Below, piece after piece: positions 1 to 64,000 of a stretch of DNA of 64,000 nucleotides. A program made the position numbers and the translations under genes. How positions within the stretch are numbered: the first letter of the stretch is position 1; each line of letters begins with the position of its first letter. Origin of the DNA: Chitinophagales bacterium (GTDB taxonomy: Bacteria > Bacteroidota > Bacteroidia > Chitinophagales > Saprospiraceae); NCBI GenBank assembly GCA_013297745.1, contig JAAFIM010000007.1:747-64746 (forward strand), in the 5' to 3' direction. The notes beneath the pieces were generated by a model that saw nothing but the letters and a program-made list of their open reading frames with translations, made no database searches and was not told the DNA's origin.

Positions 1-318
1 CACTAATACCGCCCGCAATGTATCTCTCCGCCCCCAGCTTCCCAACACACTCAAGCGCGCTTGCCCCTCCCACGTGGATTGATTAGCGCCGATAGAGTAA
101 AAATTTTTATAAAATGCTACTTGTCCGTTCATTTGTACAAAATTATAACCCGCAAACCCTTTTATTATCAACCCCAAACGGTTTTGGTGCGTGCCAAAAG
201 TAAAAGAAACTCCAGCTTGCCCGCCTACAAAAAAGCGGTTTTCTGTATGAATAAGCAATTGCGCGGATAAAGTTTGTATAAATCCAACAACCAACAGCAG
301 CGAATAGATAATTTTCAT
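1..318 (-). CDS. Secreted/outer-membrane protein, paralog of 630..1580 (N-terminal 106 codons only; C-terminus lies before window start)
   Basis: ATG at 318..316 (minus). Translation MKIIYSLLLVVGFIQTLSAQ...FFVGGQAGVSFTFGTHQNRLGLI... aligns colinearly with the N-terminus of the 630..1580 product. The frame is open to position 1. The DNA is about 80 percent identical to 1320..1580. Confidence 0.55.
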   Translation of the reverse strand, partial: MKIIYSLLLVVGFIQTLSAQLLIHTENRFFVGGQAGVSFTFGTHQNRLGLIIKGFAGYNFVQMNGQVAFYKNFYSIGANQSTWEGQARLSVLGSWGRRDTLRAVLV

Positions 319-361
319 AATTAAATTTTTATAGTAAAACACACTAATAACTAACAACTAA

Positions 362-578
362 GTAAGTAGACAAAAATAAAGTAAAAAATCGCGCGGAGCG
401 CGTAACTACACCAATCCGTTGAGTTTCTATACTGTCTGAAGTGAGACGAAGCGCAGCGGAGCGAACAAGTTTATAGAAACAAGGCGTTTTTGGTACTTTT
501 TGCGCCTGCAAAAAGTACGAAGAAAAAGAAATTTTCAGGCGTAAGCCGTTAAGAAAATTTCCAAAACCCAAGTTTTTG
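362..578. repeat. Structured intergenic repeat family 1, copy A (~220 bp; other copies 22029..22252, 26870..27070, 55771..55997)
   Basis: Near-identical sequence recurs 4 times in both orientations. It contains the perfect hairpin GTACTTTTTGC-nnnn-GCAAAAAGTAC and a GCGCG-loop-CGCGC hairpin whose loop differs between copies. Track ORFs 344..571 and 26802..27005 are just translations of this repeat. Confidence 0.8.
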
Positions 579-629
579 CTAAAGCGTAAAAATTACTTTT
601 ATATTGTCTAATTACTTAATAACTAACAA

Positions 630-1580
630 CTAATAAAACCAACTTCCGTTCAAACTCAACAGGCTAAAAAATTTAGGACGGCGTATTTTCTGCTTTTTGT
701 CGTGCAAATAACTTTTATTATCGCGGTCTAACATCGGAATATGGGGATTTTTCCCCTCTGGGTCGTCGCCCCAATTGGCAGGAATGAGCATATTATCGTG
801 AATAAACTTATTCTGCATCGCATTGCGCACCTGTTCCGCGTCTATACCTATATCAAAATTAGCTTGTTGGAAATAGGGCAGGGCTTGTTCTACCCCCAAA
901 GTAACCGAACCCATAGATTTATCCCCCAAATGCACATTATTCATATCCATATACCCAAAGCGCGCGGGGAAATTGCTATCGCGCACCCAATTACTGCCCT
1001 CTCCGTAAGGATTGCCCGTGTAAGAAACGTGTTTGAGCAGTAGCCTTGTTTGTGGGGTTATATAATAAGACAAAGCCACCGCACCCGTTCTGTATCGGTC
1101 TTGAGCTATAAAACATAAAAAATCGTTCTCCAGCATAAATTGGAACTTGTTAGCCTGAAAAGACAACGAGCCCGCCCTTTGCTTTGTACCTTGATTGTCC
1201 CAATACCAGATATACCCATAACCAGCCGAATAGCGTTTGGTGGTTTGGTTGCTCATCTCGTTCACAAAAATTTGCCTTGCAGTATCCCGCGCGCCCCAAC
1301 TCACTACAGCTCCGATGCGCGTTTGCACCTCCCAAGCGGATTGATTAGCACCGATAGAGTAGAAATTTTTATAAATAGCCACTTGTGGGTTGAGTTGTGC
1401 AAAATCGTAACCCATAAACCCCTTCAGGATTAGCCCCAAGCGGTTTTGGTGCGTGCCAAATGTGAAAGAAACTCCAGCTTGTCCTCCCACAAAAAAACGG
1501 TTTTGATTATAAAAGGTTAATTGTGCGCACAAAAAAGGGGCGGATAAGCCCCAAAAAATTATCAATAAAAGAATTTTCAT
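630..1580 (-). CDS. Hypothetical secreted/outer-membrane protein with signal peptide (possible beta-barrel)
   Basis: 316-aa ORF. The N-terminus MKILLLIIFWGLSAPFLCAQ looks like a signal peptide. Composition is aromatic/Gly-rich, like OM beta-barrel proteins. No confident family assignment. Confidence 0.55.
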   Translation of the reverse strand: MKILLLIIFWGLSAPFLCAQLTFYNQNRFFVGGQAGVSFTFGTHQNRLGLILKGFMGYDFAQLNPQVAIYKNFYSIGANQSAWEVQTRIGAVVSWGARDTARQIFVNEMSNQTTKRYSAGYGYIWYWDNQGTKQRAGSLSFQANKFQFMLENDFLCFIAQDRYRTGAVALSYYITPQTRLLLKHVSYTGNPYGEGSNWVRDSNFPARFGYMDMNNVHLGDKSMGSVTLGVEQALPYFQQANFDIGIDAEQVRNAMQNKFIHDNMLIPANWGDDPEGKNPHIPMLDRDNKSYLHDKKQKIRRPKFFSLLSLNGSWFY

Positions 1581-1612
1581 AAAAAATATAAAATGATATA
1601 GCCAAAAAAATG

Positions 1613-1922
1613 AAGCTGTTTAGTAAGAAATTTTTTACATTTATTTTCAATTAAGAAAAACAACAGTTTACGTCTTTTAAGCAACAGACTAAAGTCTGTT
1701 GTAATCGTTTTTTGTTCTTCAACGGGTTAAAACCCGTTGGTATTGATTGATAAAACTATAAAACGCGCGGGGCTTTAGCCCCAAAAGCGCGAAAAAATCC
1801 TAAATCTCAATTGTGCTGGGACTTTCGCTTACGCGCAGCTTGATGCAGCTTTGCTGCCTCTTCGGTTTTTCCCGCACAATACAGAGAAATTAAAAGATAA
1901 AAAAATCATACTAAACAACTTC
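1613..1922 (+). mobile_element. MITE-like repeat family 2, copy a (13-bp TIR AAGYTGTTTAGTA; serial hairpins)
   Basis: The 5' end is aagctgtttagta and the 3' end is catactaaacaacttc (its inverse). Internal palindromes are aacagactaaagtctgtt, aacgggttaaaacccgtt and ggggctttagcccc. Near-identical copies lie at 4610..4874 and, inverted, at 10233..10496. This copy carries an extra ~55 bp internal segment. Confidence 0.75.
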
Positions 1923-1927
1923 AAATG

Positions 1928-3037
1928 TTAATCTCGGCGCAAAGTGGGCTTATTTCTCCTTTGCAACAAACCTTTTACCCTTATCTGGGTGCTGTAGTTT
2001 TGCAAATCGGCTATAGTATCGGGAACTTTCAGCAGTTTGTGCTGCACTTCATCTACAGTAAGTTTGTGAAAATAGTTAGAATCTAACATAATCGTATCTT
2101 TTGCCGCTTGGCAGTTGTCAAATAATTCTATAGGACAACTTTCAAACTCGTAAAAATCATTATTTTGAACAATAAATTTGCAGCGTTTGGCAAACTCACA
2201 GGACAGGGCAAGGTGGGTTTTATTATTCTTAAATATGTTATTTTTCAACACAATCGTGTTTCGTTTGGTGGTTTTATAAAGGGTAAAAGCGGCATTATTA
2301 GCATTGATAAAAGTATTGTTTTCAATCGTAGCCACACCACCGCCCGTCATCCATATCATCAACCCAGAGTGAGAGCCGCGCGAAAGTGCGTTTTTTACGA
2401 TATTGTGGTTGAAAATTATAGAACCACCAATCAATAACAGGGTATAATCGCTAATTTGAGAATGGCTAAATGTAAGTTGGGAGGTGATGCGCACGTGCAG
2501 AGGGCGATAACATTGGCGAATGTGTATGTTTTTGGCTATTACTCGCGCTTGTTTTTCGGTTTGGATGGCGGTTTGGCAGTCTATAATTTCACAATGCTGC
2601 AATTTTATGTTTCTGTTTTCAGCTTGTATCAAATGGATAGGATTCCATTTTTTGCCCCTAAATACGGTGTGTTCAAATATATTCATAGCTGTATCCGTAA
2701 AAATTGGGTTGTCGTGGGCTACCACAGCGCGGCGAAAAAATAAACCTTGCCATTGATGCCCGTTGAAACCCTCAAAAATTATCTTTTTCTTCGCAGTACC
2801 TTTGGCGATAATCTGCCCTTCTATTTGCATTTTTACCTCACTTGAGAATAACACCCGCACACCAGCTTCTATATTCAATACGGTATTGGGGGCTATAAAT
2901 AAATCGTTGGCTATAATATAAGGACTTTTTTGCCGCGTCCAAGTTTGGTTGTCGCTTATAGGCTCGCTAATGTAGGTTTGTGCGTGTATTAAACTAAATG
3001 TGGTCAAAAATAAGCAAGTAAGTAATTGTATATTCAT
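1928..3037 (-). CDS. Secreted right-handed beta-helix (pectin-lyase-fold-like) repeat protein, hypothetical
   Basis: Signal peptide MNIQLLTCLFLTTFSLIHAQ. Periodic N/G/I-rich repeats (NNTFINANNAAF, NNIFKNN) are typical of parallel beta-helix proteins. Confidence 0.5.
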   Translation of the reverse strand: MNIQLLTCLFLTTFSLIHAQTYISEPISDNQTWTRQKSPYIIANDLFIAPNTVLNIEAGVRVLFSSEVKMQIEGQIIAKGTAKKKIIFEGFNGHQWQGLFFRRAVVAHDNPIFTDTAMNIFEHTVFRGKKWNPIHLIQAENRNIKLQHCEIIDCQTAIQTEKQARVIAKNIHIRQCYRPLHVRITSQLTFSHSQISDYTLLLIGGSIIFNHNIVKNALSRGSHSGLMIWMTGGGVATIENNTFINANNAAFTLYKTTKRNTIVLKNNIFKNNKTHLALSCEFAKRCKFIVQNNDFYEFESCPIELFDNCQAAKDTIMLDSNYFHKLTVDEVQHKLLKVPDTIADLQNYSTQIRVKGLLQRRNKPTLRRD

Positions 3038-3176
3038 AAAGTGAGATATTATAAAAAGGATTTAAGCGCAAAGTTAGCCTTTTTTTACAAATAATAAACT
3101 ATTTTACCCGAAATTGGTTAGCAATGGGCAAAAAAATAGCCCGTGCGATGCACAAGCTGTTGAATAATAAGCGGTT

Positions 3177-3701
3177 TTATTTACCTTTCAGCAATTTATT
3201 CAGATATTTTAGCGTACTTTTTTGGCTGGGCGGGGTAGCATCTCTATTCAGAATTTTACCCGCTTTATCCAACACCAAATAATGGGGGATAGAATAGATA
3301 AATAATTGCGCCAACAAAGGTTGGGCTGCTCCCAAACCGCGCCGATAATGCCGCGCACTGATTGGAAAGGGTTGTTTTTGAACCGCTTTTTGCCACGCTT
3401 CGCTGCTTTCGTCCATTGATAAGTATAAAAACACCACAGGGCGACCAGCCAATTTCTCCGCCAACTCTGCCGAATAGGGCAACTCCTCCAAACAAGGCTT
3501 GCACCAACTCGCCCAAAAATCCACATACACCAAACTATCTTTATACTGCCCAAAAATAGTCGCCAAACTGCTGCTGTCGCTCTTCTCGTTGTAAAAATAA
3601 TGCTCGCTTAGGGTTTGGTTGATGCCTTTGCGCTGCGCTTGTAGAGTATTAACAAACGCTAAAGATAAAATTAGTAAGATAATGAAACTGTATTTGTGCA
3701 T
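3177..3701 (-). CDS. TlpA-like thiol-disulfide oxidoreductase (thioredoxin fold)
   Basis: Signal peptide followed by the WCKPC active-site motif in a thioredoxin-like context (DFWASWCKPCLEELP). Confidence 0.75.
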   Translation of the reverse strand: MHKYSFIILLILSLAFVNTLQAQRKGINQTLSEHYFYNEKSDSSSLATIFGQYKDSLVYVDFWASWCKPCLEELPYSAELAEKLAGRPVVFLYLSMDESSEAWQKAVQKQPFPISARHYRRGLGAAQPLLAQLFIYSIPHYLVLDKAGKILNRDATPPSQKSTLKYLNKLLKGK

Positions 3702-3779
3702 AGATTAAAAGTTGGTTTTGTACAAATGTGTGAAAAGAATTACTTGTGGTTAAAAAATTTACTTTTATTCGCTTGTTGT

Positions 3780-3884
3780 CCCCGCGTTGTAACGCGGGGC
3801 TATTTCTGTTAAACCCTGTTGGGGGTTTTATTTTGCCAACCCCGAAGGGGTTGAACGGCAATTGCCCCGTGTGAAACACGGGGT
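3780..3884. repeat. Cluster of GC-rich stem-loops in AT-rich intergenic DNA
   Basis: ccccgcg-ttgtaa-cgcgggg, ggggtt-N10-aacccc, ccccgaagggg and ccccgtg-tgaaa-cacgggg lie within 105 bp between divergent genes. Confidence 0.6.
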
Positions 3885-3992
3885 TTATAAGAAAAAAATA
3901 AAAGTATCGTTGTAAAGATGCACGTTTTTAATCACAAATAAATTGTTCTTTTTGCACAAATGTTGTAAATTTCTAAAAATTAAAATAACAAT

Positions 3993-4607
3993 ATGGTACG
4001 ATTTGTATATTTTGCGCTGCTTTTGTTTGTATCTGCTTGCGCTGCGGATAATCCTAACGCTCAATTTATCGCATCAACCCCCAAAGTAACGGGGCGGGTG
4101 ATAGAAGTGGCTTTGTTTGAGTATGATAGCACGGAAATAATCATACACAAAAGCGATATTTTAAATTATTACTTTGTATTAGAAACGTTTAATCAAACGC
4201 CCGAACCTATAACACTCTGTAATCCTAATCTATTGAAAGAAGGGCAACATCCTTATCCCAACGATTTTTTTCTAAAACGTTGTCGTGTGGGTGTTGAAGA
4301 CGCTTGTATAGATTATATAGTAGGCAATACTATAATTATTCCCCCTTTTAGGAAGCGTTTAGATACCGTGCTTGTGGGTGGATATGTTACGCCTGCTCCT
4401 GGTATGGCTGATTATTATGCTGATATTGAATGGCAAATGGAACATATTAATGAGTATAAAAAAGGCGATTTGATTTGGATATATTCGCCCCGTCCTACGC
4501 CATATTATCAAGATACCATTTTTTACCCTTTTGCCAAAGAGGTAAAATATAGCAAACATTGGAACGGTTTGGACTATTGGCCAGCGGGTTGGCAACGTTC
4601 TATATAA
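3993..4607 (+). CDS. Hypothetical lipoprotein
   Basis: N-terminus MVRFVYFALLLFVSAC is lipobox-like. No recognisable catalytic motif. Confidence 0.5.
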   Translation: MVRFVYFALLLFVSACAADNPNAQFIASTPKVTGRVIEVALFEYDSTEIIIHKSDILNYYFVLETFNQTPEPITLCNPNLLKEGQHPYPNDFFLKRCRVGVEDACIDYIVGNTIIIPPFRKRLDTVLVGGYVTPAPGMADYYADIEWQMEHINEYKKGDLIWIYSPRPTPYYQDTIFYPFAKEVKYSKHWNGLDYWPAGWQRSI

Positions 4608-4609
4608 AG

Positions 4610-4874
4610 AAGTTGTTTAGTAAGAATTTTTCTACATTTTCAATTTAAAAAAATAACCATTTGTGTATTTTAAGCAACAGACTAAAGTCTGTTGTAATCG
4701 TTTTTTTGTCTCTCAACGGGTTAAAACCCGTTGGTATTGATTGATAAAACTGTATAACGCGTGGGACTTTAGTCCCAAAAGCGCGAAAAAATCCTAAATC
4801 TCAATTGTGCTGGGACTTTAGTCCCGCACCATACAGAGAAATTAAAAGATAAAAAAAGCATACTAAACAACTTC
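4610..4874 (+). mobile_element. MITE-like repeat family 2, copy b
   Basis: Starts 3 bp after the stop of 3993..4607. It has the same TIRs and hairpins as 1613..1922. Confidence 0.75.
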
Positions 4875-4930
4875 AAAGATAAAATTCAATAAAGACGAAT
4901 TGCAACTGCCGCAATTCGTCTTATTTTTTG

Positions 4931-7435
4931 CTAATACGGGTCTATATCCACCAGCACCCGCAGCCCTTTATAAGTGCTATTATTCTGTATTTGCTCTTGA
5001 AGGCTAACAATAAGTTGCTTGGTCGCTTGCAAAGTCGCGCTATCTTTGGTTAGTTTTAATAAAATATCCATTAGAAAATACTCGCGCACTCTGGAAATAG
5101 CGGGTACGGCAGGGCCTAAAACCCTATCTCCAAGCTGTACTTTCAACGATTGGGCAAAAAACACAGCAGCCGATTGTACAATTTCTTCCCGTTTATGCTT
5201 AAATTGTATGCCTATCAACTTGCTAAAAGGCGGATAACCAAAATTTTGCCGTTCTGCCAACTCGCGCTGCAAAAATTGTTCAAAATCATTCTCTTTCAAC
5301 TCCCACAATACTGGATGTTCTGTGTTGTAGGTTTGTATAAATACTTTACCGTTTTTCTTTTTGCGCCCTGCGCGCCCTGCTACTTGAGTGAGTAGTTGAT
5401 AAGCGCGTTCTGAAGCGCGGAAATCGGGAAACTGTAGCATTTGGTCGGCAGAAATAACCCCCACCAAACCCACATTATCAAAATCCAAACCTTTTGTAAC
5501 CATTTGCGTACCGATTAAAATCTGCACTTCGCGCTTTTCAAACGCTTGGATGATTTTATCCGCGCCCGTTTTGCCCTTGACTGTGTCTAAATCCATCCGC
5601 GCCGTTTGTATATCGGGAAAGTATATTTTAATATCATCTTCTATCTTTTCCGTACCAAAACCTTGAGGATTTAACGAAGCTGAACCGCAAGCTGGGCAAT
5701 GTTTGGGCAAAAATTGGGTTAATCCGCAATAATGGCAGTGCAAATCGCGGCTGTCGTGGTGATAAGTCATTGATACATCGCAACGGGTGCATTTTCCCGC
5801 CCAGCCGCAACTTTTGCATTTGTACGCGGGCGCATATCCGCGCCGATTTTGGAATAAAATAACCTGCTCTTCTTTGGCAAAACAATCTGTAATCGCTTGC
5901 AACAGTTGAGGGCTAAAATGGCTTTTCATCAACTTGCGCTTGGTTTCTTCTTTTATATCCACCAACAAAATATCGGGCAAAGCCAACCCCCCAAAGCGGT
6001 TTTTCATCTCTACCAACCCGTACTTTTTTTGTTGAACGTTGTAATAAGTTTCTACTGAAGGCGTAGCCGTTCCCAGCAAGGTTTTGCATTGGTACAAATG
6101 CGCCATATACACAGCCGTATCGCGCGCATTATAACGCGGATTGGGGTCAGTTTGTTTGTAACTGGGGTCGTGTTCTTCATCTACCAAGATTAAACCCAAA
6201 TTTTGAAAAGGTAAGAATAGAGCCGAGCGCGCGCCCAACACCACAGGGCAACCGTTCAAAACCTTATTCCAAATTTCTACCCGCTCAAAACTGTTAAACT
6301 TGGAATGATAAGTCAATACTTTATCCCCAAAATGCTTTTGCAACCGCCCCACCATCTGTGCCGTAAGCCCTATTTCTGGCAAAAGGTATAAAACTTGTTT
6401 GCCCGCATCTATAGTTTTTTGTATCAATTCCACAAACACTTGCGTTTTTCCACTCCCCGTTACCCCGTGCAATAAAATAGCGTTTTTAGATAAAAATTGA
6501 TTTTCTATATCGGACAAAGCCGCTTTTTGTATATCAGAAAGTGCATAATTGCCCACTCCTTCGTGTTCATAATCTATCAAACGGCTTATTTCTATCTCAA
6601 AAAGGTTAAAAATTCCCTTTTTTGCCATCGCATTCAATACGCTGCTATCTACGTTGGCTTTTTCATAAATCTGTTTTCGGCTCAATTGGCGGGTTTGTTC
6701 TGCTTTGCTCAATTGTATAAACGCCATCAACGCTTCAGTCTGTCGCCCAGAGCGGCTTATTTCCGCGAATACATCAGACAACAAATGGGGCTGGCTTTGG
6801 TAGGGTTCTGCCAATTCCACCATAGACAACATTTTAGGCTTATATTTTTCTTTCAATTCGTCCAATATCGTAATCAATTTTTTTTCCAACATCTTTTTCA
6901 ACAGCGGCCGCACTTGATAATTGGGGCAAAGTTTTTGGATTTCATCTATAGTCAATTCGCTATTTTTCATCAAACTTTCCATTATAAAATTCTCGCGCGG
7001 GTTGAGATTTGCCAAAAACTCTTGTTGGTCTTCGTATTGTTCGTGCAATATAATTTTAGTTTCTGATTCCAACTTAAACCCAGCAGGCAAAGCCGCTTGC
7101 ATCACTTCCCCCATCGTGCAGAGATAATAATTCGCTATCCAATTCCACAACGCAAACTGTTTGTCTGTAACAATAGCTTCTTCATCCAATACGGATAAAA
7201 TAGGTTTGGTTTTATAATCTGTAGGCGCTTGTTCAAACAGTTCATAAATCAACCCCGCGTATAATTTTGTACCTCTAAACGGCACTTCCACCCGCACGCC
7301 CTTTTTCACCAAAGGCGCAAGATGCACAGGCACGCTGTAAGTGTATAATTTAGGCAAAGGCAAGGGCAAAATAACCGTTGCAAATAATAATTCTTTGCTC
7401 TGAATTTCGTTCTCTTCAAATAGTTGAAATAACAT
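4931..7435 (-). CDS. priA: Primosomal protein N' (replication restart helicase PriA)
   Basis: Walker A GVTGSGKT, DEEHD box, C-terminal zinc-binding CxxC...CxxC cluster (CKSCGWAGKCTRC...CHYCG...CPACGS), ~830 aa. Confidence 0.9.
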   Translation of the reverse strand: MLFQLFEENEIQSKELLFATVILPLPLPKLYTYSVPVHLAPLVKKGVRVEVPFRGTKLYAGLIYELFEQAPTDYKTKPILSVLDEEAIVTDKQFALWNWIANYYLCTMGEVMQAALPAGFKLESETKIILHEQYEDQQEFLANLNPRENFIMESLMKNSELTIDEIQKLCPNYQVRPLLKKMLEKKLITILDELKEKYKPKMLSMVELAEPYQSQPHLLSDVFAEISRSGRQTEALMAFIQLSKAEQTRQLSRKQIYEKANVDSSVLNAMAKKGIFNLFEIEISRLIDYEHEGVGNYALSDIQKAALSDIENQFLSKNAILLHGVTGSGKTQVFVELIQKTIDAGKQVLYLLPEIGLTAQMVGRLQKHFGDKVLTYHSKFNSFERVEIWNKVLNGCPVVLGARSALFLPFQNLGLILVDEEHDPSYKQTDPNPRYNARDTAVYMAHLYQCKTLLGTATPSVETYYNVQQKKYGLVEMKNRFGGLALPDILLVDIKEETKRKLMKSHFSPQLLQAITDCFAKEEQVILFQNRRGYAPAYKCKSCGWAGKCTRCDVSMTYHHDSRDLHCHYCGLTQFLPKHCPACGSASLNPQGFGTEKIEDDIKIYFPDIQTARMDLDTVKGKTGADKIIQAFEKREVQILIGTQMVTKGLDFDNVGLVGVISADQMLQFPDFRASERAYQLLTQVAGRAGRKKKNGKVFIQTYNTEHPVLWELKENDFEQFLQRELAERQNFGYPPFSKLIGIQFKHKREEIVQSAAVFFAQSLKVQLGDRVLGPAVPAISRVREYFLMDILLKLTKDSATLQATKQLIVSLQEQIQNNSTYKGLRVLVDIDPY

Positions 7436-7693
7436 TTATTAGTGTATAGTTATTAGTGATTAGTTATTAGTTATCAATGGTTAGTGATAGAAAATAAAGT
7501 TCGTAAGTTTTTTTAAATACTTTTGCAAACTGCGCAAAGCTATAGTAAATGTTTGCAAAGCCAAAAATTTTCCCGCAAGTCCGCCTCCCAATTAAGAAAC
7601 GAAGTTGCGCGTAAGCGAAAGGGACGGGGAGGGCTAACACACTCCAACAAGCAAACCACGCAAAGCTTTTACCGCTACAATTTCCAAACTCCC

Positions 7694-10153
7694 TTATTCA
7701 AAAATAAGTCTCAACGTAAACGCATTCCAATCCGCCGCCGATTCTCCTTTTTGTCGTTGGCTGCGCAGTTGATTATCAACAGGCTTTTCCATATCTGCCA
7801 AAGGCAAACCATTTTGCAACCATTCGCTAATATCAAACCTGCCCCAACTAATTAGCACTTTTACATACGAAAATTGCGTTTTAGGGTTGCACTCCAACCC
7901 AAATACTTCGCTGCGAGCTTGAGTAAAAGCTATATTTTGATTAGTTGCCAAAGTTGTAGGTTCTATAATCGGCGTAATGCTGTAGTCGCGGCTCATATAC
8001 AGCAGCGCAACCTGCAAACTTTGGGTAGTATCCACTTGATTTTTATAACTCACCGAAGCCGCAAAATTAGCCACCCGCGCACTACCTTTGCTATTGGGTT
8101 GGGTTTGTATCAACAAAGGGCTATATTGGTTAAAATCTTGCTTAATGGGAATTTGATAGGTTTTATTAGCTGCCAAATCCTGTATATGTACGGTCAATTC
8201 TGCCCCCAAAAACGACTGCAAGCGGGCAGGGTGGGGATTGTGCAAAAATAATCTTTGTTTAAACATCGCCATCGTTTTCAACCAACCGCTCACTTCTACC
8301 GCTGACACCAAATCGGCTGGGCTGCTGGCGCGTGTCAAAGGCGTTTGGCGGGGACTGAGTAGTAAAAAACCATCATTTTGGCTGGCTACGTACACATCTA
8401 CGGGCGCATTTTCTGCTATGTTGGTATAAACGGGCAAAAAATTGCATAAAGGGCTGTCTTTAAACTCTGAAAAGTTGGGTTGAGTGCCTGCTTTTATCTT
8501 CAAAAACACCTCTTTGTCTTCAGGCAGTAGATAATCTATCAAACCCGACGTCCAAAATTCCTGATTTTCTACATTTATGGGTATAAATTTTAAAGTTTCT
8601 TCTAGATACTCCTTTGCGATAGCCGCCCAACCGCCCTTTTCTATCTCCCAAGCCTTACCATTTATAGAACGACAGGGGTATTTTTCGCTATCATTTGCCT
8701 TATTCTGCAAAATTCCGAACCGATACAGCAGTCCGCGCGCTGTAGTGGCGTTATTAAAATAGTTTTTGTACAAATAAACCGTGTAATTATCCGCGTACAG
8801 GCTAAATTCTGCATCGTCTTTGCCAATTTCTACCATATCGGGCATATTCTCAGCCAATAAATTGAGGAAAAAGGCGATATTTTCGTTCTCTTTGGTTGGC
8901 AATATGCCCACATTTAGCTTACTCGCGGCAACTACCAACTGTTCTGGGCGAATTTTGACATAAAATAACTCATTCCCGTTTGAATTTTGTACAAAATCGG
9001 GTACATTTTCCAACTCACAGAAGGCAGGGGCAACATAATTCACCCTCGCCACGCCCGTTTTATCCCGCAAGTTGCTAACTTCCACCTCAAAATGTTCGTT
9101 GGATTTCAATATCGGCAGCCCCTGAAGCGCGCCTATGTCTATTTTGTGTTTATATTCTTTGCTAATTCCGTCAAAAACGCTGATTAAATTATAACAAAAC
9201 TGCCTTTTTGCGCTATCTTGGTTCAAAAAACGGCGGAAGCGGGTGGTTTTATCCTCATTTTTGACATAAAGGCTGGGCGTTTGGGGAAACCCTTTTTCTA
9301 TAACCATTCTTAGCCTAATTTCTAACTCGTGGTAGCTGATATTTCCTGCGGTTATTTTCAACAATTTGCATAAATTGGTGGTAAAAATACCGCTTGGGCT
9401 GCCCGTTTCTTTGGTTTCATACGCACATTCGCTGTAGGCGCAAGCGCAGAGGTGTATATGGGGTGCTTCAGGCACCATTTTTTCAAAAGTTTGGGGCGTT
9501 ATTTGGGTAGAATTTTGGGTATTTTGTCGGTTTAAATTGCGGGTTATCTCTTCTGGGAAAGATTCGTACTGATTACTATCTCTTTTCTGCCCAAAGTTGG
9601 GGTGATTTCGGGGCAAAATTTCCCTTTTTTGGTAATTATCCGATTTCAAATCCTCCCCATAAGCGCGGGTGGCGCGTTCAGAATGGCAAGAATCTTGTAT
9701 GAATATAATCTCCACTTCTTTTTTATACATCAAACTGAATAATTGTCTAATCTCTACACTCAAAATATCAAAAATGGGTTTTCCCGCTTCAATAACCCCA
9801 CTATCACAGGGTACTAATGTGGATAAATAGCCCGTAGCCGATTGAAAATAAGGGTCGGCTTTCTCTTGCGAGCCGTGTCCAGCATAAAATAGGCAAAAAA
9901 TATCCCCTTTTTGTAATAAATTGATATGTTGTTGGATAGCCAGCAGTATATTCCTGCGGGTGGGTAAAGCGGTTTCGTTATTTTGGTGAGAACTGTACAA
10001 TTTTACCGTTTTTTGCTGATAAGTGTTTTTATCAATGTACAAATTGGCACAGGACAAAAAGGCTTCTGCATCGTGGATACAGCCGTATAAATTGCTTATT
10101 TTATCGTGTTGATATTTGTTGATAGCTATAGCTAAAGTATAAAATGTGGGCAT
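7694..10153 (-). CDS. Caspase-like (peptidase C14) domain protein with ~500-aa uncharacterised C-terminal region
   Basis: The N-terminal ~300 aa carry a caspase His-Cys dyad in canonical context: FYAGHGS (His) and IQDSCHSE (Cys). The remainder has no recognisable motifs. Confidence 0.7.
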   Translation of the reverse strand: MPTFYTLAIAINKYQHDKISNLYGCIHDAEAFLSCANLYIDKNTYQQKTVKLYSSHQNNETALPTRRNILLAIQQHINLLQKGDIFCLFYAGHGSQEKADPYFQSATGYLSTLVPCDSGVIEAGKPIFDILSVEIRQLFSLMYKKEVEIIFIQDSCHSERATRAYGEDLKSDNYQKREILPRNHPNFGQKRDSNQYESFPEEITRNLNRQNTQNSTQITPQTFEKMVPEAPHIHLCACAYSECAYETKETGSPSGIFTTNLCKLLKITAGNISYHELEIRLRMVIEKGFPQTPSLYVKNEDKTTRFRRFLNQDSAKRQFCYNLISVFDGISKEYKHKIDIGALQGLPILKSNEHFEVEVSNLRDKTGVARVNYVAPAFCELENVPDFVQNSNGNELFYVKIRPEQLVVAASKLNVGILPTKENENIAFFLNLLAENMPDMVEIGKDDAEFSLYADNYTVYLYKNYFNNATTARGLLYRFGILQNKANDSEKYPCRSINGKAWEIEKGGWAAIAKEYLEETLKFIPINVENQEFWTSGLIDYLLPEDKEVFLKIKAGTQPNFSEFKDSPLCNFLPVYTNIAENAPVDVYVASQNDGFLLLSPRQTPLTRASSPADLVSAVEVSGWLKTMAMFKQRLFLHNPHPARLQSFLGAELTVHIQDLAANKTYQIPIKQDFNQYSPLLIQTQPNSKGSARVANFAASVSYKNQVDTTQSLQVALLYMSRDYSITPIIEPTTLATNQNIAFTQARSEVFGLECNPKTQFSYVKVLISWGRFDISEWLQNGLPLADMEKPVDNQLRSQRQKGESAADWNAFTLRLIFE

Positions 10154-10178
10154 AGTTTAGTGGTTAATTATTAATAGT

Positions 10179-10209
10179 TATACAGAATTTAAAAAGTAAG
10201 TGTGTAATA
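10179..10209. repeat. 30-bp motif TAATACAGAATTTAAAAAGNAAGTGTGTAATA (copy 1 of 7; acts as inverted-repeat terminus of composite elements)
   Basis: Other copies lie at 21967..21998 and 26843..26874. Inverted copies lie at 10737..10768, 27102..27132 and 27131..27160. Confidence 0.7.
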
Positions 10210-10232
10210 AGAGCTATTAAGCATTATAATTG

Positions 10233-10496
10233 AAGTTGTTTAGTATGCTTTTTTATCTTTTAATTTCTCTGTATTGTGCGGGACTAAAGTCCCAGCACAA
10301 TTGAGATTTAGGATTTTTTTGCGCTTTTGGGACTAAAGTCCCGCGCGTTATATAGTTTTATCAATCAATACCAACGGGTTTTAACCCGTTGAGAGACAAA
10401 AAAACGATTACAACAGACTTTAGTCTGTTGCTTAAAGTACATAAATGGTTATTTTTTTTAATTAAAAATGTAGAAAAATTCTTACTAAACAACTTT
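10233..10496 (-). mobile_element. MITE-like repeat family 2, copy c (inverted)
   Basis: Reverse complement of copies a/b with the same TIR and the ggactttagtcc, aacgggttttaacccgtt and aacagactttagtctgtt hairpins. Confidence 0.75.
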
Positions 10497-10516
10497 ATTA
10501 TAAAAATAAGCGAGAG

Positions 10517-10672
10517 CGTGGGGTTTTATACCCCACGCGGTAAAGAATCTTATTAGCGTTGGGTTTTACACCCAACGCAAGCAAGAATAAAATTTTATAA
10601 AATTATTTTTGGAGTGTTGGGTGTAAAACCCAACACTTATAAGGTTTATTTTATCTACCGCACGGGGTGTAA
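10517..10672. repeat. Array of four related GC-rich stem-loops (8-bp stems, 7-nt loops)
   Basis: gcgtgggg-ttttata-ccccacgc, gcgttggg-ttttaca-cccaacgc, gtgttggg-tgtaaaa-cccaacac, gcacgggg-tgtaaaa-ccccgtgc. Stems differ but keep pairing, and loops are conserved or inverted. Confidence 0.7.
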
Positions 10673-10851
10673 AACCCCGTGCTATTGTAAAAATCTACAC
10701 TCTTGTAACTCCAATATTTTAAATAATTTATGATGCTATTACACACTCACTTTTTAAATTCAGTATTAGTTGTTGATAATGAATTGATTATAAGTAAAAA
10801 AAGCGAAACTCCTAAAGGTTGGGAATTTCGCTTTTTGTGTGTATGCTATTG

Positions 10852-11235
10852 TTATTCTCGGCTCATCATATTCACTTTTCCGTTGAGTAATGCGCCATTT
10901 TCTACCTGTAGAAATTTAGTTTCTATGTCTCCCTGAACTTGTGCCGAGCGAAAGAGCGCACAGCCGTTGCGGGCTAATATATTGCCGATAATTTTGCCCT
11001 CGCAGACCAATTCCAAACAATCAATATTGCCGTGAATTTGTGCTTGTGGGGATAAAATTAGCCGTCCAGCACAGAAAACATTCCCATTGATTTGCCCATC
11101 AAGGCGCATATTGGCTTCTGTAACTTTAACGCTGCCGTCAATGATTGTACCTGTAGCAATTTGACAAACAGCTTGCACAGGGCTTTGCTCTTGCACCCAG
11201 TCGGTGGGGGCTTCTTTGGTTTTTTTACCGAACAT
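10852..11235 (-). CDS. Bactofilin-family cytoskeletal protein (DUF583)
   Basis: Beta-helical G-x-I/V-x-G periodicity (TGTIIDGSVKV...GQINGNVF...GNIDCLELVCEGKIIGNI). Confidence 0.7.
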   Translation of the reverse strand: MFGKKTKEAPTDWVQEQSPVQAVCQIATGTIIDGSVKVTEANMRLDGQINGNVFCAGRLILSPQAQIHGNIDCLELVCEGKIIGNILARNGCALFRSAQVQGDIETKFLQVENGALLNGKVNMMSRE

Positions 11236-11241
11236 AACTTT

Positions 11242-12153
11242 TTATCCGTTGAAAATTTTAATATAATAACCTTTTGAGTTGTAAGCGCGCAAAAATTTGG
11301 ATTTGCCGCAAGCAGTAGAACAAACCCCTTGTAGTTCGCCCCCGCAGTTTTCGCACTGCACAAAATGCTCGTTGCAGTGGGGATTGGCGCAATTGACCAT
11401 ACGGGTAGAATGTGTGCCGCAGGTTTTGCAGCGGGTGATAACTGTAGGATTTACCGTATTGATAGGCACTTGCACGCGATTGTCAAACACATAACAGTTG
11501 CCCTCAAAATCCTTGCCGCCTACCATTTTACCGTAGTTAATAATCCCCCCGTGTAGTTGATAAACTTCCCCAAAACCCTGTTCGCGCAGATAAGCGGATG
11601 CTTTTTCGCACTTGATACCGCCCGTGCAATAGGTGAGGATTTTTTTTCCTTTGTACTGTTCCAATTCGTCCAAATGCTCAGGCAAGTTGCGAAAATTATC
11701 AATATCCAAAGTTACGGCGTTTTTGAACTTTCCCAATTGGTGTTCATAATTAGAACGCACATCCAAAACCACCACATCTTCTTGGTCTTTCATAGCCAAA
11801 AATTCTGCTGGGCTTAAATGATTATCTACATCACTATCGGCAGGATTTACCGCCAAAGGCAGGTCAGAATGCACAATTTCAGTTTTATAGCGGACGTGCA
11901 TTTTAACAAAAGACGGCTCATTGACTTCATCAATTTTATAATGAATATCTGCAAAGCGTTCATCTTGAGCCAGCGTCTGCATATAAGTTTGGCATTGGGC
12001 TGCTGTGCCTGAAACGGTGCCGTTGATGCCTTCATCAGCTATCAATACGCGCCCTAAAAGCCCTAATTGTTTGCAAAATTGGAGATGCTGTTCGGCAAGC
12101 TCGGCTGCGTTTGCAATACGCACGTACTTGTAGTACAACAGGGTTTGGTACAT
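11242..12153 (-). CDS. trhO: tRNA uridine(34) hydroxylase, rhodanese-domain protein (YceA/UPF0176)
   Basis: LLYYKYV N-terminus, rhodanese active site YCTGGIKCEKASAYL, C-terminal Cys-rich tail. Colinear with E. coli YceA from memory. Confidence 0.85.
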   Translation of the reverse strand: MYQTLLYYKYVRIANAAELAEQHLQFCKQLGLLGRVLIADEGINGTVSGTAAQCQTYMQTLAQDERFADIHYKIDEVNEPSFVKMHVRYKTEIVHSDLPLAVNPADSDVDNHLSPAEFLAMKDQEDVVVLDVRSNYEHQLGKFKNAVTLDIDNFRNLPEHLDELEQYKGKKILTYCTGGIKCEKASAYLREQGFGEVYQLHGGIINYGKMVGGKDFEGNCYVFDNRVQVPINTVNPTVITRCKTCGTHSTRMVNCANPHCNEHFVQCENCGGELQGVCSTACGKSKFLRAYNSKGYYIKIFNG

Positions 12154-12163
12154 AGAATTTTTT

Positions 12164-13084
12164 TTATGGTTTGAATTTTTTGTCTATAAATGCGCGCTCT
12201 TCATCAGTTAATTGTTCGCGGGTCATACTCTCTTTTCCGCCATTTTCATTTGGTTTTTTGTTTTTTCCTCCTGTGATATGAAACCCGTGGAAAGTAAAAG
12301 AATTGACATCATTTAGCTCTTTACTGTTGTACTTAAAAATAAGATAACAGCCTTTTTCTTCGTCCCAAACTGCTAGAGTGGAATCCTTTATTTGTATAGC
12401 TTTTTGTAGTAGGTTATTAGTAATTTTTTCTTTTTCTTCGCTTTCATTATATAAAAGTGGGCTAATCCATTGGCCTTTCTCTTGCCTTGCAAATTCAGCA
12501 CGATGGTGTTTATCACAATACTCAAAAACTCTAGGCTGGCGATTCTTTTTTAACCAATTTCGTAAATCACTTTCGTTACCAACTATATCAATTTTAACTA
12601 AAATAGGAAGATAAATAGATTCACGTAAAAAAGCTTCTTCATCTATTATAATAAGTTTACGAGCAAGTTTAGTATTATGTTCCCAAAATAAAAATTTATA
12701 AAAATTCGGTATGTTAGGCAGATAATATTCTATAAAATTAATGACTGCACTAGACCCAGAAAATTCAACGCAATACGCATTTTTATTTTGTTGTTCGTAC
12801 TCAAAATAAGTATGATTTTTTGAAATAGGAGTATCTATCCGTTCCATTTTTTGGAAAAAACTACTCACGCTGCTTGATAGCAGTTTAATATTTTTTGCTT
12901 TTAAATCTGCCATAATTTTTTCAACTACGTGATTTAAAATAATAATTTTACAATTTTTTTCAAAAAAAAGCCAGCGAAAAGTATCAAAAATTAGTTCTCT
13001 TGTTGACGTGTCCGTAAAAAGGTATGTATCATTTTTATCAAAGCCAGCGAAAACGATTAATTTTGTTTGTTCCATAATGAGCAT
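12164..13084 (-). CDS. Hypothetical protein, third gene of DUF262/ATPase cassette
   Basis: 306-aa ORF starting 6 nt after the ATPase stop. No recognisable motif. AT-rich. Confidence 0.5.
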   Translation of the reverse strand: MLIMEQTKLIVFAGFDKNDTYLFTDTSTRELIFDTFRWLFFEKNCKIIILNHVVEKIMADLKAKNIKLLSSSVSSFFQKMERIDTPISKNHTYFEYEQQNKNAYCVEFSGSSAVINFIEYYLPNIPNFYKFLFWEHNTKLARKLIIIDEEAFLRESIYLPILVKIDIVGNESDLRNWLKKNRQPRVFEYCDKHHRAEFARQEKGQWISPLLYNESEEKEKITNNLLQKAIQIKDSTLAVWDEEKGCYLIFKYNSKELNDVNSFTFHGFHITGGKNKKPNENGGKESMTREQLTDEERAFIDKKFKP

Positions 13085-13090
13085 ACTTTT

Positions 13091-14248
13091 TTAAAATCCC
13101 ACTAAAAATTCCCTATCAATATCCATTTGGTCAAAAAAACCACTTGGTGCATCTTTTATCCAATATCCTTCCACTATCGGCACGTGAATAGTTCTTGCTT
13201 CTTGGCTATTTTCATCGCGGTCTATGTAATAAATGGCCACATTATCGGGGCTTATGCCTTTTTTATCTTCAGCAAATTTTTTGCAAGCAACCAAAATACC
13301 ATTGATGAGGTGGTCGCTGTGGGTTTCTACCACCACTTGTACGCCCGCCTGTGCAGCGAGAGCTATTAATTCGGCAAGTTTAGCTTGTCCGCTGGGGTGG
13401 ATATGCGCCTCAGGATTTTCTAATAAAACCAAACCATCTTTGGGCGTAGCCAATAGAGCTAATACCACAGGCAAAGCATAAGAAATACCAAAGCCCACGT
13501 TTTGGGGTTTGTATTCAAGCGATGTAATAAGCCCTGCGGTTCTAAATCTAAAATTAAGTTTCAAAAAATCTTTATTATCAATAATGACCGCTTCAACACC
13601 TTCACTTATTTCTCCAAGCCAAGCGTTTACGTTTGAGGATAAATGTAAGTCATCTGCTTTTTCGTGTTTTAGTTGTATGTTAGCAAGTTCTTTGTTACCG
13701 TTAATACTTAAAACGTGTATTGCGTATTCTGCTTTTCCTTGTTTGTGAGAAATTTGACCTTTCTTTTCAGCAATTCGCCAACTTCTTGAATGGGTTTCTT
13801 TTGGTCCAATATGTTCAGTGGCAATATATTGAAATGCTAGACTTTCACTAAATAAAGCCGCTTTGATAGGAGCAAGAATTTTAGAATCTACACTTAATTC
13901 TAAATTATCTACGCTTTTGTCTACTTCATTATTGGGCAGCACAGGGAATACAAATTTGACATAATGATTTATATTGCTATCAAATTGTAAATCAAAAGCG
14001 ATAAAATTATCTTCAGCATATTCGCACAAAGCATCTTTAGCGTTGCCGACATTTACCAAGTCTTCGTTAAGCACCAAACCTTCTTGGAAAGAAGAACTTT
14101 TTAAATAAGATTGCCGCAATAATAATAAACTTTGTATAATGGAAGATTTACCTGCTCCATTTTTGCCTGTAACAACAGTCAAAGGTTTGCAAGTTAGTTC
14201 TGTATTGAGGTGTGATTTGTAATTTTGAATTTTTAGTTTTGTTATCAT
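13091..14248 (-). CDS. ABC-type/AAA_21-family ATPase (DUF3696-like C-terminus)
   Basis: Walker A VTGKNGAGKSS, Walker B/D-loop VLLENPEAHIHP, H-loop VETHSDHL. Its ATG overlaps the upstream stop in an ATGA quartet. Confidence 0.75.
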   Translation of the reverse strand: MITKLKIQNYKSHLNTELTCKPLTVVTGKNGAGKSSIIQSLLLLRQSYLKSSSFQEGLVLNEDLVNVGNAKDALCEYAEDNFIAFDLQFDSNINHYVKFVFPVLPNNEVDKSVDNLELSVDSKILAPIKAALFSESLAFQYIATEHIGPKETHSRSWRIAEKKGQISHKQGKAEYAIHVLSINGNKELANIQLKHEKADDLHLSSNVNAWLGEISEGVEAVIIDNKDFLKLNFRFRTAGLITSLEYKPQNVGFGISYALPVVLALLATPKDGLVLLENPEAHIHPSGQAKLAELIALAAQAGVQVVVETHSDHLINGILVACKKFAEDKKGISPDNVAIYYIDRDENSQEARTIHVPIVEGYWIKDAPSGFFDQMDIDREFLVGF

Positions 14249-15624
14249 AGTGCAAGTGTTTTGTCAATAATTTCTTTAATTTTTTCGTATCTTATTAGCA
14301 CATTTTGCTTGTGTCCTGTGCCTGTAGTGATGCTGTACGTAAAGTTTTTAGAACCTTGATTATCATTAAATAACTTTACAAACAAAAGATTAAAGTCTTG
14401 TTTGTATTGAACAATTTTTTGCTGTTCTTCTTTACTCAAACGCGCAAAAGAAACAGTTAGTACTTCAAATAAAGCCTTATTGATTGGATTGCGTTTTTTC
14501 TCTGAAATATCAAATCTTTTTCTAAAAGCATAATCCCCAAAAATTTTGCTAAGCGTGTTTATTGTTTCTTCAAACTTTTTTTCGATTTCCAATAAAGTAT
14601 TTTTGTCTGTATTAGTAATTTTTTTCATAACCTTATTTAAAAAACCGTCCATATCTGCTTGGTATTCGCTGTGTGGCAACAAATAAAAAGCTAGAAAACG
14701 AGTTATAAAATCGCAGTCTTCCATACGTTCGGAAGCAATAGCGTTATTGGTAATATCCAAAAAATGCGCGGAACTTGCTAATTTATTTATAAAAGTTGAT
14801 GCTTCTCTTGAATTAAGCGCGTGGCGAATTTCTTGGTCAGTGAGTAATAACCCACTAGTATTAATTCGTTTAAAAAGGTTAAATTTAACGACATCAGGCG
14901 AACTTGCGCTAACAATATAAGCAGTAATTGAAAACTCCTCTATCCTTGCGCGAAGGCTAGGACTTAGTTCCTTAAATGTTTTGTTTTTTAATCCTTGTGC
15001 ATTAAGATACTCTAAACCTTGCAATTTTAAAAAATCTTTATTTTTTCCATCTCCTTTTCCTAAAATAAAATGACTTATGGCGCTTATTCGCTGAAGCCCA
15101 TCTACCACTTGATAAACCCCATTTTCAATTTCCACAAAATAAAAAGCTGGTAATGGAAATGATAATAAAATTGATTCAATAAGTTGACTTTTTTGAGAAA
15201 AATTCCAAAGATGTGCTTTGCGTTGATAGGGCGGATTTAAGTCTATCAGTTTACTTTTTATTCTTGATATAATGTTAGAGATTACCATAGGTTTAACATC
15301 TATTCTAACATCTTTAGGATTTAGAAAAACATTTCCTACATTATCACTTTCATAGTTTTCTAGAAATTCTATTTCTTTTTCTACTTTTTGGCTTTTGAAA
15401 GAATAACAATTTGACTTACCTATTTTAATACAATCTATACTTTCGTCATATACTCTCATTTCTGGATTGGTTAAAGTGCTCAATGCAGAAGACACAGAGG
15501 CTTGCGGAGTTTTAGTTTCAAATATAAAATAATTCTTTTCCACAATGTAATCGTGGATTTCTTTAGCAGTAGCTGGTCTGCCTATTTCCTCCATTGCTAT
15601 TTTGCACGCTTCAATAAGTGTCAT
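14245..15624 (-). CDS. DUF262 (ParB/Srx-like, DGxQR) domain protein with N-terminal HTH (HARE-HTH-like)
   Basis: VVDGLQRISAI is a DGQQR-type motif. The N-terminal ~70 aa are a winged-helix-like module. 459 aa. Confidence 0.7.
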   Translation of the reverse strand: MTLIEACKIAMEEIGRPATAKEIHDYIVEKNYFIFETKTPQASVSSALSTLTNPEMRVYDESIDCIKIGKSNCYSFKSQKVEKEIEFLENYESDNVGNVFLNPKDVRIDVKPMVISNIISRIKSKLIDLNPPYQRKAHLWNFSQKSQLIESILLSFPLPAFYFVEIENGVYQVVDGLQRISAISHFILGKGDGKNKDFLKLQGLEYLNAQGLKNKTFKELSPSLRARIEEFSITAYIVSASSPDVVKFNLFKRINTSGLLLTDQEIRHALNSREASTFINKLASSAHFLDITNNAIASERMEDCDFITRFLAFYLLPHSEYQADMDGFLNKVMKKITNTDKNTLLEIEKKFEETINTLSKIFGDYAFRKRFDISEKKRNPINKALFEVLTVSFARLSKEEQQKIVQYKQDFNLLFVKLFNDNQGSKNFTYSITTGTGHKQNVLIRYEKIKEIIDKTLAL

Positions 15625-15640
15625 TTTATTATAATTTTAG

Positions 15641-15676
15641 TTTTTTAAAAAAAGCCCTCACTAAAGCGAGGGCTTT
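15641..15676 (-). terminator. Intrinsic terminator downstream of glnS
   Basis: The stem aagccctc/gagggctt is flanked by a T-run on the minus strand. Confidence 0.6.
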
Positions 15677-15699
15677 ATATTTTTGCTAATGTTTTGGTT

Positions 15700-17388
15700 T
15701 TACGATTGTTTTTTCAACTCCTTAGCCCAGCTATCTTTTAGCTCTACGGTAAGGTTGAAAATGGGCGCGGCGGCTGCACTTTCCGTATCTACACAGAAAT
15801 AACCTTTGCGCATAAATTGGAAATGTTCGCCCGCTTTGGCATCGGCTAGGGATTTTTCCCCCCAAGCGGTGATGGTTTTGAGCGAGTTGGGGTTGATATA
15901 ATCGGTAAATTCTTCATCTTCGGGAATATCAGCCGCATTTTCTATAGTCAAAAGTCTGTCGTACCAGTTGATTTGTACGGGGTGGTAGTTGTTGGCATCT
16001 ACCCAATGGATAACGCCTTTTACTTTTAGCCCGCTGGTATCGCTGCCCGACTTGGAATTTTCTACATAAGAGGCGCGAATTTCTACCAAATTGCCGTTTT
16101 CATCCTTAATCAATTCCTCGCATTTGATAATATACGCGTGTTTTAGCCGCACATAACCGTTGGGGGTTAGCTTGAAATAGCCTTTGGGGGGATTTTCGTT
16201 GAAATCTTCTCTCTCTATAAAGATAGTGTTGGAAAAACTCAACTCGCGGTGTCCTGCGTTGCTGTCTTCTGGGTTGTTTTCGGCTGGCAATAGCTCGGTT
16301 TTGCCCGTTTCGTAGTTGGAAATGACCACTTTTATCGGGTCTATAACCGCCATTACGCGTTTAGAAATTTTATTCAAATCTTCTCGGATAAAATGTTCCA
16401 ATAAAGACACATCCAGCATAGATTCGCGCTTAGAAATACCCACTGCTACAGCAAAATCGCGTATAGCTTTGGCGGTATAACCTCTCCTGCGCATACCCGA
16501 AATGGTTGGCATTCGCGGGTCGTCCCAGCTATTAACTAATTGTTTTTCAACGAGTTTGAGCATCTTGCGCTTAGACATCACCGTATAGGTAAGGTTGAGG
16601 CGGGCAAATTCTATTTGTTGGGAGTTGTACAAGCCCAATTCTGCCAATAACCATTCGTAAAAAGGTCTGTGCGGCTCAAATTCCAGCGTGCAAATGGAAT
16701 GGGTAATGCCTTCCAAAGCGTCGGAAATCGGGTGCGCGAAGTCGTACATCGGATAAATACACCAGTTGTCGCCCGTGCGGTGGTGGTGCGCGCGTTTAAT
16801 CCTATAAATTACGGGGTCGCGGAGCAGCATATTGGGCGATGCCATATCAATTTTGGCGCGTAAAACACATTCGCCGTCCTTAAACTCGCCCTTGCGCATC
16901 TTTTCAAACAGGCTTAGGTTCTCTTCTGCGCTGGTTTCGCGGTAAGCATTGCCCGTTCCCGCTTGGGTGGGCGTGCCTTTTTGCTTGGCTATATCGTCAG
17001 GGCTGGAAAAATCCACATAAGCTAAGCCTTTTTTAATCAAGGTTTGTGCGCAAGTGTATAAATTTTCAAAATAATCGGAAGCATATTTCACCTCGCCGTC
17101 CCATTCAAAGCCCAACCAACGCACATCGTTTTGTATGGAATTGACATAATCCACTTTTTCTGTGGTGGGGTTGGTGTCGTCAAAGCGCAAATTGGTCGCG
17201 CCGCTGTATTTTTTGCCTAAACCAAAGTTCAAACAGATAGATTTGGCGTGTCCGATATGCAAAAAACCGTTTGGCTCTGGTGGAAAACGGGTCAAAACGC
17301 GCTTGTTGTGTTTGCCTGTTTCGTTGTCGTGTTCTATAATCTCCTCGATAAAATTGAGTGATTTGACTTCGTTGTTTTCTATATTCAT
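15700..17388 (-). CDS. glnS: Glutaminyl-tRNA synthetase
   Basis: HIGH motif (PEPNGFLHIGHAKS) and KMSKS variant (VMSKR). Class I GlnRS-like length and order. Confidence 0.9.
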   Translation of the reverse strand: MNIENNEVKSLNFIEEIIEHDNETGKHNKRVLTRFPPEPNGFLHIGHAKSICLNFGLGKKYSGATNLRFDDTNPTTEKVDYVNSIQNDVRWLGFEWDGEVKYASDYFENLYTCAQTLIKKGLAYVDFSSPDDIAKQKGTPTQAGTGNAYRETSAEENLSLFEKMRKGEFKDGECVLRAKIDMASPNMLLRDPVIYRIKRAHHHRTGDNWCIYPMYDFAHPISDALEGITHSICTLEFEPHRPFYEWLLAELGLYNSQQIEFARLNLTYTVMSKRKMLKLVEKQLVNSWDDPRMPTISGMRRRGYTAKAIRDFAVAVGISKRESMLDVSLLEHFIREDLNKISKRVMAVIDPIKVVISNYETGKTELLPAENNPEDSNAGHRELSFSNTIFIEREDFNENPPKGYFKLTPNGYVRLKHAYIIKCEELIKDENGNLVEIRASYVENSKSGSDTSGLKVKGVIHWVDANNYHPVQINWYDRLLTIENAADIPEDEEFTDYINPNSLKTITAWGEKSLADAKAGEHFQFMRKGYFCVDTESAAAAPIFNLTVELKDSWAKELKKQS

Positions 17389-17484
17389 AAAATAAAATTG
17401 TGTTTTGTGGTGGATAGAATTTTTTTTGCTGTATTTTGCAAAGTCGTTGAAAGGCTAAAAAGTTCCGTAAGAGGGAAGAGTTAT

Positions 17485-18186
17485 TTAACCCTCCACATTG
17501 CAGCGTTTAGCTATAAATTGATGTTTTAGGGCGTCAGCTATTTGTGTGCCTTCACATTGCAATTCTGTAAGTTGGCTTCTAGAAGGGTCTTTAGAAGGGT
17601 GTTGTAAAAAAGGGGCTAAAATAGCAAATAAGTCATTATCGCTTATACGCCCGCAATTCGTTAGGTTCAAAGTTGTTAAACTTGTGCAGCCTGATAAATC
17701 CAAGGTTGTTAAATTTGTGCAACGCGATAAATCTAAAGTTGTTAAGGCTTTACATCCCGACAAGTCTAATTGAGTTAATCCAACAAGACCACTAAAATTT
17801 ACTACGTTTAAATGCTCTAGTGAAGTTATTTGCATAGTGGGTAGTTGTTGGCAATTTATAACTCTTAGCTCTTTCAAATTAACTAATCCGATTTTTGCAT
17901 TTATCACCAAGTTTTCTAACACTGGGCACTCTGTAATTATTAATGTTTCTAGTTTTCGTAGAAGTTTGATAGGTTCTATGCTAGTGATATTAACTCTCAA
18001 AAGATTTAATTCCTGCAATTCTCTAATTGCTTTAAAGAAGTCAGAACGCTCAGTTTGGATATTATGGGGAATAACTTGAGTAAAAATAGTTCGCCAATCA
18101 ATACCAATAACATTATTCCACCAATCCGTTCTCGCTTCTTCATTGTCTAAAAAATACGGAGTTTTGCACTCATTGTATCTGGCCAT
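17485..18186 (-). CDS. Leucine-rich-repeat protein
   Basis: LTTLDLSGC/LTTLDLSRC/LTTLNLTNC repeats. Paralog of 18224..18862 with a shared N-terminal W-W motif. Confidence 0.65.
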   Translation of the reverse strand: MARYNECKTPYFLDNEEARTDWWNNVIGIDWRTIFTQVIPHNIQTERSDFFKAIRELQELNLLRVNITSIEPIKLLRKLETLIITECPVLENLVINAKIGLVNLKELRVINCQQLPTMQITSLEHLNVVNFSGLVGLTQLDLSGCKALTTLDLSRCTNLTTLDLSGCTSLTTLNLTNCGRISDNDLFAILAPFLQHPSKDPSRSQLTELQCEGTQIADALKHQFIAKRCNVEG

Positions 18187-18223
18187 AATAATTAATTTTT
18201 AAGGGTTAGAAAAGAGCATTTTT

Positions 18224-18862
18224 TTAATCAAAAACGACACAACCTTTATCTCTAAACTTATTTTTCATAGTCAAGCTAATGGCGCGCGTGCCTTTGCAAT
18301 GCAATTCTTTGAGTGGCAGGGCATTATTCAAAACAGGTTGTAAGTCTTTGGAAATAAAGTGTTTAGAGTGGCTACAATTCAGCGTTTGCAAGTCCAACAT
18401 ATTTTGTAAGAAAGAAAATTTTTCCAAATTTTTGCAGTTGGAGAAATTCAAGAAGGTTAGACTTGGCAATTTGGACAAATTGGATAAATTATCGCAATTG
18501 GAGCAATTAAGCAGCGTTAGGCTGGGCAATTTGGTTACGCTGATGAGTTGGGGGCAGTTGTTGCAAACCAAAGCGGTCAGGTAGGGCAGATTGGCGGCGT
18601 TGGTGAGTAGTGGGCAATTATAACAAACTATAGAGTTGATGTTGTTGAGATTGGCTATAGCATTGAAGTTTAAAATGTTTGTATTCGGACATTTTAATTT
18701 GGTGATAGCAGCAATTTTTTCAAAATTCGGTTTTTCAACGGTACAATCGGCGTGTTGGGTTAAGATAGTTTTCCATTCGGGTTCTACATTTTCCCACCAT
18801 TCGCTGGCAGCTTCTGTATCTTGGAGAAAGGTTACATCGTTGAAATCGGCGTATTTGGCCAT
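18224..18862 (-). CDS. Leucine-rich-repeat protein
   Basis: NCPLL/NCPQL/NCDNL/NCKNL LRR-like repeats. N-terminus similar to 17485..18186. Confidence 0.65.
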   Translation of the reverse strand: MAKYADFNDVTFLQDTEAASEWWENVEPEWKTILTQHADCTVEKPNFEKIAAITKLKCPNTNILNFNAIANLNNINSIVCYNCPLLTNAANLPYLTALVCNNCPQLISVTKLPSLTLLNCSNCDNLSNLSKLPSLTFLNFSNCKNLEKFSFLQNMLDLQTLNCSHSKHFISKDLQPVLNNALPLKELHCKGTRAISLTMKNKFRDKGCVVFD

Positions 18863-18896
18863 AATGATAAAATATAAAGGTTAGAGAAAATAAAAA

Positions 18897-19610
18897 TTAT
18901 CTGTGTACAGAAGTGGGAAAGTATGGGCTAAAATCGTCGTTCCAACTTGGTTTTGATTTTACATACCAAATTTTAAACGCTAAAAATTGGCTTTCAGGTT
19001 GCAATTCTGCTTTTATTCTGTCTGCGTAGATTGCTTGTTCAGGCTTATTTTCGTTGTCGTAAAAATCATCTTTAAGTTGGGTCAAATCTGCCATTGCTTC
19101 TACAAGCAGTTTCCGCAAAGCGGCCGCTTTCATCCTGCTAGCGGCTGGAGGTTTATAAGTTGAGTCTATTTTACAATCTGCATTATAAATCCGAGAAAGT
19201 AATTTTACTGTGTTTAAAGTAGTTGGGTCAGTTTCTGTGGTAGAAATATCTACTTTTTCCTTTGGATTTTTAAAGGCTGTTAGGAGAAAAGAAATTTTTT
19301 CGGCTATCAAAATTTGTGAGTTTGTACAATCTAAAATATCGCTAAACGATTCACCGCTTTTCCGCGAGTTGCAATAACTACAAGCGTACATTAGATTATT
19401 CCAATTAAATTTTTTATGAGGGTTAGTATAACCGTTTGTTGTGTGATTTTGATAATGTTCAACTATAAAATCTGTATCAATTTTTTTCTCGCATAAGTAG
19501 CATTTATGATGAAAATCTGCTTGCAATCGATTCAAAACATCTTCATCGTCATACTTTTTTTGCGCTGCTAAAGAAGTGGGCGCAGGTTGGGATTTATGAA
19601 AGTTTATCAT
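18897..19610 (-). CDS. HNH endonuclease (PtuB-like)
   Basis: HHKCYLCEKK...EHY...NLMYACSYCNSRK is an HNH/His-Me finger signature. It overlaps the upstream ATPase gene by 17 nt. Confidence 0.65.
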   Translation of the reverse strand: MINFHKSQPAPTSLAAQKKYDDEDVLNRLQADFHHKCYLCEKKIDTDFIVEHYQNHTTNGYTNPHKKFNWNNLMYACSYCNSRKSGESFSDILDCTNSQILIAEKISFLLTAFKNPKEKVDISTTETDPTTLNTVKLLSRIYNADCKIDSTYKPPAASRMKAAALRKLLVEAMADLTQLKDDFYDNENKPEQAIYADRIKAELQPESQFLAFKIWYVKSKPSWNDDFSPYFPTSVHR

Positions 19611-21087
19611 AACTGCTAATTTTTGCTTGATACAATTCCTTAGTTTCGGCTAATAAAATTTTAATCTCAGCAGCGCGAAATTTTGGCATTTCTTGGAGTT
19701 GATTGCGCAATTTTTGCAGCATTTGTATATCTTTTTTCGTGGGTTGTTCTAAGCTCAACAAATTTTCATAGTCTGCTTTTATTTGGTTCAGAAAGTTAGA
19801 AAATTTATCCACTTCAAAATGCGTTTCCACTATCGCTTCAGCAGGAAATCCAACTAATGGCTCATTTATAAGGTTATGATTTTCCAAATCATAAACTACT
19901 GCGTTATCTATAGAGGATAACACATAAGGCGAATGGCTGCTTACAATAAACTGTATATTTGGGAAAAAACTGGTTAAAAATGGTAAAATTTGCTTTTGCA
20001 GTGCAATGTGTAGATGAGTTTCTATTTCATCGATTATTACTATTCCCTGTATATTCTCAGGTTCAGCATACCACATTATTTTTTTAAATAAGTTATCTAT
20101 ACCTTCGCTATGAGAAGATACGGGAATAGACCGTCTTCTATTTTGGTGTGTAGATATTGTTGTTTTTATTTTTTCAATTCTAAGCAAAATTTCTGATAGA
20201 ATATAAACAATGGACTTAAACCCGTCTGACAACTGTTGTAAGCCTACAGGCTCGCGGCCTGGTAACTTTACATCAAAATAGTAATTGCGAGAATCGAATG
20301 TAAATTTAAATTCATTTCTTTCAATTTCTGAAATTTCAAAAATACTGCACAAGTAACTTTCAAAGATGTTGAACCAATTTTCTACTTCCGCTACTTCATC
20401 TTCATTTTTATTTAGTGAAGAGAAGGCTTGCTGTATGCGTTTTTGCATCAAATAGTGGATAAATTGAGAGTTTGCTTGTTCTCTAATACCTTGCTCTTCA
20501 AATTTGAATGCCTGAGTTGATTTTTCTGTTTGAGGTTTTAGAAAATCAAAATCACGTTGTGCTGGAATATAAGCAGTTACAAAAGGAACTTCGTAATAAT
20601 CAATAAATCCGTAAACTAATTGGTCAGTTGCGGAAAAATTGATTTTTCTTAGCCAATTTTCACTATTTTTACCTAACAAACTGACACTACCAAGTCGCTG
20701 TCGAGCCCCAAACCGAGCCCCAAAATCAATGGCTTGTTGTTCAAACTCATTATCAGAAATATGATTTTCTAATAGATTGATGTCGTCTAAAGAAAGATTA
20801 GAGTTTTCTTTAGCTTTTAGTAAGCTTTGGTGACTTATTTTTAGCTGGGCTTTAAGAGAAGATGTGTGAATTTGGAAAGTGGCACTTGAATATTCATTAG
20901 TTAAGTCTTGCAATTTATCGCGTATTTCTTCCAACACGGAACTCTTACCACTCCCATTTTTTCCTGTGAGGATTAGGTGGCGGCGAATATCTTTACCAAT
21001 TTCTATATGAATACGGCGTAGGTGGCGGCATTTTAGTATAAAAATATCAGTTAGAAAGTACTGCTCATAAAGTCCGTCCTTTTCCAT
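19594..21087 (-). CDS. AAA_21/ABC-type ATPase (PtuA-like)
   Basis: Walker A LTGKNGSGKSS. Walker B/H-loop VIIDEIETHLH...SSHSP. 497 aa. Visibly AT-richer than the adjacent Fe-S gene. Confidence 0.7.
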   Translation of the reverse strand: MEKDGLYEQYFLTDIFILKCRHLRRIHIEIGKDIRRHLILTGKNGSGKSSVLEEIRDKLQDLTNEYSSATFQIHTSSLKAQLKISHQSLLKAKENSNLSLDDINLLENHISDNEFEQQAIDFGARFGARQRLGSVSLLGKNSENWLRKINFSATDQLVYGFIDYYEVPFVTAYIPAQRDFDFLKPQTEKSTQAFKFEEQGIREQANSQFIHYLMQKRIQQAFSSLNKNEDEVAEVENWFNIFESYLCSIFEISEIERNEFKFTFDSRNYYFDVKLPGREPVGLQQLSDGFKSIVYILSEILLRIEKIKTTISTHQNRRRSIPVSSHSEGIDNLFKKIMWYAEPENIQGIVIIDEIETHLHIALQKQILPFLTSFFPNIQFIVSSHSPYVLSSIDNAVVYDLENHNLINEPLVGFPAEAIVETHFEVDKFSNFLNQIKADYENLLSLEQPTKKDIQMLQKLRNQLQEMPKFRAAEIKILLAETKELYQAKISSYDKLS

Positions 21088-21089
21088 AG

Positions 21090-21881
21090 TTAAAGTCCAT
21101 TGCTTTTGACTATCAATTCGGACAAATCCAACACCATAATACTATCTTGGCGTTCTTTTTCCTTGATGCCGTCTTGCAACATTGTGATACAGAAAGGGCA
21201 GTTGGCGGCTACTATAGTGGCGTTGGTTTCCAACAATTCTTCGGTGCGGGCTGTATTGATGCGCTTATTCCCTTTTTCGTCCTCTTTGAACATCTGCGCG
21301 CCGCCTGCTCCACAGCATAAACCGTTGGCGCGGCTGCGTTTCATTTCCACCAAATCCGCGTCCAATTGAGCCAATAATTCGCGGGGGGCTTCGTACACTT
21401 CGTTGGCGCGGCCGAGATAGCAAGAATCGTGATAGGTGATTTTTTTCCCTTTAAATTCGCCCCCTTGCACTTTCAACTTGCCTTCATTGACCAAAGATTG
21501 TAAAAATTGGCTGTGGTGCAGCACTTCATAAGAACCGCCCAAGGCTGGATATTCATTTTTGAGGATATTGAAACAGTGGGGGCAAGCGGTTACGATTTTT
21601 TTGACCTCGTACATATTCAACAGCATTATATTCTGTTGCGCTTGAGTTTGGAATACAAATTCGTTGCCTGCGCGGCGGGCTGGGTCGCCCGTGCAGTTTT
21701 CTTCTTTACCCAAAACGGCAAATTTTATCCCAACTTCGTTCAAAATTTTGCACATTGCTACAGTGATGCGTTGGGCGCGTTGGTCAAAACTACCAGCACA
21801 GCCCACCCAAAATAAAATTTCTGGTTTGTCGCCTGCTGCGTACATTTCTGCCATTGTGGGAATAACTAAAGGCTTGTTCAT
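21090..21881 (-). CDS. (Fe-S)-binding protein with two cysteine-rich CCG domains (LutA/GlcF/HdrD-like)
   Basis: VGCAGSF...TACPHCFN and GLCCGAGG...ANCPFC motifs. Confidence 0.75.
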   Translation of the reverse strand: MNKPLVIPTMAEMYAAGDKPEILFWVGCAGSFDQRAQRITVAMCKILNEVGIKFAVLGKEENCTGDPARRAGNEFVFQTQAQQNIMLLNMYEVKKIVTACPHCFNILKNEYPALGGSYEVLHHSQFLQSLVNEGKLKVQGGEFKGKKITYHDSCYLGRANEVYEAPRELLAQLDADLVEMKRSRANGLCCGAGGAQMFKEDEKGNKRINTARTEELLETNATIVAANCPFCITMLQDGIKEKERQDSIMVLDLSELIVKSNGL

Positions 21882-22028
21882 AATTATTAGTTGTTAGTGG
21901 TTAGTTGTTGATTAGCAATAATTTGTATGATTTTTGAATAAAGAGTAAATTTTTGTTCTGCGGAAATAATACAGAATTTTAAAAATAAGTGTGTAATAGT
22001 GGTATAAATTATTAAAGACATCAATTAT

Positions 22029-22252
22029 AAAAACTTGTGTTTTGAAATTTTTTTAACGGCTTACGCCTAAAAATTTTTTTTCTTCGTACTTTTTGCAGGC
22101 GCAAAAAGTACCAAAAACGCCCTGTTTCTATAAACTTGTTCGCTCCGCTTGCTAAAGCTGCGCTCCGTCTCACTTCAGACAGTATAGAAACTCAACGGAT
22201 TGGTGTAGTTACGCGCTTCGCGCGATTTTTTACTTTATTTTTGTCTACTTAC
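22029..22252. repeat. Structured repeat family 1, copy B (inverted relative to copy A)
   Basis: Reverse complement of copy A. The terminal gtctacTTAc supplies the stop codon of CDS 22249..22470. Confidence 0.8.
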
Positions 22253-22470
22253 ATATAGTCTTTTAAATCGTCCAAAGGTTCGTTAAAATCATCAGGAATA
22301 CTAAATCCCTTGCCTGCTAAACTGCCAAGTTTTACCCCTTTAGGAGGTTTTGTGTCTTGCTTGGCATCAGGTTTGGCTTCTTGATATTTGACTTTCAAAC
22401 GCTGCAATAGATTGACTATCAGTTGATAATCTTCATCATTATTAAATTCTAAAATTAAATTTTTTTGCAT
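22249..22470 (-). CDS. DUF2281-like small protein (putative antitoxin-type family)
   Basis: The C-terminal FSIPDDFNEPLDDLKDYM motif is characteristic of DUF2281, recalled from memory. Confidence 0.45.
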   Translation of the reverse strand: MQKNLILEFNNDEDYQLIVNLLQRLKVKYQEAKPDAKQDTKPPKGVKLGSLAGKGFSIPDDFNEPLDDLKDYM

Positions 22471-22494
22471 AATTTTTATATTTTATAGGTTATA

Positions 22495-22540
22495 TTTTTT
22501 AAAAAAAGCCCACCCTTGCTATTTGGGGCGGGCTTTTTGA
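22495..22540 (-). terminator. Intrinsic terminator after sucA (bidirectional-looking)
   Basis: gcccaccc/ggggcgggc stem with T/A runs on both sides. Confidence 0.6.
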
Positions 22541-22546
22541 GTATCA

Positions 22547-25321
22547 TTATTTTTCTATTGGAGCAAAAGCGCGGTCTATGATAGACAGTTGCTGTTGGTC
22601 GTGTACTTTTTTATAACCTGTGGCTGGCGATGCGCTGGATTTGCGAGAGATGAGTTCCAAATCGTATTTGCGGTAGAATGCCAACAGATATTGCCACGCG
22701 CCCATATTGGAGGGTTCTTCTTGCACCCAATAAAATTTGGCGTTTTTGTACTTGCTGATAAGGGCTTTGACCTGTTTGCGGGGGAAAGGGTATAACTGCT
22801 CCAAGCGAACAATGGCTATATCGGTGCGGTTATCGGCTTGTTGGCGGCGCAATAAATCGTAATAAATTTTACCCGAACAACACAATACTTTAGTAGCTGT
22901 AACCCCACTTTCTTCTGTAGCGAATAATTTGTCATCAATTACCTCTTGGAAGCGACCTGTAGCCAATTCATCGAGTTGGGAAACTGCACTAAATTGTAAA
23001 TCTTTGGTCGTATCGGCTTTCAACAAACTTTTGGGGGACATTACCACTAACGGCTTGCGGAATGGGCGGTGTAGTTGTCTTCTTATTAAGTGGAAGAAAT
23101 TGGCTGGAGTGGTAACATTAGCTACAGTCATATTATACTCTGCACAAAGTTGTAGAAAACGCTCCAAACGCGCCGAAGAGTGTTCAGGCCCTTGCCCTTC
23201 GTACCCGTGGGGCAATAACATCACCAAACCGCTCATACGCTGCCACTTGCTTTCGCCCGCGCTGATAAACTGGTCTATAGTGGTTTGTGCGCCATTGCAG
23301 AAGTCGCCAAATTGTGCTTCCCAAATCACCAAATTATCTGGAGTAGCCAAAGAATAGCCATATTCAAACCCCAAAACCGCAAATTCAGACAACAAAGAGT
23401 TATAAATTCTAAATTGTCCCTGTTTTTCTGCTAATTTATTGAAACGGTTATAAGATTGGTTGGTTTCTGAATCTACCAAAACCGCGTTTCTGTGCGAGAA
23501 AGTTCCCCTGCGCACATCCTGGCCAGACATACGCACATCGCTACCTTCCAACAATAGCGTAGCATAAGCTAAATGTTCGCCCATAGACCAATCCACTTTC
23601 TGCTGGTCAATAAACCATTGGGCATTTTCTAAGATACGGTTTAGTTTTTTGAGCGGGGTAAAATCGGCGGGCAAAGTTTGCATTTTTTTCAAAATGTCCA
23701 ACAAAACCGCTTTATCAACGCCCGTTTCGGGAGAAGCTAGATAATCTTCTTCTGTGGTTTTGAACTGCATTTTTTTCCAAGCCAATTCCGTTTCTTGCGG
23801 CTTGTAGGGGAGTGGGTTTTGGCGCACACTATCCAAACGCTGTTGTAAAAACTCATCAAACTCTTTGCTGATTTGTTTGGCCATTTGTGCCTCAATCTCG
23901 CCGTGTGCTATCAAATTATTGACATAAATCGTGCGTGGGTCTTGGTGTTTGGCTATCAATTTGTACAACTGTGGCTGGGTGAATTGTGGGTCGTCGCCCT
24001 CGTTATGCCCGTTTCTGCGGTAACAAACCATATCCAAAAATACGTCCGTGTTGAAATGCTGTCTGTATTCCATAGCCAACTCTGCTACAAATAAAACCGC
24101 TTCTGGGTCGTCGCCATTTACGTGGAAAACGGGTGCTTGTACTACAGCCGCCAAAGCCGTGCAGTAAGTAGAAGAACGCGCATCTTCAAAATCTGTGGTA
24201 AAACCTACCTGATTGTTGATAACAAAATGGATAGTTCCGCCCGTGTAATAGCCCTCCAATTGGCTCATTTGTATCAATTCAAACCCTATCCCTTGCCCCG
24301 CTACAGCAGCATCGCCGTGGATTAATATGGGTAGAATGGAGTCGTAATCGCTTTGGTATAAAATATCCGCCTTAGCGCGTGCAAAACCTTGTACTACAGG
24401 ATTGACGGCTTCCAAGTGGCTGGGATTGGGTACTAATTTTAGATAAACGTTTTTATCCCCTGTGGTTTTCACCTCTGACGAAAAACCCATGTGGTATTTG
24501 ACATCGCCATCGCCAAAGGATAAATCGGGCATTACGTGTCCTTCAAACTCGTTGAATATATAATCGTAAGTTTTGCCCATAATGTTGGCCAAGACGTTCA
24601 AACGCCCTCTGTGCGCCATCCCAACGACCACCTCGCGCACGCCCAAATCTGCGCCTTTGTTGATAATACCGTCCAAAGCTGGTATCATCGCTTCGCCGCC
24701 TTCCAAACCAAAACGCTTTTGTGCTACGTATTTTTTCGCCAAAAACTGCTCAAATCCTACCGCACCGCTTAATTTTTGCAAAATGCGGGTTTTTTTCTCT
24801 ATAGAAAATCCATAATCTTTAGCCCAACGCGCTTCTACCTTCTCGCGCAACCATTGGCGTTTTTCTTTATTCTCTATAAAAGAATACTCAAAGCCGATAT
24901 TGCCCGTGTACAAGAACTTGAGGCGTTCCAAAATCTCTTTTAGGCTGCCATTGGGCAAACCAATTTCTGCACCTACAGTAAATCGCTGGTCTAAATCGGA
25001 TTCAGATAAGCCAAAATTGCCCAAATCCAAGTGCGGAAGTCTGTTTTTGCGCGGACGGATGGGGTTGGTAGTGGATAATAAATGCCCTCTTTGGCGATAA
25101 GCGTGGATAACATCCAACACAGCAAACTCTTTGGTGGAAACGGTTTGGGCGGGATTGCTTATTACCACCTCGCCGCCTTCTAAAGCGTTTTGTTGGGCAA
25201 AATCAAAACCTTGGAAAAACTCTCTCCAGCCTGCTGGTACGGACTCTGCCGATTGTTGATATTTTTGGTATAAATCTTCTATGTATGCGGGGTGCGCATT
25301 GGATAAATACGAATAACTCAT
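22547..25321 (-). CDS. sucA: 2-oxoglutarate dehydrogenase E1 component
   Basis: 924 aa with a conserved ThDP-dependent E1o layout (GMAHRGRLNVL, GDAAVAGQG). Confidence 0.9.
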   Translation of the reverse strand: MSYSYLSNAHPAYIEDLYQKYQQSAESVPAGWREFFQGFDFAQQNALEGGEVVISNPAQTVSTKEFAVLDVIHAYRQRGHLLSTTNPIRPRKNRLPHLDLGNFGLSESDLDQRFTVGAEIGLPNGSLKEILERLKFLYTGNIGFEYSFIENKEKRQWLREKVEARWAKDYGFSIEKKTRILQKLSGAVGFEQFLAKKYVAQKRFGLEGGEAMIPALDGIINKGADLGVREVVVGMAHRGRLNVLANIMGKTYDYIFNEFEGHVMPDLSFGDGDVKYHMGFSSEVKTTGDKNVYLKLVPNPSHLEAVNPVVQGFARAKADILYQSDYDSILPILIHGDAAVAGQGIGFELIQMSQLEGYYTGGTIHFVINNQVGFTTDFEDARSSTYCTALAAVVQAPVFHVNGDDPEAVLFVAELAMEYRQHFNTDVFLDMVCYRRNGHNEGDDPQFTQPQLYKLIAKHQDPRTIYVNNLIAHGEIEAQMAKQISKEFDEFLQQRLDSVRQNPLPYKPQETELAWKKMQFKTTEEDYLASPETGVDKAVLLDILKKMQTLPADFTPLKKLNRILENAQWFIDQQKVDWSMGEHLAYATLLLEGSDVRMSGQDVRRGTFSHRNAVLVDSETNQSYNRFNKLAEKQGQFRIYNSLLSEFAVLGFEYGYSLATPDNLVIWEAQFGDFCNGAQTTIDQFISAGESKWQRMSGLVMLLPHGYEGQGPEHSSARLERFLQLCAEYNMTVANVTTPANFFHLIRRQLHRPFRKPLVVMSPKSLLKADTTKDLQFSAVSQLDELATGRFQEVIDDKLFATEESGVTATKVLCCSGKIYYDLLRRQQADNRTDIAIVRLEQLYPFPRKQVKALISKYKNAKFYWVQEEPSNMGAWQYLLAFYRKYDLELISRKSSASPATGYKKVHDQQQLSIIDRAFAPIEK

Positions 25322-25465
25322 ATTTTTTGGCTCGTTAATGAAAAAATGGCGATTAAATGTGGGCGCAAAGTTAGGTAAAATTTACAGAATTAAAACAGTA
25401 AAAGTACAAAAAAGGTTGAAAAATTAACTTTTTGGGAAAAAAAATGTAAAAAAATGTAAAAAAAT

Positions 25466-25495
25466 TTGCGCTTATAAAAAAACTGCTTACCTTTG
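25466..25495 (+). promoter_or_regulatory. Bacteroidetes-type promoter for rpsT (-33 TTG, 19-bp spacer, -7 TACCTTTG)
   Basis: TTG at 25466..25468 and TACCTTTG at 25488..25495. It lies ~75 nt upstream of the rpsT ATG. Confidence 0.5.
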
Positions 25496-25569
25496 CCCTC
25501 CGATTTTCAAATCAAAAACTATTAAACGTTTAATTTTTATAACATAACATTTTTTTTGTACAAAAAAAC

Positions 25570-35553: not shown

Positions 35554-35699
35554 GCGAAAAATAACGCTAAAAAATAAATCCCCTACTGATACCGCTTCAG
35601 TAAGGGATTTTTCTATTTTAAAAAAAATTGATAAAAAATAACTCTTTATACAAAAAAAGCTAACTTTGCCCCAAAATTTTTACAACTGCAAACAACAAT

Positions 35700-36698
35700 A
35701 TGCAACAATCTGCTGATATTCAACTACTTAACGAAAAAGTTTATAGCGAAAGCGCGATTATAGCCCGCTTGATGCAAGAGTGTGGAAAAGTCATCGTAGG
35801 GCAACAATATATGCTCGAAAGGCTGCTCATTGGCTTATTGGCGCAAGGGCATATTCTTTTGGAAGGCTTACCAGGATTAGCCAAAACGTTAGCTATCAAC
35901 ACTTTATCAAAAGCCATAGAAGCTAAATTCCAACGCATACAATTTACCCCCGATTTATTGCCTGCCGACGTGGTGGGAACTATGATTTTCAACCCAACCA
36001 AAAACGATTTCACGGTGCGTAAAGGGCCAATTTTTGCCAATTTTGTGCTGGCGGACGAAATCAACCGCGCACCCGCCAAAGTGCAATCTGCGCTTTTGGA
36101 GGCGATGCAAGAGCGGCAGGTAACGATAGGGAACGAAAGTTACAAACTGCAAGAGCCTTTTTTGGTTCTCGCGACCCAAAACCCCATAGAACAGGAGGGA
36201 ACTTATCCCTTGCCCGAAGCCCAAAGCGACCGTTTTATGCTCAAAGCTAAAATTTCTTACCCTACCAAAGCGGATGAGTTGGAGATTATGCGGTTAAATT
36301 TTGGGAATGTGGGCGCAATTCCTATCCAGCCTGTAGCAAAAATTGAAGATATAGTCAAAGCGCGCCAAACTGTGCGCGAGGTGCATTTGTCCGAAAAGAT
36401 AGAAAAATACATTTTGGAAATCGTATTCGCTACCCGCGAGCCAGCTGCGCATAATTTGCCCAAACTTGCCCCACTTATCGCTTATGGTGGTTCGCCCCGC
36501 GCTAGTATCAGCTTGGCTTTGGCTTCTAAAGCTTACGCTTACCTGCAACGTCGCGGTTATGTGCTGCCTGAAGATGTGCGCGCTATTTGCAAGGATGTGA
36601 TGCGCCACCGTATCGGATTGACCTATGAAGCGCAAGCCGAAAATATCAGCCAAGAGGAAATTATAGAAAAAATCCTGAATACGGTGCAAGTGCCTTAG
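35700..36698 (+). CDS. MoxR-family AAA+ ATPase
   Basis: GHILLEGLPGLAKT Walker A, DEINRA Walker B region, ~330 aa. Confidence 0.85.
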   Translation: MQQSADIQLLNEKVYSESAIIARLMQECGKVIVGQQYMLERLLIGLLAQGHILLEGLPGLAKTLAINTLSKAIEAKFQRIQFTPDLLPADVVGTMIFNPTKNDFTVRKGPIFANFVLADEINRAPAKVQSALLEAMQERQVTIGNESYKLQEPFLVLATQNPIEQEGTYPLPEAQSDRFMLKAKISYPTKADELEIMRLNFGNVGAIPIQPVAKIEDIVKARQTVREVHLSEKIEKYILEIVFATREPAAHNLPKLAPLIAYGGSPRASISLALASKAYAYLQRRGYVLPEDVRAICKDVMRHRIGLTYEAQAENISQEEIIEKILNTVQVP

Positions 36699-36710
36699 TT
36701 TTAGCTAAAG

Positions 36711-37346
36711 TTAATAACTTACAAAAGGCATTTGATAATCAAATTTATCATTTTCTACCAATTCTAGGATAAAATCGGCTAAGTCTGCGCGGCTTATTTT
36801 GGTACTGCCATTTACCCCCACCCAACCCACGCGATATTTACCCAATTTTGCGCCGTTGGTGAGCATAGGACCGCGCACTATAGACCAAGCCAAACCGCTG
36901 TTTTCCAATACTTTATGGTGTTCGATAGCATCGTTGAGTATCTTTTTGGCGAAAATGCGCATCATCAAGCGGATAAATTTATCCATTAGCTTGGGGCGGT
37001 CTTGGCTCGGAAAGGGCAACCCCCCACCAGAAAGGGAAATGATGCGGGAAAGATTATATTTTTTCATAGCCGCAACGATATTTTTTGTGCCGTTGGTCTG
37101 TAACCATTCGGGAGAACCCTTGACGTGTCCGAATAAGCTAACCACTATATTAGCTCTTTCAACGGTTTTTTCCACGTCAGCCCCGTTTAAAACGTCCCCT
37201 TTTATGAGCTCCAAAAGAGGCGATTGCTGTTTGATAGATTGGGGGTTGCGCACCAAAGCGATAATTTTATACCCTTTGGATAAGGCTTGCTCAAGAAACT
37301 GCTGCCCTGTTTGTCCCGATGCGCCGAATAATGCTATAGTTTTCAT
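36711..37346 (-). CDS. NAD(P)H-binding NmrA/atypical-SDR oxidoreductase
   Basis: The start was chosen at MKTIALFGASGQTGQ (Rossmann GxxGxxG). Further upstream in-frame sequence is not needed. Confidence 0.65.
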   Translation of the reverse strand: MKTIALFGASGQTGQQFLEQALSKGYKIIALVRNPQSIKQQSPLLELIKGDVLNGADVEKTVERANIVVSLFGHVKGSPEWLQTNGTKNIVAAMKKYNLSRIISLSGGGLPFPSQDRPKLMDKFIRLMMRIFAKKILNDAIEHHKVLENSGLAWSIVRGPMLTNGAKLGKYRVGWVGVNGSTKISRADLADFILELVENDKFDYQMPFVSY

Positions 37347-37448
37347 TGTAGATAAATTTTTTAAAATTAGAAAAAATCTGCCCGCAAAATTATACCAAAA
37401 AACGCTTGAACGCGCTATTTTAACCACTAACAATTTGGTAAGTTCGCT

Positions 37449-37805
37449 ATGGAAACTGATTTAATCCCCTCTGCAAGCCAACGCCGCTGCCCCATTCGCA
37501 CCACCTTACAACTGATAGGGGGCAAGTGGAAACTGTTGCTAATTTATCAATTGAGTAACGAACCGCTGCGATTTGCCGAGCTCAAAAAACGCATAGTTGA
37601 TATTTCCGAAAAAATGTTGGCGCAAGAACTCAAGCAATTGCAACAAGATTTGCTTGTTTTGAAAAATGAACAAGAACAAACTTATCAAATCAGCCCACAG
37701 GGGCGTTTGGCCTTGCCATTATTGGCTAGTATGCGAGACTTTGCCCAACAATATCTAGAATTTTCCCAAACTCCACTCAAAGATGACAACCCAAGAGATT
37801 TTTAA
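37449..37805 (+). CDS. HxlR-type winged-helix transcriptional regulator
   Basis: The CPIRTTLQLIGGKWKLLLIYQL core is typical of HxlR/MarR-like DUF24. It is divergent from the oxidoreductase gene. Confidence 0.8.
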   Translation: METDLIPSASQRRCPIRTTLQLIGGKWKLLLIYQLSNEPLRFAELKKRIVDISEKMLAQELKQLQQDLLVLKNEQEQTYQISPQGRLALPLLASMRDFAQQYLEFSQTPLKDDNPRDF

Positions 37806-38646
37806 AAAAATCCGCAAAATAGAGATAAAAACCAAAGGCTTGACCAGCCAAGTGTTTTCGGGAGGGTACAAAACCACCTTCAAGGGGCGGGGTATGTTGT
37901 TTAGTGAAGTGCGCCCTTACCAATACGGCGACGATGTGCGGAATATAGATTGGAACGTAACCGCTCGCACCCGCGAACCTTATATTAAAGTGTTTGAAGA
38001 GGAGCGCGAGTTGGTGATAATGTTGCTGATAGATGTGAGCGCGTCCGCTTATTTTGGCGCAGATGAACAAACCAAGAACGAATACGCTGCTGAAATTGCC
38101 GCAACTTTGGCTTTTTCGGCTATTAATAATAACGACACAGTGGGCGCGATTTTTTTCTCCGACACGGTAGAAAAGTTTTTCCCACCCAAAAAGGGTAGGT
38201 CGCATATACTACAAATTATCAAACAGATGCTAAGTTTTGAACCGCAGGGTGTGGCTACAGATTTGGGTTTAGCTTTGCAGTATTTGGTTAGTGTGGTGCC
38301 GCGCCGCTGTACGGCTTTTGTGCTGTCTGATTTTATCACTCAAGGCTATGAAAGTGCCATACGCGTAGCAGCCAACCGCCACGACTTAATCGGATTGCAT
38401 ATTTTCGCCCCGCACGAAGCCGAACTGCCTCAAGTGGGTTTGTTGCCAGCTATAGATTCTGAAACAGGCCAACAGGTTTGGATTGATACCGATTCGCCAA
38501 TAGTTCAGCAACAACACCGCGATTTTTACCAACAAAATTTAGCTTATTTTAAACAAACTTTTAGACAAAATAATGCCGATACGCTCTCTATTTCCACCCA
38601 AGAGGGTTATATTAAACCACTTATGGAATTTTTTAAAAGCAGGTAA
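37783..38646 (+). CDS. DUF58 (vWA-like) protein, MoxR-associated
   Basis: N-terminus and length are typical of DUF58 found after moxR in Bacteroidetes bat operons. Confidence 0.7.
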   Translation: MTTQEIFKKIRKIEIKTKGLTSQVFSGGYKTTFKGRGMLFSEVRPYQYGDDVRNIDWNVTARTREPYIKVFEEERELVIMLLIDVSASAYFGADEQTKNEYAAEIAATLAFSAINNNDTVGAIFFSDTVEKFFPPKKGRSHILQIIKQMLSFEPQGVATDLGLALQYLVSVVPRRCTAFVLSDFITQGYESAIRVAANRHDLIGLHIFAPHEAELPQVGLLPAIDSETGQQVWIDTDSPIVQQQHRDFYQQNLAYFKQTFRQNNADTLSISTQEGYIKPLMEFFKSR

Positions 38647-39601
38647 TTGTTTCTTAGTTGCTGTTTTTTCGCTAATAATCAACATTTTATACGCGCAAAC
38701 TCCCCAAATTACCACCGCAGCCGACCGCAACAGCATACAAATAGGCGACCATTTGCAACTCAAGTTAAGTTTGCAAGCTCCTCAAGGTTTAGAAATCAAT
38801 TTTCCCCAATATCAAACCGATTTGGATAGTTCGGGTTGGGAATTATTGCGCACAGACGAGCTAAAAGTGAGCGCACAGGGCGGGGACAATATCTATCAAC
38901 AGACTATAGTCCTTACCGCTTGGGAAAGTGGGCAAAAAACAATCCCCGCCCTCAATTTTAGCTTTATCAACGCGGGCGTGGTTCAACCCTTGCGCTCGCA
39001 GCCGCTAACCATTCAGGTGGATAATCCGCCGTTGGTAGATTCTAATTATATTGCGGGGATAAAACCTATTCTTATAGAGGAAAAGTATTGGTCGGATTAT
39101 TTGATTTATGTTTATTTGACCTTTGCTGCTTTGTTTGCTTTCGCTGCTTTGTATGTGGTTTGGTCTGTATTGAAAAATAAAAAATCGCCCCCACTTACGG
39201 CAGAAGAGTTGGCTTTGGAAAGTTTGCGGGTTTTATCCCAACAAAATTATCTACAAGAGAAAAATTTTATCGCTTATCACAGCGAAATTTCGCTGATTTT
39301 GCGCCGTTATTTACAAAATAGGTTTAAGTATAAATCCTTGAGTATGACCAGCAGCCAAATTAGTTTGGAAATAGCAGCCAAACCGCTTACGGCTAACTTC
39401 CGCGCGCAAGTGAGTGAATTACTTTCTACCGCCGATTTGATAAAGTTTGCTAAAGCCAGCCCTTTAGATAGTTCAAATAACTTTGCCAAAGAAACCGTAG
39501 AAAAATTGGTTTTGCACGTCCAAAAAGAGCTGCTTGCGCAGAAAAATGCAACCAAAATAGTGGTCAAACTTGACAAACAGCAGATAAAAAAGGATAAATA
39601 A
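38573..39601 (+). CDS. Hypothetical membrane protein of the bat operon (BatD/DUF4381-like)
   Basis: Putative signal, extracellular domain, a single TM (YLIYVYLTFAALFAFAALYVVW) and a cytoplasmic tail. The start is uncertain because the ORF overlaps the upstream gene by 74 bp and has no internal Met. Confidence 0.4.
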   Translation: MPIRSLFPPKRVILNHLWNFLKAGNCFLVAVFSLIINILYAQTPQITTAADRNSIQIGDHLQLKLSLQAPQGLEINFPQYQTDLDSSGWELLRTDELKVSAQGGDNIYQQTIVLTAWESGQKTIPALNFSFINAGVVQPLRSQPLTIQVDNPPLVDSNYIAGIKPILIEEKYWSDYLIYVYLTFAALFAFAALYVVWSVLKNKKSPPLTAEELALESLRVLSQQNYLQEKNFIAYHSEISLILRRYLQNRFKYKSLSMTSSQISLEIAAKPLTANFRAQVSELLSTADLIKFAKASPLDSSNNFAKETVEKLVLHVQKELLAQKNATKIVVKLDKQQIKKDK

Positions 39602-39604
39602 ATT

Positions 39605-40312
39605 ATGTTGAAACCATTTCCATTGTTAGCAATAGCTTTTATCATTGCGGCTTGCCAACCTCTGCCCACAATCGACGCTTTGCCCGAGATGGTAAAGGTG
39701 AAAGTTTATACAGAATTTTGCCCGAAAGGGAAAAATAACTATGTGGAAATCAGCAATTTAGCTGGGGTAGAAAATCAACCTCTATTGGCAAAGATAAAAA
39801 CGGCTGTAGATAATTCTTATTTTGAAGGGGCAAAACCCAACGATATAAACGCTTATTTTCGCCAAGTGTGTGCGGGAAAAATAGCCGATAAAAAGATTAA
39901 AGAGGCGAATATCTACCACAACAAAAACGGTTTATTGAGCATACAAACGGATATTCACGCGGAAATTTTTTTAGAAGAATGGGCTACTTATGACCTGTAC
40001 AAGGGAGAATTGATAATGTTAAACTCGCAAATAAACCCAGAAAAATTGGCTTCGCTGGATAATTTTATCCTCCAAAACATCCCAAATATAAAGGAAATTC
40101 AAAACGTACAACCCAATTTCAACCCCAAATTGTCGGGTAGATTTTATCTTCGCAACGAAACGGAGTTGGTGCTGGAGTGGATAACCGATAAAACCCAATT
40201 TGGGGAAAATTTCTGCGCCGATTACAAATGCGGGGGAGAAGTCGCCATTCCAAAGGTTGTGTTGAAAGATTTTATTATAGAAACTAGCCCTTTGCGGCGT
40301 TTTATTGAATAG
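39605..40312 (+). CDS. Hypothetical lipoprotein
   Basis: MLKPFPLLAIAFIIAAC lipobox. Confidence 0.45.
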   Translation: MLKPFPLLAIAFIIAACQPLPTIDALPEMVKVKVYTEFCPKGKNNYVEISNLAGVENQPLLAKIKTAVDNSYFEGAKPNDINAYFRQVCAGKIADKKIKEANIYHNKNGLLSIQTDIHAEIFLEEWATYDLYKGELIMLNSQINPEKLASLDNFILQNIPNIKEIQNVQPNFNPKLSGRFYLRNETELVLEWITDKTQFGENFCADYKCGGEVAIPKVVLKDFIIETSPLRRFIE

Positions 40313-40338
40313 ACAGTTTTTAATCATTTTAAAACCCT

Positions 40339-41343
40339 ATGTTTAAAACAGAATTTGCCCAACCTTATTTTTTGCTGTTGTTGTTGCTGTTGCCAATATG
40401 GGCTTATTTATGGTTTAGGCAGCGCAAAACTTACTTTGCCAACTTTCGCTTTTCTACCACTCAAGGCTTATCGGCAGCCCCGCGCACGTTCAAAACCCAT
40501 TTTAGATGGCTGCCGCAATTGTTGCGTTTGCTCTGTTTGGCTTGTGTGATAGTGGCTTTGGCGCGCCCCCAATTGCCTATGCAAGCGGCTGATATTACCG
40601 CTGAAGGGATTGATATTGTGCTGTCGTTGGATGAATCGGGGAGTATGATGGCGCGCGATTTCAAACCGGATAGATTTGAGGCTTCCAAAAAAGTAGCTGC
40701 CGAATTTATCGCGATGCGTGCAGATGATAGGATAGGTTTGGTCTCTTTTGCGGGTGAAAGTTATACCCGTTGCCCGCTGACGACCGACCACGTGGTTTTG
40801 ACCGATTTGTTGGCGGAAACGCAAATGGGAATGCTCGCAGGTGGTACAGCTATAGGTATGGGTTTGGCCAATGCAGCCCGTTGTCTCAAAAATAGCAAGG
40901 CTAAATCCCGCGTGATTATTTTGCTAACGGACGGGGTCAATGATGGCGGTTATATCCAACCTTCCCAAGCGGTGGAAATGGTCAAAAAAATGGGACTTTG
41001 TGTTTATACTATAGGTGTGGGTACAAAAGGCTTAGCCGAAGTGCCTACTGATGCTATAGATGCGCGCGGCGAGCGAATTTTTACGATGGGACGCACAGAA
41101 ATAGATGAACAGTTGCTAAAATATATAGCCGAACAATGCAATGGAAAGTACTTTCGCGCTATAGATGAAGCCGCTTTGAAAGATATTTATGCCGAAATTG
41201 ATAAGTTGGAACGTTCCAAAATACAATCTACTTCTATCAAACGGTACGAAGAGCATTTTGCCCCTTGGCTGTTTTCGGCTTTATTTTTATTGTTTTGTGA
41301 GCTTGTGTTGCAAGTTTGGGTGTTTCGCTCGGTGTTGGATTAG
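40339..41343 (+). CDS. von Willebrand factor A domain membrane protein (BatA-like)
   Basis: N-terminal TM, MIDAS DIVLSLDESGSM, C-terminal TM. Confidence 0.8.
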   Translation: MFKTEFAQPYFLLLLLLLPIWAYLWFRQRKTYFANFRFSTTQGLSAAPRTFKTHFRWLPQLLRLLCLACVIVALARPQLPMQAADITAEGIDIVLSLDESGSMMARDFKPDRFEASKKVAAEFIAMRADDRIGLVSFAGESYTRCPLTTDHVVLTDLLAETQMGMLAGGTAIGMGLANAARCLKNSKAKSRVIILLTDGVNDGGYIQPSQAVEMVKKMGLCVYTIGVGTKGLAEVPTDAIDARGERIFTMGRTEIDEQLLKYIAEQCNGKYFRAIDEAALKDIYAEIDKLERSKIQSTSIKRYEEHFAPWLFSALFLLFCELVLQVWVFRSVLD

Positions 41344-41384
41344 AAACTATCTTTTTTTGTATTTAAAATATCCCCATTTTTATA

Positions 41385-42479
41385 ATGTTTCATTTTGGTA
41401 GCCCTATCAACTTTGTTTTTTTGGTGCTAATTTTGGCTGCTGTGGGCTTATTTTGGGCAAATAGCATCGGTTTGGCTGCTTTGAGGCAAAAATTAGCTAA
41501 TCCTGCTTTGTTTGCACGCCTTGCGCCCGCTTACAACCCACATAGACGTAAATTAAAATTTATTTTGATGACGGTAGCGGCGGCTTGTCTGATATTTTCG
41601 CTGGCTAATCCTCAAGGTGGTATTCGCAATCAAAAAATTAAGCGTCAAAGCGTGGATTTGTATCTTGCTTTGGATATTTCCAAAAGTATGTACGCGCAAG
41701 ATATTAGCCCCAATAGACTAGAAAAAGCGCGCCAATTTGGGTTGAAATTATTATCTTCTTTGCGCGGCGAACGGATTGGTTTGATTACTTTCGCTGGCGA
41801 TGCGACTGTAGAAGTTCCCCTCACGGTGGATTATCAAGCGGTAGAAATGCAGTTGCAAATCGCCTCGCCCGATGATATGCCCACTCAAGGCACAGCCATA
41901 GAAGCAGCTATAGAGTTGGCAATGCGTAGCCAAGCCAAAGAGAAAAAAGCTAAACAAAAAGCTATTTTATTCGTTACAGATGGCGAAAATCACGAAGAAG
42001 CAGCTATAGAAAAGGCTAAAAGTGCGGCAGAAAAAGGTATTTTTACCTTTATCGTGGGCGTAGGTACTACAGAAGGGGCGAAAATTCCCATCAATAAGGA
42101 CACTTACGCGGGTTTTCAACTGGATAAAAGCGGCGCGGTTGTCGTTAGTAAAATGAACGAGGGGTTAATGCAGAAAATAGCCGCAGCTGGTCAGGGACAG
42201 TTTTGGGATTTGAACAAACTTTCTTCTACCGCCGTGATTAGCGATTTGGCTGGGTTTTTGGCTGGGATAGAAAAAAATGAGTTCGAGCAACGCTCTTTTG
42301 ACGATTACGACACTTATTTTTATTGGACGGCAGCCATAGCTTTGTTGCTGTTGTTGGTAGAAATGTTGATACCCAACGCCAACAAAATTAAACCCGTAAT
42401 TTCGCCCGCAAAAAATCCCCCTACACTCAAAGGGGAAAATATACAAAGTAGAAAAGCGCAATTATTAGATTTAGAATAA
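41385..42479 (+). CDS. von Willebrand factor A domain membrane protein (BatB-like)
   Basis: MIDAS DLYLALDISKSM. TM helices at both ends. Confidence 0.8.
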   Translation: MFHFGSPINFVFLVLILAAVGLFWANSIGLAALRQKLANPALFARLAPAYNPHRRKLKFILMTVAAACLIFSLANPQGGIRNQKIKRQSVDLYLALDISKSMYAQDISPNRLEKARQFGLKLLSSLRGERIGLITFAGDATVEVPLTVDYQAVEMQLQIASPDDMPTQGTAIEAAIELAMRSQAKEKKAKQKAILFVTDGENHEEAAIEKAKSAAEKGIFTFIVGVGTTEGAKIPINKDTYAGFQLDKSGAVVVSKMNEGLMQKIAAAGQGQFWDLNKLSSTAVISDLAGFLAGIEKNEFEQRSFDDYDTYFYWTAAIALLLLLVEMLIPNANKIKPVISPAKNPPTLKGENIQSRKAQLLDLE

Positions 42480-42538
42480 AATTTTTTCTCAACAAAGTCC
42501 CTTGCTCGTGCTTGTGGGCTTTTATTTTTTATAAAAAA

Positions 42539-43132
42539 ATGAACCCTGCTTATATATTTCCTAATCAATATATTGATAAAGCCCAAAAATTGGCTAAACT
42601 TAATCAAAAAAATACGGTGGTTTGGTTGACTGGTTTATCTGGTTCGGGCAAATCTACCATCGCTAAATCGTTAGAACAACAACTTTTTGCGGATAATTTT
42701 CTATCTGCTGTGTTGGACGGGGATAATTTACGCACTGGATTGTGCAATAATCTTTCTTTTAGCGAAACTGACCGCGCAGAAAATGTGCGTAGAACTGCCG
42801 AAGCGGCTAAAATTTTGTTGGAAAATGGTTTTATCGTAGTTGTGGCACTTATCAGCCCTTTGGCGCATATGCGCCAACAAGCTAAAGATATTATCGGCGC
42901 AGAAAATTTTTTAGAAATTTTTATAGATACACCTTTAAATGTTTGTATAGAACGGGACGTAAAAGGTTTGTATAAAAAAGCCCAAAATAATCAAATCGCC
43001 AATTTTACCGCAATTTCCCAACATTATGAAGCCCCCACAGCCCCATTTTTAACCATTCACACGCAAAATCAAACCCCACAAGAAACGGCTTATTTTTTAT
43101 ACCAAAAAATTTTACCTTTCGTAAAAATATAA
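42539..43132 (+). CDS. cysC: Adenylyl-sulfate (APS) kinase
   Basis: P-loop LTGLSGSGKST and overall APS-kinase layout. Start placed at MNPAY. The alternative upstream ATG at 42512 is possible. Confidence 0.8.
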   Translation: MNPAYIFPNQYIDKAQKLAKLNQKNTVVWLTGLSGSGKSTIAKSLEQQLFADNFLSAVLDGDNLRTGLCNNLSFSETDRAENVRRTAEAAKILLENGFIVVVALISPLAHMRQQAKDIIGAENFLEIFIDTPLNVCIERDVKGLYKKAQNNQIANFTAISQHYEAPTAPFLTIHTQNQTPQETAYFLYQKILPFVKI

Positions 43133-43397
43133 ACGTTTTATAAATACAAAATTACCTTTTCAAACCGAGAAGCTTGTTTGTAAATTATAAAAACAACTTT
43201 TCGTTAAGCGAACTTAAATTTTTAATCGTAAAACTAACCTTGCAATCCGAAAATGCAATTTTTGCATAAAAAAACCGTCTTCGCGCTCCGCTAAGTTAGT
43301 TTTATAACTTTATTTTCATATTATCGGCAAAAATGGGGTATTTTTTATCCATTTGGCACGGTTTTTGTTGGCACAATTTAATTTTTTATATAAAAAA

Positions 43398-44291
43398 ATG
43401 CAAGCATATTTAAAAGAGTTAGAATCTGAATCTATTTTTATTTTGCGAGAAATTGCAGCTCAATTTTCCAACGCAGTTTTATTGTTTTCAGGGGGCAAAG
43501 ATTCTATTTTGGTTTCATATTTAGCCCGAAAAGCTTTTTACCCAGCCCCTATACCGTTTAAGATTATGCACGTAGATACGGGACATAATTTTGAAGAAAC
43601 GCTAACTTTTCGCGACGAATGGGTTGATTATTTAAAATTAGATATTATTATCGCTTCTGTACAAACTGCTATAGATGCAGGGCAAGTTACGGAAGAAAAG
43701 GGGTATAATGCCAGCAGAAATTTATTGCAAACGGCGGTTTTATTGGATTATATAGAAAAGTATAAATTTGATGCCGCTATCGGGGGAGCACGTCGCGATG
43801 AGGAAAAAGCCCGCGCGAAAGAAAGATTTTTTTCCCACAGAGATGAATTTGGGCAATGGAATCCCAAGAACCAACGCGCAGAATTATGGAATATATTTAA
43901 CGGGAAAAAGGCTTTTGGCGAACATTTTAGAATATTTCCCATTTCTAACTGGACTGAATTGGATGTGTGGGAATATCTGCAAGCGGAGAATGTACCTTTG
44001 CCAAGTTTATATTTTAGCCACGAGCGGGAGATGTTTTATCGGGGTGAAAATTTATTGACTAAATCCCCTTTTATACTTATGCGCCCTACAGAAACTGCCC
44101 AACTGATGACTGTTCGTTTTCGCACAATCGGGGATATTAGCTGCACGGGTGGGGTGGTTTCTAACGCTAAAAATATAGCTGAAGTGATAGCCGAGCTTAA
44201 AATTAGCAAAACTACAGAACGGGGCACACGCGCTGACGACCAACGCTCAGAAACGGCAATGGAAGACCGAAAAAAAGAGGGTTATTTTTAA
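43398..44291 (+). CDS. cysD: Sulfate adenylyltransferase subunit 2 (PAPS-reductase fold)
   Basis: SGGKDS PP-loop motif, ~300 aa. Start at MQAYLKELE, internal to the track ORF. Confidence 0.8.
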   Translation: MQAYLKELESESIFILREIAAQFSNAVLLFSGGKDSILVSYLARKAFYPAPIPFKIMHVDTGHNFEETLTFRDEWVDYLKLDIIIASVQTAIDAGQVTEEKGYNASRNLLQTAVLLDYIEKYKFDAAIGGARRDEEKARAKERFFSHRDEFGQWNPKNQRAELWNIFNGKKAFGEHFRIFPISNWTELDVWEYLQAENVPLPSLYFSHEREMFYRGENLLTKSPFILMRPTETAQLMTVRFRTIGDISCTGGVVSNAKNIAEVIAELKISKTTERGTRADDQRSETAMEDRKKEGYF

Positions 44292-44322
44292 TCCATACAA
44301 AAGCTTTTAATTTATACCAATA

Positions 44323-44371
44323 AAAAACCCCAACTAACTTATTTTATTAAGTCGGTTGGGGGTTTTTTTTT
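44323..44371. terminator. Bidirectional intrinsic terminator between convergent cysD and ompA-family gene
   Basis: aaccccaac/gttgggggtt stem flanked by A-run and T-run. Confidence 0.6.
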
Positions 44372-44384
44372 ATACAAAAACGGT

Positions 44385-47129
44385 TTAAATACTTTCAAAC
44401 AAGCTAACCAAATCGCTAATTTTAGATTTTACAAACACAGGGCGTTGTTGGTTGATATTTTTTGCCATATCCTCAAAAACGAAGGTTTGCATCTCTCCTT
44501 TATTGGCGCGCATACCAATAACTTTTACTTTTGCGTTGGCGGGAACGCCCTGATAAGCGGCTGGGGTAATAAATTTATTGTTGGCAACTTCCATCGGCAC
44601 GATAACGTTCAATTCGGTAAAAACAAGATAACATTTATCCTCTGGGTTAGCTTCCACCATTATATTGGTATGGATTAAATCCTTTTCGTTATAAAAACGG
44701 TCGCAATTTACCCAGCCCAAGTTGGAGATAGTGGTTAAATTCTGCGCTACTGTGTTGAGTGCGTTCGCATCTACATTTTTCAAATTATTCAAATTATTTC
44801 TAGCGGAGGCAATTTTTGCTCTTTCACAAACTTGGTAATATCTGCGGTTGATGGATTGAAAACGGTTGTAAAACTCGCTTTGAAACGGAAACAAATAACT
44901 AAATTGGTAACAACTGCTTATCTCACGGCTTAAGATTTTAACATCAAAAGTAGTATCGCTTTCCGCTATTTGGAGGTTATTTTCTATGTTTAAAAAACTG
45001 CTATTAGCGAAAGCACCCAATAAAGCGTTGGTTTTTTGGTCAAATTGCGCCTGCATAGAAGAATAACGCGTTTGCAAAGCATCATTTTTTAAGTTGGCAT
45101 ATTTTATAGTAGATAAATTTCTGGAAAAATTAGTCCAAAGGCCTATATTTTGTCTGTTAATGCTGGTCATTTGCGCCATAACAGTTTCCATACGGTCTAA
45201 CCAAGCGTTGGCTTTGACGATGTATTTTTCGGTTAGCGCATTGTTAATTTTATTTATCAAATCCTTTTGTTTGTTGTAAGCGGTAGAGTCTATGCCCATT
45301 TTTTGCAATTTTTCAATCTTGCTGTTGAAAGCGGTCAAAGTTTGACAATTTTCGGCAGTGGATTTGCTCATTACATTCTTTTGGAACGATTGTATAGCGT
45401 ATAAAACCTCGTTTTCTCGTTGAGTTAAATCAAAACCAACATTCCAAAGGCTATCTCTATTGACGTTAACAAATACAGTATAATAAAAGTTGGTATTTAC
45501 GTTCTTATTGGAATTATTTCTATCGTAATTAAACGACACGCGCGATTCATCAAAACCAGCCTGTTTGCTGATAGTAAATAATTCGCCAGCAGCTTTTTTG
45601 TGTGCAGAACTCCAAGCATCGCTTGTAGTGCCCACATTCAGCAACTCTTTTTTAAGTTTTTGAGCCTCTTTTTTCAAATCTGTGAGTTGATTGATTTGGC
45701 ACAAGTATATAAAATAATCTAATTGGCGGATATCATCCACGGGCGATTTTATCCGTTTCGCTAAATTTACGCGCGCTTCTTGTACGTCTTTATGCTGTTG
45801 ATAAAATTTATAGAAGGTAGAATTTTTTCCCCCTTGGCAGATTGCAGTGAAATAATCAAAAGCGGCTTGGCGCGAATTTTTGTACAAAACCATCTGTTGG
45901 TTGTATTTAACCACATCGGCTTCATATTTTTGGGTAGCGGTTTCAAACTCACGCTGGCGTTGTTGGCGTTCAGCTAATTTTTTATTATAATTTTTAACCT
46001 GACTATCGTATTGTTTTTTAACCCGTGCTTCGTACTCGGTTAGTTTTTCTTTTTTGCCCCGTGGGAATTGGGTTTGAATACTCTCCATAGTCGGTTCTAT
46101 AGCTTTTACTGTAGCCAATTGGGGTTTTTGGGGCATAGCGGGCTGTTCAAAATACAACGTGTCTGGGTATTTGGCTTCGGCGTACAAAGGCGTGTAAAGT
46201 TCTACATTTAATTTGCTTAAGTTAGGCGTTTCCCGTTTATTGGTTTGATAATAATATTGCATATCAAACTGGGTGAAAGCCTGCTCTTGTGGTTTCCAAT
46301 TAGTAGAACTGTTATTATCGCTGCCGCTGCGATTAGCCGTAAATAATTGCATTCCTTCGGGTAATTTGCCGTTGGCGGGCATTCCCACCTGAATTTCTTT
46401 ACCCGCAGCAAGTTTCAACTCCGTGCCGTTGGCATCTTTTGCCCCGATATAAACCATTCCCCCCGTTTGGATGAGTTTGCCGTCGGAAACAGTGCTTACG
46501 TTATTCGCCAACATATCCCCGAAACTGTAAGCTTCTCTCAACTCCACCGTAACGGGATATTGGATTTTAACGTTGCCATCGGCTGCGCTGAATGCATCGG
46601 CTGGAATGGATAACATTGTTCCCTTTTGCCCGATAAGTACGGTGTCTTTGGAAGAATTACATTTGAAATCGGTTTTGTTCCGCTCTTGGAAATAGTTGAA
46701 AACGTCCCCTATATTTTGAGGGGCGAAGGTGCTGATGCTAACATCTACGCGGCGATTTTGGCGGCGGGCTTCTTCAATGTTTTTGTTTTTTCCCAACGCG
46801 ATTTCACCTACAGGCAAAACCACTTGGCGGCTGGGTAAAGGTAAGTTTCTACGCTGCAAAAAGCCGATAACGGATTCGGAACGGCGCGCTGCTAAGGCTT
46901 GGTTGTCTTCTTCGCTGCCTCTGTCGTCCGTGTAAGCGGAGATATTGAGTTCGTAATCGGGGGTATTTTTCAACTTTTGGGCTAATTCTTCTAAAGCTGC
47001 GCTATCTTTTTGCCCAATAAAGTGCTGTCCTGTTTCAAAATAAACTGCGCTATTGAATTGGTTGCTTTGCGCCAACGCTTGCAAGGTTAGGCAAAGCGCG
47101 GGTACTAATAAAATTTTTTTATTGGTCAT
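44385..47129 (-). CDS. Large OmpA-family protein (N-terminal OmpA_C-like peptidoglycan-binding domain)
   Basis: Start chosen at the MTNKKILLVPALCLTLQALAQ signal peptide. The OmpA_C-like segment is NISAYTDDRGSEEDNQALAARRSESV...RRVDVSI. The long C-terminal region is unknown. Confidence 0.65.
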   Translation of the reverse strand: MTNKKILLVPALCLTLQALAQSNQFNSAVYFETGQHFIGQKDSAALEELAQKLKNTPDYELNISAYTDDRGSEEDNQALAARRSESVIGFLQRRNLPLPSRQVVLPVGEIALGKNKNIEEARRQNRRVDVSISTFAPQNIGDVFNYFQERNKTDFKCNSSKDTVLIGQKGTMLSIPADAFSAADGNVKIQYPVTVELREAYSFGDMLANNVSTVSDGKLIQTGGMVYIGAKDANGTELKLAAGKEIQVGMPANGKLPEGMQLFTANRSGSDNNSSTNWKPQEQAFTQFDMQYYYQTNKRETPNLSKLNVELYTPLYAEAKYPDTLYFEQPAMPQKPQLATVKAIEPTMESIQTQFPRGKKEKLTEYEARVKKQYDSQVKNYNKKLAERQQRQREFETATQKYEADVVKYNQQMVLYKNSRQAAFDYFTAICQGGKNSTFYKFYQQHKDVQEARVNLAKRIKSPVDDIRQLDYFIYLCQINQLTDLKKEAQKLKKELLNVGTTSDAWSSAHKKAAGELFTISKQAGFDESRVSFNYDRNNSNKNVNTNFYYTVFVNVNRDSLWNVGFDLTQRENEVLYAIQSFQKNVMSKSTAENCQTLTAFNSKIEKLQKMGIDSTAYNKQKDLINKINNALTEKYIVKANAWLDRMETVMAQMTSINRQNIGLWTNFSRNLSTIKYANLKNDALQTRYSSMQAQFDQKTNALLGAFANSSFLNIENNLQIAESDTTFDVKILSREISSCYQFSYLFPFQSEFYNRFQSINRRYYQVCERAKIASARNNLNNLKNVDANALNTVAQNLTTISNLGWVNCDRFYNEKDLIHTNIMVEANPEDKCYLVFTELNVIVPMEVANNKFITPAAYQGVPANAKVKVIGMRANKGEMQTFVFEDMAKNINQQRPVFVKSKISDLVSLFESI

Positions 47130-47275
47130 AAGTCGGATTAAATTTTTGAGCTTATCGCTGTGGGTTATTTTATTGTGTGATGCTTTTATAATACGAACTT
47201 GAGAAAAGGTTACAAAATTTTGAAAAAAATGATAAAAAAAAGCAACAAGATTTAACACCTCGTTGCTTTTTACCG

Positions 47276-48619
47276 TTATCGGTTATTTTTGCGCTTATCC
47301 CAAGCTTCTTTTGGGGTTGGATTCCAATGTCCGACACCACCCCCGCGCTGGTCGTTGAATGTGGTGGGGGCTTTATCTTTGGCTGCATAATCTGCCCAAG
47401 TTTCGGCTGGGGCGGTGATGTCATCGCGGCGTTCCATAGTGATACAGTTATCAACGGGGCAAACCAAAGAGCAAAGATTGCAACCAACACAATTATCTTC
47501 TATAATTTGCGGCACGCGGACACCTTTATCCACAGAAACGCTAATAGCTTGGTGTGCGCCATCTTCGCAGGCGGTATAACAGAGTTGGCAACCTATACAT
47601 TTGCTGGAGTCTATAGTAGCCACAACTTTATGATTGAGGTTTAAATCCTCCCAATGTTTGACCTTGGGCAGCGATAAGCCGATAAAATCATTAAGCGTTT
47701 CAAAATTTTTCTGGCGCATAAAATCCTCCAACCCCGCTATCATCTCCCGCACGATGCCAAACCCGTAGTGCATAGCAGCCGTACAAACTTGCACATTGCT
47801 CGCGCCCAATAGTAAATGTTCTACAGCATCGCGCCAAGTTTCTATCCCCCCAATGCCAGAAATGGGCAAGCGCACGTTTTCATCCAAAGCGCAGTTTTTA
47901 ACCATATTCAACGCTATTGGTTTAACCGCAGGGCCACAATAGCCGCCGTTGGTGCTTTGGTTGCCTACCACAGGGTAAGGAACGAGGTTATCCAAATCTA
48001 TGCCCACTATACTTTGTATGGTGTTTATCAACGAGATAGCATCCGCACCAGCGCGGCGGGCAGCTTTGGCGGGTTCGGTAATATCGGTTATGTTGGGGGT
48101 TAGTTTGACAATGACGGGAACTTTGGCCACTTCCATAACCCAGCGGGTGATAGTTTCCAACGCTATAGGATTTTGCCCTACGGCTGAACCCATACCGCGC
48201 TCGCACATCCCGTGAGGGCAGCCAAAGTTGAGTTCCAACCCGTCCGCGCCCGCATTTTGTGCATCTTTTACGATTTGATGCCATTCTTCGCGGGTATTAA
48301 CCATCAGCGAGGCGATAACGGCGTGGTCGGGGAAGTATTTTTTAACCTCTTCTATCTCGCGCAAATTATCGGCGAGGGGGCGGTCGGTGATAAGTTCTAT
48401 ATTGTTGAAACCTATCATTTTATTCCCTTTATAATTGAGCGCGCCATAGCGGCTGGATACGTTGATAACGGGCACTCCTAACGTTTTCCACACAGCACCG
48501 CCCCAGCCCGCGTCAAAAGCTTTCATAATCTGATAACCTGAATTGGTGGGGGGGGCAGAAGCTAACCAAAAGGGGTTGGGGGATTTAATCCCCGCTAAAT
48601 TTGCGGATATATTTGGCAT
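47276..48619 (-). CDS. preA: NAD-dependent dihydropyrimidine dehydrogenase subunit PreA (DHOD-like TIM barrel plus 2x 4Fe-4S ferredoxin)
   Basis: The FMN-binding barrel has the dihydroorotate dehydrogenase-like fold. The C-terminus has two CxxCxxCxxxCP clusters. Confidence 0.8.
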   Translation of the reverse strand: MPNISANLAGIKSPNPFWLASAPPTNSGYQIMKAFDAGWGGAVWKTLGVPVINVSSRYGALNYKGNKMIGFNNIELITDRPLADNLREIEEVKKYFPDHAVIASLMVNTREEWHQIVKDAQNAGADGLELNFGCPHGMCERGMGSAVGQNPIALETITRWVMEVAKVPVIVKLTPNITDITEPAKAARRAGADAISLINTIQSIVGIDLDNLVPYPVVGNQSTNGGYCGPAVKPIALNMVKNCALDENVRLPISGIGGIETWRDAVEHLLLGASNVQVCTAAMHYGFGIVREMIAGLEDFMRQKNFETLNDFIGLSLPKVKHWEDLNLNHKVVATIDSSKCIGCQLCYTACEDGAHQAISVSVDKGVRVPQIIEDNCVGCNLCSLVCPVDNCITMERRDDITAPAETWADYAAKDKAPTTFNDQRGGGVGHWNPTPKEAWDKRKNNR

Positions 48620-48666
48620 AGATTGAGTTCTATTTGGTAAAAAAAGGGTTTGAAAAGGGATAAAAA

Positions 48667-49962
48667 TTAGCTAAAAAGGGTTTTTATCATCGCTTGGGCT
48701 GCTTTTTTCGCTTCAGCGCAGGCATTGACAACTTCAGCACCGCCATTAACAGCATCGCCGCCAGCAAAATAGCGCGGGTTGGTTGTTTGGAATTGCTCAT
48801 TGACCACGATTTTGCCCTGTTTGTTGAGGGTTAAACCGTCTATTTGGGATAAAAACTGGGTTTGTTTCTGCTGTCCTGTGGCTAAAACGACCATATCGCA
48901 GCCAATTTCTACCGTTTCGCCCTTTTCGTTGGTAAAACTTACCCCTTTTAGGCTGTTGTCGCCCAAGAGTTGGGCTGGTGCTAACCCAAAAATGCCCTGA
49001 ACGCCCACTTGTTTGGCTAAATCGTACTCAAATTCGTAAGCGGACATCTCTTCTTTGGATTTTCTATACACCAATTTCACCGAAGCTGCGCCCATTCTGG
49101 CTGTTTCTGATGCTGCGTCCATAGCTGTGTTGCCACCACCCACAATGACCACGTTTTTACCAATTACTACTTTTTGGAAATCGGTTTTCAACTGTTCTAT
49201 AAACTCGGTCGCGCCCCATACATTCGCCCAATTTTGAGTATTCGCCAAAACGGGGTTGGTCGCGCCCAAGCCTATACCCAAAAATATCCCATCAAAATCA
49301 GCTTCCAATTTAGCCAACTGTTCTTTGCTGCTAATGGGCTGGTTGTAATGGATAGAAAACCCAAACTGCGCTTGCAAATAAGCCACCTCTTCCAATATCT
49401 CTTGATTGGTGATTTTATACGGTGCGACCCCATAAAGTGCCAACCCTGAAGGAGAAGATTTAGATTCAAAAATATGCACTTCTACTCCAGCTTTGCTCAA
49501 CTCGCAAGCGGCGGCAATACCCGCTGGGCCTGCGCCGATAACGGCAACTTTTCCTTTATTTTTTTCTTTGGGAACTGCGTACAAGGCTATATTTTCGCTT
49601 ATGGCGTGTTGGGAAGCGTAACTTTGCAAGCGGCCAATTTCTATAGGTTTATTTTGGCTATGATTGTGTACGCAAGCCCCTTCGCAAAGTACTTCTGTGG
49701 GGCAAACTTTGCCGCAGATATTCGCAAAATAGTTGGAGTTGTAAATCGTGCGGGCTGAACCCTGCAGATTGTCTGTGTGGATTTGTTTGATGAATAAAGC
49801 GATGTCAATTCCTGTGGGGCAGGCTTGCTGGCAGGGCGCATCGTAGCAAAACAAACAGCGCGCGCTCTCGTTGTAGGCCATTGTAGCGCTCATATCGGGC
49901 TTGATTTGGGCAAAATTTTGCTCGTACTCGGCTACAGTTAGCGGTCTTTGATATTCTGGCAT
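48667..49962 (-). CDS. preT: Dihydropyrimidine dehydrogenase subunit PreT (GltD-like FAD/NAD oxidoreductase)
   Basis: N-terminal Cys clusters and the dinucleotide-binding motif VAVIGAGPAG, as in glutamate synthase small subunit. Confidence 0.8.
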   Translation of the reverse strand: MPEYQRPLTVAEYEQNFAQIKPDMSATMAYNESARCLFCYDAPCQQACPTGIDIALFIKQIHTDNLQGSARTIYNSNYFANICGKVCPTEVLCEGACVHNHSQNKPIEIGRLQSYASQHAISENIALYAVPKEKNKGKVAVIGAGPAGIAAACELSKAGVEVHIFESKSSPSGLALYGVAPYKITNQEILEEVAYLQAQFGFSIHYNQPISSKEQLAKLEADFDGIFLGIGLGATNPVLANTQNWANVWGATEFIEQLKTDFQKVVIGKNVVIVGGGNTAMDAASETARMGAASVKLVYRKSKEEMSAYEFEYDLAKQVGVQGIFGLAPAQLLGDNSLKGVSFTNEKGETVEIGCDMVVLATGQQKQTQFLSQIDGLTLNKQGKIVVNEQFQTTNPRYFAGGDAVNGGAEVVNACAEAKKAAQAMIKTLFS

Positions 49963-50141
49963 AAAAACTAACTTTGATTTTTTGAATTGTTTGAAAAACA
50001 GGGTTGCAAATGTATAAATTTAGTTTTGCGATTACAACCTTTTCCCGCTAAAAATTTGTTATTTGTAATTAGTCTAAAAATAAAGATTGGGTTTTTTATA
50101 TTAAAAAAGCCCTTTTTCTTCACGAAAAAGAGCTTTTTATT

Positions 50142-50999
50142 CTATAATTTTATAATTTTTTCTCTGTATTTAGATTTACCATTCCGCACCTCCACCACAT
50201 ACACACCAGCCGCCAAATGGCTAATGTCTAACTGCTGCCAATCGTTTTCTTTGCGCTGCAATAGTTGCCCGTTTAGGTTATAAATCAAAATTTCTGGACT
50301 TTCGGGCGCGTCTATGCTCACATTTACGAAACTTTGGGCAAGAGTGGGGTATATTTTAACCCCCGCATCTTGAGTTTTATTCACGTCGATAGTCAGACTA
50401 TCATTCGCAAAGGTCATAAATACAAAAAACAAAGTATCTGTAGCTCCGCTTTGCATCGTTTGGTTGGGATAGATAGTGGCAGGATAGCTATAATTAGCCG
50501 CTATAGCTGTATCTAAAGTTACGGTCATAAACCCTTGTGAGGACATAGTAATGTGCAAAGCATCATCAAAATGTGGATGCACCAATTGCATATTATTAGT
50601 AGTGATAACGCTATTATCGCGGCAATTATCTTGAAATAAAGACGCATCCCAACTTAATTCTACAGGCGGGTACATACAACTAAAGGCTATACCCATACCA
50701 AATGTTTGTTGGTCTGGCGCGCAATCCCAATAATCATAACCTTTTTTCCAACTTCTTGAAGGATTATCCCAGCCAGTAAATCGCAATTCCAAAGTATCTT
50801 TAAAAGGCATACCCGTATATTCTGTTCCGTAATCGGAAAAAGATATATTGGTGTTATCAGCATAACCAACCAAAACACTATCCCTATTTCCCACAGCATC
50901 AGTAATATACAAATAAAATTCAAAGTCAGGCACAAATTGCGCCTTTACATTCTGAACAAAAGCAGCAAAAAGCGCGAAAACAACGATTATATTTTTCAT
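50142..50999 (-). CDS. Secreted protein with T9SS C-terminal sorting domain
   Basis: Signal peptide. The C-terminus AAGVYVVEVRNGKSKYREKIIKL is a type-A T9SS CTD. Confidence 0.6.
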   Translation of the reverse strand: MKNIIVVFALFAAFVQNVKAQFVPDFEFYLYITDAVGNRDSVLVGYADNTNISFSDYGTEYTGMPFKDTLELRFTGWDNPSRSWKKGYDYWDCAPDQQTFGMGIAFSCMYPPVELSWDASLFQDNCRDNSVITTNNMQLVHPHFDDALHITMSSQGFMTVTLDTAIAANYSYPATIYPNQTMQSGATDTLFFVFMTFANDSLTIDVNKTQDAGVKIYPTLAQSFVNVSIDAPESPEILIYNLNGQLLQRKENDWQQLDISHLAAGVYVVEVRNGKSKYREKIIKL

Positions 51000-51018
51000 T
51001 TTATGTTGATTTTATGGG

Positions 51019-52635
51019 TTAAGGGATAAAAAAGCGTTGTGTTTCTATACTTTCAGCCGTTTGTACAGCTAAAATATAAAAGTTGTTGGGCAATAAAGTT
51101 TCCAAATTGTTTAAATCTAAAATGTTATCGCCCGCTTGTAAAGTCGTTTTGGGCTGTTGATATAACACTCTACCCATAAAATCATAGATATAAACTTGAG
51201 CTTGTTGTTCTGTTTCGGAGTATAAAATGTAACTTTTGGGTTGACGCGGTAAAATTGTTATACTTTTCTTTATTGGCACTGTAGGAACTGGTGTGCTGGT
51301 TTCTGGAGTACAAGGCACTACAGCAATCCACTGTGTTTGTTCACTCGTTGGCAAACAACCCGTTTTAGAAGTCATAACCCTAATTCTATAGTTTTTACCC
51401 ACTTGAAAGTTATAATTGCAAAAAGTACGCAAGTTAATCTGTCCCAACTGACCGCTATATTGCTGCATAAAATGATTGCCTAAAATAATATTAGAACCAC
51501 CCGTGCTAACCTCAAAAATTTCTATCAAATAACTATCTTCATTGAAACTACCGCGTCCGTCAAGCGGCACATCTACAGGAAAATATCCACCGCCTACTTT
51601 AGCACGAGCGCAAAATTGCGGGTTAATAGTATAAAAAGTATTAGCAGGCAAACAACCAGCGCAACTGTGTACATAATTTCGCATATAACCGTTGCTAAGT
51701 TTGTTGTGTATGGTATCTATTTGGCAAGGGCTTAAAGCAGCAGGGTGTTCAGAATAAGACATCATATTATTACTTTGAACACTCCAATTATTCAAACAAA
51801 TTACAGGGTCGGAGTCATATATTGACCAACAATTCGGGTGGTCTGGTGTGTCTTCACAATAGTCGCCCCAATATGGCGCTACATTTGTATTTTCATAATC
51901 GTGATAAGTAAGTCCACACAAATGCCCAATTTCGTGGTTCAATAAATCAGCTGCATAAGCAGAACCCCAGCTTGGATATTGCCCATATTTAAACCAGCAA
52001 TCCATCATTTTTGTAGCAGCACCATTCTGAAAACCTGCCATACCGCCAGAACGCGGTTGATTAAGAATATAGATGTTTATTGTATTCAGTGTGTTTACGC
52101 CGTAGAGGACATTTAGTGAAAAACTTCCATTGTCGTTAGTATTCCAGTAAGTACTTTTATGCCAATATACGCCATTAAGTAACAAACGCACCCGCATTGG
52201 GATAAATTTATTTGCTGTGCCGTTATATTGCCATACGCCATAATCGCCAGCATCTTGATGTCCCCAAATCACATTAGCTTTTTCTACCATTTCTTCGGCG
52301 AAAGTGTAGCCCGTGTAATTTGAATTGCCGTAGCCGTCCTCGTGTGGTAAAAAATTATTGCCGCCAGCATCATCCAGCATAAAATGCACATTTACGCGTA
52401 CATTTTTGGTGGCTGTGGGCGAATTGCAGGGCGGAAATCGCAACCTATACTCTTCCAACTCTGCCGCTGTAGGTTGGGGAATTTCGGCACGCTGGCTTTC
52501 CTCAAACAAACAATGATGTTGTCGCGTTTGTGCTTGAGTTATCTGCATAAAACAGCAGCAAATCAACGTTAAATAATACGGTAAAAATAGGCTTTGCCTA
52601 TTCTTTTGTTTGTGTAAATGCTTTATTTGTAGCAT
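51019..52635 (-). CDS. M43 (pappalysin/cytophagalysin-like) zinc metalloprotease with T9SS C-terminal domain
   Basis: HEIGHLCGLTYH zinc-binding motif. The C-terminus NFYILAVQTAESIETQRFFIP is CTD-like. Signal peptide present. Confidence 0.7.
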   Translation of the reverse strand: MLQIKHLHKQKNRQSLFLPYYLTLICCCFMQITQAQTRQHHCLFEESQRAEIPQPTAAELEEYRLRFPPCNSPTATKNVRVNVHFMLDDAGGNNFLPHEDGYGNSNYTGYTFAEEMVEKANVIWGHQDAGDYGVWQYNGTANKFIPMRVRLLLNGVYWHKSTYWNTNDNGSFSLNVLYGVNTLNTINIYILNQPRSGGMAGFQNGAATKMMDCWFKYGQYPSWGSAYAADLLNHEIGHLCGLTYHDYENTNVAPYWGDYCEDTPDHPNCWSIYDSDPVICLNNWSVQSNNMMSYSEHPAALSPCQIDTIHNKLSNGYMRNYVHSCAGCLPANTFYTINPQFCARAKVGGGYFPVDVPLDGRGSFNEDSYLIEIFEVSTGGSNIILGNHFMQQYSGQLGQINLRTFCNYNFQVGKNYRIRVMTSKTGCLPTSEQTQWIAVVPCTPETSTPVPTVPIKKSITILPRQPKSYILYSETEQQAQVYIYDFMGRVLYQQPKTTLQAGDNILDLNNLETLLPNNFYILAVQTAESIETQRFFIP

Positions 52636-52765
52636 AATACAAAATTTAAAAGGTTATAAAAAAGTTATATTGTCGTTAAGACCGTACAAATGTATACTTT
52701 TTTTATTTATATACAAGCACTTTTATTTTAAAAAATCGTTTATAATTTTAAAAATAAATAAGATT

Positions 52766-53776
52766 ATGTCCATTAAAAATATACTGTTTAAAACCTTATC
52801 TTGGCTGCAAATTCCCGCTTGGATAAGAAATAATAAGCCCAAACAGCAAATTATTACCGTTTTGTCCCTACACAGGATTAATGCCGAAAAAGACCCCGTT
52901 TGGCAATCGGTTAGCCCCCAAAATTTTAAAAATTTGTTGCGGTATGTGAGCCAACATTATCAAGTTTGCCATTTTCGCGATATTGCGGGTTTAATTAATG
53001 ATAAAAATAATAAGCGTCCTTTGCTGGTGTTGAGTTTTGACGATGGCTACGCCGATTTTATGGAATTTGCCCTGCCTTTATTGCAAAAATATCAGCTTAA
53101 AGCCAACCATAATTTAGTTTATAACTGTTTGGAGTATCAACAAACGATTTGGACGCAGCATTTCAACCAGATTTTCAACCATTTATACCAGCAAAAAACT
53201 CAAACTACTGTAGAATGGAACGGCAAAAATTATCTGTTGGCGGATGATAAAAATTGGTATGGAATTTATCAGCAAGTTTTTGCCGCGGCTATGCAAACTG
53301 CTGCTAATCAGCGCAATGAGCAGATTGATTTGTTGTTAAAACGGTTTAATTTAGCCCCTTTGCGGGAAAAAATGATGACTTGGCAAGACGCTAAAGACTG
53401 TTTGCACACAGGTTTGGTAGAAATTGGTTCGCACACGATAAGCCACGATATTTTGCCCTCAATTAGCAACCAAGAGCAGCTGGAAACGGAAATTTATCAA
53501 TCCAAACAACTCATCGAGGAAAAATTGGGGGAAGAAATTAGCGTTTTCGCCCTGCCGAATGGACAAAATAGTCCACAAATAACCCAAATGGCAGAAGCGG
53601 CTGCTTACCAATTTTTGTTAGAAACTGGCGACCGCAACGAAAAATGGGAAAATATAGCCAATCAGCAGCTCAAAATTTTGCCGCGTATCAATGTAGAAAA
53701 TGAAGCTGAAAGCCAAATTCCGCTTCGGGTAGAAAATGTTCGGGGCAAAATTCGCTCATTTTTTGATAAAAAATAA
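52766..53776 (+). CDS. Polysaccharide deacetylase (NodB-homology, CE4) family protein
   Basis: LVLSFDDGYADF (motif 1) and HTISH. Start moved to MSIKNIL to avoid the AT-rich overlap with the upstream gene. Confidence 0.7.
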   Translation: MSIKNILFKTLSWLQIPAWIRNNKPKQQIITVLSLHRINAEKDPVWQSVSPQNFKNLLRYVSQHYQVCHFRDIAGLINDKNNKRPLLVLSFDDGYADFMEFALPLLQKYQLKANHNLVYNCLEYQQTIWTQHFNQIFNHLYQQKTQTTVEWNGKNYLLADDKNWYGIYQQVFAAAMQTAANQRNEQIDLLLKRFNLAPLREKMMTWQDAKDCLHTGLVEIGSHTISHDILPSISNQEQLETEIYQSKQLIEEKLGEEISVFALPNGQNSPQITQMAEAAAYQFLLETGDRNEKWENIANQQLKILPRINVENEAESQIPLRVENVRGKIRSFFDKK

Positions 53777-53891
53777 AAATATCTTAAAATGCTAATTTGC
53801 TAAAAATCAACGTTTTAAATATATAAATATAAAAAATATGAAAAAAAGTTGAAAAAAAGTGCATTTTTTTAGCATTTTTTTGCGAAAAAAT

Positions 53892-53922
53892 TTGGTGGAA
53901 CTAAAAACTCGTCTTACCTTTG
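53892..53922 (+). promoter_or_regulatory. Bacteroidetes-type promoter for tRNA-Val tandem (-33 TTG, 20-bp spacer, -7 TACCTTTG)
   Basis: TTG at 53892..53894 and TACCTTTG at 53915..53922. It ends 18 nt upstream of the tRNA 5' end. Confidence 0.5.
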
Positions 53923-53939
53923 CACCGCAATAAATGAAA

Positions 53940-54014
53940 GGGCGGTTAGCTCAGCTGGTCTAGAGCATCTGCCTTACAAGCAGAGGGTCACAGGTTCGAA
54001 CCCTGTACTGCCCA
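53940..54014 (+). tRNA. tRNA-Val (anticodon UAC); no encoded CCA
   Basis: A cloverleaf can be folded by hand: acceptor GGGCGGT/ACTGCCC, D-arm GCTC...GAGC, anticodon loop CTTACAA, T-arm ACAGG-TTCGAAC-CCTGT. Confidence 0.9.
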
Positions 54015-54078
54015 CAAACAATTATCAACTTTCATTTATTTTCAATCGAAAATAAAGTTTTCCAACTTTTTCTTCTTC

Positions 54079-54153
54079 GGGCGGTTAGCTCAGCTGGTCT
54101 AGAGCATCTGCCTTACAAGCAGAGGGTCACAGGTTCGAACCCTGTACTGCCCA
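54079..54153 (+). tRNA. tRNA-Val (anticodon UAC), identical duplicate; CCA encoded
   Basis: Identical 75-nt sequence to the first copy, followed by CCA. Confidence 0.9.
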
Positions 54154-54349
54154 CCAAAAGCTGTTTATACGAAAGTATAAGCAGTTTTTTTTTGCCAAAA
54201 AATAAAAAAATAGACTTTTGGCACGATTTTTGCTATAGATTGTGAATAAAATAGCTAATTTTTGCCCCAACGGTAACGTTTTTAGTTATAACCACATTAA
54301 AAGCGAAATATACAAACATTCAATCTCACCATAAACAAATTTCTTCCCA

Positions 54350-54889
54350 ATGAGAAACTTACTTCAATATGTTGCAATCGCTGGTTTTGCAGTTTTGTCC
54401 GCTTGCAACAATCCTCAATCAGCCGAACAAATTGCAGGGGCAGCAGCCAACACAAATGCAGATGCCAATCGCGCTATAGTAGCCAACAAAAAAGCTATAG
54501 CTTCCGCTTATTACTACAAAACCTTGGCTTCCTTCAAAGGGGGAAAAGCAACTACCGATTTGGGCACTATGACTGAATTGTCCAACGCAAAGGTTAGTTT
54601 GGTGGTTATGTTTGAAAGTGGTGCAACTTGGGCTGTACCTTTCGCTTCTGGTGATTTTAGCAAAACAGGCGATGACAAATTTAACGGCTTGATGGAATCT
54701 CACGGCTTGGCTATAGCCAAACATTTCGAAATAGACGACCTCAATGAAGGCTTAGTTTTAGAAGCTAGTCAGGGGGTTGTGGATAATCCAATAGAAGCAG
54801 CCCGCGAAATTTCTATGATAGAGGCTGTATTGATGGTTGAGGTAAAAGAAACCCCAATCGATGTCAATAGCTCAACTGTTAGCAAATAA
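54350..54889 (+). CDS. Hypothetical lipoprotein
   Basis: AVLSAC lipobox. Terminator hairpin after the stop. Confidence 0.5.
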   Translation: MRNLLQYVAIAGFAVLSACNNPQSAEQIAGAAANTNADANRAIVANKKAIASAYYYKTLASFKGGKATTDLGTMTELSNAKVSLVVMFESGATWAVPFASGDFSKTGDDKFNGLMESHGLAIAKHFEIDDLNEGLVLEASQGVVDNPIEAAREISMIEAVLMVEVKETPIDVNSSTVSK

Positions 54890-54992
54890 TTTAAGCCTGT
54901 TTTAAACAAGTTATCAAAAAAAATGTTATAAAAAAGTCCTAACGTGTGTTGGGACTTTTTTTTTATCTATAAACTTTTACGATTCTTTATTT

Positions 54993-64000: not shown

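Follow-up and report, generated by a model that had tools for sequence, protein, structure and literature searches.

The Saprospiraceae contig JAAFIM010000007.1 (Chitinophagales bacterium, GCA_013297745.1) carries on its minus strand a ptuA-ptuB gene pair that we assign, with a probability of about nine in ten, to type I Septu, i.e. to the stand-alone, retron-free form of this anti-phage system. Its function in defence would follow by analogy with characterized relatives. The pair is a divergent new member of the well-known PtuAB family and not a new kind of system. The assignment is thus largely a matter of annotation: standard defence-finder profiles call the pair at once, and Septu is common and structurally characterized. 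Beyond this, the pair documents a divergent PtuAB branch in the Bacteroidota and is situated in a cassette that is compositionally foreign and varies between strains. All positions given here refer to the window, the 64,000-nucleotide stretch of the contig that was analyzed.

Gene arrangement and assignment to Septu

Gene ptuA (19594..21087, minus strand) encodes a 497-aa ABC-type (AAA_15/AAA_21) ATPase and is followed on the same strand by ptuB (18897..19610), the product of which is a 237-aa nuclease of the HNH (beta-beta-alpha-Me) type with a helical C-terminal domain. The two reading frames share 17 nt (19594..19610, minus strand), with the ptuA stop codon TAA at 19594-19596 and the ptuB start codon ATG at 19608-19610, an arrangement pointing at translational coupling. 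In homologous PtuA/PtuB pairs found elsewhere the genes overlap in a similar manner or lie about 1 nt apart. Upstream neighbour of ptuA is a gene for a CCG-domain Fe-S protein (21090..21881, minus strand), and only 2 nt separate its end from the ATG at 21087, which is the sole possible start codon of ptuA. Relatives of this CCG gene, with identities of 79% or less, place the organism in the Saprospiraceae, i.e. at the level of family. We found no minus-strand match to the Bacteroidota -7 motif TAnnTTTG between 20345 and 21784. Given the 2-nt gap and the lack of a promoter motif between the genes, ptuAB are probably transcribed by read-through from the CCG gene. Matches to the sigma-70 consensus, which is not appropriate for Bacteroidota, are modestly above shuffled expectation. 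An earlier note on this DNA had described a 497-aa ATPase overlapping a 237-aa protein by 17 nt, with the stop codon of an Fe-S gene 2 nt away from the ATPase start, and both the ORF coordinates and the junction agree with our gene calls.

The ptuA product matches the PADLOC model PtuA1 (PDLC00268) with E=2.7e-83. Of the 25 PADLOC matches listed, 24 are PtuA models, the exception being the model for the PtuA-type ATPase of retron I-A. Pfam AAA_21 (E=2.2e-17) and AAA_15 (E=2.6e-10) both score above their gathering thresholds. For the ptuB product, the PADLOC model PtuB1 (PDLC00331) is matched over its full length (aa 1-230, E=3.6e-50), and Pfam HNH remains below its gathering score (19.3 bits vs a cutoff of 21.4). 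The earlier note had proposed exactly such a search against PtuA/PtuB profiles, and the pair passes it. Homologues number 3,747 for PtuA at E<=1e-10 and 85 for PtuB. Because of the profile E-values (2.7e-83 and 3.6e-50) and these thousands of homologues, a chance pair of ORFs is excluded. In four independent genomic contexts the homologous ATPase gene is directly followed by a PtuB-like gene for 222-232 aa, and no other partner is conserved. The reading of gene order, sizes and coupling as PtuA/PtuB architecture, put forward earlier, is therefore borne out by the pairs residing beside homologues elsewhere.

Structural comparison leads to the same assignment. The AlphaFold2 model of PtuA (pLDDT 82) retrieves PtuA chains exclusively among the 50 best Foldseek matches in the PDB (50/50), including E. 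coli Septu 8eea, 8ee4 and 8sux. For PtuB (pLDDT 94, pTM 0.91) the significant Foldseek matches are full-length PtuB chains only, with TMt 0.63 for 9u9y_H and 9nnh_K and 0.46-0.48 for 9e90_B and 9e8z_B. A phmmer search of the PDB with the PtuB sequence gave no meaningful match; a profile of the PtuB clade reached E=1.4e-6 with solved PtuB chains of retron I-A.

ATPases of the AAA_15/AAA_21 type are common to many defence systems that combine an ABC ATPase with a nuclease, the Pfam name mentions AbiEii, and some sources call homologues 'ATP-dependent endonuclease of OLD family'. Membership in another such family (OLD, Gabija, PARIS or AbiL-type), or a homing endonuclease of the free HNH type next to an ATPase unrelated to it, is nevertheless extremely unlikely. 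A TOPRIM domain was not found by Pfam in either PtuA or PtuB, and the 25 PADLOC matches listed for the ATPase contain no GajA, AriA or Old model. In addition, PtuB profiles and fold match from end to end, including the PtuA-binding C-terminal helical domain. A homing endonuclease inside an intron or intein had been named earlier as the finding that would speak against Septu. Instead, the HNH gene forms an ORF of its own that overlaps ptuA and appears coupled to it; it lies between intact genes and not inside a host gene, intron or intein.

Type I-A retrons (Ec78/Eco7 and Ec83/Eco4; PMC12819146, PMC12673091, PMC12640716) employ homologous PtuA and PtuB as effectors, and the pair could in principle represent the effector half of such a retron (type II Septu), with reverse transcriptase (RT) and ncRNA encoded elsewhere or lost. 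Ec83 and Ec78 PtuA/PtuB are indeed among the best-scoring solved relatives of both proteins, by sequence as well as by fold, and the matching NCBIfam models carry the retron Ec78 name. We consider this origin very improbable. The gene directly upstream, at a distance of 2 nt, is the CCG Fe-S gene, and no RT-sized ORF adjoins ptuAB. Rfam recognizes no RNA family in the region, and only two tRNA genes reach gathering scores within the window. In PADLOC, the stand-alone PtuA model scores 2.7e-83 against 3.1e-31 for the retron model ATPase_I-A, the best non-PtuA model, and the PtuB model 3.6e-50 against 2.2e-9 for HNH_I-A. The NCBIfam Ec78 equivalogs NF041760 and NF041761 reach 99.7 bits (cutoff 500) and 28 bits (cutoff 150). 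Furthermore, Walker A of our PtuA starts at aa 42 as compared to about aa 90 in Ec83 (residue 36 corresponds to Ec83 residue 86), and the N-terminal extension of the retron type is therefore lacking. Stand-alone Septu PtuA features a hydrophobic residue, leucine, after LSDG (LSDGLR in E. coli), while the retron type reads LSDGQR (PMC12819146); the protein studied here has LSDGF. Relatives in other genomes likewise occur as RT-free pairs. Since RT, ncRNA and msDNA are all absent from the locus, regulation by msDNA sequestration cannot apply to this Septu pair.

Conserved motifs and a lineage-specific insertion in PtuA

None of the ATP-binding and metal-finger residues that are invariant in the family is missing from PtuA and PtuB. 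In PtuA, the Walker A motif or P-loop LTGKNGSGKSS (aa 40-50; 20938..20970, minus strand) contains T41, G42, N44, G45, G47 and K48, which are invariant in 60 homologues. It is followed by the ABC signature LSDGFK (aa 286-291; 20215..20232, minus strand) with its hydrophobic residue after LSDG, the Walker B and D-loop region IIDEIETHLH (aa 351-360; 20008..20037, minus strand; I352, D353, E354, H358, L359 and H360 invariant) and the H-loop or switch region SSHSP (aa 383-387; 19927..19941, minus strand; H385, S386 and P387 invariant). Helices are predicted for the C-terminal part of the protein (residues 427-496). The HNH core of PtuB (aa 34-84; 19359..19511, minus strand) aligns to solved PtuB chains. 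It comprises HHKCYLCEKK (aa 34-43), EHY (aa 51-53) and NLMYACSYCNSRK (aa 72-84) and thereby a first CxxC (C37/C40), the catalytic histidine H52 within EH, the structural asparagine N72 and a second CxxC (C77/C80) with subsequent N81 and K84. Across 72 homologues no variation is seen at K36, C37, Y38, C40, H52, W70, N72, L73, C77, C80, N81 and K84. The ATPase and HNH motifs quoted in the earlier note were all located at exact amino acid positions. A helical C-terminal domain is predicted for PtuB residues 129-230, and in the models this domain and the C-terminal helices of PtuA agree with the interface, a nine-helix bundle, that PMC12819146 describes.

A peculiarity of the ATPase is a 32-aa insertion (aa 309-340; 20068..20163, minus strand) between signature motif and Walker B, predicted to form a helix-loop-helix. 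It extends the spacing between the two motifs to 67 aa, as compared to 33-42 aa in 82 homologues, and is found neither in any of 15 aligned homologues nor in E. coli Septu PtuA (8ee4). A shorter, divergent version is present in the related contig L004, and judged from these alignments the insertion is lineage-specific. The model shows helices at 288-319 and 327-340 in this part, with pLDDT of about 70-89. Due to its position within the nucleotide-binding domain, the insertion could change oligomerization or regulation. Unique as it is and situated near Walker B, it could serve to probe how oligomers of PtuA gate PtuB.

This unusual insertion in a nucleotide-binding domain might also be taken as a sign that the pair no longer works and is the decaying or inactive remainder of a defence cassette. 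In the same vein, the surrounding few kilobases exhibit decay and turnover, with a PIN toxin cut to 21 codons beside an orphan antitoxin-like ORF, and sister strains can dispense with the cassette. Yet inactivity appears highly unlikely. Both ORFs are full length in spite of their AT-rich, stop-prone sequence, the family-invariant residues are all kept, the coupling overlap is intact and both proteins yield confidently folded models. In sequence L005 (95.8% DNA identity) the frames are open over the covered parts, and PtuA and PtuB are 98% and 94% identical at the amino acid level. At a larger distance (70% DNA identity), L004 maintains two open frames together with its own version of the insertion.

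Compared with stand-alone E. coli Septu, for which PtuAB structures are available (PDB 8EE4, 8EE7, 8EEA and 8SUX; Li et al., 2024, NSMB 31:413, as reported in PMC12819146 and PMC12640716), the pair shares the order of ATPase and HNH genes, the absence of an RT, the ABC-ATPase and PtuB folds and the hydrophobic residue after LSDG (LSDGF here, LSDGL in E. coli). Both pairs also have a helical extension at the C-terminus of PtuA and a helical domain at that of PtuB, predicted in our case. On the other hand, the stretch alignable by sequence search is limited to about 60 residues around Walker B, and our PtuA has the 32-aa insertion as well as a helical arm of greater length behind Walker A. The host belongs to the Bacteroidota and not to the Proteobacteria. 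Septu Ec-B88 from E. coli has the same architecture, and its essential Walker A lysine, Walker B aspartate and HNH histidine and asparagine correspond to K48, D353, H52 and N72 (PMC13096335). Cleavage of tRNA-Tyr and the abortive-infection phenotype were shown for the E. coli system only.

The nearest relatives by sequence belong to an uncharacterized Bacteroidota/environmental PtuAB clade (P0002-P0120 and P0132-P0214, including L086-L091). Here, identities amount to 33-40%, the closest non-self PtuA proteins being 34-39% identical, and in a set of 5.8 billion proteins the identity to anything outside the own lineage is 39% at most. Members of the clade also possess two-gene cassettes with overlapping or abutting ORFs that are wedged between housekeeping genes. 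They differ in the size of PtuA (363-440 aa vs 497 aa) and lack both the insertion and neighbouring genes for leucine-rich repeat (LRR) proteins. The original Bacillus Septu of Doron et al. in Science, 2018, is reported to consist of an ATPase (PtuA) and an HNH nuclease (PtuB) and to provide phage resistance. It stems from a different phylum, and the likeness, going by that description, is one of founding definition.

Proposed mode of action

Defence, trigger, substrate and stoichiometry as outlined in the following are carried over from E. coli systems with only about 16% identity in a structure-based alignment. By analogy, PtuA would oligomerize, as does the hexameric E. coli protein (PMC12819146), and its C-terminal helices would clamp the helical C-terminal domain of PtuB, possibly in a complex resembling the 6:2 PtuA:PtuB assembly from E. 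coli (PMC12640716). The clamp may keep PtuB inactive as long as the cell is not infected. Binding of ATP could contribute to this state, as it inhibits the nuclease in the 6:2 complex (PMC12640716), and nicking has been described as ATP-sensitive (PMC12819146). A phage cue would then free or activate PtuB; sensing of a tail fibre has been reported for one Septu system (PMC12819146). The active nuclease would cut host or phage nucleic acid and phage replication might be halted in an abortive-infection-like manner. [quoted passage not shown] Nicking of supercoiled DNA in vitro has also been reported for Septu. As the substrates reported for PtuAB homologues differ (tRNA-Tyr, ssDNA, plasmid nicking; PMC12640716), that of the PtuB studied here is not predictable.

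Strain variability and neighbouring LRR genes

Both genes of the pair are distinctly AT-richer than the CCG gene, just as the earlier note had it: GC amounts to 0.337 for ptuA, 0.349 for ptuB and 0.461 for the CCG gene, and GC3 to 0.267, 0.286 and 0.519, respectively, with values of 0.47–0.52 in core genes. Together with the last two codons and the stop codon of the CCG gene and a 31-nt spacer, ptuA and ptuB make up a strain-variable segment of 2,233 nt (18866..21098, minus strand). In three metagenome contigs (L001-L003) 45 unrelated nt stand in the place of this cassette, and the flanks share 97.0% and 97.5% DNA identity with the window (blastn); the junctions were read base by base. Target-site duplications or terminal repeats were not found around 18866..21098, there is no integrase or transposase near the cassette, and the distance to the nearest tRNA genes is 33 kb.

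The earlier note had proposed horizontal acquisition. Foreign composition and absence from L001-L003 are in line with this part of the proposal, but the change need not have occurred in the lineage of the window. Gene order in L004 is that of the window (69-72% amino acid and about 70% DNA identity), and in L086, the nearest other species (83.5% amino acid identity for the CCG protein), a Septu pair, with an identity of only 37%, is again located directly 3' of the CCG gene. In two species, a Septu cassette is found in this position next to the same core gene. Moreover, the CCG proteins of the window and L086 both end with NGL*, while L001 has NNL*. Gene order in L004, the position of ptuAB after the CCG gene in L086 and the shared NGL* terminus together suggest that old residence of the cassette, with loss or replacement in L001-type strains, is at least as likely as recent gain in the lineage of the window, and the first two of these points favour it over a recent insertion.

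Further sites were sought by two approaches. A scan of species genomes with the CCG protein returned 80 loci, and none of these (0/80) has PtuAB, glnS, LRR genes or sucA within 10 kb; they contribute no additional empty or occupied sites because synteny is lineage-specific. Two metagenome scans for the CCG-PtuA junction yielded no further spanning contig, only a distant, fragmentary PtuA-like remnant (L092/L093). In mobile element collections, full-length copies number zero in phages and one in plasmids (a Persicobacter plasmid, 33.5% identity). There is no strong signal of mobile-element carriage for this PtuAB clade.

Immediately downstream of ptuB lie two genes for small cytoplasmic LRR proteins, LRR212 (18224..18862) and, behind it, LRR233 (17485..18186), both co-directional with ptuAB. 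It is conceivable that the functional unit exceeds two genes and that one or both LRR proteins serve this lineage of Septu in an accessory role, as sensor or adaptor. The four genes run in the same direction with gaps of 34-37 nt around the LRR genes, and L004 (61-72% amino acid identity) keeps the order PtuA-PtuB-LRR212 followed by a second LRR-like gene. LRR233 has a foreign GC3 (0.282) like ptuA and ptuB and, like these, is absent from L001-L003. A role in Septu is still improbable for either protein. LRR212 has a core-like GC3 (0.469) and is present with 99% amino acid identity in the strains devoid of PtuAB. Neither LRR protein matches any PADLOC model, and none of four more distant PtuAB contexts (0/4) features an LRR neighbour. 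LRR233 has no close homologue (at best 34% identity over half of the protein) and hence no demonstrable recurrent association, and recombination between the two paralogues, whose 3' ends are similar, explains its absence in L001. Co-variation is documented by two independent lineages only. Just as improbable is a modified Septu in which the insertion at aa 309-340 would alter the way the oligomer is kept inactive and LRR233, possibly also LRR212, would act as phage sensor or adaptor. If true, Septu would here exist as a variant of three or four genes that includes an LRR module for sensing and is possibly expressed from the mRNA of the Fe-S oxidoreductase gene upstream.

Irrespective of the LRR genes, the two-gene Septu pair is part of a neighbourhood in which three segments vary independently within about 10 kb, i.e. 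presence or absence of PtuAB, the NsnABC alleles and the truncated PIN toxin. Nature provides here a clean example of a defence islet of very small size. Between strains with 99% identical flanks, the NsnABC alleles share 48-57% identity.

A divergent PtuAB pair of the stand-alone type

Two genes on the reverse strand, ptuA (19594..21087, 497 aa) and ptuB (18897..19610, 237 aa), share 17 nt in the ORF list and follow at a distance of 2 nt, from stop codon to ptuA ATG, a gene for an Fe-S protein with two CCG cysteine-rich domains (21090..21881, reverse strand, 263 aa, Pfam PF02754 E=2.1e-31). This is the layout that the earlier note had described, and every motif quoted there was found at its exact position. 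The assignment to Septu made in the same note was set as a profile test and borne out: the ATPase matches the PADLOC model PtuA1 (PDLC00268) with E=2.7e-83 and the HNH protein matches PtuB1 (PDLC00331) with E=3.6e-50 over residues 1-230. PtuA models make up 24 of the 25 PADLOC matches listed for the ATPase, the remaining one being a retron I-A ATPase (3.1e-31), and Pfam adds AAA_21 (2.2e-17) and AAA_15 (2.6e-10). The HNH Pfam match of PtuB falls slightly short of threshold, and the NCBIfam PtuA and PtuB equivalogs, which derive from retron Ec78, match weakly and far under their cutoffs. In a set of 5.8 billion proteins, a search at E<=1e-10 yields 3,747 homologues of PtuA, of which the closest non-self ones are only 34-39% identical and 363-440 aa long; among 85 PtuB homologues one is 94% and one 72% identical, and the others do not exceed 41-45%.

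Invariant residues of PtuA across 60 sequences comprise T41, G42, N44, G45, G47 and K48 of Walker A, G289 of the LSDG signature, I352, D353 and E354 of Walker B plus H358-L359-H360, and the H-loop H385-S386-P387. Those of PtuB (72 sequences) are K36, C37, Y38, C40, H52, W70, N72, L73, C77, C80, N81 and K84. PtuB is a Cys4 zinc-ribbon HNH protein whose catalytic histidine is His52, and its final position is occupied by Asn in place of His. AlphaFold gave confident predicted structures for PtuB (pLDDT 94, pTM 0.91) and PtuA (pLDDT 82, pTM 0.73). For the PtuA model, the 50 best Foldseek hits in the PDB are PtuA chains without exception, among them those of stand-alone E. coli Septu (8eea, 8ee4, 8sux) and of retrons Ec78 and Ec83. 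The PtuB model has significant hits to just four chains, each a full-length PtuB; every other hit has E>0.1. Judged by sequence, PtuA and PtuB are an intact, coupled pair of ATPase and HNH nuclease. The pair is real and belongs to the well-known Septu family as a new, divergent member; it occupies a small and variable defence spot on the chromosome of a Saprospiraceae bacterium.

We put the probability that this is a stand-alone Septu at roughly nine in ten. With the CCG gene as its upstream neighbour, ptuA-ptuB adjoins no RT-sized ORF, and an Rfam scan returned no retron RNA and only two tRNA-Val genes, 33 kb from the pair. These tRNA-Val(TAC) genes stand in tandem at 53940..54156 (forward strand), 139 nt from start to start, with 70.4 bits each. 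The retron-type N-terminal extension is missing from PtuA, in which Walker A runs from residue 42 as opposed to ~90 in Ec83, and the signature motif LSDGF resembles LSDGL of E. coli Septu and is not the LSDGQR of retron PtuA (PMC12819146). On these grounds a retron-type Septu was rejected. Four more distant PtuA homologues likewise reside in RT-free two-gene cassettes between housekeeping genes, in the arrangements YdjC-PtuAB-RuvC, hydrolase-PtuAB-MFS, aspS-PtuAB-valS and CCG-PtuAB. In one relative's contig (L090, 3955..12935) valS is flanked by two PtuAB-like pairs, the first following aspS and the second consisting of a 417-aa AAA_21 ATPase and a 252-aa ORF. Counting glnS near the window pair, aminoacyl-tRNA synthetase genes adjoin three Septu contexts, an anecdotal observation.

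Composition and history of the cassette

The ATG at 21087 is the only possible start of ptuA, since no ATG, GTG or TTG occurs between it and the point where the homologues begin, 6-7 residues further in. The Bacteroidota -7 motif is absent from the coding strand from 20345 to 21784, which together with the 2-nt gap suggests that ptuA-ptuB may be co-transcribed with the metabolic CCG gene. As had been claimed, the pair is AT-richer than that gene, with a GC content of 0.337 (ptuA) and 0.349 (ptuB) versus 0.461 and GC3 of 0.267 and 0.286 versus 0.519.

Identity of the CCG protein to its counterparts in Saprospiraceae MAGs does not exceed 79%. Three metagenome contigs of near-identical strains (L001-L003) encode CCG, LRR212 and glnS proteins each 99% identical to those of the window, in the order CCG-LRR212-glnS, and lack ptuAB and LRR233. 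Blastn aligns the flanks of these contigs at 97.0% and 97.5% DNA identity and sets the limits of the variable segment at 18866..21098; in L001 these 2,233 nt are represented by 45 unrelated nt. Identity ends two codons ahead of the CCG stop, where the window reads NGL* and L001 NNL*, and restarts 3 nt ahead of the LRR212 ATG; neither target-site or terminal repeats nor mobility genes were found at this segment. The order ptuA-ptuB-LRR212 is present in contigs L005 (95.8% DNA identity) and L004 (70%), and in L004 a second gene with the N-terminal 'EWW...W' motif of the LRR paralogues follows, so the four-gene order of the window is conserved there at 61-72% protein identity. The closest other species (L086 5115..7846, CCG 83.5% identical in amino acids) carries a PtuAB pair only 37% identical to that of the window directly 3' of its CCG gene, separated by an 88-nt spacer with a hairpin. 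This pair is likewise AT-richer than its flanks, the genes downstream are unrelated, and the CCG C-terminus is again NGL*.

The earlier note had called the pair consistent with horizontal acquisition. Foreign composition and the strain variability seen in L001-L003 agree with this view, but a recent gain in the window lineage is not established. Carriage by L005 and L004, the L086 pair at the same site and the shared NGL* taken together lead us to favour that in this group Septu has probably long been resident at the 3' end of the CCG gene and was lost or replaced in L001-type strains. With the L086 pair in view, the site could also be a recurrent hotspot of insertion or allele replacement, a less favoured reading.

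PtuA insertion and LRR paralogues

Among the features tested there are no signs of a new kind of system, and an insertion in PtuA and the co-variation of an LRR gene are the only, tentative leads toward anything unusual. The insertion (32 aa, residues 309-340) lies between ABC signature and Walker B, which are 67 aa apart versus 33-42 aa in 82 homologues. E. coli Septu PtuA is without it, L004 PtuA has a divergent, shorter version, and AlphaFold predicts a helix-loop-helix lengthening helix 288-319. The segment from Walker A to signature is also the longest in the sample (244 aa; median 203).

Downstream of ptuB, tandem paralogues occupy 17485..18862 on the reverse strand: LRR212 (18224..18862, 212 aa) and LRR233 (17485..18186, 233 aa), 31% identical (E=3e-19), with common motifs 'EWW..V...W..I.TQ' at the N-terminus and 'L.EL.C.GT' at the C-terminus, and neither matching a PADLOC model. 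LRR212 is core-like in composition and retained in strains without PtuAB. LRR233, for which the 5.8 billion proteins contain no close homologue, is AT-rich like the cassette (GC3 0.28), co-varies with it and is missing from L001-L003. A 27-nt stretch at 81% identity near the 3' ends of both genes (17546-17572 and 18288-18314) could have mediated the deletion of LRR233 in these strains.

Proposed mode of action and neighbouring defence-like loci

Predicted secondary structure contains the elements that form the interface in solved PtuA-PtuB complexes (PMC12819146), namely the PtuA C-terminal helices and the helical C-terminal domain of PtuB. By analogy, PtuA oligomers would keep PtuB inactive; for E. 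coli Septu, a hexamer-based 6:2 assembly and a nuclease inhibited by ATP binding are described (PMC12640716, PMC12819146). A phage cue, reported to be the tail fibre for one Septu system (PMC12819146), would then switch the complex on and the nuclease would cut nucleic acid. Known activities are cleavage of the tRNA-Tyr variable loop by E. coli Septu B88 in T6 infection (PMC13096335), plasmid nicking in vitro by stand-alone Septu and ssDNA cleavage by retron Eco4 (both PMC12640716). PtuAB homologues differ in substrate. Growth of infected cells might halt and phage yield drop in the style of abortive infection, as described in PMC13096335.

On the other side of glnS resides a complete second defence system, NsnABC (12164..15624, reverse strand), consisting of NsnA (14245..15624, PADLOC E=4.9e-117, GmrSD_N/DUF262 and HARE-HTH), NsnB (13091..14248, 1.4e-94, AAA_15/AAA_21 and DUF3696) and NsnC (12164..13084, 2.3e-11). 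It is AT-rich (GC3 0.23-0.27), and NsnA and NsnB are only 48% and 57% identical to their L001 counterparts beside a 99% identical glnS, which points to alleles having been swapped in situ. At 21908..22470 (reverse strand) lies a decayed toxin-antitoxin pair. Its 73-aa DUF2281 ORF (22249..22470, reverse strand) is 55% identical to an 84-aa protein ahead of a 133-aa PIN toxin in L001; of the PIN gene only the final 21 codons (21970..21908) are left, the rest being replaced by ~280 nt of hairpin-rich non-coding DNA. An 819-aa protein (7694..10153, reverse strand) has an N-terminal caspase domain (Peptidase_C14, Pfam 4.7e-17) and weakly matches the PADLOC 'caspase' model (1.4e-12), and its gene is kept in L001. 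Finally, a 414-aa protein with STAS and DUF4325 (STAS-like) domains (29316..30560, reverse strand) matches positions 106-394 of the 1,750-position PADLOC model of DrmA (DISARM) with E=7.3e-33.
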